This document shows, piece after piece, positions 1 through 58,167 of a DNA stretch of 58,167 bases. How positions within the stretch are numbered: the stretch's first letter is position 1; each line of letters opens with the position of its first letter. This stretch comes from Ministeria vibrans ATCC 50519 (Eukaryota; Protista; Filasterea): the NCBI GenBank assembly GCA_943704425.1, contig CALSCP010001441.1, positions 1 through 58,167 of the forward strand, given 5' to 3'. The notes beneath the pieces were generated by a model, which ran no database searches, was not told the origin of the DNA, and saw only the letters and a list, made by a program, of their open reading frames with translations. The position numbers and the translations under genes were made by a program.

Positions 1-27
1 TTATTATTATTATTCTTATTATTATTC

Positions 28-111
<84 letters not shown>

Positions 112-152
112 TTATTCTTATTCTTATTCTTATTATTCTTATTATTATTATT
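1..152. repeat. (TTA)n/(TTC) microsatellite, intronic
   Basis: Direct tandem TTA run ending just before the acceptor tttag at 171-175. Confidence 0.95.
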
Positions 153-175
153 CATTTTTGGTCGTGTTTGTTTAG

Positions 176-696
176 TATTCAGTGGTGTTTCGCTCGCGGT
201 ACAACCAGACGTTCAAGCGCGACGCGTGTCAGACTGCGCTGGGCCGACTGATTGTGGCGAATGGGAACCCCCACAAACACTCGGTCGCCCTCAAGGGTCC
301 CGATCGGGTCATTTCTGTGGAAGTCATGAAAGTAAGTGCACCGGCTTCTGACCACACCTGTCTTAGACTACTAAAACTGTGTTTTAGAACCACTGCTGCA
401 TTGGAGTGCTCAGCGACTATGATCGTCTGAAGCGTTACAACATCCAATTGATTGTGCATCCGGACCCGACTGTACCCTCGGTCGCACCGCACACTGAGCA
501 GCGCACACAGAGCAAGCGGGCGGCGCTGGCCGAGCGCAAGAGACGACGCGAGTTGGATTCTGACGAGGCATCGACCTCAGAAGAAGAAGAAGAAGAAGCA
601 GCAGCAGCAGCAGAAAAAGAAGGAGGAGGAGAAGAAGAGATAGCGGGAGAGGAAAATGGAGAGCGAGTGAGTGCAGTCGCAACTGAGACTGAGTGA
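176..696 (+). CDS. THUMPD1: THUMP domain protein 1 (Tan1-like), 3' partial; intron ~332-387
   Basis: Spliced YSVVFRSRYN...VISVEVMK|NHCCIGVLSDYDRLKRYNI resembles the THUMPD1 C-terminal THUMP region; acidic tail follows. Confidence 0.8.
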
Positions 697-778
697 GAAG
701 AGTGGATCGTCTGCTTTGTTCACTTCCCTTTGTTGTATATAATTATGATTGAATTTCGATTTATTTTAAAATGACAAA

Positions 779-3182
779 TTATAACTTGAGCCATTTGGGT
801 TTCTTGCGGTCTACACCAGAGACTGTGGAGAGCGTGGACTGTCGCGAGTGATGTTGTTGGTGGTGGTGTTGACTGGCGTGAGTATGGTTTGGGGGGCATT
901 CACTGTGCGAGGGAGTGAGGTGCGCCTGAGCGGCAGTGAGTGCCTGTGCTCCTGAGACCGTGTCGAGAGCAATGCTCTTGCGTGTAGTGGTGGGGGAGTG
1001 GGCATGTGTCGAGCACACAACGACTGCAGAGGGACACAGCCCCGCCGCATACAGCGACTGTGTTGTGTTGTTGGGAAGCACGGTACGAGGAGGTGTGATG
1101 CTCAGCTCAATGTCGCGTGTGTGCAAAACATTCTCGACGAATGTGTAGAGAGAGGAGAGCGGCTCGAGTGGACGAAAGTGTGCAATCACGCATACGTCCA
1201 GTTCGTGGAACGTCACTCGAACCACAGTCTAAATTTTTGAGAGAATGAAAGAGATCATGTGTGTTATGTGTATGTGTGGGAGATGAAGGGAAAAACAAAA
1301 AAAAACCAGAGAGTGAGCAAAGAATGAGTATAGGAGTGATTTCGTACCAGAGGGTACTTTTCTATCTTGTCAAGATGTTGCATTCGACGGAGTGCGCGTG
1401 TCATGAGAGGTTCATCCGTCTCCGTTGCGTCGCGCACAAACTTCTCGTGCAACACACGCAAATCTTTGGGAGTGACCTCAAAGAAGTCACTTGGTACATG
1501 TTCGTCTGTGGCGGACGCTGCACCGGACGATGACGCTGGGAGAGCGGTACGACGCGCTTGGAGGAACTCTGAGAGAGACACTTGAATGGCATTGCGGGGA
1601 CAGGGCTCACGCAGAAGCGCGGGTGCATTGTCGCGCAGGAAGGCGTCTGCTTCCGCGTCAACACCTTCTTGTCCGCGTTGCTTACTCGCAATGTCTGCCC
1701 GAGACCCCTATATGAGACAGAAAGAGAGGAGAGAAAAAATAAAATAAAGAGAAGGGTGTTTGTACAGGCGAATGCATGAGTGTGTGGGTGTGGTTGTCTT
1801 TTGTGTAGACATACCTTCACAACAGAGCCCGCTGACTGGGCGGGACCTTGGTGAAGTGCGCGAGCGGCAAGATTGCGTGCGGCGGTCACTTCCGACGACT
1901 CGGGCCATTCAAAGTCATCAAACTCGCCTGTGGTCACTGAGACGGGCGTGGGCACATCGACGGTAGGGTAGACTATTCTGGGAGACGGGCTGGGCTTGGG
2001 CCAGTCGAAGGAGCTGTACTCGTTGGCTGGAAGGCGAGAGGCCGGTGCGGGCTGCACTGCGGGTGGTGCTGTGATAGCGGTGGCGTCGGGAAACTGTTAA
2101 ACAGGAGTGGAAGGATGTGAGGTAAGGGAAGAGATAATTCTTTTTGCAGGCGTACGTCAAACGTCGCAAATTCGCTGCGTGCCATGCGCTGGGCGTGGGA
2201 CAGGGTCAGTATCTCTTCTTCGATTGGACCAGGTCCACTTATTGTTGTTGCTGTTGTTGTTGCTGTCGCGGGAGGAGCAGGAGCAGGAGCAGTAGTACTT
2301 GCATCATCTTGCGTGTCCATCATGGAGTTTGCCTCTGACTGATGTTGCTGTTGCTGTTGCTCTTGCTGTTGTTGTTGCTGTTGTTGTTGCTGTTGCTGTT
2401 GCTGTTGCTCTTGCTCTTGCTGTTGCTGTTGTGGTTGTGGTTGTGGTTGTTGTGGTTGTGACGTCGATTGGTGGTGCTCCACGATTTGGACTTGAAGCTG
2501 CTCTTGTCGAGCCAGTTCTTCGCTGACGGCACTTGCAACGTCGGCACGAGTGAGAGTGGACGGGACGAAGTTGACACGCAGAAGGACACGGCCGTCCGCA
2601 ATGCCAAGGGAGCGCAACGAGTGGGAGAGCAACTCGGTGACGCCGCCAACTTCGCGGCGTAGGTAGAGCACACGAGGTTGTAGCCAAAAGCCCGAGTCGG
2701 CGTCGAAACGGTCAAGCAGACTGGACTGGGCGAGAGAGAGCACCTTCCACAGGTTGAGTGTCGGCGACACTTGCAGCTCGACGCGGGCTCGAGTCGTCTC
2801 GTCCGACACACAGACGTTGACCAGCGTCGCTGTGCTTCGTTGCACACATGGCGTGAGTTCCAGACGACAGTTGTTCGGGAGTCCTGAGAACTGCAATGTG
2901 AGACTGAGATCAAGCAATTTCTTCCCGAACCTACAAAGTAAAAAAAAAAAAAAAAGACGAGTCAAATCACCGGCCATGGCAGACACTGTCGCAATCAGGT
3001 TCGCATGTGAGGCACACCGACACGCGTGAGAGAATGCGGTACTTTAAGCGATGAGCGGATGGGTCGAGTTTCAAAGTGGCACAGGCACGATCGCAAATCT
3101 CAAGGAGAGACACGGTGCGAGCCAGTTTCGACAGGCGGCATCGTCGACCGCCCGTGGGAGCCGTCACTTCGACTGAGTTCAT
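779..3182 (-). CDS. ASPSCR1: TUG/ASPSCR1 (UBXN9) UBX-domain p97 adaptor, multi-exon, with polyQ tract
   Basis: N-terminal UBL (KKLLDLSLTLQFSGLPNNCRLEL), PSDFFEVT...PLMTRALR motif, C-terminal UBX (VRVTF...AHFRPLE...TPPR...SLYAAGLCPSAVV), ends KPKWLKL. Confidence 0.88.
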
Positions 3183-3543
3183 TATAAGCTGACTTGGTAA
3201 TAAGTAATAATGATAAGAAAATAAATATTATTATTAGTTCACTCGTCGCACACAAATGAAAGTGTAATGCAATGAATAATAATACAATGCTTGATATTTA
3301 TTATGCGACCGCCATGGGCTAACCCCAAGAAGATCGAGCAACATCATAATATAATTTTATAATATTATGGGGGCTTAGTCTCTATTTCAGATCATCAAGT
3401 CCCAAGTAAGACTCGTGTGTCAGGTGCAGTGTTCTACGACTAGTCAGCTACGGAGGAAGTCACTGCTAGACATGGCTGATATATAGATAGTCTGGCGTCA
3501 GTCCGGCGTTGATGATACTGCTGGTGCCAGTCCCAAATCAACA

Positions 3544-4488
3544 TTACTTCTTGGCGTCCTCAATTAACGTGAGAAATTCCTCCACAATCTTGTCCACATC
3601 GGAAGAGGCGTGCACACGCGAGCGTGATGATTCGATCAAATCGCGACGTTGGCGACTGAGCAGTCGAGCATCATGATGGAGCGGAGAGGCACACATGACG
3701 GTGCGCATGACCTGACGCGTCCTTAAATCGAGTTGATGTAGTAGGCTTCCGGCGGAGATATCGCGCGACGCTTGCGACTGTGCACAATCCTTGGCATGCT
3801 GAACACGAGTGTGAGGTGGTTCCAAAAGAGCGCATTGGACCATTTGTTCGAGGGCCGTTACAACGGAAGGCAAGTCTCTGCTGTCCAACGGTGCCCCACC
3901 CGCCTCCTCGCTTGACACTCCCATAGTACCACGTGCTCCTTCATCTCCAGTGTCTACCACGGTCACAAAGCGATCGTGCGGTCGGCCCTTCGGACGGGGC
4001 TCTTCGAAGACACTCGAAATGTGGCGCATCACTGGGTCGCGGACGCGAGCCTTGCCACTGCGCCTTGCGTTTCGACACAGTGCGACGTCCACGGGACAAC
4101 GGCAATAGAGCACGGCAAACGACACCTGGGCGTCGCGCGCTATCACATACGCGTCGTGGCGCATCGACGAGAGATGAGCCGTATCGTCGAGCATCAGCAG
4201 TGTCGGTGACGCCTCCTCACCCCGCCCGCGAGCAACTGCAGCCGCCTCCGCCGCCTTCGCCTGCTCGACTCTGTCACGGATCACAGCAAGACGCGCCTCG
4301 CGATACGATTGGCCCGTCGCTGCATCAACTAGCACTGCTGTGCTTTCGCCATCCCACTCTGCGCCCCCTTGTGCCTCGTCCATCTCAACCCAGATCAGAT
4401 TGAGTGCAGTCGCATCATACTTGGCAAGACGCGCACACAGCGACGACTTGCCACTGCCCGGGAGGCCACACAGTGAAACCAATATCAT
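3544..4488 (-). CDS. PSTK: L-seryl-tRNA(Sec) kinase, intronless
   Basis: LCGLPGSGKS P-loop, LLMLDDTAHLSSMR, ALCRNARR, LHQLDLRTR motifs typical of PSTK. Confidence 0.8.
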   Translation of the reverse strand: MILVSLCGLPGSGKSSLCARLAKYDATALNLIWVEMDEAQGGAEWDGESTAVLVDAATGQSYREARLAVIRDRVEQAKAAEAAAVARGRGEEASPTLLMLDDTAHLSSMRHDAYVIARDAQVSFAVLYCRCPVDVALCRNARRSGKARVRDPVMRHISSVFEEPRPKGRPHDRFVTVVDTGDEGARGTMGVSSEEAGGAPLDSRDLPSVVTALEQMVQCALLEPPHTRVQHAKDCAQSQASRDISAGSLLHQLDLRTRQVMRTVMCASPLHHDARLLSRQRRDLIESSRSRVHASSDVDKIVEEFLTLIEDAKK

Positions 4489-4749
4489 GCAGCGAGAAAG
4501 ATCAAAAAAGTGGACTGACTAAATTTCTGAGAAGGGGTCAAAGTTCAAACGGAACGCAACGAAACCACAACGAAATAATAATCTTGGAAACTCGAAGAAA
4601 CGACGATAGAGGCGGTTCTCCATGGAGGGGTTCGGTTCGGAAGACAACCGTCCGCTGCCAGACGAGCCGAGGGCGTCGGGAGGTGCGCGAGAGCGATGAG
4701 AGGAGGGAAGCCGTGTAAGAAAAAAAAATGAATTCTAAACGTTTACTTC

Positions 4750-5288
4750 TCAGTCCTCATAGACGTTTTGACGGGTCGCCAAAACAGTACAGATGGCAGT
4801 GCCGCCATTGGCCATGTAGGCGTTGCCAATCACGACGTCGGTGGTGCCTGAGTTGTGGAACATGCAGGTGCTGGTCTCTCCATCGGCACGCACCGCCTTC
4901 ACCTGGACAATGGTGCCGGCAGTCTCGGTGATGGCGGACGTCAGGGGCGTCGCCGGCGTGTACTCGCCCCCGTTGGCGCCCGCCTGCGCCGCAGCGATGT
5001 CAATCGACACAAACTTGACGGTGCTCGAGAGGTCCGTGACCTTAACGCGCTTCATCGAATTCACCGTGCTCGACTCGGCCGTCGTCGACACTGCCAGCGT
5101 CGTGCAGTACGCTTCCAGGCTACGCAGGTGGTGGTTTCACGCACACGTTCAAAAAGAGACAGTGAGAAAAAAAAAAAAAAAAAGAAAAAAGAAGGAAAAG
5201 AAAGAGAAGCTCACCGGCATCGGGTCGTGCCAGTCTTCACAGCAGATGCCGAGAGTGCAAATAGAGCAACAAGAAGGAAGAGCTTCAT
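4750..5288 (-). CDS. Small secreted protein of unknown function (2 exons: 5288-5215, 5119-4750)
   Basis: Signal peptide MKLFLLVALFALSASA; in-frame GT-AG intron; GC3-rich codons; 4 Cys. Confidence 0.8.
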
Positions 5289-5819
5289 ACTAATATTTTT
5301 AGAGGTGCACAAAAATGATAAATAATATTAAATAATAATTATAATAATATTCTTAAAAATTTATCAGATTTTAAAAAAAATTCACTTGCCACAAATAATA
5401 CACATCGAGATCACAAACGCTCGCTTCCACGTGAACTAGGCGTCCATCCGAGTGATCCAACCATCCCCACATTCCCCACTGACTTATAGTTCTTAGAGCA
5501 AAGTCATATAGGAGCTGAGCGCACAACCTTCAATTGATTTATTATAATAGATTTAGTGACATGATAATACTACTTTCACTTTCAGTATGTCATGGGTGTA
5601 CGATACACATTACACACACAGACCACACTCGCCACAGTGAGTGAGTGACATACAGTCATACATGACACAGTCACACACATTGACAAATGACTCGCATGTT
5701 TCTACACTTTCTTTCTTGTAACTAAGTAACTTGTTCAAGCATTCAATATTCATCACTCATCACTCATCACTCATCAAAGTTCAAACATCATTCAATTATT
5801 AAATATTCCATTTCCTCGC

Positions 5820-6773
5820 ATGATTCGACTGTATCACTCTGTCGCTCGAAGTTTGGTTGGAACACGCGTGTGTCGGCGTGTGTTCTCATCCCAAGTAATA
5901 GGATAGATCTGCATGTTCGTCTGTTCGCTTCTGACTTTGCCCTTGCTGTTTCAGACGGCCGTGTTCGACGAGGCTGCCAAGCGTCGACAGAGAGATCGTG
6001 CAGCTGCCAACGTGGAGCTCTCACGAAAGTGTGATTATGTCAAAGGTCAGAAAGATAAAAATGCGATCGCTCTCATCGTTTCAGTGTGTGTCGTTTAGAC
6101 GAGGTTGCCGCGCGTGTGGTCGATCGCCTTCATGACATCAAGCGAGATTTTCCACGTGTCCTTGACCTGGGCAGCGGCGCCGGACACATTTGCAAGCATT
6201 TGACGAACGACAAGACACAACACTTAACCATGTTGGATGTGTCGCAGACTATGCTCGACCGAGACGCTCGTTTGCCGCCACAGCTTGCACCCGAGCTGGT
6301 CGACGACGGATACGAGCCAGTGCCAACCATTGAACGGGTCGTGTGGAGCGCACACTCGCGCGACACCTCAACAGTACTTCCCTTTGAGACCAACTCCTTT
6401 GATGCGGTGGTGAGCTCGCTCGCCCTTCATTGGATCAACGATTTGCCTGGCGCCCTCTGCGAAATCAACCGTGTTCTCAAGGTACGCAAGCTCGAACTGG
6501 AACGAAGGGAGGGGGGGAAACTCAATGATCAACGACGTCTCTCTCTACACCAGCCCGACGGAGTCCTCGTGGCTACCATGTTTGGCGCAGACACTCTCTA
6601 CGAACTGCGCTGCTCTCTCCAGGTTGCCGAGCAGGAGCGACAGGGCGGAATCAGTCCACACATTTCCCCATTTACCGGTATGCTCCATCAACGTTATGTG
6701 TGTATAAGTGTGAGCGAATGTTTGAGCGTATGTGTATGCGTGTGTATGCGTGTGTATGCGTGTGTGTATGTGT

Positions 6774-6855
<82 letters not shown>

Positions 6856-7364
6856 GTCTGTGGGTGTGTGTGTGTGTGCTTGTGATTGCCTGTGACTTTA
6901 ATGTGTCATCTTGTGCCTTTTGTGTTGCAGATGTACGCGACGTGGGCGACGTATTGGGCCACGCAGGGTTCCATTTGACGACAGTGGATGTGGACTCGCT
7001 GACAGTGCACTACCCATCGGCCATTGAGCTGATGCATGATATCCGTGCAATGGGCGAGAGCAACGCCGCTTGGTACACAAACTAATTGTATGCACACACA
7101 ATCACACAGACACCTTGTTGTTGTTTGAATAGGCGACGACCCAACGTACTGCATCGTGACGTGCTGACGGCTGCCGCTGCTGTTTACACCGCCCTCTACT
7201 CTGTCCCTGCACCCGACCTGGCCGGCAGCGACGACTCCCAATGTGTCCCCGCTACATTCAACTTTGTCAACATGATTGGTTGGAAGCACCATGAGTCACA
7301 ACCGAAACCAAAGCCGAGGGGCTCAGGCACTGCAAAGCTTGGCGATGTGCCACCCGCAGCGTAA
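5820..7364 (+). CDS. NDUFAF5: Mitochondrial complex I assembly factor / arginine hydroxylase (SAM-methyltransferase fold)
   Basis: Transit peptide, VFDEAAKRRQRDRAA, DYVKDEVAARVVDRLHDIKRDFP, LDLGSGAG, SSLALHWINDLPG, TLYELRCSLQVAEQERQGGISPHISPF. Confidence 0.93.
6776..6850. repeat. (CT)n microsatellite in NDUFAF5 intron
   Basis: Direct observation. Confidence 0.95.
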
Positions 7365-7662
7365 ACAATTGTAACTCCCTGTAGAAGAAAATTGTGTGTG
7401 AAATACATACTCAAAAATATATATGACAAGTTCCTCCTGTTCATCCGCTGTCTATCATGACACCTGTCTGGTCATCAGCGCTGGCCTGCCTTTTGCTCAA
7501 TGCTTCTATAGAATAGAAATTAGAATACATTTCTCGGTTATTTGTGTTGTCGCTTGATTGAGATATGAATAATTTTGAGAGAGGAGTTGAGTGAGTGATC
7601 ACAGAACACTTCAAATAATTCTATTGACAGCTCACTAAATTCACTTTTTCTAGTTGTTTTGA

Positions 7663-10600
7663 ATGTGGAAATCACTATTCGGTGCAAGCGATGGTCTGTC
7701 CGACTTTGTCGGCAAGAATATCGAATTGGGACCGCACAGGCTCACAGTCCACAAAAAAATCGCAGAAGGTAAAAAAAAAAAAAAAAAAAAAGAAAGTCGA
7801 GACGTAGCAAGGGCAAGAAGGGTGCGTTGGCCAAGGGTGGCGACGCGCAGAAGATGCCAGAAATGAGCTGTTTTGAGGGTTGGGAGTCACGGGGAAGACT
7901 TTAGACTGACGCAGGGTGTTTTGTGTGCGACATTGTAGGAGGGTACGCCTTCGTGTTTGTGGCGCATGACGCGCAGGGGCGACAGTATGCGCTCAAGCGT
8001 CTCATCATTGCCGACAAGGAACGCCTGCGCAACGCCAAGCGCGAAGTCCGCATTGCCGTAAGCCATGTGCCCTCTGCGCCCCTTTGTGATGCGGTTCCCC
8101 GCCCCCCTCCACCCCCTGCCGCACTCGCCGTCCCACAATGAGACGCACAACACGCACTTTCACGATCACGAATTTCACGCGCTTCTTCTCTGTCCTTTGT
8201 TGTGTCGCAGAAAGCGGTGTCGGGCCACGCCAATGTCGTCCGCTTCATCGAGTCGGCTGCCATTGCGGCACGCGAGAGTGCCCACAAGAACGCCGAGGTG
8301 CTGCTCCTGATGGAACTGTGTCCGGGTGGCGAACTCATCGACGTGATGAGTCAGAAACAGACTCAGCCGGGCGCCAGCGGATTCTCACGATGGCAAATCC
8401 TTCGTCTCTTCACCCAGCTGTGCCGTGCCGTCGAGCATCTCCATCTGCTCTCTCCACCCGTCATCCATCGCGACCTCAAGATCCAAAACGTCCTTGTCGA
8501 CCTTGATGGCTGCATTAAACTCTGCGACTTTGGCTCCGCCACAATCGAAGCCACAGTCATTGAGGAGGGTCAACACACCGCTCTCATTGAAGAGGTATAT
8601 ATATAATTATATCCATTTCTTCTGCAAAAAAAAAAAAAAGAAGAAAAAAAGAAACAAAAAAAACCCATGTCTGCTGACCACACTGGGACATTTGTAGGAA
8701 ATTCAAGCCAACACAACCCCACAATTCCGCTCACCCGAAATGGTCGACATGTACGCTCGCCACACTATCGACACTCGTAGCGACATCTGGGCGCTTGGTT
8801 GTGTGCTCTACCAGCTCTGCTTTGGTGCCATGCCCTTTCAAGAAGGCGCCAAGCTGCAGATTCTCAACGGCAAATACAATCTTCCCCACGAGTCGACGCC
8901 CCAGCCTATTGTCGACGATCTTTCCATATTCTTCCCTCTTATTCGTACGCCAGAATCATCTTTTGTATGGGTATGCGATGTATGTGTGTCTGACCCTTCG
9001 TGCCATTAGAATCCCTGTTGCAAGTGGACCCTGCCTCTCGGCCCACCGTAAGTGATGTGCTCGACACACTTGAGCGCCTATTCAACGCAATCGGACCAGA
9101 TCCAGTCAAAGTGGTAATAATTGAGAGGATTGGTGTACTGTACTGCCTTTTTTTTTTTTTTTTTTTGTCGATTTATTATACGTCGCGGTGTAGGAGACGC
9201 GGGGCGTCGACCGTGGCCTAATGGACCTGAGCGACGACGAACTGGCGGCCTTTGCGCGGTCGATTGCAGACGAAGAGGGTCACGTTATGGCTGGCCACCA
9301 TACGTCGTCGTCGGTGGCAGGCGTGGCGGGGGCGGTCGGGGCCAAGGCGCACCAGCTGCTGTCAGGCCTGGGGTCGCGCATGTCTGGCTTTGTCAGCAAT
9401 GTCAAGGACAAGTCTACAAAGATGATTCGCACTGCAGTTGCTGGAAGGTATTAACACTAAGAACAATAGTAACAATGACAATAATATCAATGACAATAAT
9501 ATCAATGACAATGTAATTGCAATATCAATATAATTGCTATAGCAATAATAACAATAACAATAACACAAAAGGTTATTATTATTATACTTATGACCAACAC
9601 CTGTATAAAGTTGCAATTCATCATACCTGGTTTAAAATAACGCCGATTACTGTGCATTTTATGTGGCCACAAATGAGACCTGGATATTCTTTGGTCGCCG
9701 TGATGTCAACGTTTGATGTATTTTGACTGGGAAATAGCGCTCTTTCCAAAAATTAACATAGAAACCGGCACACACAATAAAACAATTACCTATTATTATT
9801 TTAGTGAGACAGTGCGCCAAGCAAGCGAACGGTACAATGTGGACGTGAGCTACATCACGTCGCGTGTGCTTGCCATGTCCTTTCCTGCTGACGGTGGTCT
9901 TGAGCATTACCGAAACAATCTTGACGAAGTCCGCATCCTCTTCTCTTACCTTTTCCTCTTCTTACTCGTCGTTTTGTTCTCGTTTTGTTCTTTCTCTCTT
10001 CTTTGTCTAGGTCAAAGAGTTCCTGTTGGACAAACACCCGAACCATTCTCTGATTATCAATGTTTCTCCCAAATCATACGACATTGCCAAGTTCAACAAC
10101 AGAGTAAAAAAAAAAAAAAAAAAATCAATCAATCAATCAATCAATCATATTCGGACACTCTTATACTCGTCTATACCGTAGGTCGTTGAGCTGCTCTGGC
10201 CGGAGCACCATGCGGCGCCACTGCACATGCTGCTTGAGGCGTGTCGTGCCATGGACGCATTCCTCAGGAAAGACCGAAAGAACGTCGTCCTTGTGCACTG
10301 TCTGGTACTTGAGAGACCCCCCTCATTCACACTCTCCCTCCTCACACCCTCTCAATTATTCTTGCAGACGGGACGGCAGAGCACCGCCATGGTTATTGTC
10401 GCCTACTTTTTGTACTGCAACCTCTTTGATGATGTCAAGGGGGCATTGCGGCTCTTTGAGGCGCATCGACTGCGCCATCGTGGCCAGTTTCATCTTGAGC
10501 CGTCGCAACAGCGCGTGATTGACTATTTCCAGGTGATGCTTGCGGGTGTGACCCCCGCGCCTCAAATGGTCCACCTTGCCGGACTACAATGTAACACTGT

Positions 10601-12654
10601 GCCGCTCTGCGACACTATGAAGACGGGCTGTCGTCCCTACGTTGAAGTGTATCAGGGCTCGCGTCTTGTACTTTCGACCCGTCCCGAGCACCCCGATGAG
10701 GCACCGCTGCTGGTGGCGCTCTATCAGCCCGATGGAATGCGTCTGCCGGTGGGTGTCGACATCCACGCCGACTGCACTGTCGTCGTGCTGCACGCACAAG
10801 TTATCATGAACAAGGTCAGGCCCGTGCCCATCTTCCGCTTCCAGTTGCACGCTGGCTTTGTCAATGGTCCTGTCGAACTCTGCAAGGCTGACCTCGACAT
10901 TGCGCACGCGTCGCGCATTGTCTCCGACGACTTCACCGTCCACCTTGAGACTTCCGTGCGTCCCTGTTCGCCATCGTCGGCCGACGCCGACCTGGTCTCT
11001 GCTGGGCCCCTTTCTGTGCCCAAAGACTCGGAACACTGCCGTCTTACCTGCTTCTCTTCCAACGAAGAAGCAGACGACCTTTTGGCACTCATTCGCCATT
11101 CGCCCTCGACCCGCGTCTCCGATGTGCCCCTTCCCTCGCAAGAGGTTCCCGTAGAAACACCACAGGCGCAGAGCACGCCCAACGAACAACCTGACACAGG
11201 GGCGCAGACCACAGCGACCGCTCCCATCGACGATGACGTGGATCTCTTGGGTCTAATGGAGGACGTCTCTGTCGCCGAACCCCTCCCCAAGCCCGCCACC
11301 ACCCCTACCATCACACCTAATCCTGCACCCGCACCCCTCATCGACGACTTTTTCTCCTCTTCAAGCCCCACCACCTCCACCGCACAAGCGCCGTCTCCAT
11401 CGCTCCTTGATGCCTTTGCTTCCCCGCCAATCATCGGCGTCTCTCCGCCGCAACAACAACAGCCTCCTCAGCAGCCCAAGACTGCCGATGATCTTTTTGA
11501 TCTCTTTGCGCCTGCTTCCAGCGCATCTCTCAACAACGGCAGCAGTAACAGCAGCAACAGCGGTATGAACATGAACATGAACCTGAATGGTGGCGGATTC
11601 TTTGCCCAGGCGGCTAGCTCGTCCTCCGCTCAGTACCACGCCGGCTCCTCCAAGAGTGTCGGCGGCACCCCACTTTCGCGTTCGCACACCTCCTCCCCCG
11701 TATTTGGGCTTCAAGGGCAGCAGCAGCAGCCCATGATGAGCGGCAGTGCTTCGGGTCTCAACATGGGGCGGCAGCAGCAGCCACAGGGCAGTCGTAGCGG
11801 CGCAACCACTACCATGAACGGCACCCCACGCGCCACTACCCCGAGTGTTGCCTCATCCGACCCCTTTGGCGCCTTTGGCTTTGGCAGCACCGCCGCCTCT
11901 CAGCAGCCCTCGACCATGGGTGCCCGTTCCCAACCACAGCGCACAGTCCCTCCTGCAACGACCAGTGCGCGTCCTTCGCCGCTTAGTCAGCAGCCCAACT
12001 ACTACGGTGGTGGCATGCCCCCAAAGCAACCACAACAACAACCGCAACCGCAACCGCAAGTAAATGCGTCTGGGAACAAACCGCGTGCGGTGCGTAGTGC
12101 AAGTGCACAGCCATCATCTTCGCGCCCGTCTCCCAAGCCCTCCTCCACAACCGGGACGCCCCCTGCCGCCTCGTCCGGCTTTGGCTTTGATGATCTCCTT
12201 CAGCAGCAGGGCTTCACGTCGTCTTCCGCCCAACAGACGCCGGGTACGCTCAAGGACATGCTCATGAACGAGAAGCGCAAGGCAAACGCAGACGATCCCG
12301 AAGCAATGGAGAAACTCAGAGTAAGGCCATAAAATAAAGTAATAAATAAATATAAAGACGTTTATGTTTTTTTTTTTGTTTCAGGTTGAAGAGTGGATAT
12401 CGGGCAAAGAGAACAACATTCGAGCGCTGCTGTCGACGCTGCACGAGATTGTGTGGGAGGACAGCGGGTGGACACAGCTGGGCATGCACGACCTGGTGAA
12501 CCCCGGACAGGTCAAGAAGCAGTACTTCAAGGCGGCGCTTGTGGTCCACCCCGACAAGACCACCAAGACACCGTACGAGTCCCTTGCCAAGCGCATCTTC
12601 ATGGAGCTTAATGATGCCTTTAAGGCTTTCCGTCAGAGCGGTCAACTCGATTGA
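7663..12654 (+). CDS. GAK: Cyclin G-associated kinase/auxilin: NAK kinase + PTEN-like + C2 + disordered clathrin-binding region + J domain
   Basis: [42 protein letters not shown]; [18 protein letters not shown]; VHCL|TGRQST; [11 protein letters not shown]; DLLGL/DPF motifs; NIRALLSTL...LVVHPDK. Confidence 0.95.
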
Positions 12655-12918
12655 GCGTAGTGTTTGAAATGGATTTTATTATCTAATAAATAATAGAAGA
12701 AGAATACAACCCATTTATTAATGATACAGTCACCACGCGAAGACACAGCCAGACCGCCTTGCAAACTCGACAATAAATAATAAAGTGAATCAACGAATCA
12801 ATACTATTCTTTTGAGAGCGACAGAGCGTATTAGAGCTCAATGTCTACGGAGTGTGGACGTCTCCTTGCAACATTACGATTATTGATTTATGATTACTTT
12901 TTTTTAGTTGTTTCTGGC

Positions 12919-13718
12919 ATGAGAATATCGCTGTCTCTCTTTCAGTATGATGAGCCTATAGGCGATATGACGATTGGAATGGACGCTTTTGTTTGATTCC
13001 GTCTGGATTTTGTTCTTTGCTAGCAAAAGTGCGTCGTCCAAAGTGTGGCTCTCACGTCAACAAGCGGACTTCTATGTTGCCGAAGCGCACCGGCTAGGTC
13101 TACGATCACGAAGTTATTTCAAATTACAACAGTTGGACGAGAAATTCAAGCTGCTGCGCGCTGGCTCTGTCGCGGTCGATCTCGTAAGCAATGGAAGCTT
13201 TTCACTCGTTTGCTTAGACGCGTGTGTGGTAGGGATGTGCTCCTGGCGGCTGGCTGGAGTACACGACGAAGAAGGTCGGGGCTAAAGGCCATGTTTTTGG
13301 AGTGGATTTGCTGCGCGTTGAGCCGTTGGCGAATGTGTCTAATGTGACGATTCTCGACAAGCAAGATTTTACGCATGGGACGACCATCCAGCATTTAACT
13401 TCGGCTCTGGGCGGGCGGCAGGTGGGTATGGTGATGTCGGACATGGCACCTAACGCGAGCGGGATGCCGGCAAGCGACAAAGCGCGGATATTTCATTTGG
13501 CGGACTTGGTCACTGACTTTGCGATCAACCCAACGTCTGGAGTCCTTGGCAAGCGAGGGCATCTCGTCATCAAACTGTGGCAAGCGGGCGCAGACGGACT
13601 GGCACTTCGAAAACGACTACAGCCTCTTTTTGAGACGGTGCGCGAATGGCGACCGCCTGCAACACGCAAGAACAGCGCCGAGTACTATCTGATAGCGACG
13701 CAGTTCAAAAAGAATTGA
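12919..13718 (+). CDS. MRM2: RrmJ/FtsJ-type mitochondrial rRNA 2'-O-methyltransferase
   Basis: SSKVWLSRQQADFY, RSRSYFKLQQLDEKFKLL, APGGW, VMSDMAPNASG, LVIKLWQ, PPATRKNSAEYY. Confidence 0.9.
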
Positions 13719-13810
13719 TCCAAGAAGGATATATAATGTAGAAATGGTCTTGTTGAAGCAAAAAAAAAAAAAAAAAAAAAAAAAAAGAAGAAGGAAGGGA
13801 ATATAATAAA

Positions 13811-16752
13811 TTACATATTTTCAACGTGATACCATGTGACAAGGCCCACGCAGGCGACAGACCAGACAAGGATAAGGTAGAAGAAGAAGACATGACCAAA
13901 GGGGGAGCGGTGCGGATTGGGCCCCAAATGGGCCAGGTCGTCGTGCAGCAGCCGACGCCGCACAGCCCACACCAGGAACAGCGGCACGATATACTGGATG
14001 CCCAGGCCAGCATACGACCTGTGGTATTAAAATTCAGTGAATGAGGATTTGTTTGTGTTGCCTGTGTGATTGTGTGACGTGTGCGTGTCTCTATTTGCTT
14101 ACCCGGTGAAGGAAACGAGCAGATTGACGTTGGTCGTGATGAAGGCAACGGCAATGGGAGGAGTGAGAGCCAAGAGAGGAAACAGAATGCGCTGGACAGC
14201 CCAGTGGTAGGGACGGCCGCTTTTACGGGCAAAGAGAGTGGCAAGGTTGTTTCGTAGGGTAATGACAATGATCGGGAAGTTGGTGGAGAGGACGAGAACG
14301 GGAAAGAGGAGGAGGAAGTACTTGAAGAAGGCGATGCGGTAGGTGGCAAAGTTGTACGTATAAATAGACTCGATCTGGCCAAATTGGAAGCGGAAGACAG
14401 CCGTGTAGCAGAGAACAAGGTAGAAGGAGAGGACGAGAACAAAGTCCCAGAACAGCAGCGGGAAAATGCCCTTTTTGGAGCGAAGTGGGGTGATGAGGGA
14501 GGGCAGACTGTGGTGGCACATGAACGAGTAAATGGCAACGCCAAACATGATGGGGATGTTGTCCCAATTGAACGTCTAAGACGACACAAGAGTTGTATGA
14601 GTAAAATAGAGAAACTGGAGTGTGTTGTGGGTGATACTTTGATGACAGTGACTGGATTGGGTCCATCGCCCGACGTGATTCCGTTGGCAGCAAGAGCAAT
14701 CATGAAGATGAACGCCATGTAGCGCGTGACAGTGGTGCACAGCTGGAGATACTTTGTCTTCTGGACATTGAAGAAGCAAAAGGGCCCAATGCAAAGGGCA
14801 AAGAGAGCCAGAAAAACATTGTAGGCATCGGTGTTGTCCAGAGAGCCCATGCAGGGCCACGACGACGGCACCGTGTAATTGGTAATAAGGTGCATCGTCC
14901 CGTTGATGGTTTCGTTGTACGTGTGTGTGTAGTTCTAAAGTACAAAAAATGGAAAGTTTATACGAGTGTGTGCAGGTGCAAAAACTGCCTCTCAAGTGCG
15001 TCTTGTCTCTATCACTTGCTTTCTCTTATTCTTCATCATTTTCTCCCTTCTCTCTATCGTTTGTTCTTTCTCCTTCCTCTCTATCGTTTTGTTCTCTCCC
15101 TCCTCTCCATTGTTTTGTTCTTTCTCCCTCCTTTCTCTTCTCTCTGTGTGGGTACTTCTTACTGGCTGCGGACACACAGTAATTTGTAGACTCTGTGGCA
15201 CTGTCACTGCGTAAATGGCCAAATCTCCATACAAATACACAATAATGCAAATGTAGAAGGCAATCACTCCTCCCTATTCAAAACACAACCCAAAAAAAAA
15301 AAGAATGAATGAATGAATGAATGAATGAATGAAACAGACCAGTCAGTCACTCTCGCTCTCGCACTCTTTCTTTCACTGTCAAAATAGTAGGTGTGTACCT
15401 TTGACCATAACTGTTCGACCATTGTGCCCATTTCAACTTGAAGTAGGATGTTAAAGGGAGTCGCTTCAAACTCGGGTTCAGAGGACGCTCCCTTGACTGG
15501 CTCAGCTGTGTCTACAATAGCAACAACAACAATGGAAAAGAAAAAACGTTGACAAAACTGTTTCTCTCCCACTCTCTCACACACTCACTCTCGCTCTCTT
15601 CTTTCCCAGTTTTATTCTCTTTCTCTACGTCTTTCTTTCTCTCTTTCTCTAGCTGCTCGATTCGAAACGAGGGGTGGAGAGGAGTCGAGAGGAAGAGACC
15701 GCGAGAGGGAGAACTGCCATTTATATATATTATCCACAGAGAGACAGACAGACAAACAAACACAGACACACACATACAAACAATAATAATAATAATAATA
15801 ATTATTAATGAATGAATGCGTTTCGTTAGTTACCATCGTCTTCATCGGCACTCTTGCCACTCGCGCGCATCTGCGTGCCATCCGCGAAGGTATAGGCACG
15901 CGCCGCTTGGTCAGCGGGATTCTGATTGAACGAGCCCCTTCCACTGGCTCCCCTTCCTCTCCCACCCCTCACTGACGAATCATCTAAAGGATCTTGGTAC
16001 GCACCGGCAAGAAGCGCCCGAGTGAGCGGCGCTGACGCAAGACCCGTGTCGCCCGCATCGTCCTCGTCCACGTATGCCTGCTGCACGTGTCGCCCGTGCA
16101 CGAAAATCGCATTGGACGCAGCCATCACCTCAATCATGTACGTGACCGTCATGTAACTGCACACGACAAGAGAGACATAGGACATAATAATAAAATTTAA
16201 AAAAAAAAAAAACGACAATGTGAGTGAAAAATGAAACCATGTGAGTGCTGCGAACGCGGCAAAAGTGACTTGTGGACGATGGCAAGGTGTGGGTGATGAG
16301 AAGGGAGTGAGGCAATGCGCATAAATGTCGTGATGGTTAGTTTTTCAATGATGAACACTCTTTGTCCTCAACAGAGCACAAGAGCACACGCACAGTGCCC
16401 AGCTCTCAAATGAACCTTGAATGCATCACAGTACGCATACATTTAGCGAAAAAACCCCAAGGGAAACGATGCGCATGAGGGTTCTCTGGACGCGAAGAGA
16501 AAAAAAAAAGCATGCGAGTACCTGAAAAAGGCAAAGAGAGCAAGACACACAGTGCCGAGGATCGCACCCATCTCGTCCATTGCCTACAGAGGGGACAGGG
16601 AGCGGGGGGGGCGGTCAGGAGGGGCATTGGGGGGCGCGTTGTAGTACGTTGGGCAGATTCAAAGCACCGGCGCCCACGATCAAATTGAAGACGTAGACAA
16701 AGGCCACGCCCTTGGAATACTCCGTTCCTTGAGGAACCGCTGAACCACCCAT
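13811..16752 (-). CDS. TMEM104: TMEM104-like amino-acid transporter family protein, multi-exon
   Basis: YSKGVAFVYVFNLIVGAGALNLP, YMTVTYMIEVMAASNA, IIVYLYGDLAIYAVTVPQSL, GPFCFFNVQKTKYLQ, YSFMCHHSLPSLITP. Confidence 0.92.
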
Positions 16753-16972
16753 AGTAATTAGTAGCGTGGATTGCGGTAGGTTACTCCAGAAGGATAAAGA
16801 AAGTGTGAGCAGTGAGACAGTCAACAGTGAGAGCAGTCACTAGTTAGTCAGTTGAATCGCTACCTTCCAAGCAATGATCAAGCCCAAATGACTTGCTGGC
16901 CGAGTTACTCGCGCAAGTAACTTAAGAATCAACTCTTTTCTTGCTCCCTAGTTTGCTTTTCGTGGTACGTAT

Positions 16973-19148
16973 ATGGCGTCCTCGTCAAATGGAGACTGGC
17001 TTGAGCCCGTGGAAGAGTCGGCCGGCGCTGCTTCCGCTCTGCTCAGACCACCGCCGAAATCCCCCATGCGATCGCCCGGCTCCAGCATGATGTCCAAGTT
17101 CAAGGTGAGCTGCCCACTGGCCAGCGTCCGTTGCTATGGAAGAGGGTGTACAATCGGCGGTTGCCAACGAGACTGTCTTTAAAAAAAAAAAAAAAAAGTG
17201 ACAGTGGTGTGGGGTGAGGGGTGATGCCACTGCGCGTGCGAAGGGCCCGTGTGCGGGAGTCAGCGTCCCACTGCGCCGAATGCGCGTCCGTCTGCATACG
17301 GTGTGAGTCTTGCGGGTTTTGCGATGTGGAAGGGAGAGAGTGCATCCCCCTTGGCGTTATTGCGCGGCTGTCCCCGCATGCGCGCACTCCGCGGGCGCAG
17401 CGGGCGTTCCTGACGATCACAGCATCCATCGGGGGCAGGGCGAGCGCACCCCGAGTCGTGTGTGTGCGATACGACAGGGAACCAGGATTAGGGCGTTGTT
17501 TTAAAAAAAAAAATCTCATTGTAGCGGTCGCTTTCGCTCAAGAGAAGACAGACAGGCTCGCAGCCAACGACGCCGTCGTCGGCGCCGGCGGGTGGAGTCT
17601 TAAAAGACCCGCTTAGGAGGACATCATCAGCAAAACTCCAAAGGTGCGCGATTCAGTTTGATGACGTCTTCAATTTCACCGTGTTTTGTCGCTTCTAGCG
17701 ATGGAGCGCCTCCTCCTGCCAAGCCCAAGACCAAAGTGTTTGTAGTAGAGCATGGGGTAAGTGCTTTGTGTCGATGAGCTTCTTCTCTTCGTCACTCTCC
17801 CTTTTTTTCTTTTTTTCTTTTTTTTTTTTTTTTTTTCACTCCCTCTCACTCTCTCTGTGTTTATTGTTTTGTATGCGATGCTTTGTTGAATGTGCGGTCA
17901 GGCTGCGGCGCTGTCGATGACGGTCGTGATGATATTCGTGTCGTGGACTGTCATTGCCTTCATCCTGTGCCGCCAGTTCATGTGGCGACGGCGGCAGCGA
18001 CGGCAGTTGAAGCTGCAGATGAAGGGCCCCGCGGCAGCACTGCGGCAGGGCCGGCCACGGCGCAACTCCGACTTGCCCGAGCCCGGCGACTCTGACTACC
18101 GACCGTCTGATGCTGAGTCGTCTGATGGGGCGTCGGCTATGCTCGATACACCCTTGCTGAAGAGCGCTGCGGCCGAGGATGCTTACAGAGACGACGACGA
18201 GGAGGCACAGCTGAACAACATCACGCAAAGCGAGCTGGCGAAGGAGAGTGAACGTACAGCACTCACCATCGAGGCTCAAGTGAACGTGCCCGCAAACGCA
18301 ACGCTTGTGTTCAACGACGAAGAGATCCTCGTCAATACGATGGCATCGTCCGGTCTGCTGCCCATGTACAAGACCTTTCTTATTCTCCAGGGCTTCTACA
18401 CCATTTTCCATTTTGGTGCTGAGTTCATCTTTGGCTACTCCCAAGCACCGCTCGCCGTCGAAGTGCTTCTCAGCGGTCTTCTCGTCTTCACCCGCATCAT
18501 TTTTGTCGACGGTCTCATCTTCTTTCTCGCGCGCGAGTACTACGGCTCAAACTCCCTCAAGGCCGCCATTGTCGTCACCCTTGTCTGGTCTGCCTTCTGG
18601 GGTCTTATTCTTGGAGCAGTACGAGCGAGCGAGAGAGAGGAGGGAGAAAGAAACAAAGTGAAAGAGAGAAGGAGAGAGAGAGAAAAATAGAATTGTAGCC
18701 AGTCACATACGCTCACTATATTTGCCTCTCTGTTCTTTTTCTGTTTTTCTCTCTCAGCTCAAAGCGACGTGGGATGCCCTCAACTCAGACACAGACGACC
18801 CAAAGTCGCGCGTCTATGCTCTCACTCAGCCAGACCCGACTCTCTCCATTATTTACGCGTGTGCCATTGTCAGCCTTATCATTTTCCTGTGGATTGCTGA
18901 GCGTGTGCAGCGCCTCAGAGTCTACATGAGAAAAAGTGAGTGGGGGGGAGGGCTTAAACTAAAGAGATTTCAATCATACCATTAAATTTGTGTATTATTT
19001 TAGTTGGAGTGTGTCCTCGACCCGCATTCTACATTTATTCAGTGTAAGAACCAGAAAAACATGCACTATGAGAGATGACTAATGATTGAGCTACACACAA
19101 GAAAGAGAGAGAGTGAGAGTGAGAGAGAGAGAGGAGGAAGAAAGAAAC

Positions 19149-19209
<61 letters not shown>

Positions 19210-21081
19210 AGAGAGAGAAACAAAGTGATAGAGAGAGAGAGAAACAAAGTGATAGAGAGAGAGAGAAACAAAGTGATAGAGAGATGTACTATGATGAGAG
19301 TGATACGAATTGATGTGTGTGTGTTTTAGGTATCTGTTTCTTATGTATGTGTTTCTGGGACTGGGGAGCATCTTTGAAAAGGTCGACGTCAACGACTGTT
19401 ATGCCAACTGGACCATCAGCAGCATTTTCTTTGTGTTCTCGCCCATCGTGGCGTATGCGACACTGCGGCGCGATTCGCTCTTCATGTGCATGTTAGATGC
19501 GGATGTGGATGATGTGGATAATGTCAATTGGGCGTCGGACCGTCAGTCAACTGTCCATGAAGCATCGCGTACGACACGCCTAAATAATATGATTATGTTT
19601 ATTGTTATATTAATATGATTGTATTGTATCTATATGTGTATGTATGTGTGTGTGTGTGTGTGTGTAGTGGCACGTTATGTACAGCACGGGAGCAAAGCGC
19701 GCTTGCTTGACTTCCGTAAACTAAAGCTGCTCCACCATTGGGCGAGTGGCGCTAAAGGTCGTGTCTGGCGCGGAGTATACGATGGACATTCCGTACGTGA
19801 CAGTCTCTTTGTACTCTTCCTGACCTGCATCACACTGTACCTTGTCTCTCTGCTTTTCGTTGTTCTCTCAGGTCGCAGTCAAACGCATTTTGTGCGATGA
19901 GTTGGTGCGTCGCGATGTCATTCGGTGTCTCAAGGAATCCTCCTTGATGGCCCAACTAGATCATCCCAATGTGGTGAAGTTCTTTGGAGTCTGCCCTATG
20001 CCACCTGACATTTGCTTAGGTAATGAGAGACTCTCTCGTCCATAATGGTTTGTGTGGTTCTTATCACTTTCGGTCTTGTATAGTCTCTGAATTCTGTGAA
20101 TTGGGTGAGCTGTATGGGTTTCTGCATCGTCTGCGGCGTCCTCTGCACCACAGTATGGTTGTGTCGATGAGCATTGACTGTGCTCTCGGGCTCAACTACC
20201 TCCACACCCGCGATCCTCCCATCATTTGGAGAGATTGCAAGACAAAGAACTATCTCGTCAGTGAAATCTTCCGCTCTCTCGAACACTTTCTGAACACGCT
20301 CTTCTTTTTTTTATCTCTGTAGGTGGATGCAAATCTGAAGGTGATGCTCGCGGATGTGGGTGAGAGTCGTTGTATTGAGCGCATCCAGCACATCAAGCAC
20401 TCGGGGAGCGTGTCGAGTGCACGTAATATTGCTGGGGCGTCGGTGCGTCGTGACTGGAGTGGCGAGAACCCTTTGGAGAGCACTGCGTCGTCGCATACCT
20501 CGGAAAACACCTATTTCTCAACGTCAGTCCCGGACGTGGATGCGCCTGCTACTAAGCGCACTCCCGTGCGTCTCAAACAGATTGCGGGTCCTGCCATGGG
20601 CGGTCCACTTGATGTTCACGCCGACAATGCCGATGCGGTCTCTGTGCGCTCCGACGCCACCCTCCGCTCCTTTGCCATCAGCCACGGCATGACCATTGGT
20701 GTGGGCACTCTGGGCTACTGTGCCCCTGAGATATCCGTCGGTCGCTCCGACTACTCGCTCAGTGCGGACATTTTTGGTCTGGGCATTGTTTTGTGGGGTA
20801 AGCAGTGACTTGTGTGCTGGTTTGCGTTCCGCTGACCTAGTGTTTTGTTTTGTTGGTGTGAAATAGAAATCTTAACTCTGAAGGACCCGATCGACACGTA
20901 CCAGGAGGAGTACAAGCACGAGATGAACTCATTTGCGTATACTGGCGGCGAGCGATTACCCATTCCCTCCACGTGTCCTGCGCCCTTCCGTCTGCTCATC
21001 ACCCACTGTTGGGACATGGATCCCATCGCGCGCCCTATGGCCTGCGAGGTGGTCGCTTTGCTTCAGAATATGCAAGTCTGA
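16973..21081 (+). CDS. Multi-pass (about 7 TM) membrane protein fused to a C-terminal TKL-group protein kinase
   Basis: Hand-spliced exons give 7 hydrophobic segments, then ASGAKGRVW, VAVK, HPNVVKFFG, IIWRDCKTKNYLV, LADVGESR, GTLGYCAPE, DIFGLGIVLWEI. Confidence 0.85.
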
Positions 21082-21485
21082 ATACATTGTAGTATAAAGA
21101 ACCAAACTGTGTACTAAGAAACGATAGAAAGAAAGGAGAGTGGTTGATGTGTTTCTTTTTCGAAGTTGATAGAGACAACAGCCGCAGGTCCTTTGCTACG
21201 ACGGCACCCTGCATTGGTTCACATCGGCGTTGACGAACAGAGACAGCAGCAGCAGCAGGAAGAACGCGCCCACCCCATTGTTATTCTTCCTTTTATCACG
21301 TATTGACTGGTTCATGTGCTAATACCGCCGATTTCGTCTGATTTTCTTTTTTGGCGTAGTCGTACGCGTGTCGATTGGTGCGAAACTTTTCCGATTGTGT
21401 GACTCAGTGAAGGTGTGTTGGTAACTTGTCACTGCGTTTCTCCTTTTAAACTGCACACACCCCCGGGTTGAACAAAGTTTGGTCT

Positions 21486-22217
21486 TTACGTATACAGCCG
21501 CCCAATGGCCTCCTTCACAATTTTGTTACACATGGCCGAGTAAGGATTGATCCTCACAAGTTCCTAGAGAGCATGCAGAGTCAATGAAAAATTTAATGCG
21601 TCTCGCGTTCTCATGTGTACCTTTTTCGCAAACGCACTTCCAAGAGCGGCCGCTAAACAAAAGATATGTCGATGAGCCAGTGTGCTGGGCGATGCTTGTC
21701 GCTTACCGGCCTCCAAGTCTATCCTGGCGGCGTCCATCTCGTCGCGCTTCTCGTGCAACAGCGCCCGTTGACAGAGCGCATTCTGTTTGACGCGGCCGTC
21801 GGGACTGGCATCGAGCGCAATGGCTACCGTGAGTAGGCGCACGGCTTCGGCGTCGCTGGCGTCCTCTTGCTGCAGCCGCAGTGCCTGTGCAAGGTTGTTC
21901 ATGAGCGACGCGTTCTTCGCACACTCTTCACCGCCGTCCTCGACAAGCAACGCCTGCAACGACTCCACACAGCCCGCAATGTCTCCATCGCGATCCGACT
22001 TGACCAATGCCAGCTGCTCCTTGCGCCGAGACTCTTCGCTGCGGCCGTCGTGCCAAGCGGGGACGGCCGCAGTGCGTTTTGAAGACTCTGCAAGGGGGCA
22101 GAGGAGAGGGATCAGGGGAGGGAGGGACGGGGGAGGGGGTGCCGATCATGACATACTTGCGACGCCCGACACGCCAGGCGTGAAGATCATATCAAGGATA
22201 TCGTCGTCGTTCATCAT
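21486..22217 (-). CDS. TTC36: Tetratricopeptide repeat protein 36-like
   Basis: NDDDILDMIFTP, ASLMNNLAQALRLQ, ALCQRALL, AALGSAFAK, last exon ELVRINPYSAMCNKIV. Confidence 0.85.
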
Positions 22218-22356
22218 GCTGATGATTATTTCTGGAATATTTCTCTGATTTCTATTTGAAGTCTGAACTTCGAATAATGAAATAATTTTCGCTTTGATTA
22301 ACGTACAGCGGTTGTCCGTTGCTCGTTGTCGGTAGATTAATTTTGAGAATACACTG

Positions 22357-24076
22357 ATGGAAGCGGAAGAGATCAAAGAAGGCAAGGGGACGGCAGCTGC
22401 GCCGACGGATGGTGCGGCGCCAGAGCCAGCCGAGACGGAAACGGTCGAGACGGAAACGGTCGATGCGGCGCTGAACGAATGGGCGCCCGACGGGCCGGTC
22501 CAGTTCCTTCAATGGGCTGTCAAGGCTGGCAAGCGTGATAGTGCGTCGTTCGATCTGACGAAGCGCAGCGAGCGAGTGCGCTTCATGACCGAAACGGTAT
22601 GTGCGGTTTCGCGCGTGAGACTCAGAGCCCCGCACACGACCGCATGGCGTTTCTGCCGCATTCACGCTCTCCCACCTGCTTGCAGATCAAGTTACCCGAG
22701 GGCCTGCAAAAGGTCGAGAGCATTCGTTTCCGTGTGCGATCCGTACGTCACAATTCTGTTGGGACTCGGATGAGGGAGTTTGTCACACTTGCCCTGCGTA
22801 GGATATCAAGGGCCTGCGACGGTCCGCCGACACCTACAAACGAACAGACGACTCTGGGCCTCGCACCCTAGTGCGCTCCGAAACGGATCAGCTGGGGGAC
22901 TTTGACGCGTGCGAGACGCCCTACGACTTCGCCTTTGCCGCGACCAGCACGCCTGCCGGATCGTTTGCACGCGCCGGCGAGTACGAGGTGATCATGCAAT
23001 ACACAGGTACAGTGGTGTGGGGGAGAATGCGCAGGGGACGAGCGAGTGGCGCTGATTCTTCTTTTTGTAGATGCGAATGGCGAAACTCTCACTCATCATC
23101 AGGTAAGACACTCAAGGAAGTAAGGGACTGATCAGGATTCTGATGTACTCTGGGCGTGGGGAAACATGGGTGTGTAGTTCCGATACAGCATTGTGTCGCG
23201 ACGGTCGCCCATGACGCTGCTGCGGCTGTGGAGCGACCATGGTAACCGAGTGGTGCGCTGCTTTGACTTTGCCGATCCACGTCACATCCGCACCGCCTTT
23301 GACTACAGTGATCCCGACGAGGCAAGGAAGCTTGAGCGGCCCTTGGGTGTTGATTTGATCGAAGTAAGTTAACCGTGTAACCGGAACAATGCTCTGATGA
23401 CAAGCTTGTCACCCTAACCCTACCACTGATGACAAGTGCAATCCTAACCCTACCACTGATGACAAGTGTCACCCTAATCCTAATTTTTGACAAGTGTCAC
23501 CCTGATCCTCTAATTTTGGCGCTAATAATGCATTGGTGACCCAAGGGATAACACTAACTCAATTTCTGATGACAAGTGTCTAATCTGACCCTAACTCTGT
23601 GACCTTCGTGCGTCTAGGGCACTTCGTATGTCGATGTGTTGGTGTTTTCAGTGGAGAAACGTGACTTGGTGAATCTGTGTCGTCGCGAAGAACTCTTCAA
23701 AGGACCCATCAGAGTAAGACGATGCGAACTCACTAGTCGAGCGGTGCAAAATGAATCGTATTTTTGTAACGGGTATGTTTAGTTGCGAAGCGAAGTGATG
23801 GGAATGGGAAACTATCGAGCGCGTGCAGAGCCGTATGAACACCGGTTCCAATCGACAAATATTGCATCGGGCCTACTCGTGCGCGGACAGTTCAGAGTAC
23901 GACTCAGAAAATAACTCGTTATTCAACACTGGACTTCAATTTCAACTTACTTTTTATTGTTTCATTGGAACATGCCCTGTTTCTGCCCTGTGTAGGTGAC
24001 CGTCTCCTTCTATGACGATCAGGACAGCGATCTTGAGTCATTCACCCTCACTTCCCGTGTTGTCAAGCGCGAATAG
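22357..24076 (+). CDS. Tandem double RhoGDI-like (Ig-fold) protein, about 8 exons
   Basis: Domain 1: IKLPEG..IRFRV..TDQLGDF..PYDF..TPAGSFARAGEY..YTDANG. Domain 2: LIEGTSY..FSV..MGNYRARAEPYE..SGLLVRGQF..FYDDQD..SRVVKRE. Both follow the RhoGDI pattern LKEG/VGSY..RAEEYEF/PKGMLARGSY/FTDDDK. Confidence 0.75.
23395..23597. repeat. ~30-bp intronic minisatellite (TGATGACAAGTGTCACCCTAACCCTACCAC consensus, about 5 degenerate copies)
   Basis: Direct observation inside intron 23364-23617. Confidence 0.85.
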
Positions 24077-24329
24077 CGCTAGCTGACTAATAGTAAAATA
24101 AAACTAATAAACTGTACCTGTACCCACCCACCCTTTCACTTTTTTTTTTGCATCACCACAGCCGATATTTTATTGCGAGTACAATGTGAGTATGAGAGAG
24201 GTATAAAGAGAGGAAGAGAGGCCGTTCAGCAAGAGACAGGATTGGCGGTGACGTAATAGAACAAAGAAGGAAAGAGACGCAAACACAGGAAGAGAGACGG
24301 AAGAGAAAACCCCAATGGTGTGAGAGTGT

Positions 24330-24679
24330 CTAGATGAGCAGTTTCTCAACGGCAATCTTGAGGGACTGGATCTGAGACTTGAGCTGAGACGTCTCGTTGA
24401 CGGTAATGGAGCAGGCGATGACAGGGCGGGAGACACCGCACGCGCGACCCAAAGCCTACACACAAGAAAGCCCGTTCATATTCTCTCATTCTGCCTCCTT
24501 TCTCTCTCTCTCTCTCTCTGTATGTATGTATGTATGTCTTACCTGCTTGCTGTTTACAAACACATACGGGACGTTCTTGTCCTCGCACAGAAGCGGCAAG
24601 TGCAGCAGAATCTCAAGGGGCTCAGTGTCGGCAGCGAGCACAATGATCTCGGAGATGCCGCGGTTGAGCGACTTGGTGG
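24330..24679 (-). CDS. SNU13: Snu13/15.5K L7Ae-family protein; 5' exon(s) missing from the window
   Basis: [46 protein letters not shown]|[16 protein letters not shown]...KLLI*. Confidence 0.95.
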
Positions 24680-24947
24680 CTGCAGGAGAGGGGTAGAGAC
24701 AGGCATAAGGAGACACACGGAGAAGGGCTGTGGCAAGCGCAAAGCGGCGAGAGACGCACAACGACGGCGCTGACATGAGCATCGCCCATCGTCGCGAATC
24801 AGCCATCACCGCACCGCACAGGGCACTGGCGCCCCTGCACAACACGACACTCCACAATGGAGACACACCACCCCACAAAACCCCGCCAACCCCGTCAAGG
24901 CAAAGGTTCCCTCGTGCATTTTCGTCAAATCTCATGGCAAAAAAGCA

Positions 24948-24985
<38 letters not shown>

Positions 24986-25073
24986 GGCTGAGATCGCAAC
25001 GACGCGGTTTCGTCGAGAGTGATGGAGAGACATGGAGCATGGGGACTGATGGGCGCGCCTTGCGTTTCCGTAG

Positions 25074-26142
25074 ACGCCCGCTGCGCAGACGAAATTGCGT
25101 GAGATTGTCGCAGAGCGCGTGGCGCAGGGCGATCCGGCTGTTGTGCGGTATGCGGGCGAGACGCGGTTGCTTGCATCAGTCCCCTTGCGTGGGTGCGTCG
25201 AATGGCGTCCCGTTTCACCCACATTTTCCTCTTTGTTCTCTTTTCTTCTTTTTCCTTCTTTTTTTTTGTTCTTTTTGACCATCCCACAAAAAATATATCA
25301 TTGTTTCCATGTTTTGTTCACCTGGTGTTATTGTGTCCTTTCATTCCAACGCATTGGATGAGCCTCTGCTGTTTTTGGTGTCGTCTGTGTCTTTCTCTGA
25401 CCTTTTTTTTGTGATCTGTTCCTTTCAGATTGGGAGTGAAGCGCTACGGCTGTAACGGATACGCCTACACCATGGACTACTCCACGCCTGATATGGAGCA
25501 CAAATTTGACGAAGTCATTGACATTGACGGTACAAAAACAAGAAAAGCAGAACACACAAAAACGAAAAAGCTGATGTCTTTTTAATTTAGATATCAAATT
25601 ACGGATTGACCATCACGCACTGTTCACGGTGATCAATTCAGAAATGGATTTTGAATCATCGAAGCTGCGATCGGGGTTTGTTTTCCGCAACCCCAATGCG
25701 GAGGCGGCGTGTGCATGCGGCGTGTCCTTTACGACTACAGGGCCCAAAGCCAACGGTTAGTCATTGTGTGTGGTCATTGTGTGTGTGTGTGTGTATGTTA
25801 TTCAATGAGTCCCTCTTGAGCGATAGTTATGTTCGATCACTCTCACTTTGTCATTGAATGAGTATCACTCAGCCCCATTATAAGTATTCTTTTTTTTTTT
25901 TACTTTTGCTTCCCGCTATTCGACCAAACTATTTATATCTCATGTTTGTCATTCGAACGATGGAATGCATAGAGCAAACCGCAAAGGGTCTTGAAGCGAG
26001 CGAGAAAGGATCAATTCTCAATCGTTTTGTCCCTTTTGGGTTCTTTTTCATTTTTGTTTCACTCTGATTAATATTGTGTTTCGCTTTGGAATTGTGACTC
26101 AGACATTTTTTCCCTCTTCTTTACGTAGGTGACAAAGCCTGA
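25074..26142 (+). CDS. ISCA1: Iron-sulfur cluster assembly protein IscA1; 5' exon(s) missing; not shown by the ORF track
   Basis: Spliced [12 protein letters not shown]...VR|[17 protein letters not shown]...KFDEVI|...[31 protein letters not shown], with the three IscA cysteines. Confidence 0.9.
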
Positions 26143-26271
26143 AAGCGTGTGAAGCGTGTTGTTCAACCTTTTGATTTTTGATTTTTAACTGAATAATGGA
26201 AAGATGTGATGTAAAATTATAAACAATAGTAAAAAAAAAATTATTATTTACATTGTATGTACTGTGTTCCC

Positions 26272-27120
26272 TTAGTCCAATTTACACTTTTCCATCGAGT
26301 CACAAGAAGGCTCGCTGTCCGTTTTTGTTGTTGTTTTCCAATTGGGAAGTAAATCGCAGAAGAGTGGACGATGATCGCTGAGAGTCGAGCAAAGGACGTC
26401 TGTGGCGACAAGAGTAAAGTCGCGGAGGTCGCGCACGAGCACATGATCAATGGCCTGGCCCGACCAGTGTGTGTATGTGTGAGGAGGAAGGGACAGCACT
26501 GCGCGCGCGTCACACAGTCCGGTTTTGGGGGCCAGCAGCGTTGCCATGGGATCCATGCGCGACTTCGGATTGATGTGGAAGTATTGTTGCGTACGGTCCC
26601 ATGCCGCTTGGCGGTCGGTGCTTTCTTCCATGCGGTCGCGGTTCGTTTCGTTAAAATCGCCCATGATGACCAGGTTGGTCGTCCACTCTGGATTTCCCGC
26701 AAAAAACGCCAACAACTGTTCGACTTCTTTCTGACGCACACGCCCCGTCTGCTCGAAAGCATCCAAGTGTAGCGTGGCAACGTTAAGACGGTGCCCATCA
26801 TAGTCAAAGGCTGCAAGGAGGGCACACCGACGCTCATGCTCCGCCGAGAGATTTACAACGTGAGCCTTGATTGGCTTGCGCTTGGCAAACATAGCGTTGC
26901 CACAGGTGCCTGAGAAGAGATTGACGTCGACCGTGTTCTTGGGGGCGTATCCGTGTGTATTGAAGGCACTCGTAACTCGATTGTCGTTGCGACACTCCTG
27001 GATGCCAACTATTTGTGCGCCAAGTGCAGCGGCGAATTTGGCAACTCTCTCTTGCGCTTGAGGCGCTTCCTCGATGGTGATTGGGTTGAAGCCGTGCACG
27101 TTGAATGTCATTAGACGCAC
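26272..27120 (-). CDS. Endonuclease/exonuclease/phosphatase (EEP) family protein; true start may lie upstream
   Basis: RLMTFNVH, IVGIQE, GNAMF, ATLHLD, VIMGDFN, IDHVLV, SDHRPL catalytic motifs. Confidence 0.9.
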   Translation of the reverse strand: MRLMTFNVHGFNPITIEEAPQAQERVAKFAAALGAQIVGIQECRNDNRVTSAFNTHGYAPKNTVDVNLFSGTCGNAMFAKRKPIKAHVVNLSAEHERRCALLAAFDYDGHRLNVATLHLDAFEQTGRVRQKEVEQLLAFFAGNPEWTTNLVIMGDFNETNRDRMEESTDRQAAWDRTQQYFHINPKSRMDPMATLLAPKTGLCDARAVLSLPPHTYTHWSGQAIDHVLVRDLRDFTLVATDVLCSTLSDHRPLFCDLLPNWKTTTKTDSEPSCDSMEKCKLD

Positions 27121-27834
27121 GGCGTCGTCGCGAGGCAGCGGCGGAAGCGCTACATGCGCCTCTTCCTACATGATGAGTCGTCCAGTCGTGGTTGAGCAAT
27201 CATGCAATGATCGTCACATATGAAATGAATAAAGGAAGCGTTCGTGAAAATTGCAACCTGTAGTCTGCAAAATTGTTCTTGGAGTTGGTAGCGATCGTTT
27301 CCGGTGGGAACGTGAGTTGTCTTGAACATGATAGTCCAAAAAAGAAAAATGAATAAAATTTGGAGATCAATATTCAGAGAGGCACACTGCCAAAGCGACT
27401 GCTTCTCTCTGCGAGAGTAAATGTGCTCTGCAATTTTGCTTTTAGCCCAATGCACGCAATTTCTTTGAGTCACGCGCGTCATAGCGTCGATTAAGTAGCA
27501 AAGCAGGACGGTTAAATTGATCTTTTTGTTGTTGACTTCCCGTTGCGCTCCGTCCTCGCTTCCTCCCCTCCCCACATAACAAGACGCACTGAGCAAACCT
27601 CCACTGGGTTGAGAGAAACACAATGAACGGCCTGTGGCGGAGTGTGACGCCAACTGTGATCTTGTGGGCAAGTTTGCGCCTCCGTGGCAGTTGCGTCAAA
27701 AATACCCAACACGCTCACTACTCGACCAAAAACGAATAGATCGAAATCGTTGAATACTCTTATTCGTACTCTTTCCTTCCCTCTAACCCTCCTCCTGTGC
27801 CAAGTGTGACTAGCCCCCTTGTTTTGCTGCAAGC

Positions 27835-29467
27835 ATGACTGCCATGGACTCGACCTTTGACAACATCATGCTTCAGCTGGAGCAGACAGCCGACCTCAAC
27901 GACGGCTCCTTTATCGACTCCTTTGACGACATTCTGGCGAACCTTGAGTCGCCCGCGACCCTGTCGGACGCCACCTCGACTGGCTCGCCGGCGCACAGCG
28001 ACACATGCAGCTCGGCGAGCGGCGACTGGAGCGACGCGCAGCACCCAAGCGCCAATGGCGTGGCAACGGCTTGCAGTCCAACGCACTCGCGCAACTCCAG
28101 CGAGCCCATGCTCTTTGAGGAGCTTCTCTTTGGCGGCGAGGCATCCCCCGAGGCCCACGCCGTGCCCCAGGGCCCCCCAGCAGGCGCTCCGGCACTCGAC
28201 CACGACTTTTTCGTGACTGTCGAAGACGACGACGAAGACGACCTTCCCCCGCCCCCGTCGCCGCCAGACTTCCTCTCCGACGTCGGTGGCTCCAACGGCT
28301 CCGACGTGCGCAGCGGCCGTGAAGCGATTGATACCATTAAGATATTTTTCGATGGACTCAACGACGCCGAAAGGGCCGGCGTACGCGACCTTATGGTCGA
28401 CGAGGGGCTCCAGGCCCTCCTCAGCACCAACCCCGACATTCGCCTCGACAAGCACACCCAGAGCCAGCTCAAGAAGATCCGCCGAAAGGTACTTAAGAAC
28501 AACAAGATGTTTTTTTTTTTTTTTTTTTTTTTTTTAGCTCCACAATAATTAAAAAAAAAAAAACGTTTTTGCTTCTCAGGTGCGCAATAAGCTGTCGGCG
28601 GCGTCGTCCCGCAAGCGAAGGAAGAACTATGTCGGCACGCTCGAGGAGCGCGTTACTAGCTACGTCGAGTATAACAATCTCTTGAAAAAGCGAGTAAGGG
28701 GGTTTTTTCTGCGGTTAACCCCAAAATTGATATTTTACTCACTCAATCGCTTCATTTTTCAGGTGAGCAAGCTTGAAGCAAAGAATAAGACACTGGCAGC
28801 ACAGATGCGGAAGATGCGAGAGCTGCTTGCGCCGTCGGGCCCGGCACAGGCGGCGGCCAAGGGCACAGGCGCCTGCCTGATGGTCCTGCTCTTCTCGTTT
28901 GCGCTGCTCTTCAATCCCGCCAGCGACGGCACGACCAACGCCGTTGACGCAACTGGATCCTTCCAGGGCATGTCGTCGTCGGTGGCACGATCGCTCAAGG
29001 CGTTTAGCGGCGCCAGTGAGAGTGATGTGTTGGCGAACGGCGAAGAGAGCTCCAACGACACGCAAGCCATCATCGCGCAGGCCATTGAGCACCTTCACGA
29101 GAGCGGCATGAGTCTCCCAGACCACTCGCACCTCAAGCGCGCCACGGCAGCGTCCCTCAAACGCAAGCATGCCAGTACCAACAACGACAATGACGACTCG
29201 GACGACACCGACTCAAGATACGACGACGACTCAGATAGCGACGACACCGACGCCCTCTTTGCGCTGGACCCAGCCCACCTGGAGTCCAAGCAGCAACACC
29301 ACCACCAGTCGAAACGGGCTAAGCTGGAGCAGGACGACGACACCTTGTCGTCGTTGCAGGCCACAGCGGCGGCCCAGGCAGCCGCCGATGGTCTCCGTCG
29401 CTCCTCCCGTCGCAGTGCTGCGGCGGCCGTCGCACGGGTCACCGCTGCCCTTGCCACCTCCCCCTAA
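27835..29467 (+). CDS. CREB3/OASIS-family membrane-tethered bZIP transcription factor
   Basis: LKKIRRK|VRNKLSAASSRKRRKNYVGTLEERV zipper, TM GTGACLMVLLFSFALLFNP, luminal RSLK (candidate site-1 protease motif). Confidence 0.88.
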
Positions 29468-30373
29468 CGCACGCACACACACATAGACATACACATACAC
29501 ACCACTCTGAGACCTCTCACTGTACTTCTTGCAAAAAAAATACAAAAAAGAGTATAAAAATCGTAAGGAAAAAATATTACATTCACCAGTAACCACCACA
29601 AGGCACAACAACAACACACGAATAGAAAAAAAGAAGTTGAACAAAGTATATAGTAAATAGTATAAGAAATTAAAGAAAATAATAAAAAAGGGAGCCACTC
29701 AGAATATCGAACGTCTCGTTTGTCAAGTGATAATCGTCTTTCAACGACCACTCAACGCGCAGTCATCGAGTCTTGCCGGAAAAATAAATTTCCGCCTCGA
29801 CAAATCTCATGCTCAGAGACGCCGATTGGAATTCCTCTTTGTGGTTGAGAGACTTGCCTTTTTAGACATCAAGAAAAGTATAAAAACTAAATCAATGATC
29901 CTAAAAAGAATAGTCGATAAAAGTCAAGAGGACAAAAGTGCCCAAATAATACACTCGTGGCAAAAGCATCCCCTCGTTATGGGTCGTTTTCACTCACCAC
30001 GCCCACGCCCGCACTCTCCCCGCTGATCACCCCAGCGCTACCACTCCTCAGTCTCCCTCTCTCTCCCTAGAACCCCGCGTCAATCTCGCCAGTCGCTGAT
30101 CGGCGGTGCTTTGGGCGTGAACGTGGGCCATGCCCCTTGGGAAACCCAGTCAAGCGCAAGGGACGCCGTTGCGAAGGCCTCCGTGGACTGGTGCCGCTGT
30201 ACGGTCCGCAGTGCATTGCATTAGAGTGCTGATCACTCAAATGACTCGCGAATGGGAGGATCGGAAGTCAAATGAGAGTCAAACGAGACAACTCGTTTTT
30301 TTTTTTGGAACTCCACACTTTCACTAATTTTGTTCAACTCACTCGCAAAGTAGAGTCGCACCTTGCATTCTTC

Positions 30374-31456
30374 ATGGCGTCTGCAATGACCCCTACCAGT
30401 CAGCCTACAACTCGTCTGACCGCTCCGTCCGTCGCAGCACTTCTCAATTTGCTCATCTCTGTCGACAAGCTGTCACCCGAAGAAATTCAATCGCGGTATG
30501 TCAATGTGTCGCGATCGCCTTTCAAGCGCACTCTCAACGCATCCATGCGGGTTCCTTCACTTTTACAAACACATAGCACTAAAGCAGCGCAAACGCCAGA
30601 GTCGGACTTTGCAAGATGTTTGGTGGGTAAGCGAAAACAGCCAAAAACAACCACACTCGATCGACAGCTTGTGACAAACTCCATTGAACAGCGAAAATAC
30701 GCTCTTCCGACCCCTGCTCTGCCGAGCCAGGCTGCACGCTTAGCTGCTCAAGTAGCACAGAAGTAGCCGTTGCGGTGGATCACAACGATGAAAAACTCAC
30801 AGTCCAAACTTTGACACAAATGCACCAGAAACTCCACGCCGTCCTTGTGAGCCCCAGTCGCTTTTCGGCACCCCAAGGTTACGACCATAGCGTAGTAAGA
30901 CCCAATATAAGCATGTTCAGGGGGCACTTCATTCTTACATTTGCTCTCTTCAGGCAGAACAAGCAGATCAAGTCTTCGCGCAATTTGCACGAGTGAGCAA
31001 AACAAACACAAACCTAATATATCAAAAAGAAGAGATGAATAATCCGAACCTTTTTAGCGTCTTGAAGGAACGATGGAAACACTTGCTAGTCGCTACATGC
31101 ACGCAAGCCGTGAGTTCCTCGACGAATATCAGTCGCTGGTGGGGCATCACATTGTGCAGAGCGAACGCGAAATGATGGCTCAATTATTGCGCGCGCGATT
31201 CTTTGCCACAATGCAAGAATGCTACGACTACGCCGAGTCTATGGCACGCACCCTTCGCATCAAGGTGGAGCGAGCACGACGCAACAAGAAGAAGACAAGC
31301 AGTGCATCGCGCCGCATCCTCGAAATGCACTTTAAGCGCAACGCCTACCCCAGCGAAGCCGACAAGGCCAGCCTTGCAGAACTGACCGGAATGAATCCCA
31401 AAAGCATTGCTGTATGGTTTACCAACAAGCGAGTCCGCAACCGCCGAGATTCATAA
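30374..31456 (+). CDS. PBX-like protein: PBC-like domain + 60-aa homeodomain (4 introns inferred)
   Basis: Homeodomain ILEMHFKRNAYPSEADKASLAELTGM...VWFTNKRVR; upstream helices resemble PBC-A and PBC-B. Confidence 0.8.
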
Positions 31457-31773
31457 AATTGTATATGAATAAACAAGAGAGTGACACGAAACAAGTAACA
31501 GTGCCTTCTTCGACACGAGTCCCCACTGGAATAGCCACTTGCCTGAGTCGTCTCCGTCGTCTGTCGTCTGGCCATTAAACAACCTTGAAATTGAAACTGC
31601 TCGTCTCGATCCTCCTGTAGCGTAAAAAGTGAAAGGGGTTTCAGTTTGTTAAATTATTTAGATTCAGATAATCAGATTGATTTTAGTATATTTTGTGTTT
31701 CTACGAATTGTAGTAGGCTAGTCAGTACTTGCAGTAGTGTCACTGGTGACTACCTAGGCTCTCGTCGTAGCGA

Positions 31774-32841
31774 GTGGTCGCGCTGTTTCGTTCGTCAGTG
31801 GTTGGGATGGAAACGTTTTCACGCGCATACTACCAAGCGACCACGGCCGCCCAGCTGCTGCGAGAGACTGAAGTCAGCCTACTGGCTGGGCATCAGGAGG
31901 CGTTGGTGACGCTGATGCAGGCAGAGACGCCCGTACGCCCGCCCGTGCAGTTTCGTCGCGCACTCCTCAAATCACTCATCCGCACATTCGAACGGAACGC
32001 TCACGAAGTGCACGACACCCTCTACGAGATGCTTGGCGAGCTGCTGGCACACGTCGACGACTCGTGGCGCACCCGGACCTTTGTTGACAGGTTGGCGGAT
32101 GTGGAGAGCATTGAGCTGCGCGAATCGTGCGCAATGCTACTCGACGGGACTACGGGCCTCTCGGTGTGGACTGCAGCACTGGCCCTGTCCGACTGGCTTG
32201 CCGATCCGCTGCGCCTCAACGACACACGCATTGCGCGGCGACCCATTCTTGAACTGGGCTGTGGCGTGGGTCTTGTGTCCATTGCTGCTGCCAGGTACAC
32301 TGGCAGCACAGAGACGCTCCTCACCGACCTGAGCGAACGGGTCCTCGACGTGGCCCTTGACAACTGCACTCTCAATCACTTGACAAACGTGAGCGTCGAG
32401 CAAGTCGACTGGACCCAGTGCGACTCTGCACAAATCAACCGGCTCCGCCACGACTCCCGCTGCGACGCACCCAATGCACTCCCACCAACCATTGTCGCAG
32501 CTGACGTGGTCTTTGACGCCTCGTGTGTTCCCGCCCTTGCCTCTCTCATCAGCCGTCTCGTCGCCCGTTCGTCCGCCGCCCAGCCCCTCCGACATGCCTT
32601 TGTCGCCTGTACCATCCGCAACCCGCAAACCTACCAGCTCTTCCTTGACTCCTTAGGTCAAGAATACCCCTCCCCTCTTGCAAGTCCCTCTATTGACCGC
32701 CTGATATTTGCCTCGTTTGTAGATTCAATGGGCCTCACGCGCGCGGAGGAAAGCCTCTCGAACAACCCGCGAGTCTTTCTGCGAAACTCCACATCCGAAC
32801 GTGAAACGGTCGTTCTCTGGCACATTTATCATAACATGTAA
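31774..32841 (+). CDS. EEF2KMT: FAM86/EEF2KMT-like protein-lysine methyltransferase; start uncertain
   Basis: PPVQFRRALLKSLI, EVHDTLYE, GTTGLSVWTAALAL, ILELGCGVGL, IVAADVVFD, ACTIRNPQTYQLF. Confidence 0.88.
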   Translation: MVALFRSSVVGMETFSRAYYQATTAAQLLRETEVSLLAGHQEALVTLMQAETPVRPPVQFRRALLKSLIRTFERNAHEVHDTLYEMLGELLAHVDDSWRTRTFVDRLADVESIELRESCAMLLDGTTGLSVWTAALALSDWLADPLRLNDTRIARRPILELGCGVGLVSIAAARYTGSTETLLTDLSERVLDVALDNCTLNHLTNVSVEQVDWTQCDSAQINRLRHDSRCDAPNALPPTIVAADVVFDASCVPALASLISRLVARSSAAQPLRHAFVACTIRNPQTYQLFLDSLGQEYPSPLASPSIDRLIFASFVDSMGLTRAEESLSNNPRVFLRNSTSERETVVLWHIYHNM

Positions 32842-32891
32842 AAAAAAAAGCGCACTCTCCAAAGAAAATTAATGTAGAATAAGAGGTACAA

Positions 32892-33464
32892 TTAGATGGC
32901 ACAAATGATCTTGTACACGGAAGGGTCCGGCGACGTAAACGACCAGTGCGTAAAGTCTACAATGACCGATTCGCCCGTCACCGGATTCCCTCCCAGAAAG
33001 ACCACACGCTGCATCTTGTTGCCCATCACATCAAAATACAAGTCCATGTAGAAGTCTTGGCCAAACGTGTGGAACTTGACGCTCCACTGGTCGACAACGG
33101 GCTGTCCGGGCGCGTCAAAGAGCTCCATCTCGCCAACGAACGTGCCATTGTTGCGCGCAATGAAGTCAGCGGGAAAGGGGAAGGGGCCGGCGTACGTGAG
33201 GCACGTGGCGTTGGGGCCTCCCGCCGTGTAGCCTGTGTGGTTGAGGTAGGCGCCCAGCATGACCGTCGCTGTCGGTGAGACGGCAGCGTAGTCGGCGTGT
33301 CGCTCGTGTTCGCAGTCGTTGTAAATCACATACGGAAGCGTCTGCTTCGGCACGATGCCGCGCACTGTGCCGTTGAACATGCCAGACGGGAAGGTTGGTG
33401 GCGTCTTGGCGCTCGCAGGGGCGGTCGTGGCAAGCGCAAGAGCGACAATAACAAAGAGCAACAT
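32892..33464 (-). CDS. Secreted ependymin-related (EPDR/LolA-like fold) protein, intronless, 190 aa
   Basis: Signal peptide, IYNDCEHER, TFVGEMEL...VDQW, C-terminal F.....PDPSVY..IC pattern reminiscent of ependymins. Confidence 0.6.
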   Translation of the reverse strand: MLLFVIVALALATTAPASAKTPPTFPSGMFNGTVRGIVPKQTLPYVIYNDCEHERHADYAAVSPTATVMLGAYLNHTGYTAGGPNATCLTYAGPFPFPADFIARNNGTFVGEMELFDAPGQPVVDQWSVKFHTFGQDFYMDLYFDVMGNKMQRVVFLGGNPVTGESVIVDFTHWSFTSPDPSVYKIICAI

Positions 33465-34019
33465 CAGATCAGAAAACAGTGTGTGGTTGTTGTTGTTGAA
33501 GCGTGCAGGACGGGTGAACAGAGGTGTGGCTCGTGCAGTTAAAGAAGGCAAGGGGTAGATATGATGAGAGAGTGGGGCCAAAAGCAAAGAAAGATTGAAC
33601 ATTGAAATAATTCAACTCCCACCGGCAAAGCCACAAAGCACCCACTAAGAGCGCCACAACGCGTTTTCGTGCGCTGGCGGCATTCACCCTCTTGGTACTC
33701 TTGTCCATTGATAGACGACAAATTCGTTTCCACTGGATTGATTTATGATTAGAGCCAGTGACAGTCGTTGGGCGTTCATGTCAAAATCTAAATCGGAGTT
33801 AAGCTGGACAGTCAATAGTGCGCTTATTGGGCGCATTGGCAAAATTATGCATTGATTGCATTCTCAGTCAATGTCTCGAATTTCAGAATGTCGTAACGAC
33901 GTAACATGGCATGCAGTTGTTCACCAGTTGAGTAAATATCGTCATCACGAATCAATCAGTTTGTTCTCACACACAGTTTTGCCCAACTTTTGGTTGTCTG
34001 CTTAGTGCTTCCCCTGCAT

Positions 34020-34878
34020 CAGTTGTGGACTTGCGGCAGAAAGGTGAGAAAATCAACGGCCAGGAGTCGCACAAGTAAGCACTGTGAGCGCTGTGAGTGT
34101 TTCAGTTTTTGACGTTTGTCTCTTCACCTTAGCGAACGCTTCTCTGCTACGCGTCACCAATACATACGAGACTGCATTGTAAGCAATTTCGCACAGGTAA
34201 GACGCGCAGCTGGTGCGTTTTGAAGAGCCCTCAAACGTTTGGGGTTTGGACGAATTCTCTTTCTCTGTCCATTTCGAGACATAGTCCCCCATGCGACCCC
34301 TAGCTGTGCCGCACACGCTTTATTGTGCCTTCCCCACCTGGTTTCGCTGGAAACCAAGGTATATTCAATGGACAGACGAACTGTTTAATTTTTGAGGGTC
34401 AACTCAAAATCCCATTTGGACTGATTGGCGGACCAGCGCACGCTTGTAGAGCCATGTGCATCGTTGTCTGACGGCCTTCTGTCTTGTAGAATGCCGTACG
34501 CGCGCATCAGTGGCTCTGTGGTTGCTTATGCGGATGAACACACAAACAAAGTTATTGTGTTCAGCGAAACCAATGGAGGAAAAGACCAGATTGAGTGTCC
34601 TCTGGCGACTATGGAGGCGCAAGGGTCGGTGAGGTGTCTTGCACTGACTCCCGACGAAGAGTTGCTCATCAGTGGAGGTGAACGTGGAGAACTGAAAGTG
34701 TGGCGAACGAGAGACCAGACGATTGTGCGGGATCTGACTGGACACACAGAGTGAGTGGATTGCGCATTGAATTGAGAAACACTCTCTCCTGTTTATTGTG
34801 ACCTGATACATGTGTTGTCGCGTAGAGCCATTATGGATGTCGATGTTTCATGCGATGGAAAGAGTGTTCTGAGTGCTT
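34020..34878 (+). CDS. WD40-repeat protein fragment, truncated by assembly gap
   Basis: SVRCLALTPDEELLISGGERGELKVW...LTGHTE|AIMDVDVSCDGKSVLS; upstream exons uncertain. Confidence 0.65.
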
Positions 34879-34886
34879 NNNNNNNN
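34879..34886. other. Assembly gap (N run)
   Basis: N characters. Confidence 1.
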
Positions 34887-34977
34887 TGCAAAACATCAGA
34901 GAGAGATCAAACTCCTCCTCTTCCTTCGTTTTGATTCATTTTTCTGTCTCGCTCTCTTCTCTCCCTTTTCTCTGTAG

Positions 34978-35347
34978 GGCTCTGGCTTTCGTCGACGCTT
35001 GTCTCTCCCATCGCTTTCGTCGGTGCGGCGTCGCGGCTCGCCGACTCTGCTGTCGCCCGAACCTCGACTGCACTACTCCAACGTAAGCGAGAGGGGTGTC
35101 TGGTCGCATGTCGTAAACTCAAGTGGGTGTGTGTGTGTGTCACCGTAGGAGGATTTGGAGAAGTTTGGACAGCAAGCGAGCTACAAGAAAATGGAGAGGC
35201 TGGGGGAGGGTACTTACGCGACAGTATTCAAAGGCGTGAGCAGCATCACGGGCGATGTGGTGGCCTTGAAAGAGATCAAACTGGAAGAGGAAGAAGGTTA
35301 CCCCTGTACAGCACTTCGCGAGGTATACGGCTTACATATATTATATA

Positions 35348-35381
<34 letters not shown>

Positions 35382-36686
35382 GAGTGGGTGGGGAAAGAGG
35401 AGACGGCATCTTGGTATTTATTGGACATCTATGTGTGTGTGTATGTGTGTGTGTAGGTGACGCTGCTCAAGGAACTCAAACATGCAAATATTGTGACGTT
35501 GCACGACATTATCCCGACCACTCAGTCACTGACGCTAGTCTTTGAGTTTGTCCCGCGCGACCTCAAACAGTACATGGATGCCTGTGGCGGCTACATGAGT
35601 CTTCTCAACTGCAAGATTTTCCTGTATCAGGTAAAGGACACGAGAGAGCGAGAAAGAGTGAAGCTTTTCTCACTTCAATCTGGCCCGGTGTGCAGCTCTT
35701 GCGTGGCCTTGCTTTCTGCCACAAGAAGCGTGTTCTACATCGCGACCTTAAGCCTCAGAACCTCCTTATTCACAACAAGTACGAAAAGAACAATAATAAT
35801 AATTATTATTAGAGAAGACATTAATTTCCTTTTTTATTAATTATTATTGATTTTATTTTTTGTCTCGTGTGTTAGGGGTGAACTGAAACTTTGTGACTTT
35901 GGTCTTGCGCGCGCCAAAGGAGTGCCCATCAAGACATTTACCAACGAAGTGGTGACGCTCTGGTACCGGCCACCGGACGTGCTGATGGGCAGCACAGACT
36001 ACACATGGAGCATTGACATGTGGAGTGCCGGCTGCATTCTCGCCGAGATGGTCTCCGGCCGACCTCTTTTTCCCGGCGCAAACAACGAGGACCAGCTCTA
36101 CCAGATCTTCAAAGTCATGGGAACTCCAACAGAGGCCGACTATCCTGCCCTCTCAAAGGTACACTTTCCTGTTCGACACGAATACCCCTTACCCCACCCA
36201 CCCCCTTGTTCTTTTCTTCTTTTCAAGTTACCGGCCTTCTCCGAGAAATTTCCAAAGTATAAGAAGCAGCCTCTTCCCGCATACGTGCCCCGTCTCGACG
36301 CTGCTGGACTCGACCTCCTTGGTATGCCGTCGCACGCAAACCAACTCAAACTCTTTTATCTAACCCCTCCCTTTGTAGACAAACTGCTGCAGTACGACCC
36401 GGCGAAACGCATCTCGGCCACCGACGCCATGGCACACGCGTACTTTGCCGAGCTGGGCGACGCCGTTGGCACCGTCGACGACCAACAGAGCATCTTCACC
36501 AAATCCAAAGTGCGTCTCGAGGACATCCCTGTACGTCGTCGCTCCGTCGCCGGCAGCCACTCTCACCGCACCACCGTCACTTCGTCCTCCTCCTCCTCCA
36601 ATATCGCATCTACCTCCTCCTCCGCAGCCGCCGCTGCGTCTGCCACAAACTCCTCATCACAACCGGCTTCCTTCTACCGCAACTAA
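34978..36686 (+). CDS. PCTAIRE-type cyclin-dependent kinase (CDK16-18-like), 5' partial
   Basis: RRLSLP N-terminal motif, [61 protein letters not shown]. Confidence 0.92.
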
Positions 36687-36947
36687 CTCTCCGCCAAGAC
36701 AACCCCCGCCCCACCACAAATACACATTTTCGCAAGTCCCCATTTGTATCATCCATCATTTTAAAAAAAAATTAAAACTATATTCAAATCACACAAACTC
36801 ACACGTCGTTTCGTCTTGTACTTGGAGATATTCAAATGATTTCGTGTTTTCCATTGATACGTTCGGGTTCATTCGATTACTTTTGTTTGAAGAAAAAAAA
36901 AAGAGGGGGAGGCACACACACACACACACACATGTTAATAAAAAAAA

Positions 36948-39166
36948 TTAGGCAGAGACGGCACCGCCCTTAGCAGCGGTAGTCGGAGACACGGGCTTGG
37001 TGACAGGGAGAGCGGCAACGTTCTCAACGACCTCAGTGGTGGGGAGCACACCGCCACGCTTGTGCTCGAGGAGCATGTTGTTCTCGGGGGAGAGACCGAG
37101 GCAAGCGCGGAAGATGTTCTCAATGCACGCACGCTGCTTGAAAAGCGCGTTGACAATGGGCGTACCCGAGGGCACCAGGGGCGCCTTGAGCAGGAACGAC
37201 AGCATCGACAGCACCGAGTGGAAGCGCTCCCACTCACCGTCGTCCTCCTTGAAGGTGATTCGCTCGCAAATCTCAGTGAGGAGCACGAGATCGATGATGA
37301 GGGGCGAGGCAAGGAGCGAATCCTCGCAGGTGTTGTGCATCACGATGGTGTTGAGGCCACCCATGAAGATCTCGCTGGTGTACTCGTCCATGGCACGCTT
37401 AGAGTCCTGCACGGCTGGCACGTACTTGATGACGACAACGTGGTCGGGGTGCTCGCCCTCGTCGTAGAGAATGCGGTTGGACTCGACCATGTCGTCGACA
37501 ACGTTGCTCTTGCTGATCTCCTTGCTGCGGAACTGCTTGGGGGCGCTGAGGTTCTTGCCGTCGTTGTTGCCGAGATGGTTGTACGACACAATGGACGTGG
37601 GCTTGAGGCCAGCGCCGACGAGGAAATCGACAAGGACCGACTTCATCTTGGTTTGACCGCTCTTGAAGTCGTCACCACCAATGTAGACCTTGCGCTGACA
37701 AGCGAGATCAATGACACCGGGAACAAAGGTGTTCTGGGGCGACCCGTTGATGTACGAGGAGTTCTCGAGGATCGAGGCACACGCAAAGAGCGTCGAGGCA
37801 CTGATCTCCTCGGCATCGTCCTTGATCGACGTGAGCAGCTCATCGGCGGTCATGTTAAGTCCGTCGCGCACGTCGCTGAAGCGCTCCGTGTTGGCCGTCC
37901 ACAGAACAATGACCTTGTCGAGACTGTGTGTCGCCTTGAAGTCGCGGATGTCGCTGCGGATGCGCTGCATCATCTCAAACTTGGTGCCTGTCAGGCAGTT
38001 GTTGGCGCGTGTCTCCTGATTGGCCGCGATAAAGTCGGGCACGTAGATGCTGGGTCGCGGCTTGAAATCCTTGAGCTCGTCGTACAGCTGACGCTGCAGG
38101 TCAAACTCAAAGACCTGGGCACGGCGCATAGCGTCGCCAATGTTGGCGTCGTTGATGTCCCAGCCGTCAATGACAATGTCGTCAGGCTGCACCAGCGGCA
38201 TCATGTCGGAGAAGGGCACGTAAATGTCCTTGCCCTCCGCGTCACGGCCCAGCTTGGTCGTCGACGCCAGCAGAAGACTGCCAAAGAAGTTGCTCTTGTG
38301 GTGCTTGTTCTTTGTGTCCCACTCGATCTTCTTCTTGTTCGCGATCATCGCCTGTTCGTGAAGGAAAACAAAAAAAAACAAAAGTTAAAAAAAGACGTAC
38401 ACAAAAATGATAATAATGAAAAAAAAACTTACTCCAGTGACAGTGGAGCCGTTGTTGCCGCCCCATCCCACCAGCATCATGCCAATCTTAGGCACCTTGC
38501 GCTCAGTCTTGAACGTGAACTAAGAAAACAAATCGGGTGAGTGTGTCCCCCTCATTCGCACACTGTCACCTTTACCGCCCTTCCTCAGTACACGGGCGCA
38601 ACTCGTCTGAGGCTNNNNNNNNNNGTGTGTGTCCTGTAAAAAAAAAAAAAAAAGGATCGACGCGAAAACGGCACGAGAACAGACGTATCGCGCTATGCAC
38701 GCCATGCTAGGAGTACTGCACAACCCCATTGCATCGATACACGAACAAGATCTACGACGACCGCATCGCCTTCGCCGTGCAACACGTGGAATGTGAAAAA
38801 GCGTTTTTATCTTTTTCAAAAAAAATCCAAACACTGGGCTGAGTAAGGGTTTGCAGAATGCTTTCCGACGAGTGATCCATACAGGAAGACACGTGTGGGT
38901 GCAATAGAGCGCATAGCGGAGAGGGATGTGCAGAAAGGGTGCGCATTCGAGAGTGCGTGATCGGCCATGCGACAACACACAAAAAAAAAAAAAAAAACGC
39001 CACGCGAAAAAAAACCGTTTATCTTTCGTACCTTCTGAGTGCGTGGCTTGACGGAGTACTTGCCTCCCTCGACGGTGACGTCGGTGGTGTCGTAGTTGAC
39101 GGTAGATGTGATGGCATCGTCGGTGTACTGGACGGCCGGAGAGTCGACAGTGATGTTTGCAGACAT
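36948..39166 (-). CDS. INO1: myo-Inositol-3-phosphate synthase
   Basis: [69 protein letters not shown]. Confidence 0.98.
38615..38624. other. Assembly gap (N run) within an INO1 intron
   Basis: N characters. Confidence 1.
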
Positions 39167-39795
39167 GTTTTTCGTTTTTGGTGTAGTTTTAGTTAGAGGA
39201 GAAGCTTGGTTGTTCAGAGTATATGCGTGGCCTTGAGAGAGAGCTCGTGGTCACGATTGGAAGGCTAGAGACGAACGAGAAGAGGGAAAGACGGGTTGGG
39301 ATGAGTTGTGATAAAAAAAAAACCACTACAACAGAATCGATCGCGACGACGAGAGGGCAGAGGAAGTGCGCGTGAGGATTGATACCTGGGTGTGCTGGGG
39401 GCAGTCGCTGTTGGAGGCGGAGATGGAGATGGAAGTCGAGGCGGATGAAACGCTTGGGATGTTCTGCATACAAATACGAGAACGATCGGTCGGTGGCTTT
39501 AAAGTGTTGCTAGACGACTGCGAAAGTCCGAGAAGAAACACTAAGGAGATGGATAAAAAAAAGTGATTTCAAAAAAAAATTATTTATTATTGGAATTTGG
39601 AACATTAGATCTTGACGATTGACATTCAATGCACCTCTAGTCCTCTAGAGCCACTATAGTCTACAGTAGAATATATTATAAAATAATAATAATAATAATA
39701 ATATAGCATCATTAAAGACATTCATGCGATTATTGACAGTGGAGAAGGGACAAAGTTGACTTTTTAATGTCTGTACAATTTAATATTATTATGTT

Positions 39796-45748
<5,953 letters not shown>

Positions 45749-45858
45749 AACAAGGAAATTTTAGTAGAAGAAGATTATCAGCACAGCTTTAATTTCGAAG
45801 TCAGTTTCAGTTTTGAGTTTTCGACTCACTTTATTCTTTTTTATTTTTGAGTTTTGAA

Positions 45859-47405
45859 ATGATGCGCGTGACAAACGAACTGGAGACGAGTCACGAAGGA
45901 GTGATTCATGACGTTGCATATGATCACTATGGACGAAGAATGGCGTCGGTGAGCAGTGATCAGCGAGTCAAGGTAAAACATTGTGTGGCGGTCTCCTGGG
46001 CCTCACGGGGCTCTCCCGCGATGCTTTGTAGGTGTATGATCTTGGGGACGATGGTCAGTGGAGATTGGCGGAGAGTTGGAAGGTATTGAAACTGTCAAGA
46101 GGGTTTTTTTATTCATTTTTTCGCTCACTCTCTATCACTCTCTCTCGCAGGCACATACAGGCTCGATTTGGCGCGTAGCATGGGCGCATCCCGAGTACGG
46201 GCAGGTGTTGGCCACGTGCTCGTTTGACAGAAGTGTTGCCATCTGGGAAGAGCAAGTGGTCGAGCCCACGGCGCGCGCAAGAGTACGCCAGCTGCCCTTC
46301 TGGCGCCCCGCCTTGCTCACACTCTCCTCTCTCCCTCCCTCTCTCTCTCTCTTGCTCTTCTTCCTTCTCCTTCTCCTTCTCCTTCTCCTTCTCCTTCTCC
46401 TTCTCCTTCTCCTTCTCCTTCTCCTTCTCCTTCCCCTTCTCCTTCCCCTTTCCCTTCTCCTTCTCCTTCTCCTTCTCCTTCTCCTTCTCCTTCTCCTATA
46501 GGGACAAACCAAGTGGGTACGCAAGGCGGGCCTTGTCGACAGTCGAGACACAGTGCGAGACATTGAGTTTGCACCCAAACATCTGGGTCTGATGCTGGCC
46601 GTGGCGTCTGCCGATGGTACAGTGCGCGTGTACCAAGCGACGGATGTGACAAGTCTGACGTTCTGGTCGGTGATGCACGAATTTGAAGCACGCAAGGGTG
46701 GCGCATGTGTGTGTCTGTCATGGAACCCCAGCCGCTACCATTCACCTCTGCTTGCCGTTGGCACCGAGGACCCTGCCATCAAAATCTGGGAGCACAGTGC
46801 CGACGCGCGCGGCTGGAGTCACGTTGAGACACTCACGGGTCACACGGCTCCCGTTAACGACGTTGCATTTGCGCCCAACATGGGTCGGTCATTCCACCTG
46901 CTTGCCTCTTGCTCCAAGGACGGCACAGTCATCATCTGGAGGCTCACTCCCCGCACGAGCAGCAGCGGGGCATCCTCCGAGGCAGCCCCCGCCACTGCCT
47001 CTTCATCTGCCGGCTTTGACGTAGCTCAGATTGCCATTTTCGACGACCATGAAGCAGAGGTAGGGAAAGCCTGAATTCTGTTTTGTCATCCAAGTGTATT
47101 TCTCATCACACTGTATATGTATGTAATAAATATATATGTGTGTGTTAGGTGTGGCGTGTTGAGTGGAATGCAACCAGCACGATTCTTGCGAGCAGTGCAG
47201 ATGATGGAACAGTCCGTCTCTGGAAAGGTCTGAACTATAGAACAACAGCTGACTTTGTCCACTCTCGTTAAAACTCTCTTTCTTTTTCTCTTCTTTCTTT
47301 CTCGCCGTCGTTTGTTTAGCGGACTATCTTGACTCGTGGAAGTGTGTGTCTGTGTTGCGAGGCAGTCAACCCAGTGGCACAAACGCATTCTCTGCTCTGA
47401 ACTAA
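45859..47405 (+). CDS. SEH1L: Nucleoporin / GATOR2 subunit Seh1 (WD40)
   Basis: [85 protein letters not shown]. Confidence 0.95.
46355..46497. repeat. (CTCCTT)n hexamer microsatellite in SEH1 intron
   Basis: Direct observation. Confidence 0.95.
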
Positions 47406-47543
47406 TACAACAAAATATAATGCACTAAATTTTCACTCACTCGAAATCTCTCCAACTCGCTCTTTTTGTCTTTCTTTTCTCTCAAACAGAATATCAAAAT
47501 AATTGTGTGCGAAAAAGATAGAGAAAGTGCATGTATGTTGTAA

Positions 47544-47831
47544 TCAGAGTTCTTCGCAGAGCAAATGAAGTCGGGCAATGTTTCCCTGAGAGACAAACAT
47601 CAATTGGTCCAATTTCCAGTCACTCACCGCTAAACACACGAAGAAAGTGAGTATGTGAATTGAGTTTTTCAAAAACAGAAAAACGTGATGGCTACCTTGT
47701 TGAAACCAATAATTGCGTCTAAACCAGGCGAGGAGTGCGGCTGCTTCTGTGCGAGTGCATTCGGGGAAGGCAAAGCGGTCTTCGGCGCACATTGTCTGTA
47801 GAGAGTGTTGTTGTTGTTGTTGATCGCCTGT

Positions 47832-47863
<32 letters not shown>

Positions 47864-50016
47864 CGTTCAGGATGCGCTGGCGGTTGATTTGAGCGGTGCG
47901 GAGAATGGAGCGGTCTGGCTTGGATGTCGGGGTGCGAGGTAAGTCTTGGATGCGCTGGCCAATGGGAAGGGGCCATTTGAAGGAGCGGTTGAAACTGGAG
48001 ACGCCCGAGAGGACGTGTGACGAGGCAAAGGCAGCGAGAGATGGGTCGTTGGGATGGTCCTCGGAGGGTTCAAGTTGACGGTGAAGAACACAGTTGAGAA
48101 CAAAACGGTTGATCCAGAACAGGCCGTGCTCTCTGACTGGGTGATCGTTGATGCGCGTTAGCGCACGACGGGGCAAAGGGTATGCATCAGCAAGATTGTC
48201 GGGTGACTCCTCCTCGACATTGGAGGATTGTTTCGTGCGCAGACGTTGTTGTGATCTCATCCCTGGCATGTTTGCATACAGGTCGTTGATGTCGTCCACA
48301 ATTGCAATCAGTCGCTTCCTATTATATACATATAAAGTAGAGTGTGAGATGTTCGAGTGAATCATCAACATAGGTACACATAGAGTAAAAGTGTAACAGT
48401 TGCGAAAATCACTCCCTGTGATGCCGTTCTACGGGCCAAGGGGGGATGCTCTGTGCCTTGATAGACGCTGATGGTGCCATTGAATAGGGCCGCACCAGTA
48501 ACACGAAGGCAGAGTATGTGGAGAGTGTGTATGTGATGGGGAAAAAAGAGAACACACGATTTTTTTTTTTACCCTTGAGCGAGTTTGAAGACAACTCGAA
48601 GAACATCCGTGGCCTTCTCGACTTCCTCCATAGCCTACACCACCATCACCACCACCACAAAAAATAAGATTAAATAAAGGTCAGATTATATATAGTCTAA
48701 AGAGTATATCATTACGAGTTGGATGAGGTCAGGCAGCGGCGTGCCTTTGGCAACGGGTACTCCGTCAATTAACGTCTCCTCGTCGAGCGTCATCGCGTCA
48801 ATCAGCGCCTTGTTGTTGTGGTATGTCAGTGACAGCATACCGCGTGTCTCAAACGGTGTCTCCCAGTCGTCCGGAAATGATTGGCTCTGTCGGTACATCA
48901 CTGCTTGAGAGAACATTGCGCCTGCACAAGAATATTAAAACAACAATTTGTCGTTTTTTTTAAACCGTACAGGTGGGGATATGGATGACAAAGGTGTCCT
49001 CTTTGCAACGTTGCACCGCAGCAATCTGGTTGAGTGTGCGTGACACACCAGTGCCTAAATTTCCATATACAAAGGTCTGGCGGTGTTTGATGCTGTTGGG
49101 ACTGTCCGCTGACTGCGCTTCCTCGGCACTCGCTTCAAGTGTTTCCAATAAACACAACAAGGGTGCACGAATGAGCGAGCCAGCATGCCCGAAAACGGCG
49201 TGCTACACAGACAGAGTAATGAATAATAATAAGGTAAAAAGGTATAGCAATAAGAATGATGTTCGTTTCTTTTTCTTTTTTTTTTGTTGCTTTCTCCTGT
49301 GCTTACCAGATCGGTTGAGACGCGCGCATCAAGATTGGGGTGTTCGTCATCAAAAGCGGACTTGGTTTGTACAATGATTCGTCCGATATCTCGACGGGAT
49401 ACCTCAGACTGAAGAAAAAGAAAGAGAAAAAAAACGCAAAAAAAACGCAAAAAAAAAAAGATGTGAGAAACAAAAAAAAAAGATGATCGAAAGAAGGAGA
49501 GCGACGTACAATGGAGGAAGCAGGCGAGCAAAAGGGATCCTTCCGCAGCGAGGCGACCTCGTCGTCGGTGAGCGCTGGAGCCGATTTGATGGAGAAGTCG
49601 ATTCGCTCGTCAGTTTTGCTTTCGGCGCTCGCTGCTCCCTTCTGCGGCCTTGTTTGACTTCTTTGCTTCTGCAGGAGGAGTGGAAGAACGGGAGGGACGC
49701 GTGGGGAGGGTCAGCGAGGCGCATTCGTCAAGTGCGAATCCAATCACACACAAACACAAAAAAAAAAAAAACAAGCATGGACAATGGAGCAGGAAGGAAG
49801 GGGTTATGAGACACAGGTGGGGCGGGCGGGAGAGCACATGGGCATGCAGAGAGGGAGGGGGCGGCGTACGGGAGCGCGCACGGCCCGCTCGTTGCGTGCA
49901 GGGCGTGCGATGGATTTGGTCGCAGCCTGTCGGGTGATCTGCGGCTCGCCCGTGCTCGTGCTGTACATTCTACACATGGTGGCGGGGAGCCTTCTAGCAA
50001 TGCATCTTGTCAGCAT
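47544..50016 (-). CDS. DAP3: Mitochondrial small-subunit ribosomal protein mS29 / DAP3-like, multi-exon
   Basis: Arg-rich transit peptide; TFVYGNLGTGVSRTLNQI...VIHIP; KGTPLPDLIQL; ATDVLRVVFKL; LIAIVDDINDLY. Confidence 0.7.
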
Positions 50017-50138
50017 CTTCCGCAGCCGAAGAAGACAGAAGTGATTGACTGATTGTTTTAACTTTTAACTTTTTTGAAGTTTGAAATAGATCCAAAATAG
50101 ATCATATTCATTTACCATCTCTTACTCAGTCTGACATT

Positions 50139-52201
50139 ATGGACGCATACATTCCAGGGTACGATTGTCGAATGTCGATTGGTTGAGTTTAGCTCACTTC
50201 TTAGTATAACAATACTAAAATATTCAAATTCTGTCACTTTCTCCTGTAGAATGTCAAACTACGCCGACTCTCCCGCCACCAATCCCATGACAGGTGACTC
50301 CACGTCAAATTGTATTCAGCCCGAAAGTTCCACTGACTCACAGACGCTCGTAAGACAAATCAGATCAAAGTAAAAATTCAAAAAAAATTGACGTAAAAAT
50401 ATACTTTTTGGTTGACAGGAGCGAATCCCCATGGACGCCCCCAACCGCATTGCGGACACCCTTGAGTCGTTGGGAGTGGTTTCCTTCCACGCTCTCTCAA
50501 AAAAAGCCAGCGAGCATCGCGAGGTGAGCCAAAGCCGGTTTGGCGCACAATTCAAAAAACACAAACTCACTGCACACTCGTAGGTGAACGATCTGCTGAC
50601 GATCTGCATGGCAGACGTCGTCGAGGCCTACCGCAAGTTCTGTGTGCAGAGAGAGAGTCGCGAAGACGAGCTGGGACGCGTGCGGGTGTCGCTGGAGACG
50701 AACGAGCGTGAGCGCAAGCGGCAGACGGACGAGATTGAGGATCTTCAGCACGACTTGAGCATGCTGCGCGAACGGGAGCGCCAGTCGCGCGAACGTGTGG
50801 GCAAGATGGAGAAGGAGGTCAGTCGCTGCCGTGACGAAGTGTCCAAAACCAAGGCGAACATGGACCATAAGGACCGCCAGTACAAGCACGAGCTGCGCCG
50901 ACGCGAGCTCGAGCATGACAAGCTCAAAGACAAGCTGACGCGGGTGCTCGCGGACCGCAAGGCACAAACGAAGGCAGGCATGGCACTGGTAAACGGCCTG
51001 AGTGCCGAGCAACGCAGTGCGCTCAACGCACACGACGAAATGTACCGGGCCGTCGCGCAAAACTACGAGGAACGCCAGGCCGAGCTCATCGAGGAGAACT
51101 CTTTGCTGCGCCAAGCCCTGTACACGACCCAACGCGACCTCGTCCACATGCTCAACCACGAAGCCGCCTTCAACGAGCAGCTGGCCGAGTTGGACGATGA
51201 CGACAACCAGCAGGCACAGAGCGAGGACGAGCCAGTGCCCGAGCTCATGGGTAGCGGTCACTTTCAGCTTCCCTTTGACATGGTGAAAGACGTACGTTAA
51301 TATATTTATTATGTATAAGAGCGCGTAATTGCCGTAATACAACAATAATAATTTGTTATGGCACGTGTAGGACATCGAGACACACCTGGAGCTGCTGTGG
51401 GTGCGACTGCGCGAGGGAATGGAGGAACGTGCGTCATCGTCAACGGGTGTCGTTGCATCATCGTCGTCCAGTCACGCACTCAATGCGGCTGAGGTGGAGA
51501 TTGCGCGCCTCAGCGACCAACTGCACGCCTTCCAGAGCCTCGTGGCACAGCAGGAGCTGATGCTGCAACAGCAGAAGAGTCACACAACGCAGCAGTCTCG
51601 ACCGGCATTCCTCGACGACAGCGCCCTGTGCGACGAGCGCGACATGATTGACAACGAGCGCGCATTGCTTGAGAAGCAGAAGGCGCACGTCGAGCAGGAG
51701 CGTGCAGCCATCTCCGACGTTAGTGCCAATCTTGTCCGTGAGCGCATTGAAATGGAGAAGCAGCGCCGCCAGTTCGACCAGGACCGCATTGCCTTCCTGA
51801 CACTCCAACAGAAGCTCACAACGCACAATGCTTCCACATCGCCATCGCCTCTCAAGCAGCAGCGCACAAGCGTTTTTGCACCAACGCCCGACCAGCGCAC
51901 TCTTCGCACTCCCCGGCGCACACCCTTGGCCTCCATTCCCTCCTCCGCCTCCAATGTCAACCGCCCCTCCTCCCTCCGTCGTGCCGCTCTCCTTAAAACG
52001 TCCACTCCGCACCGCGACCCTCACTCCCCGTCCTCGCCCCTTCCCACCCCCTCGTCCGTCCGCCTTCACGCAAATGACTTCTCCCCCTCCGCCGCTCAAA
52101 ACTTTGACGACTCCATTGCCTCTCCTTCCCATTTCCCTCTCTGCGACGATTCCTCACCCGTTCGCCAACTCTGCTTCAACGATGAGAATACCATTGCGTG
52201 A
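50139..52201 (+). CDS. SSX2IP: Afadin/alpha-actinin-binding (ADIP/SSX2IP/Msd1) coiled-coil protein
   Basis: QYKHELRRRELEHDKLKDKLTRVL and DEMYRAVAQNYEERQAELIEENSLLRQAL match recalled ADIP motifs; FQLPFDM. Confidence 0.78.
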
Positions 52202-52411
52202 ATTAGAACGGAAAAAAACATTATATCAGTACTCCATCAGTACAAACAATTTATGCGTGCATCCTGCCTGTTACCTTTTGAAATTTATTACTAATAATAT
52301 TTATAAGAGAAGAAATAGATGATCGAGAGCTGTACATAATGCTTTATTACTTCTTCGTCTTCTATCATAAATAAATGGGTTGTATTCTATCTTCGTACTT
52401 TACACTAATTT

Positions 52412-55400
52412 TCACGGTCCAAGCGCTCGCGCTGACTCAACTCCGTTACCAGAACGGTAGAAGAAAATGTCTCCGTTGTTGGGGACCCCGTCCCAATCAC
52501 TCCAAATGCGACCCACTGACAACGATTGGGACATGTTCGGATCGAGTGACTGCATACGACGACACAGCTCAACCGCCGAGATAACCGTCTCCCCTGCTTC
52601 AAATGCACACTGCTTGGGTCCCAGTGCGTCCACCAGCAGGCGTGTCAGCGTCGTTTCGTCCTCGCCCGTCCACGCCGGGGCGTCCTTGAGCGAACCAGTG
52701 ATTAACTGCCGCCCATAGCCCGGCACAGGCGCACCCTGCCACGACATGGTCAGCGTCTCCTCCACCCGCAGAGCGCCCGCGTTGCAAAAGTCGCACACCA
52801 CAAGTACATTGCACCCGCGCCACCCAACCTCGTCCTGAAGGATTGTATAGAGCGCATCAAGAGTGAATCGCGTGACTCTGCCGCCCACTGTTTCCTGTGC
52901 ATCGCTTAGCAACAAACCGCCCTTTGTATCTTCCACTCCATGGCCCAACAGGTGGACCACCAACAGAGTATCCCTTCCTGCACTACGACCCACATCCTCT
53001 GCGAGTGCCCGTGCTGCTGCAACAATTTCATTGCGCGTCACTCGATCTCCTTTGTGTCGGTCAACCACAGTGCGCACTTTGAAATCTCGATTCGTCCACA
53101 TTTCAGCGAGCTTGTCGACACTTTCGCGCACTCCCGCCAGCACGGGATTAGGTGTTGCACTATAGCGACTCACTCCCACAACCAGTGCAGCGGCATGGGT
53201 GTAGCCTGGTGGAAGCAAAACATCTACAAAACGAGAAAACAATCATTTGAACAAAGCAAGAAAGAACATACTATTCTTACGTCCTTGGGGCTGTGTCGCC
53301 ACCCACCACTGCTCCAGTTGCTCGTTGCACACGCGTGCTCCCCCCGCATGTGCCGCCAGGTTTGCACCCACAACCTCCCATCGTCGATGTGCTTCACTCG
53401 CCTGTGCCACATCCGCTGGTGAGAAGAGGGGCGCATTCGTATTGAAGGGATGGGCCGGCACAAGGACGGGTGTGCCTCGCCAGCCCCAACGCAGCGAGCG
53501 AGTGCCGTTGCACACGGCAACACAAATGCGATCCAGAGTACGCTGCACTCGAACAGCGTCACTGTCGTCGGTCAACTCAATGCGCACAAACGACTCGTTT
53601 GCGTTAAGTCGCAAGCGCAGGGGAATGCACCCCTCCATTGTCATGGCGTTGGTGCACCGCTGCGTCGCGCGGATGGGGCTGTTGAGGAGCGACTCGCGCC
53701 ACAGCGCCACCATAAGAAGGTGGAAGGTGGCGAGGGAGACAGGGAGCAGCTCGTCATGAATAAATTGGTAGAGGAACACTTGAGCAGGATGGGAGACGGG
53801 CGCATCGAGAAAGGGTGCGTGAGCGGGAAGAAGCATGGGCACAACGAGTTGCTTGCCGCGACGCAGAGCGAGACTGAGTCGCTCGAGGCAGAGCATAAAT
53901 GCAGGGACGTCAGTGACGTCGGCACCAGCGAGGAGTGGGATGAGATCGGGTTTCCGAGGCCTGAGCATGCGACTGAACTTCTGAAGCAGCGAAAGCGACT
54001 TGGGGGCCGCCTCGCTGGGTGTGACAAAAAGTGTCTTCGACTGACTTCTTGCAGCGGTCCAAACCAACCACTCTGCAACCTCAGCAGGAAACCCACACTC
54101 CGATTCGCACTGCGCTGCTGTCAACTCAGCAAGGAGTCGATTGGTGCGCAGCAGGTCACACGCATTTCCCGCCGCTTCGACCTCACGCAACATCGCCAGC
54201 GCACGCTTGCTCTTTGCCCGTCCCCACTGCGCCATCACCACCGAACACAGAAGCTCCAGTGCCCCAATCAGACGTGGCACGTCAAACACAATCGTGTCGG
54301 TGTCGCACACCCGCTGGCTCGTCGCATCTGCACGACACACCAGAATGTCTGCAGCACTCTCCAGATAGGGCACAAGACAGTCGCGGATAGCGTCCGCAGT
54401 CGGCATCATTCCACCGAGTGTGACGTGAGGCGTGTCGTTGAGCTCGAGTGAGTCAAGCGCGTCCACACTGGACATGAGTTGCAAGTTGCCCAGTCGCGCC
54501 CATCGGCCAATCAGATCCTGTGCTGCCACCATCTCCAACGGGAGCGTGCGGTCACGCACGGCCTTGTGCATCGCCGTGCTCACTGCCGACAGTCCGAGAC
54601 GGGCCCTGCTGCCCACTTGAAAAAAGGACAAACCGGACGTGTCAGGCGGCATCATGAGATGACTGCCCAGCGCCGGTCCGACCAGACGGAGAATCTCACG
54701 GGAGACAGTAAGAAGAAGGTCGGCGGGGACGGTGTTGCGGGGGAACGTGTCAATGTGTGTGCCCACGATGATGACGCGGAAGTACGACTTGTCGGTAAAG
54801 GGCACCTGGTGGGCGATGATGTGCGCCCACTTTGTGAGGTGCTCGTACTGGTGCTGCGCCTTACGAGGAAAGTTCATGACGGACAGGTCAAAGACAAGAA
54901 CGTACACAGACTCGGAACCCATGAAGAGAGCCGGAAGAGAGTCGTACATCGACTCGCCTACAAAGTCATTGGTGAATCGTCAATAAATTGCATCATGGAT
55001 CATGTATGTTGTACCGGCAAAATCAAATGTGTCCAAGTCAACGTGCTCTTCGTGGATCTCATTCGCCAGCAGTCCTCGCACAAATGCCATTGTGGTGGAC
55101 ATGGCAGCCGAGGATGGTGCCGACGGAGAGGTGGTTGGCGGTGGAGGGTGATGAGGGTCGGTCGTGATCGTTGTGTCAGGTGTAGGTGGGCGTGGGACAG
55201 TAGCGGAGTCACTTGCTGTGTGCACATGCAAGGAGGGTGTCACCGATAGTTCAGCGGGACCTTCGTCCTCGTTGCTCTCCTCATCAACTGCCAGAAGTTC
55301 CGTCGTCATCCGATCCTTCCCTTCTACATCCTCCTCTTCTTCGTCGTCGTCGTCGTGTCCAGCAAGGAGACTCGCCAGGCGCAACTCGTCCAGTGGAACA

Positions 55401-57712
55401 GTCTCAAACACACCCGTTCCCGCATTGTAGACCATTCGCATTTTGTGCACACGAGTGGCAACGGAGCGGTCTTCCTCGTCCGGCAACTCTTCTCTACGCA
55501 GTGCAGCCACCAGAGCCGTCTTGCCTGCCTCGGTCGCACCCAAGAACAGCACTTTGATCGACCGACACTTTACTGAGCCACGTTTCATCGCAGCGGAGAA
55601 GACCATGTGAATTTTCGTCGTTCTAAATACCATCGATATAGTAAGACTTATTGTTTAAAACAATCTCGCATCAAAGCAAAATGTAAACTTACGACGCCGG
55701 GACGTGATCCAAGTCGCCGCTGCCTGTGGTCGTGGCAAACTTGTGCGAGCCGATGACAGTTGCTGACTCCACATTTCTCTTACCAGGTTCGTCGGCTATC
55801 CACCGCTGCCCATTACAAGCTGACCGCTCTCCCAAGTCGGTTCGCAACTCGCATTCAATAGACGGAGACGATGTCGCCCCAAAGTTTGTAATGCTTCGGG
55901 ATGGTTGAGGAATTGCAGACGCGACAGTATCTACAAAAAAAACCCCAGAGATAGATCAGACGTCGACGCCGTAACAATACAAAATGTCGAACCATGTGTT
56001 CTTGTCGTTTCTGAATCATTTTGTGACGCGCGCTGAATAACACGTAACTCAGGACTGCTCGGAGCAACAGCGACTTCAGCGGTAATTTCCAATGATGTTG
56101 TTGTAGTGTGACTCCGTTTCGTCGAGGGAGAAACTTGGGGTGTTGTTTGAGTAGTCCACGTGTGAGTTTCAGTTGAAACAGAAGCGGCATCTGTCCGTGA
56201 CAGAAGAAAAGATGATGTGCGATCACCAAAGTTGTAGCTAGGAGAACCCGTTACTTTTGCCATATTTTGGTCAATGTTCAGCACAACGTGACCGAGATCG
56301 TTCATCATGGCCATCAATTTGCGTAGGGTGCAATTGCCTCGTTTGCTTGAGTTGCGAGTGAGATCATCCTCGTCTCCGCAGTCCGCACTGTCGCTAGATG
56401 TATCGTCGCTGAAATTGAACGCGAGTTGAGTGGTTCGATGGAGTGAGGGCGGTGGATTCCCTGGCGGCTTCCTGAACTTTAATGGTTCATCGATGACGTG
56501 CGATGTACCCACTTCGCTGGTCTTGATAGAGTCGTTAGGAGAGAGGTGACGAGCAGCAGACGATCCCAAGGCAATTGAACCAGAAGACACTGGTACGACT
56601 AAAGAAGGGATTGGAGCGTTGTGAACAGGAAACAACGGGTGGTAAATGATGAACTCGCCGCAATTGATGTTATCGGCTGCCCAAGGCAGTCTTCGAATGA
56701 CGCATGACTGACGAAAGTAGCCGAGGTCTTCGTTGGTGTGAAGTTGTTTATATTCGGCTATGATGATAGGAAGGGCAATGTTGTTGATATGATGTTGAAG
56801 TACGGCGATGGTAAACCACATACGGGGCGACCCTTTCGAGTACGGAGGAGAGTTGAAAATGTACAGTGTGTTGTTGGGTGAATCGTCCCACAAAACGCGT
56901 CCCAAAACCTCGGACAACAAAGTCGTCTCTCTCAAAGAGAAAGCCTGATGAGATGCAGTGGTGGCCGCCAAGCCTTGAAAGGAAACTTTGGCTTCGAGTT
57001 TTTGTAAAGAGGCGCGAAATTTGGTGCCAGACTTTTGAAGGCACGTCTGTGGAGTCGAGAGCTTGCTGAAAGCTTCTGCTGCGTGACAGGCATCAACAAT
57101 GACGAGGGTACTTTGCTTCCAGCGATCTTGTCCCTCGAGGTCAAGATCGAGACGAAGCTTCTCGATCGAATAGAGGCCGTCGTACAGATAGGGTTCGCTG
57201 TAGAGGGAGGTATTGCTCAGAGCAATACCAAAACACTTATCGGCGCTTTTGTCAGCGTTAATTCCATGACCAGCGATGTACACCACAAGGTTATCAGATG
57301 GTGTGGGCGTTCGATTTGGTATCATATCGGCGACAGAGCGGATGGCGTCTAAAATGTTCTCCCGAGTCGGACTGTTCGTTCGCCACGAAAGCTGACGAGT
57401 TTTGCAAAGTTGTTCAGCAACACGACACGTCTTTTCGTCCAATGCGCGTTTGGTTGCGTCCAACACCGTCGTTGTTGGCATCGGAGAGTCACAGAGAACA
57501 AACGCATGGAAGCCAATGCTGGCAAGGTACACAGCAACGTTACGCAATGAACGAGGAACCGCATTGAGCGGTTCAAGATAGAGTGGACCAGTGGGGACGT
57601 TTTTCTTCAACTTCAAGTCGTAACGCATGCTGTCGTACGCGCTGCGGCCTACAAGGAGAGCGTACCGTGCTGGTCCGACAACATAAGGTGCTGATGGTGG
57701 AGACGTAGCCAT
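52412..57712 (-). CDS. Caspase-like (C14) - linker - Roc GTPase - COR-like - caspase-like (C14) fusion, ~1664 aa. Exons 57712-55993, 55930-55784, 55723-55693, 55622-55015, 54957-53281, 53223-52412
   Basis: Five GT-AG introns of 57-70 bp join four ORFs in frame (4995 nt total). Motifs: YIAGHG/IVDACH; FLGATEAGKT, DFAG, VGTHID; HLLGHG/VCDFCNAG. Confidence 0.82.
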
Positions 57713-58167
57713 TTGAAAAGGGGTGTGGTATACGAAAAAAAATTGCAATATTCAGTTACTTTAGAAAATAGAATACTTGGGACGAAGATCTATGGTCGAA
57801 GAATTGGGATGACTTGCTGATTAGTCATCGACGACACTTCACACTCAGTGAGCTCACCAAGCCTACAGAGCCTGTCAGCCAGACTCAGCCTGAAGGGCTT
57901 TTACGCCCCGCTCTGATCACTGATAAGACCTGAGAATGTTGTTTTTTTAATTTTTAAGAAGTTCACGCTGCGATGAAAACAAAAAAAAAAAAACAAGGGT
58001 ACCGCAGCGAGTATCTAAGTAACGCCAGGCATCCTGGCACACTCACATCCGCAGCAAAAAACACATGGCCTTGCGACTGTGCCGGAGTCTAACGACGAGA
58101 CCTACACGACGGCAGACGAACTGCGAGGAGAGAGAGGCTAGGGGGACGACCCCCCTCCCTCCCTCCC

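Follow-up and report, generated by a model that had tools for sequence, protein, structure and literature searches.

The window analysed here is a stretch of 58,167 nt (positions 1 to 58,167 of contig CALSCP010001441.1) from Ministeria vibrans ATCC 50519. Between 52363 and about 57723 it carries one minus-strand gene of five exons and four introns, which is spliced, transcribed and polyadenylated according to RNA-derived contigs from four runs (X1, X5, X6 and X7, from at least three studies, one of them a seawater metatranscriptome). Its coding sequence starts at the ATG at 57712, stops at 52412-52414 and has 1,684 codons (exon lengths 1720 + 238 + 608 + 1677 + 812 = 5055 nt). A previous, sequence-only reading of this DNA had given a protein of ~1664 aa, which the summed exon lengths correct to 1,684 aa; the four open reading frames and the motifs that it quoted are all present. 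It had also proposed five GT-AG introns. Four of these were confirmed by CT..AC joints in the contigs (GT..AG on the minus strand), including the one with the weaker GTTCGA donor at 55992, which is used in all four runs. The fifth candidate, 55724-55783, was rejected, as none of the four runs shows it spliced and contigs are unbroken over 55693-55930. This segment is part of exon 2, and because it has 60 nt and no in-frame stop, its retention leaves the frame unaffected. Every exon pair is bridged by contigs, so that one transcript carries the N-terminal caspase reading frame together with Roc, COR and the C-terminal caspase. As these contigs show canonical splicing across the junctions, the proposed joining of the reading frames into one gene stands and separate genes are rejected.

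Table 1. Coordinates of the gene and its parts in the window.
Feature	Position	Strand	Basis
Whole transcript	52363..57723	-	Contig coverage; depth drop past 57723 (5' end approximate); T24 loose end = poly(A) site, 3' end
Exon 1, coding part (573 codons + 1 nt): N-type caspase and linker	55993..57712	-	ORF; contigs 56150-57695 and 55993-56469
N-type caspase-fold domain (aa ~13-365)	56618..57676	-	Pfam, model, Foldseek, family alignment
Intron 1, 62 nt, phase 1, GTTCGA...TAG	55931..55992	-	Joint 55930/55993, all four runs
Exon 2, 238 nt	55693..55930	-	Unbroken contigs in X1, X5, X6, X7; 78 stop-free codons
Intron 2 (third in the sequence-only reading), 70 nt, phase 2	55623..55692	-	Joint 55622/55693 in X1, X6
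Exon 3, Roc N-terminal half	55015..55622	-	Pfam Roc match, sequence
Intron 3 (fourth in that reading), 57 nt, phase 1	54958..55014	-	Joint in X1, X5, X7
Exon 4, first part, Roc C-terminal half	54554..54957	-	Profile alignment to LRRK2 Roc; VIA
Exon 4, second part, COR-A and COR-B	53281..54553	-	AF2 model, Foldseek, VIA, Atlas
Intron 4 (fifth in that reading), 57 nt, phase 1	53224..53280	-	Joint 53223/53281 in X1, contig reaching poly(A) tail
Exon 5, C-type Peptidase_C14 domain	52412..53223	-	Pfam, paralogue conservation, PDB profile match
3' UTR and poly(A) site	52363..52411	-	T24 loose end before 52363 in X1 (poly(A) tail of the minus-strand mRNA)
Recombination tract: Roc-COR cassette with two introns	53169..55600	-	blastn, 94.4% DNA identity to WD40-type paralogue on contig C1443

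Domain searches and structure predictions were made exon by exon, on single exons. The two caspase-family domains claimed from the sequence were both recovered above the Pfam Peptidase_C14 cutoff of 21.4 bits, with 24.1 bits for the N-terminal and 32.9 bits for the C-terminal one. The N-terminal catalytic dyad is intact (His149 at 57266-57268 in AGHG, Cys209 at 57086-57088 in DACH), and its His-Gly and Cys are invariant among 12 members of this N-type family, the nearest relative being 38% identical. The model of this domain (pLDDT 69.3, pTM 0.77) gave MALT1 as the best structural match in Foldseek (E 2.8e-6), along with procaspases 1, 7 and 9 and GPI8; a search of PDB sequences with the N-type family profile gave a weak metacaspase match (E 0.73). 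The domain is followed by a low-complexity linker (55994-56665; about 290 aa), probably disordered, which had no other match anywhere in the genome. The C-terminal domain is a Peptidase_C14 domain and a putative protease, with an intact dyad of its own (His at 52940-52942 in LGHG, Cys at 52784-52786 in DFCNAG). Among 20 C-type paralogues the GHG histidine is invariant and the cysteine nearly so, and the C-type profile found its best match among PDB sequences in Arabidopsis metacaspase-4 (E 0.0026), of which the p20 part alone was covered. For both caspase domains the best NCBIfam match was the bacterial EACC1-associated (conflict-system) caspase type, below the cutoff, and far below it for the C-type domain.

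Between the caspase domains lies the Roc domain followed by COR, as had been proposed. The G1 motif GATEAGKT is found at 55517-55540 in exon 3, G3 DFAG at 55015-55024, completed across intron 54958-55014, and G4 VGTHID at 54749-54766, where it aligns to VGTHLD of LRRK2 Roc in a profile alignment. An acidic, Pro/Thr-rich insert of ~125 aa (~55052-55414) separates strands beta2 and beta3. Since an intron and this insert interrupt the domain, the Pfam Roc score on exon 3 stayed below the cutoff of 27, at 19.9 bits over profile positions 1-41, the P-loop half. Searches of PDB sequences by profile gave weak matches to LRRK2 Roc (E 0.18 to 1.1), and Pfam gave no match on exon 4. As sequence-only detection failed, COR was assigned through structure prediction. 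The AF2 model of Roc-COR (pLDDT 84.7) returned Roco proteins for all of the top 33 Foldseek matches (E 1.6e-7). With VIA, model residues 16-135 matched LRRK2 Roc 2zej at Z 10.3, and residues 136-556 matched the Chlorobium tepidum COR structure 3dpu_B at Z 14.1; matches to LRRK1 and LRRK2 were at Z about 12, and Atlas COR-A and COR-B clusters were matched at 0.95-0.97. Queried with exon 4, phmmer found four matches, three of them fragments and one a protein of 546 aa, in a set of 1.84 billion representative proteins; relatives outside the lineage were untraceable by sequence. Pfam found no LRR, kinase, ANK, WD40, death or NB-ARC domain in any exon, in agreement with the claimed absence of LRR and kinase domains. 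Together, the profile and model data support a layout of caspase fold, linker, Roc, COR-A, COR-B and Peptidase_C14, with proteolysis and GTP binding as predicted activities.

The genome contains two expanded families to which the parts of this gene can be traced. At least about 40 loci belong to a WD40-Roc-COR-caspase family, whose members nearest to this gene carry WD40 repeats upstream of Roc (for instance on contigs C1443, C1080 and C1441, at 74-80 kb and 98-103 kb of the latter). About 20 loci form a separate, Apaf-1-like caspase-NB-ARC-TPR/WD40 family, in which relatives of the N-type caspase are combined with NB-ARC and TPR or with APAF1_C and WD40. The Roc-COR tract has DNA breakpoints at 53169 and 55600 in blastn. 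Trees of Roc-COR and of the C-terminal caspase are incongruent, with SH-aLRT values of 99-100, and dS is 0.12 in the tract versus 0.92 for the C-terminal caspase exon. Judged by these comparisons, the Roc-COR tract is a recent exchange, the C-terminal caspase is from a different branch of the WD40-Roc-COR-caspase family than Roc-COR, and the N-terminal caspase is an effector-family domain of the caspase-NB-ARC-TPR/WD40 proteins, placed where the paralogues have their WD40 sensor. The gene is thus a three-part mosaic built from two lineage-expanded families. With its RNA support, it shows that modules pass between the Roco and NB-ARC caspase systems by recombination at introns.

The dN/dS ratio is about 0.2 on exons 4 (C-terminal half of Roc, and COR) and 5 (C-terminal caspase) and 0.62 on exon 3. 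The low ratio indicates that exons 4 and 5 are under purifying selection; the caspase-Roc-COR-caspase fusion itself is unique to one gene, no other locus in the genome having the exact layout. In a gene on contig C2175, an N-type caspase immediately precedes a C-type caspase, an arrangement which suggests that the pairing of the two types has been retained. Several family members contain in-frame stops. An estimate of dN/dS from RNA variants was dropped, because in 53169-55600 the contigs of 90-95% similarity stem from the 94%-identical paralogues rather than from different strains.

We lean towards reading this mosaic gene as a GTP-gated protease switch in cell death or defence, by a mechanism that we infer from related systems. 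Like its counterparts in other Roco proteins, Roc-COR would switch by nucleotide-dependent dimerisation. Proximity is what activates initiator caspases and paracaspases. By analogy, the caspase that directly follows COR-B could be paired or separated by the Roc-COR switch and thereby activated. The N-terminal caspase, on its long tether, might be a second proximity-activated protease, or else an input module, pairing with similar domains in the caspase-NB-ARC-TPR proteins and linking both systems. A role in regulated cell death or defence against invaders appears likely by analogy, and it fits the family context, as the family is large, recombining and lineage-specific and has WD40-bearing members, with the Apaf-1-like caspase-NB-ARC family alongside. 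The trigger probably lies outside the protein. The switch had been called self-contained; the label is doubtful because a protease domain sits in the sensor position, and the gene has no recognisable sensor domain.

The gene might instead be an evolutionary by-product, a recent, intact and transcribed chimera that is decaying or has no function beyond those of its parents, the loss of WD40 leaving its product unregulated or inert. The recent exchange of the Roc-COR tract (94% DNA identity, dS 0.12), the unique layout, the frequent pseudogenes that the in-frame stops in the family indicate and the dN/dS of exon 3 are in keeping with this idea. We nevertheless consider it unlikely, as the frame is open over all 1,684 codons, all four runs, seawater metatranscriptome included, show its expression with correct splicing, and exons 4 and 5 have low dN/dS; moreover, the N-terminal domain keeps its invariant His-Gly and Cys despite 38% identity to its nearest relative, and an N-type caspase is also paired with a C-type caspase on C2175. 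The N-terminal caspase could also be an integrated decoy. Such decoys are known from plant NLRs and typically copy defence effectors. Here, a pathogen caspase inhibitor or protease that binds or modifies the putative bait would release Roc-COR and fire the C-terminal caspase. The domain does occupy the exact position of the WD40 sensor of the paralogues and has its origin in the effector of a different defence-like family, but a pure bait would not need its intact catalytic dyad, and no pathogen factor is known, so that a decoy seems distinctly improbable. To a docking function we give slightly less credence still: the N-terminal caspase would bind like domains on activated, apoptosome-like oligomers of caspase-NB-ARC-TPR proteins and so recruit a Roco-controlled second protease. 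If true, proteases would act in two tiers, and the cascade would tie STAND and Roco death switches together in a unicellular animal relative, as a pre-animal analogue of initiator/executioner caspase cascades made from fused modules.

Other alternatives concern the gene itself. It is very unlikely that the locus consists of two transcription units, with Roc-COR-caspase made from an internal start as the main product and a minor read-through transcript alone adding the N-terminal caspase. In X1, contigs have a depth of 95-119 over exons 1-2 and of 251-418 over exons 3-5, and X5 has the same 3'-to-5' trend; this roughly four-fold drop (418 to 95) from 3' to 5' exons may reflect 3' bias or a shorter isoform lacking the N-terminal caspase, which contigs do not distinguish, and contig depth cannot rank parts of one gene. 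A 3' bias is, however, enough to explain the gradient in a poly(A) mRNA of 5.4 kb, the exon 1/2 junction is crossed in X1, X5, X6 and X7 and the exon 2/3 junction in X1 and X6, with canonical splicing, and Roc on its own would be without upstream sequence. An assembly artefact that fused parts of different paralogues might be feared with so many near-identical paralogues in a genome of 2,860 contigs. We regard it as next to impossible, as independent RNA contigs agree with the window, free of mismatches, over both breakpoints and every junction. Junction-spanning RNA contigs thus reject an assembly chimera as well as two genes.

Caspases, Apaf-1-type ATPases and Roco GTPases such as DAPK1 and the LRRKs are core to animal cell death and immunity; to our knowledge, their pre-animal history is poorly known. 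In the genome of M. vibrans, a marine unicellular filasterean and animal relative, both switch types are fused directly to caspase effectors. The gene offers a compact natural test case for the ability of a Roc-COR switch to control a caspase-fold protease, and the outcome would bear on how Roc-COR governs the output domain in LRRK2. Neither the Ministeria genome paper (PMC9492541) nor a 2026 aggregation paper (PMC13366479) mentions caspases, NB-ARC or Roco proteins. The architecture had been thought unlike that of any described protein. This holds for the caspase-Roc-COR-caspase layout, of which we found no description in the searched literature, but Roc-COR with a C-terminal caspase effector has already been described, in that literature from bacteria only (PMC8195603).

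Among known systems, the WD40-Roc-COR-caspase paralogues share with this gene the Roc-COR cassette (up to 95% amino acid identity), the Roc insert, a caspase of the C-type family and the intron that precedes its exon, but they have WD40 upstream of Roc where this gene has a caspase of another family and a unique linker. LRRK2, LRRK1, DAPK1 and the C. tepidum Roco protein likewise have a Roc with a VGTHxD G4 motif, then COR-A and COR-B, and the match spans all of exon 4 (Z 11-14); identity is only 8-15%, however, and the gene differs by its large Roc insert and by its predicted protease rather than kinase output. For the C. tepidum protein, a nucleotide-dependent monomer-dimer cycle is described (PMC5714945). 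With the Apaf-1/CED-4 apoptosome and fused caspase-NB-ARC-TPR/WD40 proteins the gene shares an N-terminal caspase of their effector family and presumed activation by proximity, whereas it has no NB-ARC and its NTPase switch would be the Roc GTPase. The caspase/hemoglobinase fold and His-Cys dyad are common to MALT1, metacaspases and the bacterial caspase-like GSU0716, but identity is about 10-14% and no MALT1-type death or Ig domain is present. Bacterial LRR-AP-GTPase(Roc)-COR proteins have C-terminal effectors that include caspases, with a predicted role in defence against invaders (Kaur, Iyer, Burroughs and Aravind, eLife 2021, PMC8195603). They resemble this gene in the order of Roc-COR and a caspase-like effector and in having many paralogues per genome, whereas the gene described here is eukaryotic and spliced, lacks an LRR sensor and has a second caspase at its N-terminus. 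The effector after COR is variable in the bacterial proteins; here the variation lies in the N-terminal module and in the branch of the caspase used.

Contigs of four public RNA-type runs (X1, X5, X6 and X7; three organisms and a seawater metatranscriptome) were aligned to positions 52300-57900 (5,601 bases). All runs holding the gene were marine. Four GT-AG joints were found on the minus strand: 55931-55992 in all four runs, 55623-55692 in X1 and X6, 54958-55014 in X1, X5 and X7, and 53224-53280 in X1. Exons 1, 2 and 3 were bridged by single contigs, as were exon 4, exon 5 and the tail, and these contigs matched the window with zero mismatches in the unique parts. The poly(A) tail of the minus-strand mRNA appeared in the RNA contigs as a 24-T loose end before 52363. 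The five exons sum to 5,055 nt, corresponding to 1,684 codons and a stop, and the intron phases are 1, 2, 1 and 1 from 5' to 3' along the gene. A sequence-only reading had joined four ORFs, all present as it described, through five introns. Its junctions keep the frame on the minus strand, and the joint with the donor it considered weaker, that of intron 55931-55992, was present in every run. Its remaining intron, 55724-55783, was removed in none of the four runs; as this segment is 60 nt long and open, its retention alters only the length of the protein.

Exons of the gene under study
Feature	Positions	Strand	Evidence
Exon 1	57712-55993	-	RNA contigs and ORF
Exon 2	55930-55693	-	RNA contigs
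Exon 3	55622-55015	-	RNA contigs
Exon 4	54957-53281	-	RNA contigs
Exon 5	53223-52412	-	RNA contigs

The depth of the X1 contigs fell about four-fold, from ~418 in exon 5 to ~95 in exon 1, with a like trend in X5, a gradient that 3' bias could produce, as could an internal start giving a shorter transcript. Rare isoforms may also exist beside the five-exon model, which was built from contigs. X5 and X6 contigs linked 53216 to 53281 with seven foreign letters between them rather than via the 53223/53281 splice, probably representing a paralogue or strain variant near the acceptor.

Searches and structure predictions were made exon by exon for every domain assignment. The first ~365 residues of exon 1 matched Pfam Peptidase_C14 with 24.1 bits, above the cutoff of 21.4. 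Twelve relatives from the same genome were aligned to build an AlphaFold model of this domain (pLDDT 69.3, pTM 0.77), whose fold matches included the MALT1 paracaspase (E 2.8e-6), procaspases 1, 7 and 9, and a caspase-like protein of Geobacter. In the family alignment, His149-Gly150 and Cys209 were invariant. The remainder of exon 1 and exon 2 form a low-complexity linker of ~290 residues, for which a genome search returned no second match. Exon 5 also matched Peptidase_C14 (32.9 bits). Across 20 paralogues its Gly-His-Gly was invariant and the cysteine of DFC(N)xG nearly so, and the family profile matched Arabidopsis metacaspase-4 with an E value of 0.0026. In NCBIfam, both caspase domains came closest to a caspase type of bacterial conflict systems, with scores far short of the cutoff.

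Roc begins in exon 3 with the G1 motif GATEAGKT, where positions 1-41 of the Pfam Roc profile aligned with a score of 19.9 bits, short of the cutoff of 27. About 125 residues, acidic and rich in Pro and Thr, are inserted between G1/switch I and G3 (55052-55414, minus strand); the insert is common to the nearest paralogues, exon 3 being 87% identical to that of contig C1443. The G3 motif DFAG, whose codons are divided by an intron, follows the insert. Exon 4 gave no match in a Pfam search. The leading Foldseek matches in the PDB to its structural model, built on 23 paralogues (pLDDT 84.7, pTM 0.75), were all Roco proteins, with C. tepidum Roco first (E 1.6e-7), followed by LRRK1, LRRK2 and M. 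barkeri Roco2. VIA-align gave Z scores of 14.1 for model residues 136-556 against the C. tepidum COR domain, 10.3 for residues 16-135 against the LRRK2 Roc domain, 12.6 to LRRK1 and ~12 to LRRK2 residues 1398-1870. The G4 motif VGTHID pairs with LRRK2 VGTHLD in the alignment, and exon 4 falls among COR-A/Roc/COR-B clusters in the protein atlas. These exon-by-exon assignments establish that the caspase-Roc-COR-caspase layout with two intact dyads is real, Pfam, models, fold matches and family alignments all bearing out this part of the initial proposal.

We surveyed the genome assembly (29.7 Mb, 2,860 contigs) for related loci. At least about 40 loci matched exon 4, and a similar set matched exon 5. 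WD40 repeats precede Roc in the nearest paralogues (C1443, C1080, C1441 at ~100 kb, and C1887), making WD40-Roc-COR-caspase the standard layout of this Roco family. The contig of the window, C1441, itself bears two further members on the opposite strand past the window's end (77436-80248 and 100571-102899). One of them shares the Roc-COR cassette at 95-96% identity, so that probable exchange partners are physically linked. Some members (e.g., C883, C1339, C2586, C85 and C894) have in-frame stops in COR or caspase exons, so pseudogenes, or genes whose introns went unrecognised, are among the family.

Relatives of the N-terminal caspase, at most 38% identical to it, belong to a second expanded family with 26 matches, such as L052 (C1679), L053 (C2217), L054 (C2675), L055 (C1613) and L051 (C556). 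In the ORFs scanned, of 850 to 1,990 aa, the caspase fold comes first and NB-ARC second, followed by many TPRs or by an APAF1_C helical domain and WD40. This domain order marks them as STAND proteins of the Apaf-1-like kind to which a caspase is fused at the N-terminus. No Roc-COR match lay near these relatives' loci, with one exception and two contigs holding distant or fragmentary matches only. The exception, C2175 (L047 2963-4923, plus strand), carries the closest relative, 38% identical, in a predicted tandem-caspase gene without Roc-COR between the two domains. The N-type domain joins a caspase of the C-terminal type in frame via a 59-nt phase-1 GT-AG intron predicted from DNA (L047 4053-4111); in this C-type copy the catalytic Cys is replaced by Gly (CDCGNGG).

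Positions 53169-55600 are 94.4% identical in DNA to C1443, and the likeness stops abruptly at both ends. This tract starts in the Roc exon, 22 nt past the acceptor, and runs through both introns and the COR exon to 55 nt into exon 5. In the exon 4 tree the gene groups with C1443 and C985 (SH-aLRT 100). In the exon 5 tree it groups with C1887 (99), C1443 and C985 forming a separate clade (99); for the remaining paralogues the two trees are largely congruent. DNA breakpoints and trees alike identify the gene under study as the recombinant. Compared with C1443, exon 4 has a dS of 0.12; compared with C1887, exon 5 has one of 0.92. The breakpoints, conflicting trees and unequal dS values show the gene to be a three-part mosaic: a STAND-family caspase with a unique linker, a recently exchanged Roc-COR cassette, and an older C-type caspase exon. 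Phase-1 introns flank the exon 2-exon 4 block, and the lone intron of the C2175 gene occupies the position of the last intron here, both of which fit module exchange at introns. Roc-COR may have been inserted into a tandem-caspase gene, or lost from a caspase-Roc-COR-caspase gene. The gene is clear evidence for an exchange of modules between the Roco and STAND families. dN/dS is 0.62 for exon 3 with the insert and ~0.2 for exons 4 and 5, a signal of purifying selection on these two exons individually; the fusion as such is unique to this gene.

Roc-COR is a nucleotide-dependent dimerisation device in C. tepidum Roco and the LRRKs, and caspase-fold proteases of the initiator-caspase and paracaspase kinds are activated by induced proximity. 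As the C-type caspase lies directly C-terminal of COR-B in the Roco family, in the simplest model two C-terminal caspase domains would be paired or not according to the state of the GTPase cycle. The input in the paralogues would be the WD40 propeller, the position of which is held here by a caspase domain with an intact dyad on a long linker. On this flexible tether, the N-terminal caspase could be a second protease activated within the same dimer. Other possibilities are that it serves as bait, or that it is itself the input and pairs with its counterparts in the caspase-NB-ARC-TPR proteins.

The sequence-only reading knew of no described protein with this architecture. For eukaryotes, we found no description of Roc-COR-caspase in the literature searched; in bacteria, Roc-COR with a caspase effector has been described among LRR-Roc-COR-effector systems (PMC8195603). 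Sequence searches for relatives outside the genome gave almost nothing. The gene adds a new layout, proven by RNA. Its domain set, the recombining lineage-specific expansion and the bacterial parallel together suggest a role in cell death or defence.

Two plus-strand ORFs of 238 and 266 aa, rich in coiled-coil-like sequence, occupy 50584-52201 and end ~160 nt from the poly(A) site of the gene, making them convergent neighbours across a very short gap.
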